This document shows, piece after piece, positions 1-64,000 of a stretch of 64,000 nucleotides of DNA. Positions within the stretch are counted from its first letter, which is position 1. Each line of letters starts with the position of its first letter. A model generated the notes under the pieces. That model did no database searches, was not told where the DNA came from, and saw only the letters and a list, made by a program, of their open reading frames with translations. Source of the stretch: Lama guanicoe (lineage: Eukaryota); assembly GCA_013239625.1 (NCBI GenBank), contig MU056898.1, positions 2,013,717-2,077,716 on the forward strand, in the 5' to 3' direction. A program made the position numbers and the translations under genes.

Positions 1-1056
1 ACGGTGTCCCAACAGTTCTCCAGACACGTCTGCAGAAGTCAGGGCTGGTGCCCAAAATAAAGCGGCCCTGTGGAGCCCCTCCGTCAGGAAACAAGCCACC
101 TCACACAGAGGACACGTGCTGGGGATGGCGGTCTTGTCACTGTGACAGCCGGCAACTGGCACTGGGGAGGGGGCTGTGGAGACGCCAGCAGGAACCAACA
201 CGCTTGCTGCCGTGACACTGAGAACGAGGCGGACCGGGGGCTGCGGGGGCGCCCTCACTCGGTACCGCACCTCGTGGCGGCAGCGCGGGCGCCCTCTGTC
301 CCCCTCCTGCTCCCGGCCGCGCTCGGGGATCTGGGTCGGCCTACACGTCCGGCGCCCCCGCTGCGCCCGGGCTCACACTTCAGGGGCTATTTTCACTTCC
401 TGGAGCTCTTAAAGCCACCTTTCAGAAACCAGTGAGAGCTAACAGCAGTAAAATATGCAGGTGAGGGTGAGACCCGTGTGGCTACCGCCCGTCCCAAGGG
501 GAAGCCACCGCAGCCGCGCTCCACCTGCCTGGAGCCTGCCTGGTGGCCCTTCTCCCCCAGGGTCTCACTGGGCCTGTTCCGCCTTCCTGCCTGCACCTTT
601 GATTCTCAACCTGCTTTTAGGGATGTTACTCTTTCAGCTTTCTGAGGACCCCAAACACACTAGGGGTCCTGGAATTACCCGTATTGCACCAGGGGTGCGC
701 TGGCTGGGTTTCCCTATGTTCCCGGGCACGTGTGTTGCAGGCGCACCTCCAGTGACGGGAGGCCCAGCTGGCGCCCAGGCCTCTTCTCGCCCCGATGGCC
801 TGGACCCCAGCTGCTGCCCCAGGGCGGGGTCCCTGCCAGCTCCAGGCCTGTGCCCCGGCGGCTGTGGGCGCCTGACGCCCTGGCCCCAATTCTGCTCCAC
901 GAGATGCCCGGCTGTTTCTCATGCGACATGACTCATTCAGGGATGCCAACCTGCCATTGCCAGGTCTGGACTCGGTACCAACCCGACCAGTAGCATTTTC
1001 TGTTTCTCCCGTGACACAAACAGAAGCAGGTGACATGGAAACGAGAAAGGTCGTAC

Positions 1057-1213
1057 CGGGATAAATCTTCATGAATTTGTCTGGATCGATCACATCGTCA
1101 GAGGTTTTTAAAAATGCGCTGATGATTCTGCATGAAGTTAACCGAGTCATCTGCGAGTCTTCCTCCAGGGCGGTTAGAATCTGAGGCGTCAGCGTTCCCC
1201 GCACTTCCTGCAC
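1057..1213 (-). CDS. DNAAF5: DNAAF5 exon 11 (last exon in the window; the gene continues left of position 1)
   Basis: [52 protein letters not shown]; donor CCG|GTACGA; 157 nt; the following ELLKRLDD exon is not seen in the window. Confidence 0.94.
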
Positions 1214-1889
1214 CTGCAATCAGAAAGCACACGCGCTGCGGGTCACGGCTGCTGCCATCCTGGGGGTACAACGGCCGCTCGGCCACTGTGTGTGCTCTGC
1301 CCGTGATGGAAGAGACTTGGTTTTGGTGCAAATACGGGGAGTCTGGAGTGCTGCTGGGAACCTTCTCCTTAAGGAGCAGACTTGAAAGCTGATTTTAAAA
1401 TCCAGACAACTAGCACAGCGGTCAGTGGATGCCTTCCAGATCCACTACTTGCCAGGTCGCAGCGAGGCACTGACCCTGCCCAGCTTGCTCCATGCTAGGA
1501 GGACAGGGTGTGGTGTCCAGTGAGCCTGGGGGACGTTTTCACTTAGTAAGAGTCGTTTGGGTCCAGGAGGTGGATGCTGGGGGTGTTTAACCACGTGAGG
1601 AATGGACGCAGAGGAAAACCAAAGCTGTGACTGCTCCGCCGTGGCCTCAGCCCTCGTCTAACTGGAGACACGGAGACAGACAACACCAAAAGCCCGCTGT
1701 CGGCCTCAAGTTAATAAACCCGTGACAAAGTTCTTTGCTTGTAAAGAGAGACAGTCACCCGAGAAAGTCTGCAGGACCCGTCACGGAGACAAAGGCTTTC
1801 CCGCTCTGGTGGCAGGGATGCTCCAGTCCCCCCGTCTGTCTGTCTGGGAGCATCTGTGTCCCTGACACAGGACCCGGGTGAACACCCAC

Positions 1890-2040
1890 CTGCTTGTTGG
1901 ACAGGATCCCGCTGCTGATAAGCGCCCAGAGGCAGGACACGGCCGCCGTGCGGATGGCTCCCGCCGTCCTGCCCGCGTGCCACTGGAGGTTGGGGACGAA
2001 GATGTCCTTGATCATGGTGTCAAGGTAGGCGTGGAACTGT
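1890..2040 (-). CDS. DNAAF5: DNAAF5 exon 10
   Basis: [50 protein letters not shown]; donor CAG|GTGGGT; 151 nt. Confidence 0.95.
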
Positions 2041-4369
2041 CTGGAGCGAAGGCAGGAGAGCGCAGGTGAGGGCGCATGTAGACCCTCCAGGGAAGCCCTG
2101 CAGTTTGGGAAATGGGCCCAACAGAGCAAAGAGGCCCAGCGGTGAAGACTGCAGAAGTGACACGCGGGACTCTGAGCAGGAGGGGGGCAGCTGGCGGGGC
2201 CCCTCTCCTGGGAGCAGGGGGCCAGAACCCCAGGGCCCAGGGGCGTATTCCAGCCCCCTCCCCACTTTGTGGCCAAGGGGCTTCACCTGTCACCCTCCCT
2301 GGATCCAAGAAAAGGGCCGGCAAGTCACCCCACGGGCAGTCATCTGGCAGAGACAGGCTGTGTGGTCCCTCAGACCACGTCCTGCCACTTCAGCAGAAGG
2401 CATGGTGGGGCCGTGACCACGGTCCCAGATGCAAGGGAGCAGCAGACGCAGATGCTTCGCCAACGACACCGGGGGCGTTCGTCTTGACTGTGACCAGCCC
2501 ATTCAAGGTGCCGTCAGGACAAACGCGGAGCAGAAAAAAATGGGAATCCCAGCCCTGAGCTGCCCACTGGCCTCGTGGCCCAGCCTGCAGAGCCGCGCTG
2601 GAGGCCAGGATTACCCCCGAGGAGGCCCTCACTTTCTGGCCCTCCCCGCCGCCTCCGGCTCTCACGACTCACACACTCAGGTTCTCAGTGGGCAGAGCTG
2701 CTGCTTCCTGCACTGATTCACGAGGGGGCCCTCTGGGCGGCTCAGCCCACGGCCCAGCGGAGGCAGTCCTCAAGACGTGGCCACGAGGCCAGAAGGCCCA
2801 GCGCTGGCCATGGGAGGGACAGGTGGGGGCTGCTAACTCCAGTTGGAACCTGTCCCTGCAGCACTGAGATGCCAGGACCAGTGAAGGCCCTGGGCGTCCA
2901 GAGAGCGAATCCCACTGCACCGGAAGGAGGCACCCTGTCCACGGCTGGGCCTTGGGATGCGTGGGCACGTCAGGGCCACAGGCTCCTCCAAAACCACCTG
3001 CATCCGGGCTGTGCTCAGTGGTGACACCAGCGTGTTAAAATCCCGCAATTTTCCAACAGGACCCCTCACTCAGAGGGGCTGACACCCCTGGTTCTCAGGC
3101 AACTGTGGGAAACAGACCGGGAGGGGCTGGCGAGCACCCCGCAGTGCAGCCTCTGGGGGAGAAACCGTCGGCGGTCGGGGGCTGCCCTGGGTGCACACGT
3201 CTGGGCACCCTGCTGAGGGAGCAGCCCTGCTTCTCCAGGGATGTGCACTCCACCCGGGGGTGACCTCCAGCACCGGCCCACCCTCACACCACGGCCCACC
3301 CCCCGCCCTCCATCCAGACGTCTGGGGTGGGAGCCTGGTGACCCTGGTCAGGCCCGGTGTCTGCCCTCAGGCAGGACCCTCAGGCTGCGTGGGGACCTCA
3401 GTGCCACGCCTGTCCCCACAGTCAAGGCGGTGTTTCCTGAAGATCGAAACTGAGTTATTTTTCAAAATCTTTCCTGTCTGTAAAACAGCTAATGTCTTCA
3501 CTAAATAATCATAAGCTGAACTTTTCTCTCCTGATACTGATTTCTTTCCATGAAAAGCCTTCAAGAGCAGTTTCTTTCGGGGACTTGGTCCCGGCATGGA
3601 GGCTGCTGCCCAGGGGTCAGCTGTCCTCAGGTAGACACAGCCAGGCTGGGGCTCTGAGGGTAACCGCCCGGCCCGGGCTCTCTGCTTGGAGTCTGCCTGC
3701 TTGCGGGGTGGCTGCAGGCTCGCCGCCGCACCTCTAGGTCCCTTCCAACCCTGGAAGCTTCTGCTGAAGGCGGGAAATAAAACTTCCCGCAGCAGGATGG
3801 GCCAGCTAGATGCCCAAGGGCAGAGACCCGAGGAACATCCAGGGAAGAGAAGTCTGAATGATGACTTCTCTTCATTCAGACTTCCTGGGAAACTCCAGGA
3901 TACGTGAGAACGAGGCGGGACTTGTGGTAGATCTGCCCCTCTTGGGATGGGCCCCAGACAGCTCACAGCATCGCGCTGGCCACGTCCCCTTCTGCGGGGA
4001 CACTGGGCTGATTTAACAAGCAGGGCAGGGCCTGCTGGACGGAGCTGTGCCTCCCCTCTCCTGCCGCAGAAGCTCCCCTGCAGAACAGGTTTCCTAAGTT
4101 CTAACCTCAATGGTCCTTCAATCAATTCAATCAACCCTTTGTTGGGCTTGAAAGCAGCTAATACATAAACCATTTAACAGTTAACATCTTCACTCAGTGG
4201 GATTTTAACGACCACAGAGGATGACTTTGATTCGTGTCTCTCCGTGTGGTGCCCCCGCCGCCGTGACTGACCGTGACTGCAGGACAGCAGGCACCTAGCG
4301 CTCAGGGGCCACCTTGGCCTGGCGCGGCGCGGGGGACGGTGCGGGGCTGTGGGGGCAGAGCTGACCTAC

Positions 4370-4517
4370 CCTTGTGAGTCGACCGTCTCCCGGGCTCGCA
4401 GCAACACCCCTGTCAGAGTGGAGAAGAGTCTCAGGCGCATGGAGGGGTCTCTGGTTGGCTGGAGGCAGCTCTGGAGGACAGGGACCAGCTGGGGCAGCGC
4501 CTCCCCAAGAGCAGGGC
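4370..4517 (-). CDS. DNAAF5: DNAAF5 exon 9
   Basis: (G)[48 protein letters not shown](G); donor GG|GTAGGT; 148 nt. Confidence 0.95.
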
Positions 4518-6101
4518 CTGCAAAACACACAGCAGCTCGGTTCCTGCCTGGCGGGAGGGTGGGAGGAGGGTGCACTGAGCGCAGCGACACGTGCGCCCGC
4601 GGCCCCGGGAAGGACGCTCTCCGCACAGGATGGTGGCTGCCGCCTCTCTGGATGGGGACGTGACTGTCAAAGAAAAGTGACAAGAATGCTTTAGCCCCCC
4701 AGATCGCTCTAACTGTTCAGTACGTAAACTTCCTTTTTCTTACATTTTCCTGAATTCTTAACAAAACTAACGTCAAGCAATCTTTCAGCACATGTGAGCT
4801 GCTCGGTATTTGCCCCTGAAGTCAGCAGCCACCGTCCTCATCCCAGCTGGTCCCTGGAGGAAGTGGCGGCTCCCAGAGCCTAGGGGGACCCAGATACGGC
4901 GACGCACCTTGGGGTCTGGAGACTCGCCAGTCGTGACCGGACCCCAGGCTCCGGGGCCTGGACCTGAGTCACGCGACGCCCTCCCCGTCGGGCCCTGTGC
5001 CAACGCCGGATGTTGTGCTCCAGAACCGACCATGGTCCCGCTGACACCCTCCAGGGGACGGCAGTCTGCTCGTCCTGGGAGAAGTTAGAGACCTACGTCC
5101 TTCCAGATGCATCGTCTCAATCTCTGGCATCAAAGCAGGACAAAGACGTGTGGCCAGAGGGCTGGCTGTCCACCTGCAGTCTTGCCACTGCCAGGTGGTG
5201 TGGCCTGCGAGCGGGGGGCCTTGGGCGCGTCTGTGAAGCAGGGCTCAGAGTTCCTGCCTCACAGAGGAGCCGCGAGGACCCTGAGCTGACTCTGCAGAGC
5301 AGCTCCAGACGTTTGCTGCTGGCAACCGTCTGTAGTTTTCTTTCCAAATTTGGACACACAGATTTGCTGACACATGACAGAGAACAAGTGTGGATCCACC
5401 CCTCCAGGTCTCATAGCACCAGGGCCACTGAGATGAACCCCAAAATGGTCCTGGGGACCCCCACAACACTGAGTAATGACTGTGTGACAGGAGTCACGTC
5501 CAGAGAGGGGGGAGGGGGCACAGAGTCTGCAGCCAACGAGGAATTAGGATTTTTATTAAATACAAGTGAAGAAAAAACTAACTTGCTCAACAAGTTTACA
5601 GCCACCTGGGAAGTGGTTTCAGGTAGCAAATCACTGTGTTTTTCTAGTGAAAACCTCAGTGATGTTTTGCAGTGTGGGCTGCACCTCTGGGACGGGGCCC
5701 AGCACCGTCCACTCAGGAGAGGCCGGACGTGGGGAGGCCGGGCGCAGCCCGTGATGGGCAGGCACACACCCAGCGCCAGCATAACGCGGAGGAAAACGTG
5801 AAGGCAACAGGCTACAGAAGAGGCCCTGACACCTCTCACCTTCAAGATTTAACGTGGAAAACGTGTGCCCGGCCAGACTTTACAGACCTACGTCACACAG
5901 TCTCCAGTATACGTTTCTGGCATTTTTAAAATTAAGGTTGCGCTCCTCAAAACACCCGTTCTCCCCAGGCACAAGTGACCACAAGTTACTTTAAAAACCA
6001 GGCCCTGGTCTGCGGCTTTCTGGTTCGTGCCAACCTCTGTCTGTGATGGGCCGGCCACAGCTACCACATGACCAGCACTTGGACCCGATTCAGGGGCTCA
6101 C

Positions 6102-6270
6102 CTGAGTGGGTGACCACCACGTCGAACTGCAGAAGTTCCGCAGAGTGGATGGTCCAGGCCTGGTGCGAGCCGGCCAGCCACTCCAGAAGAGGGCCCGTGT
6201 GCTCGCGGAACAAGTCCAGGCTGCCGTCCATGCTCGCCACCGCCGCCAGCGTGGCCAGGGTCTCCTGCAC
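6102..6270 (-). CDS. DNAAF5: DNAAF5 exon 8
   Basis: VQETLATLAAVASMDGSLDLFREHTGPLLEWL...HSAELLQFDVVVTHS; donor CAG|GTGAGC; 169 nt. Confidence 0.94.
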
Positions 6271-7522
6271 CTGGGGAGGCAAGCCACAGGCTGGGATGAC
6301 CAGATCTTGAGGGTGAGACCCCACTGGACACCCGTCCTCGTCATCTGAGGGAGACGGGGCCACTCAGGCCCACAGCAGACGACGCACACAGGGTGCAAGC
6401 AGGGATGAGGGTTGCGGATGGGGGCTTGCCCTGTCCACACCATCCTGTCTGTGCAGCAAGTCACCACGTGGACAAACGTGCACCTACAGCAGGTCTGCCC
6501 GGTTTCTGCAGCCCAGGGGGATGGGGCACTGCCTGCTCCTGCAGGGCAGAGGGCTGCATGCCTGCCAGGGCTCAGTCTGCGAGGAAGGGGACCAGGTGGT
6601 TTCAGGAAGTGAACAGTCTTAACCCATGTTCATCAAAGAGGAGCCTGTGCCTTACCCTGCCGAGGTCTCCACCCCGCCCAGCCCACCAGTGACAGCAGGT
6701 CTGCTGGGGGAGCACAGGGAGCAGGGAGGGGAGACCAGATGGTGCGCCAGCGCCACCTTCCAGCCTTCCTCCTCGGGTTTAGAACAGGACGTGCCTGGGC
6801 TGCTCTGCAGTTCCCTCTGTAACGACAGATTCTGTTTTTCTAGTATTTCAGGCCCTATGGTGACAGCTGCCTGCTGAGACACGTGCCCTCTGGGAAGAGG
6901 GTTTTGAAAGCGAGAAATAAAACAACGTTGAGGGAGGCCCCAATGAAGGCAGGGATGGAGGCGGGCAGCCTCCTTGACAGGGAGCAACAGGGCTCCGGTG
7001 GACCCGGTGAGTCTATGGGGTGGAGCACGGGGAGAACCGAGTTCTCGGCTTGGGGAGAAGCGTCCGGACACCGGGTCTCCGGACGGTCCCGCAGCCGCGG
7101 GGAGTCAGACGTCAGGCTTTAAGCCTGAACACAGCCAGCGAACGGCAACAATCCCGTCAAGCTGGACGGCAGCCACACAGGGGAGTCACGATGTCACCCT
7201 CGCCTGACTCCACTGCAGGTGTGTGTTTTTCGCCTCCTCAGATGCACAAGTGTCAGGTGAGGACGGCTCATCTCGGCGGCGGACTCTACGTCCCAGTGGC
7301 GTCTTCGCTCTGAGACACTAAGTAACTGGCAGTTGGAGGGACTCTAAAACCCCACGTACCCCCTAAGGCCACGTCGTAGAGGACTTGTCCTGAACATTCT
7401 GAATTCTTTCATCTTTGGTGTTGGGTAGGCCTGAGTCTTGGAATTCAAGTGCAGAGACTCATCACGGACGATGGCTACCTTTCCAAGTGCCCCCAGCAAA
7501 GCAGGAAGTGCCCCCACCTCAC

Positions 7523-7666
7523 CTTGTCGCCGAGGCCCGTGGCCCCCCACAGCGCCAGGACAGTCACCAACACCTCCATGAGCTGCAGGCTGGACCCCCG
7601 GCAGTCCTCCCTGCTGACGGCCACCACGGCCTGCACGCAGAGTAGCAGGGACTCCCCGTAGAGGAG
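7523..7666 (-). CDS. DNAAF5: DNAAF5 exon 7
   Basis: LLYGESLLLCVQAVVAVSREDCRGSSLQLMEVLVTVLALWGATGLGDK; donor AAG|GTGAGG; 144 nt. Confidence 0.94.
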
Positions 7667-9244
7667 CTGGGAAGAGAGCGGGACGCTGTCAGCCACCTCC
7701 CATGCCCCCCTCTCCGGGGCCAGATGAGGCCATGAGCACAAGGCCCATGGCCAGGGTACCCTCACGAGCAGACGCCAGGCCCGGGTCAGGCCCAGCACAC
7801 AAAGGGCATTCTTCCACACAGCAGGGAAAACAACTGGGACTGAGAGTCACAAAATTCACGGTAGTTTTCCTGAATGCTTAATGATGTTTTAGTTACATTT
7901 AAAGAAAACTTTTTTGTGTGTTGGCAACACGCACTGCAGAATTCACAAGTAGAAAGACAGGGTACCCTGGACCTGCTCGGAACGCCTCCTCTGCCCCCAC
8001 CCTGCCCGAAAGTCACAGGGAAGGAGTGAGGTGGGAGCCGTGAGGACCCGGGCCGCGCTGCTGGAGGCTCACCCTGCTCTTCCCTCTGCTCCGTGCACCT
8101 GACTGTTCCTGAAACTCTCAGCTTTAACAAAAATAAGTAAAATTCTACAAGTCAGAAGATGCCTCCTGATCGACGTGAGGACAAGGTGACACCCTAGTTG
8201 GGTCGAGCCAACCTCTCTCTCACCTCCTGGGCTCCGGCCTCATCACCCACAGAACAGGGTGACGGGGCCGGGGCCCAGGAAGAACTCCTTGTGCGCCCAG
8301 GACGTCCCCTAACCCGCTGCTGTACCATTTTTCACAAAGAACAGAATCGGTTGGGCAGGTCATGTTTGTGATTCACAGTGATTTACGGATAAGTGAGCAC
8401 GTAAGTAACTGGAGGAAAGCACTTCAGCTTTTTCACCAAGGAGACCTGAGCCCTGAAGGATGGTGACTGTTTGTCAAGATGATGGACTGTTCTAAATTCT
8501 GAATCTTCGCTCAGATTCCACGGCTCACTCGCAAGTGGTACAAATCTCTGAAGTTTAAACAAAAAACTCACCGTGGATCACACCCTGGGCCCCGGGGGTG
8601 ACTCTGGGTGTCCTGACTCCTGAGAGGCCGCGACTGGTGTTTTGTTCAAACCCTTCCTCCCCGCAGCTCAGTTCTTTCAGGCCTGGACTGGCGGACCTTT
8701 TGAGGACTGACTTTGGCTAACTTCTAAGTGCACGTTTGTGGAGCTATCACATTCACGGGTGTCGCGGGGATGGCGGGAGAGGTGTACCTGCACCGCGTTC
8801 ACTGGACGGACAGACGGGTGACAGGCCTGCAGCTGCACTCAAGGCAGCGGGAGGGGCCCCTCAGAGCTGCCGATCGTGCCGCCCTCTCTGGGCCCAAGAC
8901 CACCCAGAGCAGCGCCGTCCAGCAGAGCGTGCTGCCCACCCCATGGCCGTGCTCTGGCTGCACGTGGTCCCCGGGTGCTCGCGACACGGCCGAGGACAGC
9001 ACTTGCACCTTGTTTGATCCCAGTGCAAGCAGCCAGCACGTCTGACAGAGCAGAACCAGGCAGGAGGCACGCAGGCCCCCAGACAGGAGACCATCCTGGG
9101 CCGCCCGGGCCACCGTGCCGGTCCGTGTCCCTGGCAGGCCCGTGGGGACCACCACTGATGGTCACGTGCACATGGCACCTGGCAGAGACCTCGTCACCAC
9201 GTCGGCAGGTTAACCCTCCACCCACCCCCTCCCACACTCCTTAC

Positions 9245-9457
9245 GTTTTCAGATCCTTGGCAGATGTGAGCCTGGGCCAGCTCCGCAGCGATGATCTTCA
9301 CATGAGGCCGGAGGGCCTCCCTCGGGCAGCCTTGGATGACCGAAGCGAGGACCAGGAGGCCGGAGGGGGAGGGCGACTTTCTCAGTGTCGGCAAGATCAG
9401 CTTCAGAAACACCTCTGGGCTGACGAAGGTGCCGATCAGCTGCGCAGACCTCGTGCA
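9245..9457 (-). CDS. DNAAF5: DNAAF5 exon 6
   Basis: [30 protein letters not shown]...[14 protein letters not shown]; donor AAC|GTAAGG; 213 nt. Confidence 0.95.
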
Positions 9458-10110
9458 CTGTGGGAGAGGGCAGGAGACTGAGGGCCGTCAGTGCCCCGCC
9501 ACGGCCCCTGAGCTCTCGGCACCGCCTGTCTGCCTCATGGGGCTTCACCCACCAGAAACAGCCCTGCGCAAAGTCTCCTCTAGGTGGGCGCTCGTGGTGC
9601 TGGTGAAAAACAGGTGTGTCCCTCACGACCGTCAGAACTTCACCGAGAAGATGCTCAGGCCACCCGGCCTGTGGGACAGCTGTGTCCGAGCATCTAGGGG
9701 CCAGGGAAAGCCTCGGAGCCAGGTTGGGGGGGGGGCCCGGCTGCTGGCCTGGACTCCCATGGGCAGCCCTGCATGCCTGGCCACATGTGGGTCTCGGAAG
9801 CTGTCGCTAAAGGGCTCGCAGGGTGGAGGGCCCGTTTATGCTGGGATGCACTCGGCCCCACAAGAACACATGCAGAGCTGATCGCCCTCTCAGGCTTGGA
9901 GAGGCCGTGATGGCAGTGGAGTCAGTAACCTCCAAGAGCCATTCCTCACGGGCACCGTCCGAGCGAAGCAGGAGCCCAGGGAGAGCCCGGGGGCCCGAGA
10001 ACATCTGCACCTTATCGTGGGGAGACCCCACGTCTGCTCATGTTTGTCCAGGTTCAGACTCAGGCCTGAGAGGGGACTCTAGCCCCTACGTTACAGGGAC
10101 GGCCACTCAC

Positions 10111-10343
10111 GCTGCTGACCACAGCCCGCTCCTCGTCGGCGCAGGCGTGCTGCAGGGTGCGCAGGACGGGCTCCAGGTGCTGCGTGACGTGGTCCTCCGC
10201 GTGGAGCAGCAGCACCACCAGCAGCTGCGCGGACTTCACCCGGGTCCCCGCCACCCAGTCGCCGATGTCGTGACAGACGGCAGGAAGGATCTTGGAGAGG
10301 TTTCTGAAGACGAGCTCGCGGCAGCCCAGCCCCGGGCGGCTCC
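10111..10343 (-). CDS. DNAAF5: DNAAF5 exon 5
   Basis: (G)[41 protein letters not shown]...DEERAVVSS; donor AGC|GTGAGT; 233 nt. Confidence 0.95.
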
Positions 10344-10559
10344 CTGCGGATCAAAGGTGGAGAGTAAACCTTGAAACCGAGACAAAGTCTCAGCGAGTCT
10401 ATGGAAAGAACACGTTCCTCATTCAGGCACACGAATGTGCTTTACTTTCAGGTCTTAAAACTTCAAAACAACTCTTCAGGCAGAAACGAAGCCTTAAAGT
10501 GTCACAACTGACTTTAAATTTTCCTACAGCAAAATCCTGGAGTGAGTGACACACGGTAA

Positions 10560-11790
10560 CTACACGCTTGAAGTGCAGTTTGCTAAGTTCTGACGTGGGT
10601 GCACCTGCAGGCCATCTCCGCAGTCAAGGTAACATGCATCCATCACGGGTTTCCTGTGCTCCGTGCAAAGCCCCCCAGCCCCAGGCGGCCCCCGTCTGCT
10701 TCCCGTCACTACAGATGAGCCGCCTCTTCTAGACTTTCTGTGCAAGGGCTGCACAGAACACGCTCGCTTCTGTCCAGCTTCTCCTGCAGCGTCTGAGACC
10801 AGTGGGCTGGGGCACTGATTCCTCTTCACTGCCGAGCGGTAGTCCACTGCGTGGACAGCCTAGTCTGCCTGGCTGTCCGCCTGCCGGCAGACACCCGAGT
10901 TGGGTCTGGTGTGGGCTGTCAGGGACAAGGCTGTGTGCACGCTGCCCTCGCCTCTCCGGGGCGAGCGCTGAGGAACGCCACGGCCGACCACACGGCAGGC
11001 GTGTAACCAACTATTTAAGAAACTGCGGTGCATTTCCCAAGGTGGCTGCACGGTTCCTCACCTACGCCAGCTACGCGTACCAGGTCTCTGGGCGCAGTCT
11101 CAAACGGAAACCTCTAGGGGGCGTGGTGGCACCTCCTTGGGCTGGAGCATGTTCTCACGTGCTTATCTGACACCTGTGTGTCCTCAGTGAGGTGTCTTTT
11201 CAAACCTTTCCTGCCCTGAACTGAAAAACCATGTTTTTGTGTCACGGGATCCTGAGAGTCCGCGTCTGGATACAGGTCTTCACACATGTAACGTGCCAAC
11301 ATCTCCGTCTGTGGCTGGTCGTGTCATCCTCTGAACGCCTCTCCAGCAGCAGCAGTTTTCATTCTGTTCGAAACCACTGTTATCAGCCGTCTCTCGTGGA
11401 GTGTTTAACCCAGGTCCACGAGCATCTGGGGTTACTTTTCGTGCGTCAGAGGAGGTTGGATCCAAGCCCCGCCTGCATGTCCAGAGATGCTAGCACCGCC
11501 GCTGAGACGTCCTCCCCTGCACTGCCTTTGCACCTGTCAAAACTCAGTGTCCACACGTGTGCATGTTTCTGGACCCCACTCTGCCCCACTGGCCTGTCTG
11601 TCTGTCCTCATGCAGACTCCACACCGTCCTGGTTACCGCGGTTTTGTGTCTTGAGACCAGGAAGTGCTCGTCCTTCAGCCCTGCTGTTCTTTTCTGGAGT
11701 CTGGGCGGCTCCGGGTCCTTTGCATTTCCTTGTGAATTTCAGGTTAAGTTTCTCAATTTCTGCAGAAAAGCCTTAGAGGATTTTGATGAT
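10560..11790 (-). mobile_element. Old L1 (L1M-type) 3' portion, antisense
   Basis: Degenerate L1 3'UTR/ORF2 motifs such as gtcctttgcatttccttgtgaatttcaggttaagtttctcaatttctgcagaaaag; approximate bounds. Confidence 0.75.
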
Positions 11791-12216
11791 AAGACTTTGA
11801 CCTTAAAAATTCAAAAGAACTCTAGACATTGAAGTGAAACCATGACGTACCAGAGTTTAAAGGGTGGCTTAGAGACCCCATTCTGAATCTCTCTTCCTGT
11901 TACTTTTCTACTTTTATGGTATATGAGAGAGTAAGTTTCAAAAGATTCAAGTTTTGTTGCCTATTTAAGTGAGCTTGCTGTAATTTTGTAAAAATATAAA
12001 CCCCCAAATAATAAATACCATTTTCTTCCTGACACATCTGCTGCGGAAAGTCTCCGAGGTGAGGGACACGTTAACAAAGACATCTGGGGAGGGTCTGCTC
12101 ACAGGTGGACACACAGCCTGGGAGGTATTCTCAAAGAAATGCTGGCCTCACTGTGGAAGGGGTTCTGAAGCCACTTTCTGAACTTGACTGAGCAGACGAG
12201 TGGCGCTCTTCTTGCC

Positions 12217-12362
12217 CAGGGGCCGCATGCTGGCTAAGAAGCCATGTCGGGCCCGCTGTGTTTCTGTAAAGCAGGCCTCGCTCATGACCGTTGTCTGGGG
12301 CTGGGCCGCTGGGGCCTGCAAAGCCCTGACTATTTACTGTCTGGCCTTTCCCAGAAGGTCCA
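12217..12362 (+). mobile_element. MER58-like hAT-Charlie MITE relic
   Basis: gcctgcaaagccctgactatttactgtctggcctttcccagaa resembles the MER58A 3' end. Confidence 0.6.
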
Positions 12363-14451
12363 CTTTCCCATGTGGCAGCTAGACCCAGGAATGAGACATT
12401 CAGTTCCTCAATCCCGCTGACACGTTTCAGGCCAGGAGGGGCGGCTCCGAGGCGCCAGGGCCTCTCAGGCCTGAGGGTCCAAGTAGAGACCCTGCTCAGA
12501 GCCCAGGAGCAAGGGACTCTGGGCGGAAGGCTGGCGTAGGAAGGCCTCAGGGAGAACAAGGCCCTTTCTCCCCAGTGCAGACTCCGAGCCGCAGTCATCA
12601 AGACAAACGGCAGGAGAGGCCCTCTGGGCTTCCTCAGTTGTGGGAGCCCCCGGGTCCTGCCCTCTGCTCTGGACTAGACGTTCAGAGCAGAAGTCATCCT
12701 CTCCAGGGAGAAGGACCAGAACACTTAAAAGAACTAGGACAGAGTGGCACAGCTCAGAGCAGCTGGACACGTGGCATAGCGACGGTCCTGACCCCGGCCC
12801 CGCTGGTGTGCAGGCCCGCAGGGTGATGGTGGTGACGTGCTCCTGTCACTGGGTGTCCGCCTGCCACACGTGGAGCTCACTGAGCTCGGGGCAGCTGGTC
12901 TCCCGGTCCCCACGGCTCAGCTGTGAGAGGCCACGAGAAGGTGGCCTCATGGCTCAGGCACCGACCAGTACTTGCAGGGACCAGGGGCAGGTCTACCGCC
13001 CTTTGCCCTGTTCCTGCGATAGCCCCTCACCAACCCGTGACACCATCACCTGTGTTTCCCACCTCAGCTCTGCTGCTCCCAATAACCCTGTTTGAATCCT
13101 GAGGTTGTCTCTCCACCCGGCCTGCACACCTGCGTGGGCACCAGTGAGCAAAGGCATGGACACAGCGGGTTGGGAGCACGCGGAGCAGCAGCTGCTGCAC
13201 AACTGGACTACGGTGGTTTAACCGTAGGCAGAAAGCAGCCCGCGGCAGGTCTGCCCGGTACCGTGTACTCGCAAAGTGGGGCTACAGCCCGGGGGTCCAG
13301 CACAGTTCTGGCTGTTTACAAAAGCAGACAGGGGACCAGGGGTACCTCGTCCAGAGGAGATGGAGACCCTGCATCGTGGGTAGGGGGTGCAGGCACTGCT
13401 GGGAGGCCATGTCCCGCGTGACCGTGTTTCCACACGAGAAGAGTGCTGGGTTCAAGTGTGTCACTGGCTTGAGAACGGTCCCTCCCAGCCCCCTACACGC
13501 AGCCTGGATTCAGAAGCAGAGCTGGTTCCAGGGCTGTTCCAGGAAACTTGTGCCATGTCGTAGGGCTGAGGACAGACTCCAGTGAGCGGGCCGTGTTTCT
13601 GGCCACGCGTGGGAAAGAAGGCCAGGCTCCGACTGGACTCTGGTCCAGGTGACTCACCCACCGTCCTTACTCAGAGGCACTGCACTCCGGCAGATCTGGT
13701 GGGGTGAACTGTGCACCTTCTCAAACCTCATTGGTTCATAGCTCAGGTTCAGCCACACGAGCTGACCGTCCAACCTCGCAGGTAAGAGAGGACACACCCA
13801 CCACTGTCTGCTCACCTGCAATTCACTGGGCCGACCCTGTACCAGCGCACCTGTCTCAGGTGCAGGGCTGTGTCTGTAGACAAGTCTGCCTTCTCAGAGC
13901 AGAAGGCGATGTGAGCAAACGTTCAATGCGGAAACAGCGCCAGGTGAGCTGGAGGCCAGGACCCAGAGGGAGGAGGGTGCTGTGAGGGGCTCTCGGGGGA
14001 GAGCAGGAGTTGAGGCCCCAGGACAAGTGGTGGGGGGAGGCCAACACCTGCCAGGGCCACCAGGCGGGCACAAGGTGGGGACGTCAAGGGCGGCCTGGCC
14101 AGAGAAGCCAGGGGACACAGATCTGACAACACATTGCACCTGGATGTACAATGGATTCTCGACACTCCCCGATAAGAGGACAGCCAGCCAGTCTAAAACG
14201 GGGAGCAGAGATGTGAGCAGACACGTAACAAGGGACGTGGACCAGCACAGAGGACGCGGGCGCCTGGTGGGGTCTGCGGACGGCAGCTGAAGCAGCGGTC
14301 ACAGCACAGGACGAGGAGCCCGTCGGAACTCACAGGGCTCTGCCTCTGAGGGGGAGCCTATTGGTGTGAGTCCCGTCACAATACAAGCAGCAGCCCGTCT
14401 GAGCGCTGAGGGCGGGCGGGGGGGGGGCATGGGCCTGGGCCAGGACAGGAG

Positions 14452-14552
14452 GGGCCGGACGCCCCGGGGGGGCCAGCAATGGAGCCGGGACGCCCCAGGG
14501 GGGGCCAGCAATGGGGCCAGGATGCCCCAGGGAGGGGCCAGCAATATGCCGG
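14452..14552. repeat. GC-rich minisatellite, about 32 bp x 3
   Basis: Repeated gacgccccagggggggccagcaatgg unit. Confidence 0.8.
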
Positions 14553-16290
14553 CAACAGCGAGGGTTGGGGCGAGACTGGCAGGATCTGGCACGTGAAGTG
14601 GTGTGGAAAAGAGTATCTGAAAGCTTATAAAATTCAAATTTTAAAGAAGTAATTTCAAAGACAGACGCCAAAAATGTAACGAAAGGCAGTGCTTATACCA
14701 GTAGCTCCGACGGCAACTCAGTTCCACGTTTATCCTGCTCTACTTGAGGCGAAGCTCCGCAGGCCACCACCTTCTCCAAGCCTTGATCATGCACCCACCC
14801 GCATGGTCCTCAGTGCACAGCGGGCCCTCACTCTGCCCTCCCCGCTGCCACGCGCGAGGTCTGTGTCCCTCAGTGCCCGTCTCCCAGGCCCTCCTCGCTC
14901 TCTGCAGGGTGACCTGCTCAGGATGACCCGACGTCTGCCTAACACTGGCCAGGACAGGCCCCCATGCAGCACAAGGATGGTCCTCTGTGCACGACCAGCA
15001 TCCGAGGGGTTTCCCAGGGACCCCTAGGGTGAAGGGACAGGTGAGGGCGGAGAACAGGACTAGTTAGGGATACACCCTGGGCCATATCCAAAGAGAACTA
15101 CTGTCTCCTAATCGCCAATCGGATCCCGGCCGAGATCTGTCACGTCAACACGGCCCACAGAAGCCCCAGGCCAGCTTCTCGTCTCCCCAGTGCAGAAGTG
15201 AGCCCTGAGCAGCAGAGGAGGGACAACACTCTCACGACGTGACAATCACCCTTCAGAGGCCTCCGCCCCCACAGGCAACGAGAGTGTACTTAACAAAAGA
15301 GTCATAAACAAGTACCTTCTCTAAGTTCTACGTTCTTGGAAAGATGCTGCATGCTCAGCCTCTACTAAATCAGAGAAAACCCTACTAACGATTACTTTCT
15401 CTACTTTCCCCCTTCACTGTCTGCCATGGGAGAAGACACTACCAGAGGAGATAAGGTCACAGAACAAAGGGAAACAAGACACTGGCCTCACAGGTGACGA
15501 GGGCAGGAGGTCCCTGCTGGCCCCGAACTAAACGGCGCCAGGTGCAGACGAGGTGTGCGTGCCTGTCTCAAGCTGACCTTCACCGGCACCCCCTCCAGGG
15601 CCGCCACCTGAGCCTGACTTCACCTGGCCAGGGCTGAGGGCAGGGGCACCTTTTCCACGTCTGTCCTCACCGGCAGGCACCTCCTCACCACCTCACTGTG
15701 ACAAGATACCCGTGGACAGACCGCAGCAATAAAGGCACCTGGCCGAGTGCAGCTTGAACACACTTCACTCCCACGACAGACTGTGTTTCCAGAACACAAG
15801 AGACCACAGGTGTGAGGGGCTGCGGCCCAGGTGGGCGTCCCTGAATCTGCACCTGGGAGAGGACTCAGGCGCTGGGGGAAACAGGTGTGCCCATGGGCAC
15901 ACGCGCACATACGCACACACACGTGCTGGCGGTCTGGCAGGGAACCACGAGGGGGGAGGCCGGGAGGTTATGCACAAGAGCCTCTCCTGTACCTGTTTGT
16001 TCCTTTGGGTTAAGCTTACAGATAAAATTTTTTGTGAAATGACAAGGCACCGCCCATTTCCAAAATTTCCACCGCCATGACCAGCAGCCCAGTGTCCGCA
16101 GCGGAGCGATTCACGCACCCAGGGAGGCCTGCAGCCTCTTCCCAGCAGAGCTGGCCCCAGGGGGAGAGGAGGAGGCCGGAGCACCGCTAGGGGCTGAGGA
16201 CAGGCGCCCGGCCCCACCCACGATGCTGAGGGCACCCTTTCCACAGCACGGGCTCCAACCCCCCCACCAATGTCCTGACGCTGGACTCAC

Positions 16291-16409
16291 CTGGCGAGGG
16301 GTGGTGGGCGGGGGGTGGGCCAGCAAAGTCCAGCTTGTCTTTGAGGTCCTCCTCGTTCTCTGTCTGCCACTGCAGGCCCACCTTCTCCCAGAGGTTGGCC
16401 GCCTCATGC
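16291..16409 (-). CDS. DNAAF5: DNAAF5 exon 4
   Basis: [39 protein letters not shown]; acceptor tgcAG, donor CAG|GTGAGT; 119 nt. Confidence 0.95.
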
Positions 16410-16779
16410 CTGCAGCGCAACACAGACTCCATCAGGAGGCTCCCATGGAGGCGGGTGGAGCCCGGAGCGGCTGCTGAGTCCCTCCCGGAGACAGCCCGCC
16501 AGCCGGGCCTCTGCACTGCCCGCTGCTCACTAGCAGTTCTGGAAGGGGCCGACTGCTCTGCGGGAGCCCAAGCAAAGCGCTGTCACCGGACCTCCCAGCA
16601 CGTGGGAAGGGGGGCGGGGGCGGGGCTTCCCTAAGAGACGGAGCTGCTGGGGGTGGCAAGTCAGGGAATCCCCTGGCAGGACACCCGGTGAACCAGAAGG
16701 CACGCCACGGCGGGCCCAGCACCTGACACAGGGTGTGGGTGCCAGGAAGTGCAGCACCGCGGGCGGCCTCCCCACTTAC

Positions 16780-16904
16780 GCGATTTCAGGTATCTCGTCG
16801 TCAAGGCTGCTCAGCAGCAGTGGGATGAGCTTGTGGAAGAAGGAATAGCGGTCCCGGAGGCGCAGCAGCCAATCCCCCACCACGCGGGTCACCGCCTGCC
16901 GCAC
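16780..16904 (-). CDS. DNAAF5: DNAAF5 exon 3
   Basis: [41 protein letters not shown]; acceptor gcAG, donor GC|GTAAGT; 125 nt. Confidence 0.95.
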
Positions 16905-17289
16905 CTGCGTGTACAGCAAGGGAACAGCCTTCACGCCGGGCAGGGGCAGCCCGCCCCATCACCGGCGGGGCCCCACAGCCGGCTCAGGCATGCCCCCAGC
17001 TCCATGACCACATCTCAGCCTGGGGATGAAACATTAGGGTCTGACTGTCTCCAGCCCACATCCTCCGGGCTCAGCTGGACCTTCTGCTAGCCTGAGCCAA
17101 ATGCCCAGCAGGGCACCAACAGCGGAGCAGGTGTGCTGGCTAAGCTCCAACATTCCAGGGCAGACCCCTGCCAACGCCTATGTGGTCACATTCTTGAAGC
17201 TTCACTGACTGGGTCAGTGTATTCTCCCAGCTACATAAATCACAGAACCCCATCATCTACATGAAACACAGTTAGAGCCACAGCAACGC

Positions 17290-17815
17290 GCAGAGGGGGG
17301 GCCCTGACAGCCAGGGTGACCCCAGGACTACTGAGGGCACCAGCCTGTCTGTGGACAAAGTCTGGTCCGTCCACACTGTGGATATTACTCAGCCTTAAAA
17401 AGGAGCAAAGCACGGACTCCTGACACAGACAGATGGACCTCGGAAACACGAGGCTGAGTGAGAGGCAGTCACGGCAGACCACATGTTGACTCCACTTCCG
17501 TGAACCTCGTCAAATCCAGAGACAAAGATCTGTAGTTATCAGTGGCTGCAGGGAGGGGAGGGTGGGGAGGTATCACTTAGTGGTTACCAAGCTTCTGTTT
17601 GGGACGATTAAAAAAAAGCTTTGCATGGTGGTGATGGTTGTACAACATTGTAAATATATTTAATACCACCTAACTTTAAAAATAACTAAAATGGCAAGTG
17701 TTACACATGTTTTGCCAAAAGTTTTAGAAATTAAAAATATACCAAAAACATTCAACACTACACAGGAGAAATGTACAGTATGTGAATTATAGCTCAAAAA
17801 GCTGTTCTAAAAAAT
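17290..17815 (+). mobile_element. L1MB/MC-type 3' end(s)
   Basis: atattactcagccttaaaaagga...ggtggtgatggttgtacaacattgtaaat with A-rich tails. Confidence 0.75.
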
Positions 17816-18273
17816 AAAAATAAGAAGGCCCAGCGTGCCTGTGGTCAGAGGCAGGGCAGTGCTAGAGAGCAGTTTCGGAGGTCACCAGACCGGGGCCCCA
17901 AAGCCGGAGGGAACAAACTACCCCAACACGCCCACCCCGGCTGGGTCCTCCTCCCAGGCCTGGCTGGCCAACCTCTGAGGCTTTTCAGCTGGACCGCCTT
18001 GTTGGAGCGGCATGTTGCAGATGCGCTGCACCCAGTTTGGATTTTCTTCCTAAGAGGAAACAGTCCTCTTTCACTTTCCTTGGGATTAGAAACAAGAAGG
18101 TATTAAGATGACTCAGCCCTCCCCTCATTTCTCAAAGACGTGAAACAGGACTGCTCTGCGCCTGGGAGGGAGGAAAGGCCACTGGTGTCATGGGTAGTAT
18201 CTTTAAAACAAAAGTGAGTGAGTCACAAACAGCTCAGTGGCGTGCTTCCGGTGGAGAATGCCCTGCCCGCTAC

Positions 18274-18458
18274 CTGGGGGACGTTGTCAAAGAGCCGCTG
18301 AGCAAAGTGAGGAAGCACATCATCCACTGACTTCCCGCTGCCAAACTGGACGACCGTGCCTGTGGCCTCGATGATGGCCACTCGCACCTTCCAGTGCTGG
18401 TGGGAGATGCTCTGCATCAGGGGACCGACCAAAGACTCCGACTGCATGTGGAAGTGGT
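18274..18458 (-). CDS. DNAAF5: DNAAF5 exon 2
   Basis: (D)[26 protein letters not shown]...[11 protein letters not shown]; acceptor cacAG, donor CAG|GTAGC; 185 nt keeps frame. Confidence 0.96.
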
Positions 18459-19162
18459 CTGTGGGGCAGGGAGACCACCAGTTACCAGTGGAGCCCATGC
18501 GCCTCAACTGTGCCCAGCTTGGTTCAGCGAGCCAAGCACAGCTCTGCATGCTGGCGCCGGCACCGGCACTGGGAGAAGCGACCCAAACAGCACCTACCCG
18601 ACTCAGAGGCTGAGGGGACCAAAGGGAAAAGGCGAGGGCTTAACCCCATCTCAGCTGACAGGAGCTGTGAGGGGGCATCCCAGCCTGGAGACTCCTGCAT
18701 GGCCCGGCGTCCAGGTGAGCCCGCAGCCAGACACCCAGCACTACCGCTGGAAGCTGGACCTGCACCGCTTTAGTTTAAGCAGAGCCACCCCACTTCCTGT
18801 TTGTAAGGTCCTCACGGAAAGTCGACCGGAGGGCTTGGTTCTGCAGTTCCGGGCTCAGTTCTGCCGCTGTTCCAGATCCTTAAGAACCGCTATTTCAATG
18901 ACACTTTGGGCGAGTTCTTTCACCCCCTGGGTGTTCAGATCAAGACTGGCTCTTGGTTCACTACTGCCCAGTGCGATGGGAGCCAACGGACAGGTCCCTC
19001 GCGTCGGAGCGGACAGGGCAGAAGGGACGGTGCTAAGATAGGGAAATGCTTCGAGCATGAGACAGTCCTTCACTCAACAGTGAGCCCCCACTACGGGCAG
19101 GCACTGCGCTACGCGCTGGGAGACAGCGGGCGCGGTCCGAGTCGGGTGTGGGGAGGGGGCTC

Positions 19163-19198
19163 GGGGACTAGGGGACTTGGGGACTAGGGGACTAGGGG
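19163..19198 (+). repeat. (GGGGACTA)n short tandem repeat within a G-run cluster
   Basis: ggggacta ggggactt ggggacta ggggacta gggg. Confidence 0.85.
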
Positions 19199-19225
19199 CG
19201 GGAACCAGGAACAAGGAGCAGGCAC

Positions 19226-19844
19226 CTGGCGTGGCGCGCGCCAGGGCGGCGGCGCAGTCGCAGCTCTCGCGGCGCACGGCGGCGAAGGGGTCGAGCAGCG
19301 TGCAGCGCAGCACGCGCACCGCGTCGTCCAGGTGGGGCGCGAGCGCGGAGCCGCCCAGGCGCACGGCCAGGCCGAGCAGCTCCACGAGCGCCAGGCGCAG
19401 CTCCTCGCAGGCCTCGGGCGGCGGGCGGCGCGCGGGCCCGGGGCCGGCCAGGCGCGCGGCGAGTGCGGGCAGCAGGCGCGGGAGGGCGTCGCGGGGCCGC
19501 GCGGCGCGCCGCAGGCCCAGGCCCAGCAGGTGCACGGCCAGTGCGCGGCAGCCCTCGGCCGGGTCGGCCAGACAGCGCAGCAGGCGCGGCAGCAGCAGGC
19601 GCGCCCAGGGGCCCTGGAAGGCGGCGGCCGCGGCGGCGGGGTCGGCGTCGGGCGCCTCGGGCCGTGCCGCCTCCAGCGCGCGCTCTAGCGCCTCCAGCGC
19701 GCGCCGCCGGCCCAGCTTGCTGTCGGCCTCCAGCCCGGGCTGCAGGCGGGTCAGGGCGCGGCTCAGCTCCGCCGCCTCGGCCGTCTCGGCCGCCTCCGCC
19801 GGGCCCGGGGGCGCCGCGGCCTCCGCCGCCACCAGCGCCGCCAT
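19226..19844 (-). CDS. DNAAF5: DNAAF5 (HEATR2, dynein axonemal assembly factor 5) coding exon 1
   Basis: ATG at 19844 in AAGATGGCGG; translates [12 protein letters not shown]...[17 protein letters not shown]...[16 protein letters not shown], matching the mammalian DNAAF5 N-terminus; donor CCAG|GTGCC; 619 nt, phase 1. Confidence 0.96.
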
Positions 19845-20494
19845 CTTCCTCGCGTTGCCAGTCACCAGGGGCGACCGGCGCTTTTACGACGGCCACGGCG
19901 CGGATTACGGCGCGTCTTCCGGTCGGCTCCGAGCGCAACTTTATTAGCAGCTCGCGGGGCGGACAGGACAGGNNNNNNNNNNNNNNNNNGGGGTTGGGGG
20001 CGGGGCCGGGGGACGCGAGCGGCGCGAGGCGGGAGCGACTGGAGAGCGGCCGAGGGGACCCGAGGGAACTCGTGCGTCGCCCCGGGACGGACGGCTCGGC
20101 TCCACGCCTGCGCTCTGGGGGCTCCTCCGGAGCGCCGTCCTCCCGGGGGTCGGGGGCCGCGCTGCGGGGCGGACGCGCGCCTGGTGGCGCCGTGGTGATG
20201 CGTGGTGATCGTGTCCCTTCGTGTCTGCGGGGGCTCCCGGGGCCCTCGCGTCCCCGGCAGGCGTGGGCTGGGCCGGCTGCGTGGGGTGCGACGCCTCCCC
20301 CGGCCTCGGGTCTTGGTCTGGTGGGCCTGCAGTTACGCTGGTCCTGAGGGACGAAGGCGAGGGAACCCGGCCTTGACTAGGAAGGCTTCCCGGAGGTAGT
20401 GGCGGCGCAGGTGAAGGGTGGAGGTAAGTGACAGTTAAGTAGGTGAAGGGGTGCGAGGTTGCGGGGGGGGGCAGCATGGACAGGCCGGGTGGGA

Positions 20495-20825
20495 GGGTGG
20501 CGGCCACGTGTCCCCCACAGTTCGTGTGTGGCCGTCTTGACCCCCAGACTTCGAGTGTGACGCTGCTTAGAGGCAGGTCGTGCAGGCTCATCAAGTGAGA
20601 GGGGTCTTGGGTGGGCCCTGATCCACGTGACTGTGTCCTTGAGAACAGAGGCCTCAGAGACGGACCCGGCGCACCCGGAGAGCGCGGCGAGGTGAGGGCA
20701 GTGGCCTGAGGAGGAGCCGGCCTGCTGCCGCCCTGACAGACTGGCGTCCAGAATGGTGAGGAGATAAACTGCTGTCTTTAAGCCGCCCAGTTTATGGTGC
20801 ATTGTTTCGGCAGGGACAGGCACGA
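20495..20825 (+). mobile_element. MLT1 (MaLR) solo LTR
   Basis: tgtcccccacagttcgtgtgtg...gataaactgctgtctttaagccgcccagtttatggtgcattgtttcggcag resembles MLT1A/B. Confidence 0.75.
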
Positions 20826-22249
20826 GTTCGGGGAGGGGGGCCTAACCGGGATCCAGGAGCTGAAGGAAGCATCTTGTGGCCAGAGCGCAGGGACCCAGGG
20901 GGTGCGGGGTCCTCTGGGGGGCAGACCACGCAGGGCCTTTACCGTGAAGCGGCGGGGGACACGGAAGGATTTGAGGTGGGAGAGTTTCACATTCAATGCC
21001 AGGTTCGCATTTTGAAAGACTGCTTTGGCTACTGAAGAACAGAGCAGATAGACGTGAGACCGCTCAGAAGGCCGCGGCGGAGGTCAGGTGGGACGTGGTA
21101 AACCCTTCAGCGGGGATGGTGGGGACTCACTTGTCCCTCCTCTCTTCCAAGCACAGCTGAATACCCTGCGGGGAGTTCAGCAGACAGTGGGCACGGGCTC
21201 GAGCTGGGAAGAAGACAGGCTGGCCGGGGACCCCAGCACCCGAGGAGTGGTCACGGGCTGGGTCCCCGGCGTGTCTTTCTCACTTGCAGGCTCCCGGCGT
21301 AGGTGCCCAAGGAGCAGCCAGAGCTGCAAGCAGGCTGCTGAGGGTGCTGCTCAGCTGCTTCTGGAATCCGTGGTCTCTGCCCAGCATCTGTCCTGTGTGG
21401 CCCGGTCCCCGCAGGGCCTTGCACTGGCAGGAGCCTTCCCTCCAGGGCATGTCCCTAGGTGACAGCCCGCAGAATCAGCAGTACACCTGAGTTGTTGGTG
21501 TGACTGCCCAGCACCCTCCTGACAGCCTCCCTCTCTCACGTCCAGGGCTGTCCCCAGTGTGCCCTTTCGATAAAACCCCTGAGAGGCTTACAGAGACCCC
21601 ACTCCTTCTGGTCTGAACTGACCCATCCAGTGTTAGCCCAGGGACCCCAAAGCCCTCCCCTAGGGACCCTAGTTAAGCTGTGTGCCCTGGGCGTGTCGCT
21701 CCCTCTGCCTGCTCCCTGCTTGACTTCCTCCCTGACCTGTGAGTCAAGCTTTACTGTCCCGCTTCGTCTTAAGGCCTTTGTTGAACCGTCAGACACCCTG
21801 GCTCTACCTGACAGCTGTTAATTTGGCAAAGGCATAGCACAGGCAAAACGCTGCAAGAGAAGCCACCTCCCTCTGACCATGGGACTGGGCTGGGGCTGGG
21901 GGTGATAGAGACCTAGCAGGCAGCCCTGCCCCGCCCCGCAGACTGCCCTCCGTGACAGCAGCGATGGCCCTGCAGCCCGCCTGGCCCTGCTACACAGCTG
22001 TGGCGCTGGTGGCGCTCCTGGACTCCTGCCTGCGGGAGCACAGAGCCCCGGGCCTGGCAGGTGCTGCCCTGCCCCCAGAGCAGTCGCAGGACACCGGGCA
22101 GCCTAGTGCCTTCCGATGCTGCAGGTGGTACCACCAAAGATGGAGCTGCAGCCAGGGCAGCACCAGGAGGGCGTTGCAAGGGCTGCGAAAATATAACTGT
22201 CTCTGGGACCACAGGCCACGACTCGGCTGGAATCTACACACTAACCCTA

Positions 22250-25200
22250 GCAGAGCGACTTCCTGCTGAAATATAAGATTTAAAAGAAATCAAGACTCTT
22301 CGAACTTAATAACCAGAATGTCTAGGATACACTAAAAAGTCTCCTGTTACGCTGGGAAAACTATCCTGTGAATGTGAAAGCAAATGAACTGACGTGAATG
22401 CCAAGATGAACAAGACTTGGGGTCATCTGATGAGGATTTTTAAAGCAGTCATAAAAATGCTTTTTAAAATTTGTATGAATTCTTTTGAGACAGATGAAAA
22501 TAGAAGATCTTAACAAAAAAATAGAAGCATTAAAAAGAGCCAAGTGAGAAAGAAAAATACTAAATGATTATCACTTATATGTGAATCTTAAAAAAAAAAA
22601 CGAACTTATTTACAAAACTGAAACAGACTCACATACACAGAAAACAAACCTGTGGTTATGGGGGAGGGGAAGAGGGTGGGAAGGGATAAATGGGGAGTTT
22701 GTGATTTGCAGATACTAATGTATAGAAATAGATAAGTAAGTTTATACTGTACAGCACAGGGAACTATATTCAATATCTTGTAGTAACTTACAGTGAAAGA
22801 GGATGTAAAAATGAATATATGTATGTTTCTACGTGACTGAAGCATTGTGCTGCACACCAGAAATTGACACAACACTATAAACTATACTACAGTAGAAAAA
22901 AAGAACCAAGTGGAAATTACAGAATTGAAAAGTACAATGACCAAATTAACGTGTCCACTGCTGGGCACAGTGTGTCCGTCACTGGATGGACATAGTGACA
23001 GGAAAGAATCAGGGAACTCGAAGGTAGAGCAATGAGATTTACACGATCTAAGCAAGAGAGGGACGGTAAGTGGACGAGCCTCGGATCTGCAGGACGGTGA
23101 GTGTTTCCACCAGAGTCTTAGAACAGGGAGAACGTGGGCTGAAAAAGTGTTTGAAGATGGATGAAAACTTCCCGAATTTGGTGAAAGACGAACCCACACA
23201 TAAAAGGAGCAGAGGAAGTCCTAAGTGGTATAAGCCCTCTAGAAATTCACACGAAGACACATCATAATTTAACTTCTGAAAACTAAAGACAGAGAAAAAC
23301 AAATGTAAAACAGCCCTAGAGCGGAACACTGGTGTGAAAGGTGGCAGATTTCTCGTCTGAAATCACAGTGTCTGGAAGGAAGTGTTGAAGGAAAAAAACT
23401 GTCCGCTGAATCTTCCATCCGGCGAAACGATCCTTCAGGGCTGAACGCGGACACTGACGTTCTTGGACAAAGGCAGGCCAAGAGAACTGTCGCTGGTAGA
23501 CTTACTCTGGAGGATGGACCAAAGGAAGCTCCAAACACGAAGGACCTTGTCGCTGAAGGCTGGGCCTTCCGGAAGTTACGAACAAGGGGGAGGGTGAAAT
23601 GGAAGTAAACGTGACCACCTTTCACCTCACGAGCTTCCTGGATCGCACCCGTTGGTTGAAGCGGAAGTTGTAACACTGATGTGCTCAGTGCACGTGGAGG
23701 AAGTATTTACGACAGTTGTGTTTGAAGAGCGAGAGGGGTGAAGGGCAGTTTCTACCCTGTGTTGGACGTGGTAAAATATCGAAGCCAGTAGGCTGATGAT
23801 CACACGTGTGTGTGGGAGTGTCTAGAGCAGCTGCAAAGAAAAGTAAACAGTGACGTACTCAAGACATCAGGAAGTGGGAATCTAAAAGATTTGCACATTT
23901 CCCGCAATAAAGGGAAGGGAGAGGGAGTGAACAGAAGTAATAAAACAGCAGACTTAAGCCCCAGTGTGTCTGCAATTACTTTAAATGTAAATGTCCTACA
24001 CACACCAGTTAGAAGACAGAGGTTGGCAGAGGGAATAAAGAGCCACAGCCCAACCGCCTGTCGTCCACCGTGTGCTGAAACTCCCTCCACACACGGCGAT
24101 GTGGGAAGACCGGAAGTGGAAGGGCAGGACGAGGTGTGTCCTGTAAACATTCATTTTTAGAGACAATAATCAATACCAGCCTGCTGAGGCTGCAGAGCAG
24201 GTGAAACTTCTAGGGGAAAAGGTCCACTGCGTAACAAAGGGGCCTGTCCACCAGGAAGACCTGCCACATTTGCAGACTTTGGTGACCCAGACGACAGGCC
24301 TTCACAGCACACACAGTGAAAGCTGGCAAAGCTGGAAGGGGGAGACCAACCCCCAATCACAGGTGAGGGCCTCGACCCTCACTCTCAAGGGTCACACTCT
24401 TGGACCTTCCACAAGGACGTAGGACAGCGGCGGTGGACACTCGCAGAACACCCCATGCAGCAAGGGCAGAATGCACGTTGCTCACAGGCGCCCAGGAAGA
24501 AGCCAGGGCAGGACGGATCCTGGGCCACAAAACAGCTCAGCGACCGTAAAACAAGTGCCGTCACACAGCGCGTGCTCTCAGACAAAAATGGAGTCGAACT
24601 AAAAATCAGGGACACAGAGCCAGCAGGAGGGTCTTCAGATGCGGACACTGATTTCTCTGGTCTACTTGGAAGAAGAATGGAAGGGACTGTTGGTGCGTGC
24701 GAGAGCTCGGGTGCGTCTCGGGCCCACGCTGAGCAAATGGAGACGTGAAAGGACATGGTGCTCGGTTCCTCTTGTGTGACGTTCATGAGGCAGTGTAATT
24801 CCAGGGACGGGGGGCACACTCGTGGTCTCCAGGGGCTTGGGGTGGGGCTGGGGGTGACTTTCCAGGCACCTGTTGTAGTGACGGTTCTTGAGTGTCCTCA
24901 CATTGGTGGTGGCTCCAGGAACACTGAGGGGCCCCCGCCCTCCTGTCCCCTTTCCCCAGACGCTCTTCCAGACTGAACAGAAATAAACAGGCAATAGAAC
25001 AGAAGGACCAGTACGTGAAAGTAGGTGAAAGATGCCTGCAAAAGGAGAAGAGTGAGCAACACGAAACAGGACAGGAGGGCGGAGGAGAGGAAGGCGTGCA
25101 CGGTGGAGGCAGAAGCGCCGGTTAGCAGACTCCCGGGAAAGGGTGTTTAATGGGGGAGTGGGGACAGATTTTCCAGAGCTCAGATCGAAGGGCCCACCCA

Positions 25201-26960
25201 GGGCCAGAGAGGCACTCACGTTGGCTTGTTGTGAAACTGAATGTCAAAGACAGGAATTCGTGAGACTGTCAGAGAAAAAGAATAGGTTGCCTTCAAACGA
25301 ACAAGAATCAAATTGGTATCAGGTATTTTTCGAGTCTGCAAATACCTTTATTATTGCTTTCAGTTGACTGAAAAAAAAGCTGATTTTTTTCCTTCCAACA
25401 ACAAAATATACAGACAAATCTGAACACAGTAAAAAAGAATAATAAAGGTAGAACAGAAAGTAGCCAAACAGTGAAATGAACACACGACAGAGAATGCCAT
25501 TAAAACCAAGAGTCTGTCGTTTTTAAAGGTGAATAAAATCGATGACTCCCTTGTCAAGACTGCAGGGGAGAAGCTCAGAGGCACAGATTCCAGCATGAGT
25601 ATGAAAGGGGGCATCAGGGAGGGTTCTAGGCGCTTTTTAAAAGATGCTATAGTGATGCAAACCACTTCAGGCCAAAGAGTTTATGAAGTAGAGGACGTTC
25701 TAGGAAAAGATAATTTACTAAAACTTCCACAAGATGAAGTAGAAAGTCAGGAGAGTCTACTAGCTATGGAAGAAGAATTTATCATTTAAAAGCTTCCCAC
25801 AATAAAGGCTGTTAGCACAAACGGCATTCCCAGCAGACACTTAAGGACGCTTGCTTGGCAAGGCGGTAACTGCCGTCTGAAACGGGGGGCGGGGGTGTCT
25901 CCCCGCTCTTGTGAAGCCGGCACCGCAGCTGTGATCCCAGAAGGTGACCAGGACATCCCAGAAAGGAACGCTGTGGAACACCCTCTTGTGCTGAACCCAG
26001 GTGCGAGGTCCTAAACAAAACCGCAGATTAAATCTGCAAATGAGGCATTTTATGAAGGATGCTACGTTGTGACCAGACTGAGTTTATTCCAGGGGTGCAG
26101 GTTAGTTTTTTAACATTAAAGGTTCATATAATTGACCACATTTTGAAAAAAGGGGAAGACTCGTGATCATCTCGGTAGATGCAGATAAAGCATCTGATGA
26201 AATTCGACACCTGTTTATGATGAAAAAACTTAGGAAAAATTAGGAATAGGAGGGAAATTCTATAAGGCACATCTCCAAATATTCCACAGCAAAACAGCAC
26301 ATTAAGTGTGGCTGTTTCTAGAGCAGCCCGCTTTTCTCCCCACCTTTTCCCACTGAAGTTGAACCTAAGCTGGCCTGGAACTCGGCCGTTAGACAGGGTT
26401 GGAAATGGTGCTGAGCCGCGGCCACGCCTGGTGTCGAAGGTCTGGCGAGCACCTCACCTGTCTGGATGCTTATTGCAAAAAACAGAAACTAACACAGGTT
26501 TGGGAGCACGTGGAGGAATTAGGACCCTGGTGCATCGCTGGTGGGATGCAAAGTCCCGTGGCCATCGTGGAAGTGGTGTGGTGGGTCCTCACGAGGTCTG
26601 CGGAGGGTCAGCACGTGGCCCAGCGGTTCCGCGTCCGAATGTGCTGCTGGAGGAAGGGAAAACGGGGCCCACGGGGTCTGCACACCCAGGCTTAGGGCAG
26701 TGGCCTCAGCACAGCTGAAGGTGGGGGCAGCCCGGGCTCCTCAAAGGGTGAGTAGATAGACTCCTGTGTATACGTGGGATATGTTTACACTCACGTATGT
26801 GTACGTGTGAGTGTGACTCAGCTGTAGACAGGAATGCGGTGCTGACACCTGCTACCAGCAGATGGACCTCAGAAAGGCTGTACAGAGTGGAAGACGCCAG
26901 ACTGCAAAGGCCACATGTCTGGTTCCACTTCTGTGAGGCACGTGATGTGGCCTCAGCCAC
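22250..26960 (+). mobile_element. Large degenerate L1 with ORF1, ORF2 endonuclease/RT and 3' remnants, plus nested inserts
   Basis: ORF1-like MDENFPNLVKD, EN-like SAITLNVNVLHTPVRRQRLAEGIK, RT-like atcatctcggtagatgcagataaagcatctgatgaaattcgacacc; many stops and frameshifts. Confidence 0.85.
22547..22897 (+). mobile_element. Younger 5'-truncated L1 3' end nested in the older L1
   Basis: acagcacagggaactatattcaatatcttgtagtaac 3'UTR motif; TSD aaaaagagccaagtg (22532-22546) / aaaaagaaccaagtg (22898-22912). Confidence 0.88.
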
Positions 26961-27729
26961 GGTGGCCTGGGGGCTGGGAGTTCGAGTTGCCAGAGGCTGT
27001 TCTGATGCAGGAGTGGTCGGAGCCCGATGGGCAGGTTTGGGGCCTGTGGCTGGGAGAGAAAGGGACAGAGAAAGCGGCCTCTCTCTCCTTTCCCAGCCCG
27101 CTCCCCCAGCTCGCTGGGGAGGGTGCTCTTTCTCTACATCACGTTGGGGCTTTAGTTGTCTCATAGTCCTGGACACTTACAGTGACTGAGATGGCACCGG
27201 GTTTGTGTCTCAACGTGACCGCAGAGCTTTGAAATCTCTGTGTTTGAGCCCAGATGTGGTGGAGCTGTCCAAACGTGTCCGTAGGGTCAGAGAAGGAGCT
27301 TCCTCCACTGAATAAATTGTAACTAGTCGGCAGAGGTAAGGAAACAGCGGGAGTCTCCTCCTGGCGTCCTCGTTCCGTGTCCCGCTTACGCATGCCTTTT
27401 AAACCAGCACAATAAACTGATTCCAGCGATGCACCTGGTTGGCTCGCTCACGTCTCACCCAGCCGGCGCTGGGGGCACGCGGCGCTCCGATGGGCCCGTC
27501 GTGGCTCAGGCACGTGCAGCTCCTCCTCACGGAGCTGGTGGCTGGCTCTTTCTCTCCAAACTGTTTTCTGCCTGGTACAAGGCCACCACTGTCACGTGCA
27601 ACATCCCTGTAAACGTGTGGCTTTGGTTCTTTGTTCCGATCGCTCAGCGTTTGTTCCTTCAGCTGCCGGATTCACGTGTCTGGATGCTTTTATCCTTGTG
27701 ACGTGTTTTCGGTTTGGCCTTGCTCAGTA

Positions 27730-28075
27730 TTGCGTGCTTCCTCCCGCCCCAGTGCCCCAGCCACTAAGACACAGCAGGCTTGCCGGGTGGATGTGAACAG
27801 TCCCTGTCTCAGGCTGGAGGCTGGACGTCCAAGATCAAGGCAGGAGTCCTGCCTGAGGAGGACCCGCATCCTGGCTTGTGGATGGCGCCTCCTTGCAGTG
27901 TCCTCACGTGGGGAAGGGGCCAGGGGCTCTCTGGGTCCCTCCTAAAAGGGCACCAATCCCGTCCCGGGGGCCCCACCCTCATGACCTCATCGCCCCAGAG
28001 CCCCGTCTCCTGACACCTTCACGCTGGGGGTTAGGATTTAAGGTGCAAATCTGCGGGACGCAAATACGCAGCCTG
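27730..28075 (-). mobile_element. MLT1A-like LTR
   Basis: ggctggaggctggacgtccaagatcaaggc...ccccaccctcatgacctcat...gggggttaggattt. Confidence 0.7.
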
Positions 28076-30585
28076 TTCCTGGAGCTATCTCCTGACACTG
28101 GGCACCAGCGCAGGCGTGAGGTGGGCCTGTCTCCCTCGAGCCCTGAGCAGCAGTTACCAGTCTCTGCAGACGATGCACTGCAAGCTCGGGGACTTCCACT
28201 CACCAGTTATCTGAGTGTGGGTCAGGAGTCCAGGCGTGTCCGCTGGGCGGTGGCCTCCAGGCCAGGGCTGGGGCCTCCTCTGCGAGCCTCCTCTGGGGTC
28301 CTCTGCCTGGGGGCTGCCCACCACTCCCACAAAACCCCACCGGAAGCGACGCTTAAGTTAGATTTATCGACTTGTGTGGCAAAATCTGTGTGAGCGCTCA
28401 CATCCAGGCCTAAAAGCTGCAGAGTAGAGGGCGCTGCTGCTGTGCCTCCTCTGTCTCTCGGGACCGACGTTTCCTCGTCCCAGCTCCCACTCTCCCTCCC
28501 CCTGGGTCTCTGTCTTCCATCCCGGGGAGGAATTAGCTGACTTCCCGAGGAGTGGGCGTGGCTGGAGGAACAGTGATTAGTGCACTGCAAGCTCGGCTCC
28601 CAGCCCCCTGTCCCCCAGATCCTCATCTGTACGCTGGGGCTGAGAGTTAGTTCACCCTGATGTGAGGTTCGGTGGCCCCTCCAGGTAGGGTTCCCGGCTC
28701 AGAGTCCTCCCAGAGTGAGTCCTCCCTGAGTATCCAGCACTTACCCTCTGGCCCCTCTGCAGGTGGCCCCAGCCCCGCGCTCACACCGGGGGTCGGCCTG
28801 CAAGGCCAGGAGGTGGACGGCCAGCAGATGTTGGTCTGTCTCCTTGCCCTGCAGGGTGGACAACAGAGACACTGCCTGTGCCTGCCTGGGGCTCCCCGCA
28901 AAGCAAACAGCCTCTGCAGGTCACGCAGGAGCACTTGGGACAGGGCCGCAGTGTGCAGGGAGCCCCGGGCGGGGCGGCACCTGCAGAGGCCCAGCCTCAT
29001 CGGCAGGTGAGGGAGCCCCAGGGAGGGTTCCCCACAGAAGTCACGTCCAGGCTGTCTTTGCAGGTGAGCTGGTGTTGGCAGAGCCAGGAATTTGGGGCGG
29101 GCGATGGTTGGAAAATAATGTGGCTTTGAAGTTGTTTTTTTCAAGACTTGATCACTCGGGCTTCAGGGGAGTAGTAGCGTGGGGATGGGCCCCCTCCCTG
29201 TGGTGGGGGGGCACGCAGACCAGCGCGACTTGCTGGGACTTTCGAATGATGTGATCATCTTCCTAGGAAGATGTGGCTGTTTGGACACCTTGTGAGACCA
29301 GATTTGTCTCTGTCCAGTGGGGTGGTGACCTCAGCCTAGCTGTGCCCCACCCGTGGTCCACACGGTTTCTGACCCTGCCCCGGGAGGGATGTCCCTGCGA
29401 CCGCCACAGATCATTTTTGGGGGCTGTCTGGGGGGACGGGGGGTCATGTACTTCAGGGTGGGTCCACATGGATACTTCTCAGTCACAGAAACCACGGCGT
29501 AGCCAACACGGACATTTCCTAGTTCACACAGCTGGGAGGCCCAGGGGGCAGAGCTGAGCAATAGCCAAAGGTTTCAATTGCTTGTGGGTTGAAGTTTCGA
29601 TTCTGTTGAGACTGGACTTCAGTTCCCCAAAGTGACTCTTTCAGTGACTGGGGCAGGTGCCAGTGTACCTGAGGTGTGGACGAGGCCAGGCACACGTTGA
29701 GGGAGAGGGATGGGGAGCAGAAAGGGGCTCTGAGTGTGACCACCTGCGTGCGTCTGTGACTTTCCCTTCAGCTGCCAGGAGGGAGCTGGCCCGCATCAGC
29801 CCTGCTGGGGAGCTTGCCTGGCAAGGCTGCCCCCACGGTGGTGTGCCTGTGTGGGTGTGGGAGCAGGGACAGGTGAGCCTGGACAGCAGAGCAGAGGCCT
29901 TCCCCTTCAAGGCCTGGGTCCCTCCCCCTCTCCTGGGATTCAGACCACTAGGGAAGGGGTGGGGACCCCCAGCTGCCTGAGATGCAGTTTCCTCCTCCAC
30001 CCGGCAGGGTGAAGGCAACAGCGAATGAGGGCTTCCCTTTGCTGCAGGCCCGGCCTTGTGGGTTAGGACATCACCAAGGGCCTCTGCTGGCCTCAGTGAC
30101 CTCCTGGATGCCCATGGGTGGTGGCAAGAATTTAGGATGACCCTGCGATTTCCCCCGGGGCATCCGGGAGAAGCTGGTGCCCTTAAACCAAGAAAAGGAA
30201 ATCAGCTAACCTCTCCCGAGGGTGGCCTGGGCCCGCCTACCACCCCTGCAGGCCCTGAGCTGAAGACAGACCCCGGAGGACAGGCTGGTGCCTTGCACGT
30301 GTGTACATGGGACATCCCAGGTGTGGAGGGGGCTGGCCATCACCCTGAAGCCCCACAGGCTGCAACCAACGGGGGTGGGGGGACAATCGCAGGGTCCCCA
30401 GTGGAGGGAGTTTGGGGGTGGCAGTGGTGTCCTGACCAAGCTACACAGGGATCTGTGTGTCCAATGTGAGGCCTGTCAGCCCCAAAGCCCAGGGTGGAGG
30501 ATTGGTGGGTGGGGAAAGGGTGGGGGGCAGTCAGGAGCAGGGGAGGGNNNNNNNNNNNNNNNNNNNNNNNNNNNNNNNNNNNNNN

Positions 30586-31010
30586 GGGGGCGGCGCGGGG
30601 CGGGCGGAGGGCGGCGCCGCTGCAGTGCGGGGACCCGCTTGCTCGCCGTCCCGCGTCTCTGCGTCCCTGCGCACCGCCTCCGGTCTCCGGCACCGCGCAT
30701 CCAGGTACGCGGGGCTGGGCTGGGGTGGGGTCTGCGGCGGCCCCCTCCGCATGCCTGTCCGGGGCTGGGTCTGCACCGGGAGGCCTCGGGGAATGTGGGC
30801 CCTTGGGGAGCCCCTGGCCCCTCGGCTGGACCCTAGCCCGAGGCGCCGCCGTGGTGCGGGGCGCGGAGGCCGGGGACGCGGAGGCCAGGGCTGGGGTCCC
30901 CGCGGCCGCGTGCGCCGCCGGGCGGGCCGGGTTCCGCGCCGGTTCCGGGCTGTGATTGCGACCTGGCCGGAGCGCGGGCGGGGAACGCGGGCCTGCCTTT
31001 GTCCCCGGGC
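30586..31010 (+). promoter_or_regulatory. CpG island; proximal PRKAR1B promoter with a putative non-coding exon ending at 30704
   Basis: GC boxes at 30586-30620, CpG-dense, donor CAG|GTACGC at 30704/30705, about 0.8 kb upstream of the ATG exon; N-run at 30548-30585. Confidence 0.8.
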
Positions 31011-31485
31011 TTGTCCTCCTGGGGCCCCTCAGCCTCGCTCCGTTTGTTTTCCTGCCTCCCCTTTCCTGCGGAGCTTGCAAGGGCACCCCAACCCCATCTC
31101 CCATGGCGTTCGGCTGGGGTGGGAGGTACAGCCCCCCCCCCACTGTTCTCCTGAAAGAGGGTATGGATGCAAGTGAGGCCGCACAACCGCCTGCTGGACC
31201 CTCAGGAGCCCCCCCGCCCTGCACTGCTGCTTCTCAACAGCGTGCAAAACCTGCCTGGTCCACCCCCGTCCGCGGGGGGTCTGTTAGCTGTTAGGCATCG
31301 CGGTGGTTGTGTTAACAGGTCATCTCGCTGACAAGTGCAGGGTAAAACGCCCGGGCCATGTGAGCACATCGCGTCAGTCCTTGGATCAGCCTGCACGGGT
31401 AAACCTTAGGATGCGTGTAGGACAGGTGTTCACCGAACCACGAGCCTGATCCCTGTTCTCCTCCCCAGGTGCAGTCCCGCTGACC

Positions 31486-31662
31486 ATGGCCTCGCCGTCG
31501 CCTTACCCGCTGGAGGAGGACGAGGCTCTGCGAGGCTGCGAGCTCTACGTCCAGAAGCACAGCGTCCAGCAGGTGCTCAGGGACTGCATCGTGCACCTCT
31601 GCGTCTCCAAGCCCGACCGCCCCATGAGGTTCCTCCGGGAACACTTCGAGAAGCTGGAGAAG
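31486..31662 (+). CDS. PRKAR1B: PRKAR1B (PKA type I-beta regulatory subunit) first coding exon, dimerisation/docking domain; the exon starts at 31469
   Basis: Acceptor ctccccAG at 31467-68, Kozak ACCATGG; [59 protein letters not shown]; donor AAG|GTCAGT; 177 nt. Confidence 0.97.
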
Positions 31663-32571
31663 GTCAGTGCAGGGCACCCGCCAACCCTTTCCGCCACCGT
31701 CCTCACGGGGCCTGGAGTGCCTGTGGTAGTGTCCTTCCAAAGCGGTTTGCCGGAGCTGGGGGCTCTGTCCTCCCAGCCACAGAACCCCTTCTCCTCCCAG
31801 GTGGTCCAGGGCCTTCAGGGGGCTGGCGGAAGGCGGTGCAGATGTTTGGGAAAGGCTGACTGTGATTAGAACCTGTGGGGCTCACAGATGGTTTTCAGCT
31901 CGGGACGGAAGTGGCACTGGGTCTCGTAGATTTCCTCGGCACTGGGGCAAAACAGCTCTGGCAGAGTGTGATGTGGGATGTCTGGGGTCAGCTTGCACAT
32001 TGTCTGCGTCTCTGGGACTCAGCAGAGGCTGGCCTGCCCCGCAAACGTGTGTGTGCACGGGTTGGGGTGGGACACATGCCTGATCTGCCCCTCTCTACTG
32101 AGGAGAGGGTCCCCGAGCTCACTCCTCCCGAATGACACCTGTCACCCCCTTGCTGGCTCATCGTGGGAAGCAAGCGGATGGTCCAGGAAGCGGCAGGTTG
32201 GGACAGGAGCCCCTGTCAGCCTGCCCTGCTGCCCCTCCCTCCCTTGGGCTCTCGGCCCAGAACACTCTCTGGGGTCACCTGAGGTTCCTCCTCCTGGCCC
32301 TCGTATCACAGCATAACTGTCCCTGTCCGTCTGCCATGGGGACTGAATGGGAGCCCCGGGGCCGGGTCTGTGTTTAAGCACCTCTCAGCCCGTGCCCCGC
32401 CTCCCAGCAGTGTCTTACTTCTGACGGGAACTCTTGTGGACACATAGCCCAACCCGAAGGAATGGATTTATTTCTTCCCTTCAAAACAATCCATGAAAAA
32501 CATTTTATAGCAATACATGCCTTTAAAGAAAATCTGAGAAGTTCAGGAGTGGAAAGAAGAGGTAAACGTTG

Positions 32572-32814
32572 TCTGTGGTCCCTCCCCCCTGTGTGGACGT
32601 GGGCTCTGTGGCCCCTTCCCTGTGTGGTCGTGGGATCCGCAGCCCCTCCCCTGTGTGGACGTGGGCTCTGCGGCCCCCCTGCTCTGTGGACGTGGGCCCT
32701 GCAGCACCCCCGCTGTGTGGACGTGGGATCTGTGGCCCCTCCCCTGTATGGACGTGGGATCTGCGGCCCCCCCGCTGTGTGGACGTGGGATCTGTGGTCC
32801 CTCCACTGTGTGGA
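32572..32814. repeat. Minisatellite, about 31 bp x 8, consensus tctgYggcccctcccctgtgtggacgtgggM
   Basis: Directly visible tandem units. Confidence 0.92.
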
Positions 32815-33472
32815 TTTCGAGCATAGGTGTAGCCATGTCACAGACATGCGTACTTACAGTCTATTCTTCACTCACTTGTGTTAAGAAGATACAGCCATGT
32901 TTTCTCCACATTTCCCTCACGATTAGATGATTGAGTTATTTTCAGCTTTTTTTTTAACGTTAAAAATAATGCCACACGAACGTTTCTGTACTGAGATTTT
33001 TTTCCATGTGTAGTATTGTTGGTTTAGTGCAGCTTTTCGGAGATGGACTGATGGGGGCTCCCCAGAGCGGAGCATCAGTTCGCAGCCCCTCCAGCAGGGA
33101 CTGGGGCTGCTAGTGACCCACCTGAGCCCACTTTGGCTGTTTTAATTTTAAAAGCTGTTTTTGAATAGGTGGACCTGGCCACGTGGCCTTAATCCGTGTC
33201 TCTCTGGTTACTTTTGAGGTCCCCGTGAGGAGAGGAGCTCCAGTCCCCAGTCCCGCACCGAGGCCGGGGGCGGGGGATGGGATCGTTCCCTCACGTTTGA
33301 AGAGGGGGTGTCGTGCATCCTTACTTAACCTGGTTTGTTCACCAGTGACCCCAGCCTGGTGCCCTGTCTTTCAGGGGGTGACCTATTGGCAGGACCGAGA
33401 CAGGGAGCTCCTTAGGAGGCCAGAGGCGGGGTCCCGGCCAGACCTGAGCTGAGGCCACAGGGTGAGACTAGA

Positions 33473-33576
33473 GCAGACGGTCTCATCTAGGGGTCTCCTG
33501 CCCCCAGGGGACGTGTGCAGTGGCTGCAGACACTTTGGGTTGTTACGCTTGGCAGGGGCAGGGTGCTACTGTCACT
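33473..33576 (+). mobile_element. MER20 fragment
   Basis: cctgcccccaggggacgtgtgcagtggctgcagacactttgggttgttac...gggtgctactg resembles the MER20 5' half. Confidence 0.65.
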
Positions 33577-34069
33577 GGGGAGCGGAGATGGGGAGAGAGG
33601 AGCTGGGGGCTGCTGGCTTTGGTGGGGCTGTTCCAGGTCTTGCTGGTGGACTGGAGGTAGGGGGAGGAGAGAGGTGTGGGGCATGACTCCTGGCGTTTGG
33701 TCTGAAGGGGGTGCCACCTGCCAAGAAGGGGACAGTAGGAAGAGAACGGTTGGACCGGAAAAGGTCAAAGTGATGCTTTGGACGTGCTTGAGCTGTCAGA
33801 GAGGCTGTGGGACTGGAGCTTGGGGGAGAGGCGGGGACAAGGGTGGAGGTGTAGGGAGGTGGACTGGTCATACTTGCCTGGAGAAGCCTTGGTGACCTGC
33901 CTCTGACAGGTGAGGGCTGATGTCTGGAAGAGGTGGGGTGACTCGTCTGCAGACGACCAGGAAGCCTAGGTTCCAGTCTTGGTTCTAAACCGAGCATTTT
34001 CTTTTACTTAACTGTAAGGGGGTGGCATGAATCCTTATTTTCTCGGTGACGGTCACTGCGTTGCCACCA

Positions 34070-34470
34070 GAGTGTGCTTGGGCGGCTGTGACAAAGCACC
34101 CACGTTGGGGGCTTAACTGTCAAAGTCGCCTCTCGCGCAGCCTGGGGGCTGAGGTATGAGACCCAGGTGCCGCCGGGCGGGCTCCCCCCAGAGGACTTCC
34201 GGGGTCTTCCCAGGCCTGGCCCCTCGATGCTGGGGCTCTGTCTGTCCTCGGGCTCCCTGGCTGGTGGACACGTCTCCCCACCTCTGCCTCCTTCACGTGG
34301 CCTCTTCCTCTTTTTATATAAAAGGGACAGTCCTGTGGGCTTTGGGTCCACCCTGATGTCCTCGCTTTAACTAATGACCTCTGTGAGACCCCGTCCCCAA
34401 ATACGGTCACATTCTGAGGTCTGAGAGTAGGACCGCAGAGATCTATTTGGGGACACAGCTCAGCCCCAGC
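34070..34470 (-). mobile_element. MLT1 solo LTR
   Basis: gctgtgacaaagcaccc...ccccaaatacggtcacattctgaggt...ggggacacagctcagcccc. Confidence 0.78.
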
Positions 34471-35281
34471 AGCTGCCGTGGGCATGGGCGGGGCGGTGGG
34501 AGGAAAGAGCCAGTCACACAGAGCGCACGGGAGCAGGTCCGCTTTGTCCGACGGGCGCCGGCCGTGTCCAGCCCGAGCAGAGGGTGTGAGGGCCGGGCGC
34601 CCCTGCCCCCGATGCCGACCCAGCGGCGTCCAGGCGCGAGACCGGTTGAGTTCATGTCTTTTTCCTGTCCTGATACCTACTGGCTTTGGGGTGATTCTGT
34701 GGATGCTCTGAAGTCGTACGCGTGCATTTACACGTGGCTGCTTTTACTGGGGAGGCTGTTCCCCGTGTTTGCAGTGGATCTGACATCCCCAAAATGTAAG
34801 GTGCCTTGAAGAGCCCTGATGCCCGTTCACTTCCCGCTGCCTCTGCTGGAAGCCTGGGGTGCTCAGCTTTCCCCACTTGCGTCGGGAGTGGGGAGCAGGC
34901 GTCCGAGGCCTCCATCCGGCCCGGGTGCGACGCGGCGCCTGGCGCCCAGGCGAGTGAGCCGGGGTTGGGGAGGTGGAGCTCTCCAGGCGGAGACTTTGGG
35001 GGGTGAGATAGTCCTCACCCGCCGGCAGAACACAGACTCTGAGCTTCTCCCGGATCCGGGCTTCAGGAGGCCGGGCAACGACAAGGCATCGATCCTTCCA
35101 GCAGTGAGCTGTGGACGGTGTCGGGGAGGCGCCTTTACAGAGTGCGCTGGTTACACCGCACTTGCCGGCCAGCACTGCGTTCTTCTGAGGACTTCCCTGC
35201 TCAGCGGGGCGCACTGACACACGGGCCTGGACAGTTGTAGCCTACGTGCATTTTTTGTTTGATTTTTTTCTTAGTAGCGTC

Positions 35282-35307
35282 TGTGTGTGTGTGTGTGTGT
35301 GTGTGTG
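35282..35307. repeat. (TG)13 microsatellite
   Basis: Directly visible. Confidence 0.95.
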
Positions 35308-36182
35308 GTCAAATGTACATGACAAGATTTACCATTTGGACCACTTTCAGCGTGTGTTTCAGGGGCTTCAGGGCACCATGGTGCCTGCATCCTTCTTAGC
35401 CGCAGTTTCCTGGCATCTGGTGGCCTTACAGTGCTGCACGCGTGGATGGGTCACGGTTGTTACTTTCCTCCCCTTGTTTCCTGTTCGGTAGCTTTCAGTT
35501 TTTTATCCCTTCGTAAAACACCTTTATGCCAAAGAAATGAAAGAAAAAAATGAGTGTGTAAGCAGATGTGTCAGGAGAGGGCTTGGGGGCGCTGTCTGCG
35601 TAGCTTTACAGCTCCCAGTCTTGCTGCCGGTTCGCTCTCGAAGGACCCAGTGAGCTTGCAGCCCCCCTAGCGTGAGGCCACTGCCCTGTCGAAGACCCGC
35701 GGGGACAGGGGTTCTGGGCTGATTTCGGGCTTGCTCCGTCGAGCTGTCCGGGCCACCCCTGCGTCTCACCGCTGTGTCCCTGCAGTTTGCTGGGGTCAGG
35801 CGGTGTGAGTCTGACAGCTTTGCCGCTTTTCAGAGTTGTCTCTGTTTCCTGGTTCTCTCCAGGTGTGTCTTACAGTGATGTGGGTCGTACTGACCAAAAG
35901 GTCCTCCTGGGGTCTTGACTGGGATTACACTGAATGTATAAATCAGTCTGGGGTGAAGAGACATCTTAATAATATTGAATCTTCCAAACCACAAGCACAG
36001 AACTTCTCTGCGTTTATTTAAGCCTTTAATTTCTTTCATGAGTGAAGGAAAAACTTGTGTTGCTTTCAGTATACAGACCCTTCACATATTTTGTTCGGTT
36101 TACTCCTATTTCACTTCTTACTCTATTTTAATGGTACTTTAAAAAAAAATAGGCTTTACTTTTTAGAGCAGTTTGGGGTTTA

Positions 36183-36954
36183 CGGGCACACGTCAGAGAT
36201 GCTGCAGGTTTGGTTCCAGACCACCCCAGTAAAGCGAGGACTGCGGTAAAGAGAACCGTCCAAATTTTTGGTTTCCCGGTGCAGATAAAAGTTATGTTTC
36301 CTCTATACTGTAGTCTGTTAAGTGTTCAGTAGCATTATGTCTAAGAAAACAAAATACAGACCTAAATTAAAAATACTTCAGTGCTGTGAAATAAGCCAGA
36401 AAAAGAAAAATGCCGTATGAGATCACTCATATGTGGAATCTGAAAAAAAAAGGTAAAAGAGGCACTATGAACTCATCTACAAGACAGAAACAGACCCACA
36501 GACACAGCAAACAATCTTATGGTCACCGGGAAGAAGAGGGTGGGAAGGGATAAATTTGGGAGTTTGAGATTTGCAAATGTTCACCACTATATATAAAAAT
36601 AGATAAAAACAAATTTCTTCTGTAGAGCACAGGGAACTATATTCAATATCCTGTAATCAATGAAAAAGAATATGAATACGAATATACGCATGACTGAAAC
36701 ACGTGCTGTACCCCAGAAATGAGCACATTGTAACTGACTGTACTTCAATTAAAAAACATCGTGCTGAAAAATGATCCCCACCATCGGAGCCTTCAGCGAG
36801 CTGCAGTCCTTTTGCAGCAGTAGCACAAAGATCACTGACCACAGATCCCCATAACTGTAATGGAAAATCTGAAGTATTGTGAGAATTACGAAAACGTGAC
36901 AGAGGCACGAAGTGAGCAGATGCTGTTGGAAAAACGGCGCCGATCGACTTGCTT
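36183..36954 (-). mobile_element. Internally deleted Tigger1-family DNA transposon, interrupted by an L1
   Basis: TA followed by cgggcacacgtcagagatgctgcaggtttggttccagaccacc; right part gaagtgagcagatgctgttggaaaaacggcgccgatcgacttgct matches the other Tigger1 end region. Confidence 0.85.
36387..36752 (+). mobile_element. Younger L1 3' end inserted into the Tigger1 copy
   Basis: Same 3'UTR type as 22547-22897 (gagggtgggaagggataaat, agcacagggaactatattcaatatc); degenerate TSD ending gtgctg on both sides. Confidence 0.85.
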
Positions 36955-38287
36955 GGTCTGGTGTGGGCAGTGTCTGGATTCTGGCCGTTCCCATGGGTGT
37001 GTGGCGGCCTCTCGGGGTTTTAGTCTGCGTTTCCCTGGTGGCGCACCACGGGCAGTTCCTGTCCTGGGCTTGTTTGCCACCGGAGTGTCTTCTGCGGTGA
37101 GGTGTGTGTCCTGATCCTTTGTCTGTTTTCCACGTGGAGTGTTTGGTTTCTTATGCTGGGTTTTAAGAGCCTTTTGTATATTATCAGATGTGTGTTTTGC
37201 AAATATTTTCTCCCCGTCTGTGGCGGGTCTTTTCATTCACTTAATGCACTGTTTTTTAAATGTTAAAATTCGATCGTTCATTGCTCGACTATAGAACTAT
37301 AATTGACTTTTATGTATTAACTTTGCAAAACACACATCTGATAAAGGACTTGTATGAAAAATGTACAAAAAGCTGTTAAAACTACAGCTTCACTGAGTCA
37401 CTTACTAGAAGAGTTTTACAGATTCTGTGGGATTTTCTACGCGTTCAGCTGCGTCGGGGAGTTTGGCGTCTTCCTCTCCGTCTGCACGTGCGTCTGGCGT
37501 GGTGCTGAGCAGGGCGACTGGGAAAAGGCCTCCTCGTCCTGTTCTGGTCTTGGGGGAGCGTTCGTCTCTTCATTAAGTCGCAGGTGTGGGTTCGCGTGGA
37601 TTCCTCCATGGTGTTAAGGAAGTTTCCTTCTGTTTCTTATTTACTGAGTTTTTTCTCTCTTTTTAAGTCATGACTGAATGCTGAATTTCGTCAGATGCTC
37701 TTTGATTACGTTTTGAGGTTTGAGCTGACCTTGCCTTCCTGGGAAGAGCCCCGTCAGGTTGTATTAGGGTGTCCTTCTGCAGTGAAAGCAGAACACACCT
37801 GCTTGTGTCTTAGAAGAGCTGGAAAGGTTTATAACTATCGTCAGTAACAGAAAATACATTGGAAAAAGAGATTCACTGCCCACAGGGCTGCTTCAGACGC
37901 GCAGGTTCCCTTTTCCTTCCATTTTTTTGTGCATCACACTTCTCGTATACTTGGGTTTTTAAAATTTTTAAATTTAAAGGATTTTATAATTTTCAAGAAA
38001 TTTTAAATTAAAATTTATTTTTATTTTTTATTTTGAATTTATAAAAAATTTTATTTTGTTTTTTAATTAATTATTTATTTTTTTAATTGAAGTAACATAT
38101 ACTAGTGAGTTAAGTGTGAGCTCACTTTTGTGTCCCGCCCCCTAAACACCGCGGACATGGCCGCAGGGATAACGCTTCTGCAGACGAGGGGCGGAACCAG
38201 GGCGGCATCCCTGCAGCGGCTGCTGGCGGTCACCCTGCTCCCCCAGGGGCCCAGCAGGGGTCTGCTTGCTGAGGCTTAGCTGCATTT

Positions 38288-38311
38288 GTCCGTCCGTCCG
38301 TCCGTCCGTCC
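38288..38311. repeat. (GTCC)6 microsatellite
   Basis: Directly visible. Confidence 0.9.
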
Positions 38312-38426
38312 AGGCCACGACTCCGTGAGAGGAATCTCAGACTCAGAGGGCCACTGTCCGTCCGTCTGATGAAGCTTCTCCACAAAACGAGAGGCTGAGC
38401 ACAGGGCGTTCCTTAAAGAAGGTTTA

Positions 38427-38532
38427 GGAGGAAGGTGCAGCTTCGTGGTGGAGCACGCGCTCAGCACGCACGAGGCCCCGGGTTCAACCCCCAACCTAGT
38501 TACCTGCCCTGCAAAACAAGGCAGAAATAAGT
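38427..38532 (+). mobile_element. tRNA-derived SINE, camelid Vic-1-like
   Basis: A-box and B-box (gggttcaacccc), aacctagttacct tail, A-rich end; TSD aaagaaggttta (38415-38426) / agagcaggttta (38533-38544) at a TT/AAAG site. Confidence 0.82.
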
Positions 38533-38779
38533 AGAGCAGGTTTAAAGCTTTCAGACACGACCGAGTATTACAAAGAAAGGTCGATTCCACAAAATTTTAG
38601 GAAATCAAGAAAATACAGAGAAGAATAAAGAAACCCAATGTCCCCTCGTGAGGCCTCTCCAGACGGCGGCCTCTGGCACCCGGGTTCCCTGGGAGGTGCT
38701 TTTCTGTGCTTGTCGCTGGTCTCCCTCTCCCTCCCCCACGTGTGCTAAAGTGTGTAAGCTACTGTCGATAACTTTTGAA

Positions 38780-39870
38780 ACAATAAGCTACTTTTCAGAG
38801 AAGTTTTAGGTCTACAGAAAACTGAGCAGAAAGTACAGAGGTTTCCCGTGTCCACCCCCACCCCCGTCTGTCCTGTTACGGCCGTCTTGTGTTAATCAGT
38901 GTGGCTCACGGGGACAGCTGGTGACCAGCATCGGTGCGTCACTGTTGTCCAGGGTCTGCAGCTCACCTGAGGGCTCAGTCTGGGCGTGGCACAGCCTGGG
39001 GTCTGGACCAGTGCGGGACCTGTGCCCACCACTGCAGCGTCACCTGAGTAGTTTCGCTACCCCAAGGACGCCCCGTGCTCCGCCTCGTCCCCCACCCCAG
39101 CCCCGGCCACCACTGCTGTCTTCACTGTCTCCCTAGTCTTGCCTTTTCCAGGCGGTCGTAGAGTTGGGGTCACCGTGTGCGGCCTGTTCAGGCTGGCTGC
39201 TTTCACTCAGCCGTGTACGCGTGCGCGGCTCCGCTGCGTCTTTTCACGACTTGATGGCTCGTTTCCTTTCACTGCCAAATGGCCCCGTGGTCTGGAAGGA
39301 CCACGGTTTGTTTAGCCGTCACCTCCTGAAGGACACCTTGGTTGCTTCCGGGTTTTGGCAATTGTGAGTAAAGCTGCTGTAAGTAAACACTTGTGTGCAG
39401 GTTTTTGTGTGGACATGAGCTTTCAAGTCTTGGATAAATACCGGGGTGTAATCACTGGACTGCACGTTAAGAGTCTGTTTAGGTTTGTGTGGAAGCACCA
39501 CACCGGCTCCCAGAGTGGCTGCACTGGGTCGCATCCCCGCCGCGACGGACAAGAGCCCCCACAGCCCCGCGGCCCCGCGGCGTCGGTGTCGTCAGCGCCC
39601 ACACGTGCGCCGCCCTGCCAGCTGTGTGGTGGCGTCTCACTTGTTCCATTGTGTTTCCCTGACGGCGTGTCCTGGGCTTCTTTGCCACCTGTGTGTCTCC
39701 CTTGGTGAGCTGTCTGTCCAGGCCGTTTGCCTGTTTTCCACTTGGGGTGTTTGTTTTCTTGTTGCTGGTTTTTAAGAGCTTTTTGTACATTTTCATGAAA
39801 GTCCTGCACCAGCTGTGTGTTTTGCAAATTTTTCTCTCAGTCTGTGACTTGTCTCTTCATTCTCTTAACT
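38780..39870 (-). mobile_element. L1MB-type 3' portion, antisense
   Basis: ttttcagagaagttttaggtctacagaaaactgagcagaaagtacagag...tgtgtgttttgcaaatttttctctcagtctgtg. Confidence 0.8.
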
Positions 39871-40109
39871 ATTATATATAATTTTGAATCCTGCTTTTTG
39901 GAGTTTTAAAGCAAACTTTGTTACTAAATCTGCTAAAAGCAGATGTAACGGCGCAAAGCATTCTATCGTATAGATGGCTCTAAATGGATTGGAACAATTT
40001 CTCACTGTGGCCGGTCCGACCGCTCTAGTACAGGGATCTTTCTGACGCCTCTCCCTGTCTCCTTAGGATGTATTTTAAGAAGTAGAATTACGAGGCTCAG
40101 AAGTACCCA

Positions 40110-40240
40110 TGGATGAATGATGCCAGTTCTCCAAAAACGTTTCATTCATTCACTGAACCTCGGTGTTTACGGAATAGCTGCTGTGCGCCGGGCGCTGTTC
40201 CAGGTGCTGACGGCGCGGTGCTGAGCGGGGAGGCACAGGG
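40110..40240 (-). mobile_element. L2 3' end relic
   Basis: ttcattcattcac...tgtgcgccgggcgctgttccaggtgctg. Confidence 0.65.
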
Positions 40241-40749
40241 TTTTGCGGCTGTGCCATCCGGCACGTGTGGTGGCGGGGCTGTGACTGTAGAGGATGTGGC
40301 GTCTGCCCTCGTGGCGTTACTGAGCTCAGTTTCCTTCTTTGGTCCCTGTCCCTTCAGGGCAGGACCAGTCGACCTGGGAGATCCTGGAAGGCATGTGTAA
40401 ATCGGACTTCTAGAGTCAAGTACACAGTGGGACGTGCTATTTCAAGGGATCCCAGGATGAGTTTGAATCTTTTTCTCACTCAGAAACCGAATTCTTTGAC
40501 TACAACTCAGTTGAGTTACGAATTATTAGTAGAGAGAGCCAGGGAGGAAGAGAGAGGCCAACTTCTGTGTGCGCAGTGAGCTTCTGTGTGGCTCATCAGG
40601 TAAAGGAGGCTGTCGTAGTAAAAGTTATGAAACCCTCAGGGCTGAGTGACAATAAAAGCTTCCATACCAAAGCAGGTGGGACGCAGCAGGTCGGGGCCTG
40701 GAGGGACACTTACAGCTTCATGAGGAGACGAGACTAGAGGTTAGTGAGC

Positions 40750-41090
40750 TGTGTGTCTCAGTTTCCTAGGTGCCACGGCGAGTCATCAAAAAATCGGGCA
40801 GCTTGAAACAGCTATTGCCTCACAGTTCTGCAAACCAGAAGCCCGAGATCAAGGCTCTGGTGGGGGCAGTAGCTTCCGGGGGCCCCGACGGCGGATCTAC
40901 CCCAGGCCCCTGTCCAGCTTCCGGGGCCCTTCTTATAAGGACGCCTGTCGTGGGATCAGGGCCACCCTCATTGTAGGTGACCTCAGCCTCACCTGATTAC
41001 GTCTGCGAAGAGCCTGTTTCCAAACGAAGCCGCACTCTGAGGTTCCGGGTGGACCTGAGTTTTGGGGGGCCCTTTGCAGCCCACTGCAGT
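40750..41090 (-). mobile_element. MLT1 solo LTR
   Basis: cagtttcctaggtgcc...ctcacagttctgcaaaccagaagcccgagatcaagg...ttacgtctgcgaagagcctgtttccaaac. Confidence 0.75.
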
Positions 41091-42929
41091 GTGCGGCCTG
41101 AGCATCAGCAATAGAGGAATAAAGCAAGACAGAAAGAAGGAAGAATAATGGGGTAAAAGCAGACGTTAATGAAGCAGAAGTCAAGATAATGGCAGACTGT
41201 CTGAAGAGATGGATGAAGCAGACAGGCATCTGCGGGGGCAGCCATGTCAGGAAGAGACACGCAAACTGTGATTTGCCTCAGGTGGGGGGTGGGGAGTGGG
41301 GAGGAGGGTGGAGGGGGCGAACTACAGCTGCCCACGTCCCCCGGTTCAGCTCTTCTCATCTGCGTGGACGCAGAAGGCGCCTCCTCCAGGAAGCCCTCTG
41401 CGACTCCTCCCCGAGGTTGGTCTAGAGCCTCGCTGCTGGCGCAGCCCTGTACCTGGTCCTTTAGTCGTCTTGCTGTGGCTCTCACCGTCTGCTTCCCTGT
41501 TCGAGATCTCACAGTAACCTCCTTCGTGACACAACTGTTTCTTTTTCTTTGTTGCATTTTTGGTATGAGGCCTGGTATATAGAAGGTGCTCAGTGAATGA
41601 TCTCACCCTGCCTCTGACTGGCTGGGTGCCCTATGGGCACGTCCTTCACCCTCTCTGGGCCTCGGCTTCCCCGCCTCACCGGTGGGGTGACTCCCTCGTC
41701 TGCCTTCCTCTCTGCAGCCCGGGGCGGGGGTGCTTGGGGCTCCTGCGGGCCTGGCAACGCCGGCCCCTCCCCTGGTCCTGGGTCCTCGGGTACCTCGGCT
41801 CCCCTTGGACTGAGGTTTCACAGCCGGCGGGGAGCAGCGCTCAGGGTGTGTGGGAGAGGCCTGCAGGGAGGGGACGCCTGCCCACATCCGGCCACCGCCC
41901 TCAGGGGCGGCCTCTCCCGCTCGGTGTGTGAGGCCCTCGTGAGGAATCTAGTGGCTCGATGAGCTGCCCCCAGAAATCCCCTCGAGGGACAGAACGGGGG
42001 TGTCCTCACCCCCGGGACGGAGTGGGAGCAGGGCAGGACCTCCACTCTCCCAGGGTCCCAGACGCTGGGGGGCCAGCTCAGTTCCAGAAAGCCTCCCTGG
42101 ACTCCACCCCCTGAATGTCATCTGCGATGCTGAAGGAGGAAAAATGTGGTCGGAAGGTGACCACGACCATCATCATGGCCCTGGGGGCTCTCGGCCCTGA
42201 GGGCAGGGCAGGGACCGTCCCCGGAGCTGCGTGACGCGATTTGGGGCAGATGCTGGCTGCGAAGCTTTCTGGAAAGGCCATTCCCACACTCTTGTTATGA
42301 AGATTCCTTGGCCTGGCTTGCCTGTTCTGACCCCGAGCCCTTGACCGCCCCACAGCCCGGACAATTCATCAGCGTGGAAACAGGAGACAGGAAGGGGAGG
42401 CTCCGAGAATGAGAGATTTTCCTGGAATCTCTGGGGTGGGGGGAAGGGACGGTGTCCAGAAATATCGGTCTGGATGGTCCAGGCAGAGCCCGGGGGTTGT
42501 CCTCCTGCTGTGCCCGGGGGCCCTGGCTCCCGGCCCCCATGTCCTCTCAACACCCCTCCAGTGGCCTCCGTGTTTCCCGCCTCACTTGACCCTTTGCTGC
42601 CACAGATGGAAAGTCCTCTCCGTGCTGGGACAGGGGGTGCTCTCCGGTGCTGGAGAAGCAGGCCTGGACCACGGCTTCCTTGAAGAGAAGTGGCTTCTGG
42701 TGGCCGCATGGCAAGCCTGGGGTCCTGACCGCACCGTGGACCCCAGCCAGCCTCTGTCTGTAGAACGAGCCTCTGCCGGGAGTGGCCCCGGAAGGTTGTC
42801 GTGTTTCCCAGGGCCCTGGGGCCGGGCACTGCGAGGCCGCATCCTGGCCACACACTGGTGTCACCACGGCTGCTGCCGCTGCTTTGTTTGGTCACAATTC
42901 CTCGAGCTGCTGGCTCTCCCGAGGCCTGG

Positions 42930-42973
42930 CCTGCCGGCCTGCCATCCTGCCGTCCTGCCGGCCTGCCGTCCTG
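42930..42973. repeat. (CCTGCCRN)n 8-mer tandem repeat, about 5.5 copies
   Basis: cctgccgg cctgccat cctgccgt cctgccgg cctgccgt cctg. Confidence 0.8.
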
Positions 42974-45837
42974 TGGGAAACCCTCTGCAACCCCACCCTC
43001 GCCTCCAGTCCCGTACCACAGGTGACTGAGACGGACGCCGGGAACCCTGGCTCTGGAGGGGTCGTCCCTGCCCCTCAACCACCTCCGTGGGGCTCTCTGT
43101 GTCCTGGTCCCCGGACGTCGGCCTCGCGCTCTCACCTGTGGCTGCGCGGCTGAGTGCTGGTGTGTGGTCGTGACAGTTCACAGACACGAGGACCGTCTTC
43201 CTGTCTTGACTACATCATTCATGTCTCTGTCCTCCGTCCACTCTTACTTCAGCCAGTGCTGGTGGCACCGCCTCTTGCAATGAGGGGAGGGGGTCACTGT
43301 CAGGTGGGCCATGCTCCCCGGCAGCTGGTCATTTTGAAGCAACGAGACTTGAGCTCCAGCTGGTGTGAACAAAATGCTTTGGAGGCGTACAGAGGAAGGG
43401 GAGGTGATAGGAAGGCTTGTTGCTGGAGGTTGCATTGAAGTGGGCCTTGAAGCATATGTAGGAGTTCACCAGGGATGCCATCTAGGGGATGGGCAGTAAG
43501 GGGAGGAGAGCCCCTTACTGCTTTCCCGTCTTTCCCTCGGCGAGAAAGCAGGTCCCCTGGGCGAGGTGCTGTTTTCCGCTCCTGGGCCACAGACCGTGGA
43601 ATTGCCTGAGAATCGAGCCCTTCCTGTTGGAGCCCAGGTCTCCTCAGGGTGAAGGAGGCAGAGGGCATCATTTCTGGGGTTTGTCATTTATTTAGGTGGT
43701 TTTAGTGGTATTTCTGTCTACACAGCAGTAAACAAATGTTTCATTTTTATCACGACATGACTGTTCCTTCCAGCATGTTTGTGTTGCACCAACGTAGGAC
43801 CAAGAAGGAAGCTGAAGGCGTTCCGCCCCAGCCCTCTCCTCAGCGCTTGTAAAGATGGTTCCTTTCAACTTTGTTCTCGCGGGCATGTCTCACCCCCTCC
43901 ACCTCCTCCTTTCCTAACTGTGTTTAAACTCTAGATGTAACGTCAAGTAAAACAAGAAGGAAAATGTCTGTATTCTGGGTTACTCCGATTTTCAAAGTAA
44001 AAAAGTGAAAATAAAAAGGTATTCATTCATTCATCTAATGAATCAGATCTGTTAACTGCTGTGTTACTAACTCCTTAGTTTGTAATTTCTTTGACTATTA
44101 GCTGTGTTCTTTGAGCCTCTGCTTTGTTAGACCTTAGCCTGTCTCACTGGTCAGCTTGCTTCTGCAGAATTCTGCCTCCCTCGTGCTGGCTGAACTTTTC
44201 ATTTTGCATCGTCTGTATTGATAACATTTATACCTTTGCAGAAAAGCACCACTTTGTCTTTTACACGTTGTCTATAGGTTCATAATAAGATCTGAATATT
44301 AATAATCAGGTATATTTGAAAGACGCCTTTGCTGCACCTGCAGACACGGATAGTTGAGTGAGTGTGAAGGAGCAGGCTGACTGTGAGTCTCCCCTGGAAC
44401 GCGGGGACGCTGGGCTCCGGGCCCTCTGGTGTCTGGGTTTCTGGGGGGATGGCTGAGCTGTTCTGATTCCCAGGCCCTGGTGGGAGACGGGAGCAGCTGC
44501 AGAGCCGCAAACAGAGTGTCAGCTTGCCAGCGGCCTGACCCGCTCACCCCACCAGGACGCACGCTGCTTCTAACGTTGTGCAGAATCGGCATGTACATGT
44601 GTCCAACTTTTGATGAGGGTCTTACCGCTGATCTGTTTCCTGAAAGGTTAGAAATCCTCTTACGAGGAAAGAGCAAGCGTCAACAGTGGTGCTGAGAAGA
44701 CGCCAGGCAGCGAACGCGCGTAGAACGAACGCGGGCGTGAACGGCTGGCTTTGGGGAGGTGGTGGATCCCTGCCTTTTTCCTGCAGGTTTTCTGTGGGAG
44801 ATTCCCCACCCCCGTCTGAACTGCCAGGTCCCCTCGGGGGCCTCTGTAAATGTCTTCTTCAGGAAGGACGAGCCCTCTGGGGGTGGGAGTTGCCCCCAGA
44901 GGTCTCCTGCACGGTAGCTTGAATTAGGTGGCTTCACGGTTCTGTGAGGGCTCGCAGGGTGCCTGGGAGGCTTGAAACACTGGGGGGAGCTGCCTGGAGG
45001 GGCCGGACGGCGGCTCGAGGGGGTGGGGCAGCGCCTGGAGGGCCGGGGGCAGGAGTCCTGGGAAGAGCACGGGGGACCGGGATGCACATCCTCACTGCCT
45101 GCTTCTCCTGGGAGACTCCTGGGTCAACACCAGGTTGGGGGAGGAGGCTGCGGGGTTCGGGCTGTGTTCGGAGAGGGAGGCCCTGGGGGGATGAGGGGGT
45201 GGGGGGCCCGGTGCTGAGCGTGTGGGGACACAGGTGAGGGTCTGCCTGCTGAGTGACCCAGCTCCTCCCTGTGCGCTCCCTGAGGTCACCCACTGGTCAT
45301 GAGAGCGCTCTGGGGACCCAGGGGTCGGGCGTGGCGGACCTGCTGTCACTGCAGGCCCCTTTGCACTTTTTGGATTCCCACCCTCTGTGTGTAGACGGTT
45401 TCTAAAAAGCTGTGATGACCAGAGAGGGAAGAACAGGAGAGGTTTGCTTCCCTGGTACCCACCCACATCCGTGAGCAGAGCGGGTGTCTCCTGCCCTGGT
45501 GGGGGTAGCCTGGTGGGGCTGGTGGGGCCTCGGACACTTGCCTGGTGGACCTGTGGAATCTGGTACTGGGAGACGTTGCTTGCAGTTGCGAGTGTGCATG
45601 AGCCTGGAGCCAGGCTCTGTGGCCACAGAGCTGTCGAGTTGAGGGGGGACGTGGAGCAGCCCCTGGTGTCCAGGGCGCAGGGCAGGGGTAGCACAGGGCA
45701 GCCCCGGAGGCGCGGAGGGCGGAGGCTGGGCAGGGGCTGTGGCCGGGCGGGCTGGGTCCCTGCCTTCCCGGGAGCGGCCCGGCCTCTGGGGCTCTCCCGT
45801 GACAGTGCCCTCTTCACCTGCTCCGTTGCCCCCGCAG

Positions 45838-46008
45838 GAGGAGACCAGACAGCTTCTGGCTCAGCAGAAGTCGGCTTCCCAGTCAGACCTGCACGACGAG
45901 GAGGTCTCTCCGTCGCTGCCAAGCCCCGTGGTGAAGGCCCGCCACCGCCGTGGGGGCGTGAGCGCCGAGGTGTACACGGAGGAGGACGCCGTGTCCTACG
46001 TGAGGAAG
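45838..46008 (+). CDS. PRKAR1B: PRKAR1B second coding exon (linker and pseudosubstrate inhibitor site)
   Basis: [57 protein letters not shown]; RRGGV is the RI-beta type inhibitor site; acceptor cgcAG, donor AAG|GTGGGC; 171 nt. Confidence 0.97.
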
Positions 46009-46429
46009 GTGGGCCCGCCCAGCCCTCACCGCGTCCAGCCCCAGGGCCATCCCGGTGCCTGCTGGCCTGGGCCCCGCACGGCCTGGCCTGAGGCTCTTTG
46101 GGGCCGCCACTCCCAGCGGGCTCGGAAGACTGTGGGTGTGGGCGGAGGACCTTGAGTCCCGCCTTCACCCTTGAGGCTGGACCCCGTGGCGGAGCCCGTG
46201 CAGTGGAGATTCTGCCCGGCCTGGACATTGCCCTCCTCCGTCTGTGCCTCGGTGGGCAGGTGCCGGGACCATGTGCACCTGCCCTGGGCCCGCCCTGGAT
46301 GTGGGCCTGTCGTTTCCATCCCATGCCTGTCTGCAGTCAGCTTTGCTTTTTTTTTTGTACTTTTTGTTTTTGATCTATTTTAAAAATTTTTTATAGTTAT
46401 GGCAAAATATGCATAATGTGAACTTCACC

Positions 46430-46620
46430 ATCCGTGTTAGTCAGCTCAGGCTGCTGTGACCAAGGACCGGCGGCGTGAACTGCAGACTGCGATTGCCGCG
46501 TCTGGAGGCGGGGAGTCCGAGGGGAAGGTGCCGGGGTGCGCTCCTGGTCAGGACCCTCCTCCTGGCCTCCAGTCCGGCGGCGGAGGGGGCGGGAGGCCAT
46601 CACCACCCGAGGGGCACAGC
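46430..46620 (-). mobile_element. MLT1A-like LTR fragment
   Basis: tgttagtcagctcaggctgctgtgacca...tctggaggcgggagtccgag. Confidence 0.6.
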
Positions 46621-46989
46621 CAAGTGTCAAGTTAATTTTTATTTTTTTGTTTTCCAATGTTTCAACAAGTATTTATTACCTTAAAAAAAGCCAGTGAAAC
46701 AAAGAAATCAACAGAAGACATAACGCCAGGGCCTGGAGGTCTTGTGAAGCCAAGACCCCGAATTTGAGATGACACTTAAGTCGCCTCTTGGGCCACTCTG
46801 TGTCCCTTGCCTTTTCTTTCCTTATTTTTTAAATTTCAAACAACTGGTGTGCGCTTCAGATTTTAACTGTCTGCCATCACTGGGAGTGACACCTGGAAGG
46901 CTGAGCAGCCGGTTTCGAGCCACGCCACCAGTTCTCAGGGTCGGCCCAGGCCCAGTGCTCTGCCCGCCCCGGGACGCCCCCAGGTCTGA

Positions 46990-47103
<114 letters not shown>

Positions 47104-50100
47104 TAGGCACGGGGGCGTCTCTGGTCGGGCGCTGAGGCACGGGGGTGCCCGGCTCCTGGACGCACGTCGGTTTTGGAAGGGGGGCTCCTGGGGCTCACGA
47201 GGCAGGGCCGGTGTCCAGAAGTCAGGTGCTGTGCACCTGGGCTGCCTCCTCCCATGCGGGGCAGGATCTCAAGTACCTGCACGCCAACCCTGGCACAGAA
47301 GGACACCCAGGGGCCTTACGGGGGCCTCCTGTGCCCGCGCTGAAGCCGCTGCCCCGTGGGGACATCCAGCTGCCTGTCCTCGGCGCGCGGGTTCCGAGGG
47401 AGGGTGATGGCCGGCAGGGGCTCGCGGGGCCTTGGGAGGGGACACGGGGCGGGGGCCCGGGGGCTGTGAAGGGGCTGAGGTGTCGTGCTTGGGGATCGTG
47501 ATCATGGAAATACCGGAGACACTGGGAAGTTTTGATAGAATATGAAGCAAAACGTCCCCCCTCAGCCAACTCCCAGGGAGCCACTGGGCGTGCTCGGGGT
47601 TTAGTTCACACACCCGTCCTGGCCGCGTTGTCACAAGCGGAAGGAGTCGCGCCCTCCAGTCGGTCCCACTTGAGAGGCCGGGAGCATCTCTGTTTGTCAG
47701 CGAAGACTTCCCGGTGGTCGTGGCGCCGTTTCCGTGGGGTTGTGTGCCGTGACCGCCTTCACGTGGGATGTGTGCACTCTTCACGGTGCGCAGCGCTCTG
47801 GGGACACGACCATCCCTGTCTGCTTGTTGGGAGTGCTTGTCTGTTTCCTTAAGACAGACTCCTCCACGTGGATCAGACTAAATGGTGTTTAAAAAATTCT
47901 TTTCTCTTGCATTTTTGGCAAACTGTAATTCTCTGTTAGGTAACTGAGCACGTTGCGAGAACAGTCCATACGAGATCTCCGAACAACACAGAACTACGTG
48001 GAATGAAGGGAGATGGTCCCTCTGCGTCCCCGCCCCCCAGGGGCCCCCGGCCGTGGCCTTGTGTCGGACCTGTGAGTGGCCCGGACTCCTGCCCAGGGAG
48101 AAAGGTTTGGGCTCAGGATTACAAGCACTTCAGGTCCGCTCACAGGCTCGACAGGGGATGAGGGGAACATGGAGGTGTCCAGGCCCTGGGGGCCCCTGGG
48201 GCCCTGGGACTTAATCCTGGGAACCTGGGACTGTCAGCTTACGTGGCACGAAGGAACTTTGCCAACATGAAGAAGTTAAAGGTCTTGACGTGGGGGGTCA
48301 TGTCGTGTAAGAGGGAGGCAGGGGCTTTGGACAGAGGAGAGCAGCCTCGTGGCCACAGAGCCGACGCCAGCCCAGGGCCACGGGCAGCCCCCAGAGGCTG
48401 GAGGAGGCGTGAGGCCCCGGCCGCACCGCGGGTCCCACCTGCTGGTGCCGACCCTGGGCGCCCACCTCCGAGACCGCGAGACGGGTGCTTGTTGTCTCCT
48501 GCCCTCGGCCTGGAGGTGCCGCTGGCAGTTGCGTCCTTGGCGCTGAGCAACCCGGGGACGCAAGTGTTGTATCTGCTGCCACGTGAACGTAGACGTCCAT
48601 TTAAAATCTGTTTACGTTAAAATACAGTTTTGCATGGGTGGTGCATCCACAGTTTCAAAGTAGAGAAGGTGCTGGGGTCCAGAGCGGGAGGCCCTCAGGC
48701 CGCTGCTTGAACCTTTCTGCCGACAGACTCTCAGGTGGGGGTTTGCAGGTGCCCGGCTGGCGGCCACACAGACCACCGTCCACTCTTCAGTCAGTTTCAG
48801 GCCCTCAGGGAGGGGCAGCTGACCGGGCCGGGGTCCAGCCGTGCCCTCCTCTCTCGGTACCGGTGCCAGCCCAAGGGTGGAGGCGTCCCTCGGGGGGACC
48901 ACATGCTGAGCGCACCTGGGCCCGCAGGCAGCGGTCGCCGTGAGAGGCCGGGAGGGGGGCCTGGGGGTGTGGTGTGGGCGTCACCCCAAAGGTACTTTGC
49001 TTGGAAGGTGGATTTTGTTCCCGGGGCCCTGGTTTCGGGCCTGGTCTGTGTTCAGCTTGTCCAGAACCAGATCCAAGTGTGAGAGCGGGTGCTTGCTTGT
49101 TGGTGGCTCCGGCAGCAGTGATGAGCCGGAGGAAACCTTGTTCCCACTCAGGGCAGCACAGTGAGCGCGGCCCGGGCCCTTGGGACGTCCGCTGACCATG
49201 CTGGGTCGGCAGGGCTGGGTGGCGGTCCAGCCCGGGTCTGCTCGGGTGCCGGGGGCTGTGTCTGTTGGAATCCCCGACGTCCCTGTCCGCCTGGAGGTCA
49301 CCAGGAGCCGCGCTGGCTGTCCTCTCCGACCTGACACACGGAAGGTGAGGACAGCGGGCTCAGCAGACCGCATGCCCTGGGCTCGTTTCTCCGGTCAGCG
49401 GAGTTCCGTTGACTGGACTCATCTGCGTTTCCTGGGTGCCGGGCAGAGCTGGGGAGACGGGGGCTCCTGCCCTCCAGGGCCCGCCTCGTCCGACAGGTAA
49501 ACGCAAAGACTTGAGGGTGTGCGCTGCGCAGTTGTTGGAGCGGCCTGTGCACTGTGAAGTGGGGTGACCGCTCACAGCAGGTGGGGAGCTGGCGGGGTGG
49601 TACCTCCAAGGGCGTGGCTGGAGCAGAGGCTTGGGCAGGATGGCCGTGGGTCACCCCGTGGGGCAGGCCTGGTGTGCACCTGTTGGGCTTGGGGCAGCAG
49701 GGTTACGGGGGCGCAGAGACCCGTGATCTGAGTGGTTCTGGGTTCACGGAAGTGTCTTCGAGGTTCCCAGGTTCTGGCCTCACTAGACCTCACACTTCCC
49801 GTCTGCCCAGTTCCTTCCTCTTGCTGTGGCCATGCCAGGAAGCAGACGGCGGGCCCCCAGGTTGTCCTCCCCAGAGGCCCAGGGCCTCTCCCATCTCAGG
49901 GTCTGGACCACATGAGCTGGCCAAGGTCTGCAGAGGGGCCGAGAAGCGGGCTCTGTGCCCCCGAGGCCCCGCTCGTCACTGCCTTAGTCACGGGTCGCTT
50001 CCTGGAGGGGCCTGGCCTGGTCCGGTCCCTGGAGGACGGTGGCCTGAGGAAGGGAGGCCACAAAACGGGATTTCTGACACTGGGGAGCTGCAGGTTGACG

Positions 50101-50169
50101 GGCCCTCCGTCTCTCCCCACGGGAGCGTTTGTGGACAAATCTGAAAAATGATCTCCAGACCCGCCGGAC

Positions 50170-50750
50170 CGCGTTCTCTGTCTTATTTGTTCCCATCGTG
50201 ACAAATGCCTGTACCATAAGGTTGGTCATTTCAACCATTATAAGTGCGCAGTGGGGCACCGGGCACACTCACAGTGCCGCCCAGCCAGCACACTCCTCGT
50301 TTCCGCGATGTTTCGTCACCCTGAACAGAAACATGGACGCTCAGCAGCGGCTCCCCGGCCCCACCCGGCCCCTGCTGTAATCCGTAGTCGCCTTTCTGCT
50401 TCTCCTGAGCGGCCTGTTGGAGGCATTTCAAGTCAGCGGACTCGTGAGCTCGTGTCCTGCTGTGTCCAGCTTCTCTCGCAGAGCACCACGTCCTTGGGGT
50501 TCATCCGGGCAGTCGCAGGTGTCTCAGCCTCATTCCTTTTCCAGGGGTGAGTGATACTCTGGCGTGTGGATGGGCGACAGTTTGTTTATGTTTACCAGCT
50601 GACCGGCACATGGGTGGTTTCCACCTGTCGTCCCTGTGACCCGTGCTGCTGTGGACGTGGTGTCTGAGTGCTCGGGCGTGTCCCTGGGAGAGGAGTCGCT
50701 GGGAGGAGTGATGACTCCATGGGGAGCTTTTGGAGGAATCGCAGTCTCCG
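50170..50750 (-). mobile_element. L1MB-type 3' end, antisense
   Basis: gtcatttcaaccattataagtgcgcagtgg...tcattccttttccaggggtgagtgatactc. Confidence 0.7.
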
Positions 50751-52282
50751 TTTCTCTTTTGGCCCCACTGGACGTCAGCTGCCCTTCTCTGTGCTGCCCA
50801 GAGGGCCCCCGGGGGCGGCTGTGTTTAACGCAAACTTCTCGCAGCCATTCGTGACCCCTTCCAGCCCCCGGGCGCCAGCTGGTTCAGAAAGGTTTGGCTC
50901 AGCGCCATCCTGGCCTGAGCGCCAGCATGTCCAGGACACTGGGGTCCTGTGCCCTTGGCCCTCAGTTTCCAGAACCGCATGGTTCCCTCAGCCTCTGACT
51001 TTCCTGCATCCAAGAGCCAGGTGGACAAGAAGTGGAGGAAGCAGATGGTTGGATTAAAATTCCTCTTTGCCAGGTTGGCTTGGAAAGAAAGCTTTCACAT
51101 GGGATGTGTCTGTTCCAGATCTTTTGTTTTGCACAGAGGAAAACTCACTTTCCAGATTGAAGCTCCAACGGGCTCCTGTTTCTGGCCACAGTCTCTACAG
51201 AAACAGGCTGATGGTTCAGGAAATGGGTTCCAGAGGGCGTGGGCAGGGAGACACTGTCTCCCGACCTTCCACAGGATACCTCCCTGTGGGCCATCCAGAG
51301 TGTGCTTTTCCAGCTGCTGGATGCAGGGCTGCACAGCGTTGTCTCCGCTTGGCTGTGGTCTGGCAAGTGCGCCCGCCTCGACGGAGGCTGCTCCCCGGCG
51401 CCTGCCCCTGGGGTAGAGCGCCAGGGTGTCCGTTTGCGGATGAATCCACCGTCGGGGGGCACCACCTGCTGCCCTGTGGCTCTTCCTGCTAAATTCAGGT
51501 TTGAGACAACCCCATGCCACGGGCTAGGTGATTTTTTTTCATTTTTCTGTTTTATTAGGTAGAATTGTTACAGTTTGACTGCATGTATACATTATGTTGC
51601 ATGTAAATACATGCATAGGCTGGGTGTTTTGCTCTTGTCTGCTTATAATGGTACTTGCAGTCTGCGTGGAGGTGCTTGTGTGTCGGGAGGAGGTGAGGAC
51701 TGTGTCCCTGTCCTTGGCTTTTGGGGAAGGTATTGCTTCCTGGCTGTGGGAGAGGCTTCCTCCTGCACGGGCGGCGTTGCCAGTCGGGGTTTATTGCAGG
51801 CTTTCTGTGGGTCTGTGTGGGGGCTGCGGAGCCTCAGTTTCCCCCTCTGAGAATAAACAGGATGCCCTTGGTTACAGCCACACCACCTGCCGTGGCAGAG
51901 CCCGAGTTGCAGCACAAATCTCTGGGGCTCCAAAGTGCATGTTCTGCCCAACCAGGGACAACAGTTCACACACACCTGCGTGGGAGAGGAAGGTGGGAGG
52001 GCGGCTAGTCCAGGCCATGTCGTGGGGTGTGAGGTCACCTTTCCCTGGGGCCCTGGCTTGTTGGGCCTTGGGAGTGAGAGAGGGGACTGGGGGACTGGCA
52101 TTAAACACACGTACACATGCACACAGGTGCACAGACACACACTCATGCTGCAGCATTTAAGGTGGAGACAGTTGCACGGTGTCATTTACAAGTTGTATAA
52201 TGATGTTCTCTGGGCTTCAGTTTCCTCAAGTGTCAAATGAGGGTAATAAAACCTACCCTGAGGCTGTAGTGAGGATGGAATG

Positions 52283-52608
52283 NNNNNNNNNNNNNNNNNN
52301 NNNNNNNNNNNNNNNNNNNNNNNNNNNNNNNNNNNNNNNNNNNNNNNNNNNNNNNNNNNNNNNNNNNNNNNNNNNNNNNNNNNNNNNNNNNNNNNNNNNN
52401 NNNNNNNNNNNNNNNNNNNNNNNNNNNNNNNNNNNNNNNNNNNNNNNNNNNNNNNNNNNNNNNNNNNNNNNNNNNNNNNNNNNNNNNNNNNNNNNNNNNN
52501 NNNNNNNNNNNNNNNNNNNNNNTCATGATCACCAGCACATCGTCACCATCATCACTACCACCGTCACCATCACATCATCACCATCATGGTCATCATGATT
52601 ATCATCAT
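52283..52608. repeat. N-run followed by a (CAT/CAC)n low-complexity tract; a MIR relic lies immediately upstream at about 52195-52282
   Basis: catcaccatcatggtcatcatgattatcatcatc; MIR-like tctctgggcttcagtttcctcaagtgtcaaatgagggtaataa. Confidence 0.75.
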
Positions 52609-54037
52609 CTTTGTGGCCCTCTGACTTGAGGATGGGGCTAAGCTAGTCAGCTTCTGTCTGGATGAAGCTTTGCCCCTCTGAGATTGGCCTAACCATCCAG
52701 GTGGCGCCCATAGCCAGAGCCCTCTGCCCCTCAGCGCTGAGTCTGAGGAAGGGGCTGCGGTGGCCCTGAGACCACTCCACAGTGTCATTCTCTGTATCAT
52801 CCTGGACCTGAGGCAGGTGATCAGGCTGCTCTGGCCTTGGGACACACAGGAAGGATCTGGAAGGCTGGCTGGTTGCTCTGTCTCTGTGAACAAAGTTTTC
52901 CAGGCCCAGTGAGGGGAGGGCCCTTGCCCCTTGCTCCAGGCCATGCACCACATGTCCGAGCTGGCACTGGGAATGGGGTGTCCTCGTGCCCCAGGTGGCC
53001 CCTTCAGGGCCCTTCTGAAGAGCTGAGTCCTGGTGAGGGTACTGGTGGTGGTGGGTGCAGCCTTCTCACTTGGGTGCAGCTGTTGTGAGCAACAGCAGAT
53101 CTGTTGTCCTTCCTGGGGACACAGAAGGTGGCCCTTGGGATGCTGTGGAGCCCTGAGATGTGCTGTGGGTCCCGGCTGGTCCCCTGAGGGTGCACCCCAG
53201 GCCTGTGGGGGGAGCCCTTGGGTTCAGTCAGATTCAATTAGGTTCCTTCCTGGTTCCCCCGACCAGGGTGCCTGGGACAGGGCATCCCCTGGGAGCCCCA
53301 GAAGTGTGATGGTTAGGAGGCCCTGTGTGTGTGCCTGTAGGGCAGGGTCCAGGCAGCAGCACTGTGCGTCCAGCCCTCGGCTGGGGCCCCCTTACTGGAG
53401 CCACCAGATGGGCTGGCAGGCAAGGCATCTTCCTGGGCAGCCTTGCTGGCAGCGGGTCCTGCTCCCTGGGCTCTGATAAGACAGGCCTCTGGCTGCACCC
53501 CTGGTGCACAGCTGTCTGTCTCCCCCCCACCCGGTGATCTCTGCGGTCTGTTTTTCCACCGGTTGTCTCAGGCCCCCAGGTGATGGGAAAAACACGCTAG
53601 TCTGCTGAATTCACACATGGCCTGGGGGACCGGCTCTGCTTCTCCAGCCTGGCTCCGTCTTTGGGGCTTACTGCTTCCCTTTAGGCAACACTGGAAAACA
53701 AAATTAGCATTTTGGGAAGTGCGGGGTCTCATCCAGGGAGATGCTTAATTGCTTGAACATGCAAAGAATTTGATTTTCTTTCTTACACAAAGCTAGGCTT
53801 GCTCCGGGCAGGGGAGACCTCCAGTCAGCACCTCGTGGGCCACGTGGCCCCAGCAGGGTTCGGAGGCTGTGCTCAGCTGGGGGGCTGAGAGCGGGTCTCT
53901 GGATCCTCCACCACACGGTGTGCTCTGGGCTAGCCCCGGACCTCAGGCCTCGTCTGTATCGTGTTGTTAGAACAATGCTGGCATCATCGTGGCCCCTGGA
54001 CAGATGAGGCACAGAGAGGTTACGCAGGTTGCCCAAG

Positions 54038-54062
54038 AGGGTTAGGGTTAGGGTTAGGGTTA
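54038..54062 (+). repeat. Short interstitial telomeric repeat A(GGGTTA)4
   Basis: agggttagggttagggttagggtta, perfect. Confidence 0.92.
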
Positions 54063-54202
54063 TGTTATGTCAGAGAATGTTTTGCCTGTGTTTTCTTCTT
54101 GGAGATTTATGGTGTCATGTCTTATATTTAAGTCTTTAAGCCATTTCGAGTTTATTTTTGTGTACAGTGTGAGGGAGTGTTCTGACTTGATTGATTTACA
54201 TG
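54063..54202 (-). mobile_element. Internal L1 ORF2 fragment, little diverged, with no tail or TSD
   Basis: Minus strand reads [45 protein letters not shown], a conserved ORF2 C-terminal segment. Confidence 0.88.
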
Positions 54203-54411
54203 GGGGAAAGCCACTGTTCTTTTTTAAACAAAGTCCAAGAAGGAACCAGGAAGGTGCATGGTGTCTTCCCTGTGTGGACATTTTCCGATGCATCTTCCTG
54301 GCTGGGTTCTCATGTCAGCCCCACAGCCCTGCCTCTTCCTCTCAGACGTCCTCACTCTTGGGTCAGAGGGACTGGCTTCACGTTCTGGAAGATGTGACCC
54401 TCCTTACGCTA

Positions 54412-54801
54412 ATGTGGTGTGTGTGCTGTGTCTGGTGTGTGTGTTCATGGTGTGTCTGTGTGGTGTGTATGTGGTGTGTGGTATGTGTATGTGGTATGAA
54501 TGTGCGTGCTGTGTGTCTGGTGTGTCTGTGTTACGTGTGCGTGGNNNNNNNNNNNNNNNNNNNNNNNNNNNNNNNNNNNNNNNNNNNNNNNNNNNNNNNN
54601 NNNNNNNNNNNNNNNNNNNNNNNNNNNNNNNNNNNNNNNNNNNNNNNNNNNNNNNNNNNNNNNNNNNNNNNNNNNNNNNNNNNNNNNNNNNNNNNNNNNN
54701 NNTGTGTGTATGTGGTGTGCGTGATGTGTGTGTGTGGCGTGTGTGTCTGTGTGGTGTGTGTGTGTTCGTGGTGTGTCTGTGTGGTGTGTATGTGGTGTGT
54801 G
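54412..54801. repeat. Degenerate (TG)n / GT-rich tract with an internal N-run at 54545-54702
   Basis: Directly visible. Confidence 0.9.
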
Positions 54802-57800
54802 CTTCTTACTACAGAAAACGGTTTTTGTCTAGCATCATGAAAAGCATTGTGGTGGTTCTTCACTAGGGTAAAAATGACCACACGATTCAGTTTTTTAGCA
54901 TCTGGCCGGGGCAGGGGGTCGTCAACCGCGGACGGCAGCAGGGAGGGCAGCGTGTCGAGCCAGCTGAGGACGTCAGCTCCCAGCCAGGCTGGTGTATCCT
55001 CCTGCCCACCTCGCCCCACCCTGGACTATTTGGAACAAGCCACGGCCACCAGACACCCGTTTCTGCATGGTGTCCTTCCTGTCCTCACGGTCACCCCGCA
55101 GTCGATACCCGGGTTGGGGCAGCGTCTTTCTCTCCAGAAGGGGCCGGGTGGTGCTGCTGCCTGCCGTTCTGTGTGTGCGGCACGCCCTGCCCTCGGGTTC
55201 GCGTTCTTCCCATGCTGGACCCCAGCTTCCGACGGGGTCCCCCTCGCGGCCTTCCCGGGCACGGAGCACTCGGGCGGTGAGAGGAGGTCCAGACTGGGAC
55301 CCGCCGCCAGCCGAGACAATCGCTGTTTTCTTCTTGTTCCTCGGACAAGCCAGCCTGCCCTGCGCTGCGCCTTGTGGGGTGACAGCTGGTTCACGCTTGT
55401 CCTTCAGAAAGAGCAACAGTTGCTAAGAGTCAGGCAAACAAAGACGTGCTCTGGCTCCCGGGAACAGCTGTGGGGAGGACACGCCGCGTACTGTCAGCTG
55501 CCAAATCCCGGTTTCCAGACCGTCTGAAGCAGAGCACTTTAGCCCTTTGGCGCCACGGGCGCTTCCCACCCTGCCCACCTGCCCCGTGACTTCTCAGAGT
55601 TCATGCTTCCCGGCGGTGGACACAGGTCCCCTGACGTGACTGAGGCTGAACCTGAGCCGAGGGGCCGGGAGGCGGGCGGTCACCCGTTCGTTCATCTGCA
55701 GCCTCGCCGCCGGTGAGACGGTGGGGGCACGGGCGCTGCTCTTCCCTCCGGGGAGGGTGCTCTCGGTGGGCAGGAGGAGATGGATTCAGAAAGCCTTGTG
55801 CTGGTCAGAAGGGGTTCCTGGTCTCTCAAAGGCATGTGAACCGGTTTCCAGACGGGGTGGGAGGTCCCCGCTCCCGTCTGCGCAGGCCTTTTGTCCCAAC
55901 GAGCAGCCCTGTGCTCCAGCTCGTGGAACCAAATGGACCTGGGGGGTAGGGCCCGTCAGCCCCTGGGTGAGGAGGGGACACTGGGGCTGGAGAGCCTGGC
56001 TGGGGCGAGCTCTCGTCTGCCCAGGGATGTCTCTGGACTCTGAATCACGACTGGCAGTTGGACACATGCCCCTGGGATGGGCCAGGCAGCTTGTATCCTG
56101 CTCTAGGGCTGGAGACACATCGTGAAATAGGCAGACTGCCCACCCCCCCCCCACCCCCCCCCCGCCGCCCTTTACCAAGCTCCTTCTCGGAGGAAGACAA
56201 AGCCAGCAAGTAAACAGCTCAAGTTCACAAGTGCTCAGGGGTGACAAGGACCGCCGGGAATGGGGGTGCCTGGGAGGCCTCGCTCAGAAGGAGGTTGGAG
56301 GACAAGCCGGAGGAACAGAAGAAGTGAATCAGGCTGGTGCTTGAGGAAAGAGCATTCATGCAGCAGGGGTGCAGGTGCAAAGGCCCTGGGGTCAGGGGCA
56401 TGCCTGGAATGTTCAAGAATCAGCAAAGAGGCTGGAGCAGAGCCAGGCTTGAAAGGGGCGCCCCAGCCACCAGCGGCACCATGGGAGGGGAGCTGCCCAG
56501 CGTCCTGCCGGCTCGTGAAGGTGGTGAGTTGTGTCGTCTCTGGGTTCCCCGTGGTCTGTCACATAGTGACAGGTGGCACTGTAGTGTGAGTCAGTGAGTT
56601 CGCACTGAGTGGGTTGGATGTTTTTATTGATTTTGTGTCCATTAGGGCTCCATCTGCACCAGCCCATGAGCACCTGACATACGTAATTTCATCTGTCCCT
56701 TGCGGTCACCCTGCAGGTGTGTCTCAGTTGCTGTCTGTTTTACAGGTAAGAAGACGGGAACTCGGGGGGAAGCAGCCTGCATGGATGTGGTCCCCGCTTG
56801 GCCAGGCTGGAGTCCAGCCGGCCCGCAGGGCTCTTCCTTGCTCCCCCCTGGGGAAAGCGGCCCCCTCTCTGGACCCTGGACGCGGCTGCGTGTGCGTCGG
56901 GTGGGTCCTGTGGGGAGGAGCCCCAAGAAGCTTTACGAAGGTGGTAGGGGTTGGATGGCCCATGACCCTGGGGCCTCTAAGTTCTGGCCCAGAGTGGGGG
57001 TGACTTCAGAGGCCGTTTTAGGAAAAGGCCGAGGCCTCTGGCAGCAGAGGGTGGGGAGCACAGCTGGCCCTGGACGACCTGAGACTTGTGCCGGCCTTGC
57101 TGTTTGCAGGCTGCGTGACCTTGGCCAATGACGTCACCTCTGTGAACTTCGGGAATGTTCCCTCTGCCCTTGAAGGCAGGAGAGCCCCGGTCCCTGGGCG
57201 GGAGCCTGCTCCCGCTCAGCTGTCCATCCAGCAGGTGCTCCTGCTCTGTCCCAGGGCAGGAGAGGCGGGTGGGGGACGAGCATGTGGGAAATGCCCAGAG
57301 CCGGGGTGGGCGGGGGTCTCTGCTGGACAGAGCAGCCAGGGACGGCCTCTTGGAGGAGGGGCTGTTCCAACCCCGAAACTGAAAAATGTGTGCTGCAGAG
57401 AAGCAAGTTTCCAGCAGAGGGACAATCTGAGTGCCGATAAGAGCCTAGGGGGGCAGAACTGACAAGGCCAGCAGGGCTGGCAGCTGGTCCTGCCCTCGCT
57501 GAGGGCCGTGGGCCTCCAGCGGACTTGCTGTGTAAACCTCCAGGGCCGCCCAGACAGGGGCAGAGTGCCGAGTCTTGGCCTCTGGTTTCGAGCTCTGGGA
57601 CTGACCTGCCAGGGACGGCCTCTGCAGCCGAGGTCGGCCTTCCTCGTCCTTCTCAAGCTCAACCCCCTCCCACTCTCGCCCTCAGGTCTTACCTGGGTGG
57701 ACTGCCCCGAGGTGTACAAGCCTCCGGCCACCAAACATCGGACTGCTTTCCATAAGGCCCTAAAAACCAGCACCAGTGTGAGTGCTCTAAGTGACGTATC

Positions 57801-59829
57801 TCCACAACGAAAATGATTTCTACTCTTTCACTTTAGTGACTTAATCAGAATTTAATGTCTCAGTTTTAGTCAACTACGTGCCCAAAAAACCCCCAAGAAA
57901 CTCAGTCTCGAAGGAAAATTTTAATACTTAGAGTCTCATAGACATAAGGAAAAAATCCAAAAACTCATGTATCTCCGACAGAAGCATGGGAGGGTGATCG
58001 ATAAGACACCTTTAAGTGTAAGTGTTTTTTCACATTAGTTTAAGTGGGCAAACAGTGTGAATGTCCGTCCAGGCACAGAGGGAACAGCGCACAGATGCCA
58101 GCCAGAGGCTCTTCCACCCCATAGGTCGTGTTTGAAAGCGCCACTGGGTGTCCAGTCACCGTGGAGAGCCTTGCTTCTCCAGAGGAGCAGGACCGGTGGG
58201 CGCAGACGTTCCGGGGGCGTTTCGTGTCGGGACTGGCTCTCGTGGTCACGGGGACCAGGAAGTCCCACCACCCGCCATCTGCGAGCTGGACGCCCAGAGA
58301 GTTGAAGGCTCGAGGGCCAGGAGCCCTGATGTCTGACGGCAGGGGAGGGTGGACGTCCGGCTCAGGCAGAGAGCAGCTGTCGCTTCCTCCGCATTTCTGT
58401 TCTGTTGGGCCCGCGAGAGCCGGGACGGTGCCGCCCATGCCAGGGAGGGCTGTTTCCCCTCGGTCTCGCCCTCCCAGCCTCACCCGGAAGCCACATGACC
58501 CACTAAGTGGGCGTCCCTTGGCCCGGTCAAGATGATGCGAGACGCTAACTACCAGCCACGGGGTTTTATTTCATTGTCTGTTTAAAAGGTAATAGTAATT
58601 TCAGTGGTTAAAGTGTCAGCGTTTACAGAGGTCAGAAATGACTCCCTTTTGCACCTGTGTAGACGTACAATGAAATGCTTTGAATGCTTAAGGACAGAGC
58701 ACGTGGCCTCACGAGAGGACCGAGTCAGGGTTTGGGAACCTAGTTCACAGGCAGCAGGGCCGTGGGGTTCCCGAGCATGGAGGCTGCAGGTGGAGGACGG
58801 ATGGGGAGGCCTGGAGGCAGCAGGGACCCAAGAGAGGCCAGGCTGGAGGGGGCAGCCTGCTGGCAGTGCCAGGTTGGGCCCCGGGTTTGGCTGACGGACT
58901 TGACGGGGCCAGGCTTGGGGTGACAGCAGCCCGATGGTGGAGGTGGTGGCTGGAGAAGTGGGGTCTGGCCACAGGGCATCCTGCGGGGTGCCCAGGGAGG
59001 GCACCAGGCGGGCAGAGGTGGCCTTCGCCTCTAAGCTCGCTTTCTCCCCCCTCCTGCGGCCCCCACCTCTGTGCCCCCTTGGTCTTGCCTCCTGGGGAAA
59101 CTGGGCACCCTGTCCCTGTGCAGCCGCGAGCTCCACTGACAGATCTGCTGGTCTCGAGCCCCTTCCTGTGATGGCTGGGCCGGTGGCCAGTTTCTGTGTT
59201 TAAATCCTGGTTTTCATTGCGTTCGCTCGACGCGGCTCACTCCTGACTCCTTGTGTGAAGGCTCGGCTTCGCTGCGGGCAGGTTCCTCGTCGTGCGATTT
59301 CGTGTGACTGATCACGAGTTTGGCGGGTCCAGACTCAGAAGGGCCACTTCCAGGGCAGGCTTTCGCGGAAGACAAGGCTTAGCCGTTGGAGACGATGGTG
59401 GTTCTGAAAAAGCAGTGCGGGGGGGACGCGGCTTTGCTGTTTTGCCATCTGTGATTTTGTCGCTGCTGCGACCCAGAGCCTGGAGAGGAAGAGCCCGTGT
59501 CATCTGTGTGCCCCCTGCCGTCGCTCGCTGCTCATGAGTCTGAACGTTCCTGTCTTAGGATTTATGCCCCGACCATCCAGAAGCACTGAGACCGTTCCCT
59601 TGGAAAACCGGTGAGGCTGAGGCTCCTCAGGGCCTGGCTCAGCCGTCCAGCGTGAACTTGGGCTCCCCTGTCCTGCTTCTGTCCTTTCCCAGGTGCGTGT
59701 CCGTGGGCGGATGGCTTACCTGACCCAGGGTCCACCTGCAGGGCGTCAGCAGCCGGAGGTGGGCTTCGAGAGTGGGATTTTTAGAGCTCCCTGGCCAGTT
59801 GAGGGCTGCTTGGGGTGGGGGCTGCCATC

Positions 59830-61030
59830 TCGTCTGTGCAGACCTGGTGGGGGCGGGCGGTGGCTGCGGGGCTGCGGGGGAGGGGAGGCCGCCGCTGTGG
59901 ACACCCTAGGTGGCTGCGGGGCTGCGGGGGTGGGGAGGCCGCCGCTGTGGACACCCTCGTGCGCGTCTGCGTGGACACACGTTCTCGTTTCCCTTGGATG
60001 GGCTCCTAGCGGAGGAATTTCTGGGTCGTATGCTAACTTCATGTCTGACTTTTTAGGAAACCACCCAACTGTTTTCCGAAGCGGCTGCACCGTGCACACT
60101 GCCCGCCGCGCTGCACAAGCGCCCGTTTCTCCACGCCCGCGCTGGTGTTCCGTGCCATCTGTCCTCTGATTGCAGTCGCTGTGTGGGTGCGTGGGGGAAT
60201 CTGGTGGTGGTGGTGTTTGCATTTCCCTGATGACTGCTGAGATCGGGTGTCTTTTCATGTGCTTCTTAGCCGTTTGTACAACTTCTTCGGCAAAATGTCT
60301 GTTCAGATCTTTTGCTCACTTTTTGAGTCCTGGTCTTTGTGCTGTTGAGTTTCAGGAGCTCTCTGTCTGTTCTGGATACGAGCCCCTCATCAGATGCATG
60401 GACTGCAGGTGTCTTCTCCCAGTCTGTGGTTTGGGCATTTCATTTTCTGAACGGTGTCTTTTAAAATCCAATTAATCAACTTTTTTGTTTCGTGAATCAT
60501 GCGTTTGTTGTCATATCTAAGAAATCTGTGCCTCACCCGCATCAGTGAAGACTTTCTCTTAGAAGACGTTTTCTTCTGAAAGTGTTTCATTGTTTCAGCT
60601 CTTCCATTTAGGTCTGTGATCCATTTTGAGCTACTTTTTGTGTGTGGTGTGAGGTAGGGGTCTAAGGTCATTTTTCTCATGTGGATTTCCAGCTGTCCCA
60701 TCACCATTCGTGGGGAAGGCTGTGATTCCTGCAGTGACCTGTCCTGGAACTTGGTCAAAACTCAACTGACCATAAATGTGGGGGTTTGTTCCTGGGCCCT
60801 CAGCTCCGCTCCGCTGGCCTGTGTGCCACCTCGTCACCCCGATGCTGCAGTCTCGATGACTGTGGCTCCGCAGTCAGCTGTGAAATCAGGCCGTGGAAGC
60901 CCTCTCCCGCTTTGTTCTTCTCTTTCAGAACCGTCTGGGCTATTTTAGGCCCTTTGCATCTCCATATGAATTTCAGATAACTTTCTATTTAAAAAGTCTG
61001 CATTGAGTTTATAGATCAGTTTGGTGCAGA
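59830..61030 (-). mobile_element. Old antisense L1 (ORF2 3' part and 3'UTR)
   Basis: Minus-strand LDPYLTPHTKSSSKWITDLN, TNPHIYGQLSFDQ and LAYDPEIPPLGAHPRE motifs. Confidence 0.85.
59859..59957. repeat. 50-bp tandem duplication (2 copies, 1 mismatch)
   Basis: ggtggctgcggggctgcggggg(a/t)ggggaggccgccgctgtggacaccct twice. Confidence 0.92.
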
Positions 61031-62064
61031 ACCAGCATCTTGCCAGGATCGAGGCTTCTAAGTCCTGGACGAGCCGCCTCCCCGTTCACCGAGCTCGTTC
61101 ACTTCTCGGCGGTGCTCTGCTGTCTTCCGAGGGCACGTCTTGCACTCTTATTGGCGAATGGACCCTCCTCTGTCTCATGCCTGGTGGTGCTCTTGTGGAG
61201 AAGATAGCACCTTCGCAGGGCGAGCCGGCTGTGGCCAAGGACAGTGTGGTTGTGAGGGTCTCTGGGGGGTGGGCCTCAGGGAGGGAGGGGCGGGGCCCAG
61301 CGAGGAGGGAGCCGGTGTCCTGCACCAAGACAGCCTCTGGGGCCGAGGGCTGGGCGGGGCACACAGGGCTCTGGGTTTGGGGCGTGGGCTCCAGCTCCTG
61401 AGGCCTTGGGGGACCATCTGTCAGTCACGACCAAGTGTGTTACCTCCACTCTGGGAGCCGGGTGAGGTCTCTGAGCTGGCTTTTCATTGGTGAGGCGTGT
61501 TCACTGACTTCTGCAAGAGGCCTCTGGGACTAGTCGGGAACAGTTATTCCGAGGCAGGCTCGGCGGGCGCGAGGTGCCCCCGCCACCCCCTCCTCCGGGG
61601 AGGGCACCGCCCTGAGCTGCGGGGGGCGCACGAGCCCGCCGCGGGGGTGGGGGGGTTCAGGTCGCCCGTGCGGGGTCAGCGCACCCGGTGTGGTGTTGGC
61701 GCTCCCCTGTCCTGCTGGTTTGTCCTTTGTCCTTTTAAAGGTGCGTTTCGGATTCGCAGTCGTCGGGAAGAACGGCACTCTCTCTTCTCCTCAGGTTCAA
61801 AGTGTGTCTGAAGCATTCCAGCCAAACGCGCCGTGAAACCGCCGCCCGGGCTGAGAGCGGAGGGGCTCCGCGGTGCGGAGAGCGGCCCGCCGCGCCGTGG
61901 GGCCCTGCGCTGCGCACAGCCCGCTAACGGGCTCTCAGGTTTTGCCTGTCTCAGACCTTTGTGTAAATGGAGGCGTTCTGTTTGTATTCCTGTGTGTCTT
62001 ACTTTTTGTTCAATACCATGTTTTGAGATTTGTGAATAGTGAAGAATGTAGCTGTAGTTCATTT

Positions 62065-62460
62065 TTTTTCTTGAGATGAAAGTCACATAACATAAAATTC
62101 ACCGGTTTTAAAGTGAACGGTTCGGTAGCATCTCGTCCATCAGCACGCTGTGCAGCCGCCGCCTCCATCCGGTTCTGCGACGTGAGCGCCGCCCTGGAGG
62201 GAGGCCCCGTGCCCTTCACGGTCACTCCCCACCCCACCCACTGGCCACAGATCTGCTTTTTGTCTCTGTGGTTTTGCCCTTACTGCCTGCTTCACACAAA
62301 CGAGGTCATTCACTACGTGCTCTTTGGTGTCTGGTTTCTGTCATTTAACACGGTATTTCCGAGCCTCGCTGGTCTCCTAACACGTGTCAGAACTTCATTC
62401 CTCTTTGTGGTTGAGTCGTGGTCCGTTGTATGGGTGGACCACCTTTTGTGTATCCATCAT
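62065..62460 (-). mobile_element. L1MB-type 3' end, antisense
   Basis: ttgagatgaaagtcacataacataaaattcaccggttttaaagtgaac. Confidence 0.8.
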
Positions 62461-62479
62461 AGTCATAAAAACGCTCAGA

Positions 62480-63990
62480 AAAACGGGAATGGAGAGGAAC
62501 GTCCTCAGTTAGACAGGGGAGGCCTGCAAACCCCATGGCTGGCATCATTCTTGACAGCGGGAGACTAGAAGCTTCCCCACTAGGATCAGGAACAGGGCAA
62601 GGGTGTCCCCTCTCGCCACGGCTTCTCAGCTTCGTACTGGACGTCCTCGCTGGTGCAATGAGACAAGAAGAGGAATACAAGGTGTACAGCTTGGAGAGGA
62701 GAAGTTCAACTGTCTTCAGCGTTTCCGTGGAGACGCTCCCAAGGCATCTGCAGGAATTCCTGGAGCTGATCTGTGAGTTCGATCAGATAGTCTGCAAGAT
62801 TAGCACACAAACGTCGATCCCGCTTCCACGTAGTGACGATCAACACGTGCAAACCGACTAAAGGAGGGCACCCCTGCAGCTACCCCAAGTAGAAGGAGAG
62901 GCTTTTGTACAAGCTTAGCCCACGCAGGACGCTTGAAACGGCAAAACGCTGATGCGAGGAATCAAAGAAACCTCACGGTGGAGAGCCTCGGGGTCACGGA
63001 TCCGAAGCCTCGCCGTAGCAAGATGCCAGTCCTCCCCAGATCAGTGTTCAGGCTTAATGCGGCCGCTACCAGTGATCTCAGCAGGTTTTCTGGGTGGCTG
63101 TCCCAAGCTCATACCAAGACTTACGTGGAAAGATACAGGACCTGGAATGGCCGGGTCCACACTGGAAGGGACCGCCGGGGGGGCTCGCTCTGCTGAGTTA
63201 GCTGATTGCCGAGCCGCAGCGATCGAGACGCGACGCGTACTCAGCGGGACAGGACAGGGAGTCCGGAAACAGACCCACAGGATGCGCCCAGCTGGCGTCT
63301 GACGAACGTGTGAGAACTGCTCAGTGGAGGAAGGATAGTCTTTTCCTGCAGACAAGCTGGCGCAGGTGGAGTCGCTGGCCAACAAACGAACCTCGGTCTC
63401 CATCGCGTCTTACTGAAACGTCAGCTCCAAGCGAGTCCCAGACGATGTGAACTGTAGCGCTTCTGGGGAAGCCCAGGAGAGAACCTCTGGGCCTGGGACT
63501 GGGCAGGAGCAGCGAGTCCTCAGGCTCAGCCTGAGCCGAAGAGGGAGGATGGGTAACTCGGGCCCGTCCAGGTTTAAAGCACCTGCTCTTCGAAAGGCCC
63601 TGTGAAGAAGGGGAGAGACAGCCTGCAGGCCGGGGGGAGGCGTTCAGACCACGCTCCTGAGCAAGGGCCAGTGCCCAGCACAGGAAGGCCTCTCGTGACG
63701 CAGCAGCGGCAGCGGAGATGCCTGACCGGAGAGGAAGCTCAGTGGAGGACGGGCACGTGAGGGGAGGCGCCCTCCTCAGCGGCAGGGGGGCCCAGGCAAA
63801 GCCCCGAGAGCTGTCCCACAGGGCGGCCGCGGTGAAACCCAGGGCCCCACTGGCGGCCCCGCCGGGGGGCGCAGAGGGACCGGCTCTCCCGCCCTCGCGG
63901 GTGCGAGTGTCCGTTGTCAGAGCCTGGAAAGCAGTCACAGTTCCTCAGGAAACTAGACATGTGACTGCCGCGCGACCTCGCCATCGCACC
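62480..63990 (+). mobile_element. Degenerate sense L1 ORF2 (RT to C-terminus)
   Basis: LEASPLGSGTGQGCPLSPRLLSFVLDVLAGAMRQEEE resembles L1 RT [37 protein letters not shown]. Confidence 0.85.
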
Positions 63991-64000
63991 CCAGGGCGTC

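What the first reader, a model, noticed from the sequence alone, without database searches (positions are those of the whole stretch)
54001..54202. Telomeric repeat fused to an internal L1 fragment inside a truncated MIR: a probable composite double-strand-break repair scar
Seen: a MIR core (gaggcacagagaggttacgcaggttgcccaag) stops abruptly and is followed by a perfect A(GGGTTA)4. The join passes through shared TTA and a duplicated TTATG (ggg-ttatg-ttatg-tcagagaatg) into about 140 bp of antisense internal L1 ORF2. That fragment has no poly(A), 3'UTR or TSD, and the MIR does not resume afterwards. Known: short interstitial telomeric repeats and endonuclease-independent L1 captures are each linked to break repair. 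Inference: a single break was patched with both telomerase-type repeats and L1-derived sequence, with loss of flanking DNA. The fragment is still AT-rich and has an open frame, so the event looks recent.
Basis: partly seen in the sequence, partly recalled or inferred. Interest (0 to 1): 0.7.

Follow-up and report, generated by a model that had tools for sequence, protein, structure and literature searches.

The report
Telomere repeats fused to L1 fragment
Four perfect telomere repeats are fused to a 138-base piece of an old LINE-1 jumping gene inside an intron, likely the fossil of one germline event in which telomerase extended a DNA end cut by LINE-1 and that end then primed LINE-1 copying; a second site in the same genome suggests that the two enzymes have met like this more than once.

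Summary
The anatomy is real: a MIR-type piece ends at 54037, A(GGGTTA)4 fills 54038-54062, and a tailless antisense L1 piece runs 54065-54202. Two first-reader claims fail. The event is not recent: the piece is as diverged as its old subfamily (11/138 from the majority; 13.4% to copies versus 13.2% between copies), and 26 of 29 dead copies also have an open frame there. It may not be endonuclease-independent: a perfect TTTT/AA L1 cut site lies 19-23 nt beyond the L1 5' end, where one copy of a target-site duplication would end (chance 0.2-0.9%). Best reading (0.45): one event at an L1 cut, with telomerase first and then internally primed L1 reverse transcription. Rivals: an ordinary L1 later shortened by a telomerase-patched 1.25-kb deletion (0.28), or an endonuclease-independent patch (0.2). 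Of 77 short telomeric tracts sampled genome-wide, 4 abut L1 (no enrichment), but one sits exactly at the inversion junction of an intact, TSD-flanked L1. No outgroup was available and no reads were laid. The scan noted two other telomere/L1 composites in this genome (not tested here).

The parts
53983..54037 (+). 5' piece of a MIR-type dispersed repeat (name recalled). Core anchor 54006-54037. By eye against the copies' majority line, the piece begins near 53983 and lacks about 9 nt between two TGAGG words.
   Evidence: 65 genomic matches of the anchor vs 0 control; majority line of 63 copies. The nhmmer hit on the anchor itself is circular because the anchor was chosen from the window.
54038..54062 (+). 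Perfect telomeric tract A(GGGTTA)4, G-rich strand on +. The first A may belong to the repeat flank (1 nt in register).
   Evidence: 13 of 63 MIR-type copies have A after the anchor, 48 have G.
54060..54069 (+). TTATG twice: TTA shared between tract and L1, TG extra; a 5-nt stutter at the junction.
   Evidence: L1 alignments start at 54065; family 5-mers before TTATG.
54065..54202 (-). 138-nt internal L1 ORF2 piece from an old subfamily, downstream of the RT domain and about 1.15-1.2 kb short of the L1 3' end; 47 open codons.
   Evidence: A related copy's 579-aa frame (L145), which spans the homologous segment, carries RVT_1 at E 9.7e-22.
54203..54206 (+). GGGG not explained by L1; could be flank, untemplated bases, or an in-register GGG of telomeric origin.
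   Evidence: None of 46 old copies continues with GGGG; chance of GGG about 0.03.
54207..54225 (+). Candidate lone copy of a target-site duplication (19 nt; up to 23 if the Gs are counted), possibly also the 3' remnant of the MIR-type repeat.
   Evidence: TSD geometry of family copies; MIR resumption not significant.
54222..54227 (+). Canonical L1 endonuclease site TTTT/AA, in the polarity that fits an antisense insertion.
   Evidence: background 0.4-0.9% within 7-23 nt and 0.2-0.4% within 17-23 nt of a random point.
31558..31662 (+). Host gene context: RIIa (PKA regulatory-subunit dimerisation) exon. A further exon-like peptide lies near 47068; the next exon motifs were not found in the window or the following 10 kb, so the site is intronic.
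   Evidence: PF02197, E 1.1e-8, over cut-off.

Best explanation
Four telomere repeats are joined through a shared TTA to a 138-nt tailless piece of an old L1, and this likely records one germline event at an L1 endonuclease cut, in which telomerase would have extended the trimmed left end and that telomeric 3' end would then have primed L1 reverse transcription inside ORF2. Shown: the order flank / G-rich repeats / antisense L1 on one strand, the TTA overlap and TTATG stutter, the missing L1 3' end, a TTTT/AA site 19-23 nt beyond the L1 5' end, and an age equal to the subfamily's. Inferred steps: (1) L1 endonuclease nicked at 54225/54226 and the second strand about 19 nt away. (2) The left end lost the overhang and more flank, about 75 nt in all if the MIR-type repeat does resume at 54207, so it could not prime on the poly(A) tail. 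(3) Telomerase added four repeats. (4) The terminal TTA paired with the L1 RNA about 1.2 kb inside its 3' end; the RT slipped once and copied 138 nt. (5) The cDNA was joined to the right end, which left one copy of the would-be duplication. The product is an inert intronic fossil with no sign of function.
For: Cut site: TTTT/AA ends 7 of 24 TSDs found among 55 family copies; 6 of 24 TSDs are >=17 nt and 2 of 24 are >=19 nt. The background is 0.2-0.4% within 17-23 nt, so the site is roughly tenfold likelier with an L1 cut than without (my arithmetic). Deletion size: only 1 of 65 rodent deletion-type tracts lost more than 86 nt (1107 nt), so about 75 nt is ordinary and about 1.25 kb is rare. In-genome precedent: locus L229/L270 is an intact young L1 with a 14-nt TSD (13/14 match) ending in TTCT/AA and a twin-priming inversion (arms end at +244 and +246 on the L1 axis). 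Its 19-nt telomeric tract lies exactly at the inversion junction: GGGTT and AG are L1-templated and 12 nt are added. L091 has a 36-nt tract replacing about 453 nt inside an L1. Under independence, 0.04-0.17 tracts with a >=400-nt L1 deletion are expected among 77, and 2 are seen if ours is counted so (P 0.001-0.013). All 4 L1-abutting tracts have the G-rich strand on the cDNA strand (p 0.06; 0.125 without ours). Papers: break ends pair at internal sites of L1 RNA and telomeres are used as primers (PMC4014453 passages; PMC4700185 passages).
Against: The implied duplication (19-23 nt) is at the long end of the family's range (10-21). A 24-nt tract as old as the subfamily (8%) stays perfect only about 14% of the time, against about 44% if it is younger; later slippage could blur this. 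Tracts are not enriched next to L1: 4 of 77 vs 9 of 120 control points, Fisher p 0.77. MIR resumption is not significant, so the deletion size is unknown. The 12-nt filler at L229 could also come from repeated template switching between its own GGGTT and AG ends. None of 21 human non-classical L1 insertions sat at an endonuclease site (PMC1920257). No outgroup or read evidence.
Confidence: 0.45

Rival explanations
1. Two events. An ordinary 5'-truncated L1 of about 1.3 kb inserted by target-primed reverse transcription at the TTTT/AA site. A later break inside it was repaired with loss of about 1.25 kb (L1 3' end, poly(A), second TSD copy and part of the MIR-type repeat) and addition of telomeric repeats.
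For: Explains the cut site equally well. The perfect tract suits a younger age (0.44 vs 0.14). Many family copies end within about 120 nt of the same 5' point. PMC1920257 warns that such deletions mimic non-classical insertions. No enrichment of tracts at L1. Deletion is the commonest modification at telomeric insertions (50% in rodents).
Against: Needs a kilobase deletion, seen in 1 of 65 rodent deletion loci, though about half of the rodent loci were uninformative and may hide large ones. Polarity and the TTA overlap would be coincidence or microhomology joining. It does not account for L229.
Confidence: 0.28
2. One reading: an endonuclease-independent break patched by telomerase and L1 cDNA. 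This includes the case where the L1 piece went into a new or existing tract between TTA and GGG, so that GGG at 54203-54205 is the tract's end.
For: 3'-truncated, tailless, no paired TSD, extra non-L1 bases at the L1 3' end, downstream half of L1: all typical of human non-classical L1 insertions. Polarity and TTA overlap. GGG in register has a chance of about 0.03. L1 endonuclease also cuts TTAGGG DNA in vitro (PMC10887698 passages).
Against: The TTTT/AA site at TSD distance would be coincidence (0.2-0.9%). Divergence from the cut-site consensus is a defining feature of that class.
Confidence: 0.2
3. No telomerase or no RT: the tract grew by slippage or templated insertion from local GGTTA words, or the L1 piece was captured recently as DNA from an old copy, or the junction is an assembly error.
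For: The flank holds a GAGAGGTTA word about 20 nt upstream. Only 40 of 2856 candidate copies were scored, so a near-identical donor is not fully excluded. No reads were laid.
Against: 78 exact telomeric 25-mers vs 0 reversed control. The best copy is 93%, and the piece is as diverged as its family. Runs of 6 organism codes hold most sampled words.
Confidence: 0.07

Closest known systems
Short interstitial telomeric sequences inserted at double-strand breaks (PMC2246262: parts 1-4 of 7 and supplementary files 3 and 5 read; PMC7215372: passages)
   Same: Four exact hexamers, abrupt edges inside a pre-existing repeat, possible 1-nt register at the break, likely flank loss.
   Different: Carries a 138-nt L1 ORF2 piece in cDNA polarity with a junction stutter. 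The additions tabulated there are 'random sequence' or TERC, none labelled L1 in the files read.
TERC-ITS, telomeric repeats inserted with a retrotranscribed TERC fragment (PMC2246262; PMC8537989: passages)
   Same: One-step insertion of telomeric repeats together with an RNA-derived fragment.
   Different: The fragment is L1 mRNA-derived, not TERC, and here the repeats come first and would serve as the primer.
Non-classical / endonuclease-independent L1 insertion (PMC1920257: parts 2-3 of 7 and passages; Morrish 2002 and 2007 known only through passages of PMC4700185, PMC4014453, PMC5110952)
   Same: 3' truncation, no poly(A), no paired TSD, non-L1 extra bases, microhomology; telomeric ends as primers in cultured cells.
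   Different: A canonical cut site lies at TSD distance; the telomeric DNA is interstitial and only four units long; the word 'telomer' does not occur in PMC1920257.
Internal-priming L1/Alu insertions (as described in passages of PMC5402677; the original paper PMC2784234 was not held)
   Same: Tailless element explained by priming inside the RNA.
   Different: Those keep two TSD copies; here one copy is missing and the primer would be telomerase-made DNA.

Membership tests
Short interstitial telomeric sequence (s-ITS) | At least four TTAGGG units, under one mismatch per unit, not in a degenerate subtelomeric array | tested here: met
   25 nt, 100%; not flagged subtelomeric-type; 357 kb from the contig end, and both contig ends lack arrays.
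Short interstitial telomeric sequence (s-ITS) | One-step appearance relative to an empty orthologous site | not testable with these tools
   The genome has no relatives in the search tool; a flank motif found nothing in metagenome contigs.
Short interstitial telomeric sequence (s-ITS) | Break-site bases in register with the hexamer | tested here: inconclusive
   A at 54038 occurs in 13 of 63 MIR-type copies: at most 1 nt.
Non-classical (endonuclease-independent) L1 insertion | 3' truncation and no poly(A) tail | tested here: met
   About 1.15-1.2 kb of the family's 3' end is absent.
Non-classical (endonuclease-independent) L1 insertion | No target-site duplication | tested here: inconclusive
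   No paired duplication is visible, but 54207-54225 has the geometry of a lone copy.
Non-classical (endonuclease-independent) L1 insertion | Marked divergence of the site from the TTTT/A consensus | tested here: not met
   Exact TTTT/AA 19-23 nt from the L1 5' end. Caveat: judged on the filled site; the published test uses the empty site.
Non-classical (endonuclease-independent) L1 insertion | Pre-insertion site verified in an outgroup | not testable with these tools
   As above.
Classical TPRT L1 insertion | Poly(A) tail and two TSD copies | tested here: not met
   could have been lost later (rival 1).
Classical TPRT L1 insertion | Endonuclease site at TSD distance from the 5' end | tested here: met
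   the distance is at the long end of the range.
L1 (LINE-1) ORF2-derived sequence | Homology to dispersed copies with RT domain, tail and TSDs | tested here: met
   The homologous segment itself has no Pfam family. The subfamily name could not be assigned (no repeat library).
MIR SINE | Match to the curated MIR consensus | not testable with these tools
   No Dfam/Repbase here; dispersed-repeat status is shown, the name is recalled.
TERC-ITS | Flanking fragment derived from telomerase RNA | tested here: not met
   The fragment is L1 at 90-93% over its whole length; TERC itself was not searched.

The most novel reading that the evidence does not exclude
Telomerase acts directly on L1 integration intermediates in the mammalian germline. 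It caps either the target end (this locus) or the stalled first-strand cDNA (L229, at the twin-priming junction; perhaps L091), and integration then goes on. A distinct class of interstitial telomeric repeats would thus be made during retrotransposition, always with the G-rich strand on the cDNA strand, and an endonuclease-cut, telomerase-extended end would be a natural primer for internal L1 reverse transcription.
Probability: 0.38. Interest if true: 0.7.

Novelty: new variant of a known kind. Interest (0 to 1): 0.45.

Why it matters
Telomeric insertions at breaks and tailless L1 patches are each well described. Telomere-primed L1 copying is known from repair-deficient cultured cells, at chromosome ends. 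A germline fossil in which telomerase and L1 reverse transcriptase worked in turn on one strand at an internal site would show the two enzymes competing for the same integration intermediate in vivo. It would also explain part of the 'random additions' at interstitial telomeric repeats. The idea is directly testable in any mammal with good assemblies, by counting telomeric filler at L1 inversion and truncation junctions and its polarity. For this locus alone the result is a harmless intronic scar whose history stays ambiguous without an outgroup.

Tried and rejected
Recent origin: rejected. The open frame is shared by 26 of 29 dead copies and GC is 0.34 vs 0.33; the majority of a set dominated by a younger subfamily differs at 19/138; rates are equal to the old family. 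The first estimate, 8/138 against copies picked on this very segment, is biased low and was replaced by 11/138 against 17 copies picked on a neighbouring segment. Of those, 29 were fetched, 22 reached the segment, and 5 were dropped as short or truncated. MIR resumption: three tests, none significant. Enrichment of telomeric tracts beside L1: none. That survey is a sample: 101 loci were examined and 24 set aside as subtelomeric-type; contig-end arrays were not examined; one search listed only 100 of 244 matches; the L1 library covers mainly the 3' part of two subfamilies; control points come from the same loci. Assigning the piece to one of two old subgroups failed (3 diagnostic sites like A, 2 like B, 1 neither). 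No TSD was found for L091. Pfam on four ORF2 pieces spanning the segment gave nothing real. A metagenome scan with a flank motif gave 0 matches. No reads were laid, so the junctions lack read-level proof; runs with word shares near 0.76-0.80 say nothing either way. PMC4003774 (passages) held nothing relevant; PMC3251045 and PMC2784234 were not held. Nine paper searches listed no report of telomeric filler at L1 inversion or internal-priming junctions. Most listed papers were seen only as listings, the library lacks most subscription journals, and the supplements of PMC7215372 and PMC8537989 were not opened and may hold such loci.

Full report
Observation. The window reads, on the + strand: a dispersed-repeat piece ending at 54037; AGGGTT x4.2 at 54038-54062 with no mismatch; TG; then L1 from 54065 to 54202 in antisense; GGGG; and a flank ending in six Ts and three As at 54220-54228. 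The tract is the only one in the window. The genome has 78 exact matches of the 25-mer, at 36 places by my count of the list, and none for the reversed control, so such tracts come from telomeric sequence and not from chance. The left piece matches an anchor found 65 times in the genome (control 0), and 63 copies give a conserved continuation that the window lacks; I call it MIR from memory. The L1 piece matches 29 fetched copies at 90-93%. These copies run on for 1.15-1.2 kb to a tail, and a relative carries an RT domain upstream of the segment. The site is intronic in a PKA regulatory-subunit gene. No reads were laid. Word shares in public runs (20 of 24 rows at 0.76-0.90; 6 organism codes) make an assembly error unlikely but do not prove the junction.

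Age. The genome holds a younger L1 subfamily (about 3-5% from its majority), from which the piece differs at 19 of 138 sites. Against 17 old-family copies chosen on a neighbouring segment, the piece differs from the majority at 11 of 138 sites (family median 8.0%), and its mean distance to the copies, 13.4%, equals theirs to each other, 13.2%. So the L1 DNA is as old as an extinct subfamily, roughly twice as diverged as the youngest one seen. At a generic mammalian rate (recalled, not measured) that is tens of millions of years. No near-identical donor turned up (best 93%; 40 of 2856 candidates scored).

The right flank. For an antisense L1, one copy of the target-site duplication follows the 5' end and stops at the nick. 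Here TTTT/AA lies 19-23 nt past the last L1 base. In the family itself, 24 of 55 copies with both ends in view show a duplication: 10-21 nt long, 6 of 24 at 17 or more, 2 of 24 at 19 or more, 7 of 24 ending in TTTT/AA. A random point in this GC-rich window has such a site 17-23 nt away 0.2-0.4% of the time, and 7-23 nt away 0.4-0.9%. That favours an L1 cut by about tenfold (my arithmetic), although the distance is long. Human non-classical insertions are defined by lacking such sites, and later deletions are known to mimic them (PMC1920257). Whether the MIR-type repeat resumes is open: the best-scoring place is 54207, 55 nt along the model, but p is 0.16-0.24 and the test is weak. The four Gs are not L1 (0 of 46 copies) and could be flank, untemplated, or telomeric.

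One event or two. A normal L1 later cut back by a telomerase-patched break needs about 1.25 kb of loss. In the rodent tables 1 of 65 deletion loci lost 1107 nt and the rest at most 86 (PMC2246262 file 3), though about half of all loci there were uninformative. In its favour, a perfect 24-mer survives 8% divergence 14% of the time against 44% if it is younger. To get a base rate I sampled the genome's tracts: 101 loci examined, 24 set aside as subtelomeric-type, 77 short; 4 abut L1, against 9 of 120 control points, which is no enrichment. Their anatomy is not random-looking, though. L229/L270 is a young L1 with a 14-nt duplication ending in TTCT/AA and a textbook inversion (arms ending at +244 and +246 on the L1 axis). 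Its 19-nt tract sits exactly at the inversion junction: 16 of 17 young copies supply the first GGGTT, 13 of 14 the last AG, and 12 nt are added. A later break would hardly hit that point and leave both arms whole, so these repeats were most likely added during integration, by telomerase or, less likely, by repeated template switching. L091 has a 36-nt tract in place of about 453 nt of an old L1, next to a second jump; no duplication was found. L244 looks like a plain interruption of an older L1, with one side matched. All four have the G-rich strand on the cDNA strand (p 0.06; 0.125 without ours). Two tracts with large L1 loss are more than independence predicts (0.04-0.17 expected), but that figure borrows the rodent deletion rate and counts our own locus.

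Mechanism. The reading that uses most features is a single event at an L1 cut: trimming of the left end, four repeats from telomerase, pairing of the terminal TTA inside the L1 RNA, one slip giving TTATG twice, 138 nt of cDNA, and joining to the right end with one duplication copy left. The sequence features are shown; every enzymatic step is inferred. Internal pairing of break ends and priming from telomeric ends are described for L1 (PMC4014453; PMC4700185), and telomeric repeats have been recovered as patches at induced breaks (PMC5110952, parts 1-2 of 4). My odds, a judgement from the ratios above: 0.45 for this, 0.28 for two events, 0.20 for an endonuclease-independent patch, 0.07 for slippage, DNA capture or artefact.

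Comparison and novelty. The tract meets the sequence definition of a short interstitial telomeric repeat; the empty-site test could not be run. The L1 piece works like a non-classical insertion but fails that class's cut-site criterion on the filled site, and it lacks the tail and paired duplication of a classical one. It resembles TERC-ITS in joining repeats to an RNA-derived piece, but the piece is L1. Nine searches listed no paper on telomeric filler at L1 junctions, within a library that lacks most subscription journals. Two earlier scan notes describe other telomere/L1 composites in this genome; I did not test them and they are not counted as support. Verdict: a real, old, functionless scar; a new variant of known kinds; interest 0.45, most of it owed to the testable possibility that telomerase acts on L1 integration intermediates.

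Noticed in passing
L229 / L270 (G000:C5895, near 10130923): Young, TSD-flanked, twin-primed L1 with 12 added nt of telomeric repeat exactly at the inversion junction. It also carries a nested ~120-nt L1 3'-end insertion. This is a cleaner case than the finding itself.
   Followed up: partly
L091 / L170 (G000:C7460, near 154063): 36-nt telomeric tract replacing about 453 nt inside an old antisense L1, about 30 nt from a second jump, followed by what looks like a sense L1 5' part (recalled identification) with an LTR-like insert; no TSD found.
   Followed up: partly
L099 (G000:C4304 start), L076, L097: Telomeric tracts flanked by direct duplications of 50, 13 and 8 nt, the duplication type of interstitial telomeric insertion.
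   Followed up: no
L228 / L275 (G000:C5829, near 440286): Telomeric tract with an apparent ~10-nt flanking duplication, lying between two sense L1 3'-end pieces.
   Followed up: no
L141-L169: At least two L1 generations in this genome: one about 3-5% and one about 8-10% from their majorities; no fully open ORF2 among 150 scored (longest frame 673 aa).
   Followed up: partly
window 54000-54014: The MIR-type piece lacks about 9 nt between two TGAGG words, a small microhomology-type deletion (by eye).
   Followed up: no
window 54413-54801: Degenerate TG-rich repeat on both sides of an N run, about 210 nt right of the scar.
   Followed up: no
window 32584-32814, 14451-14545, 59859-59957, 52523-52609: Minisatellites with 31-, 32- and 50-nt units and a degenerate TCA run.
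   Followed up: no
L031 and L050: Two MIR-type loci on different contigs with nearly identical flanks, probably a segmental duplication or redundant assembly; L050 was dropped from the models.
   Followed up: no
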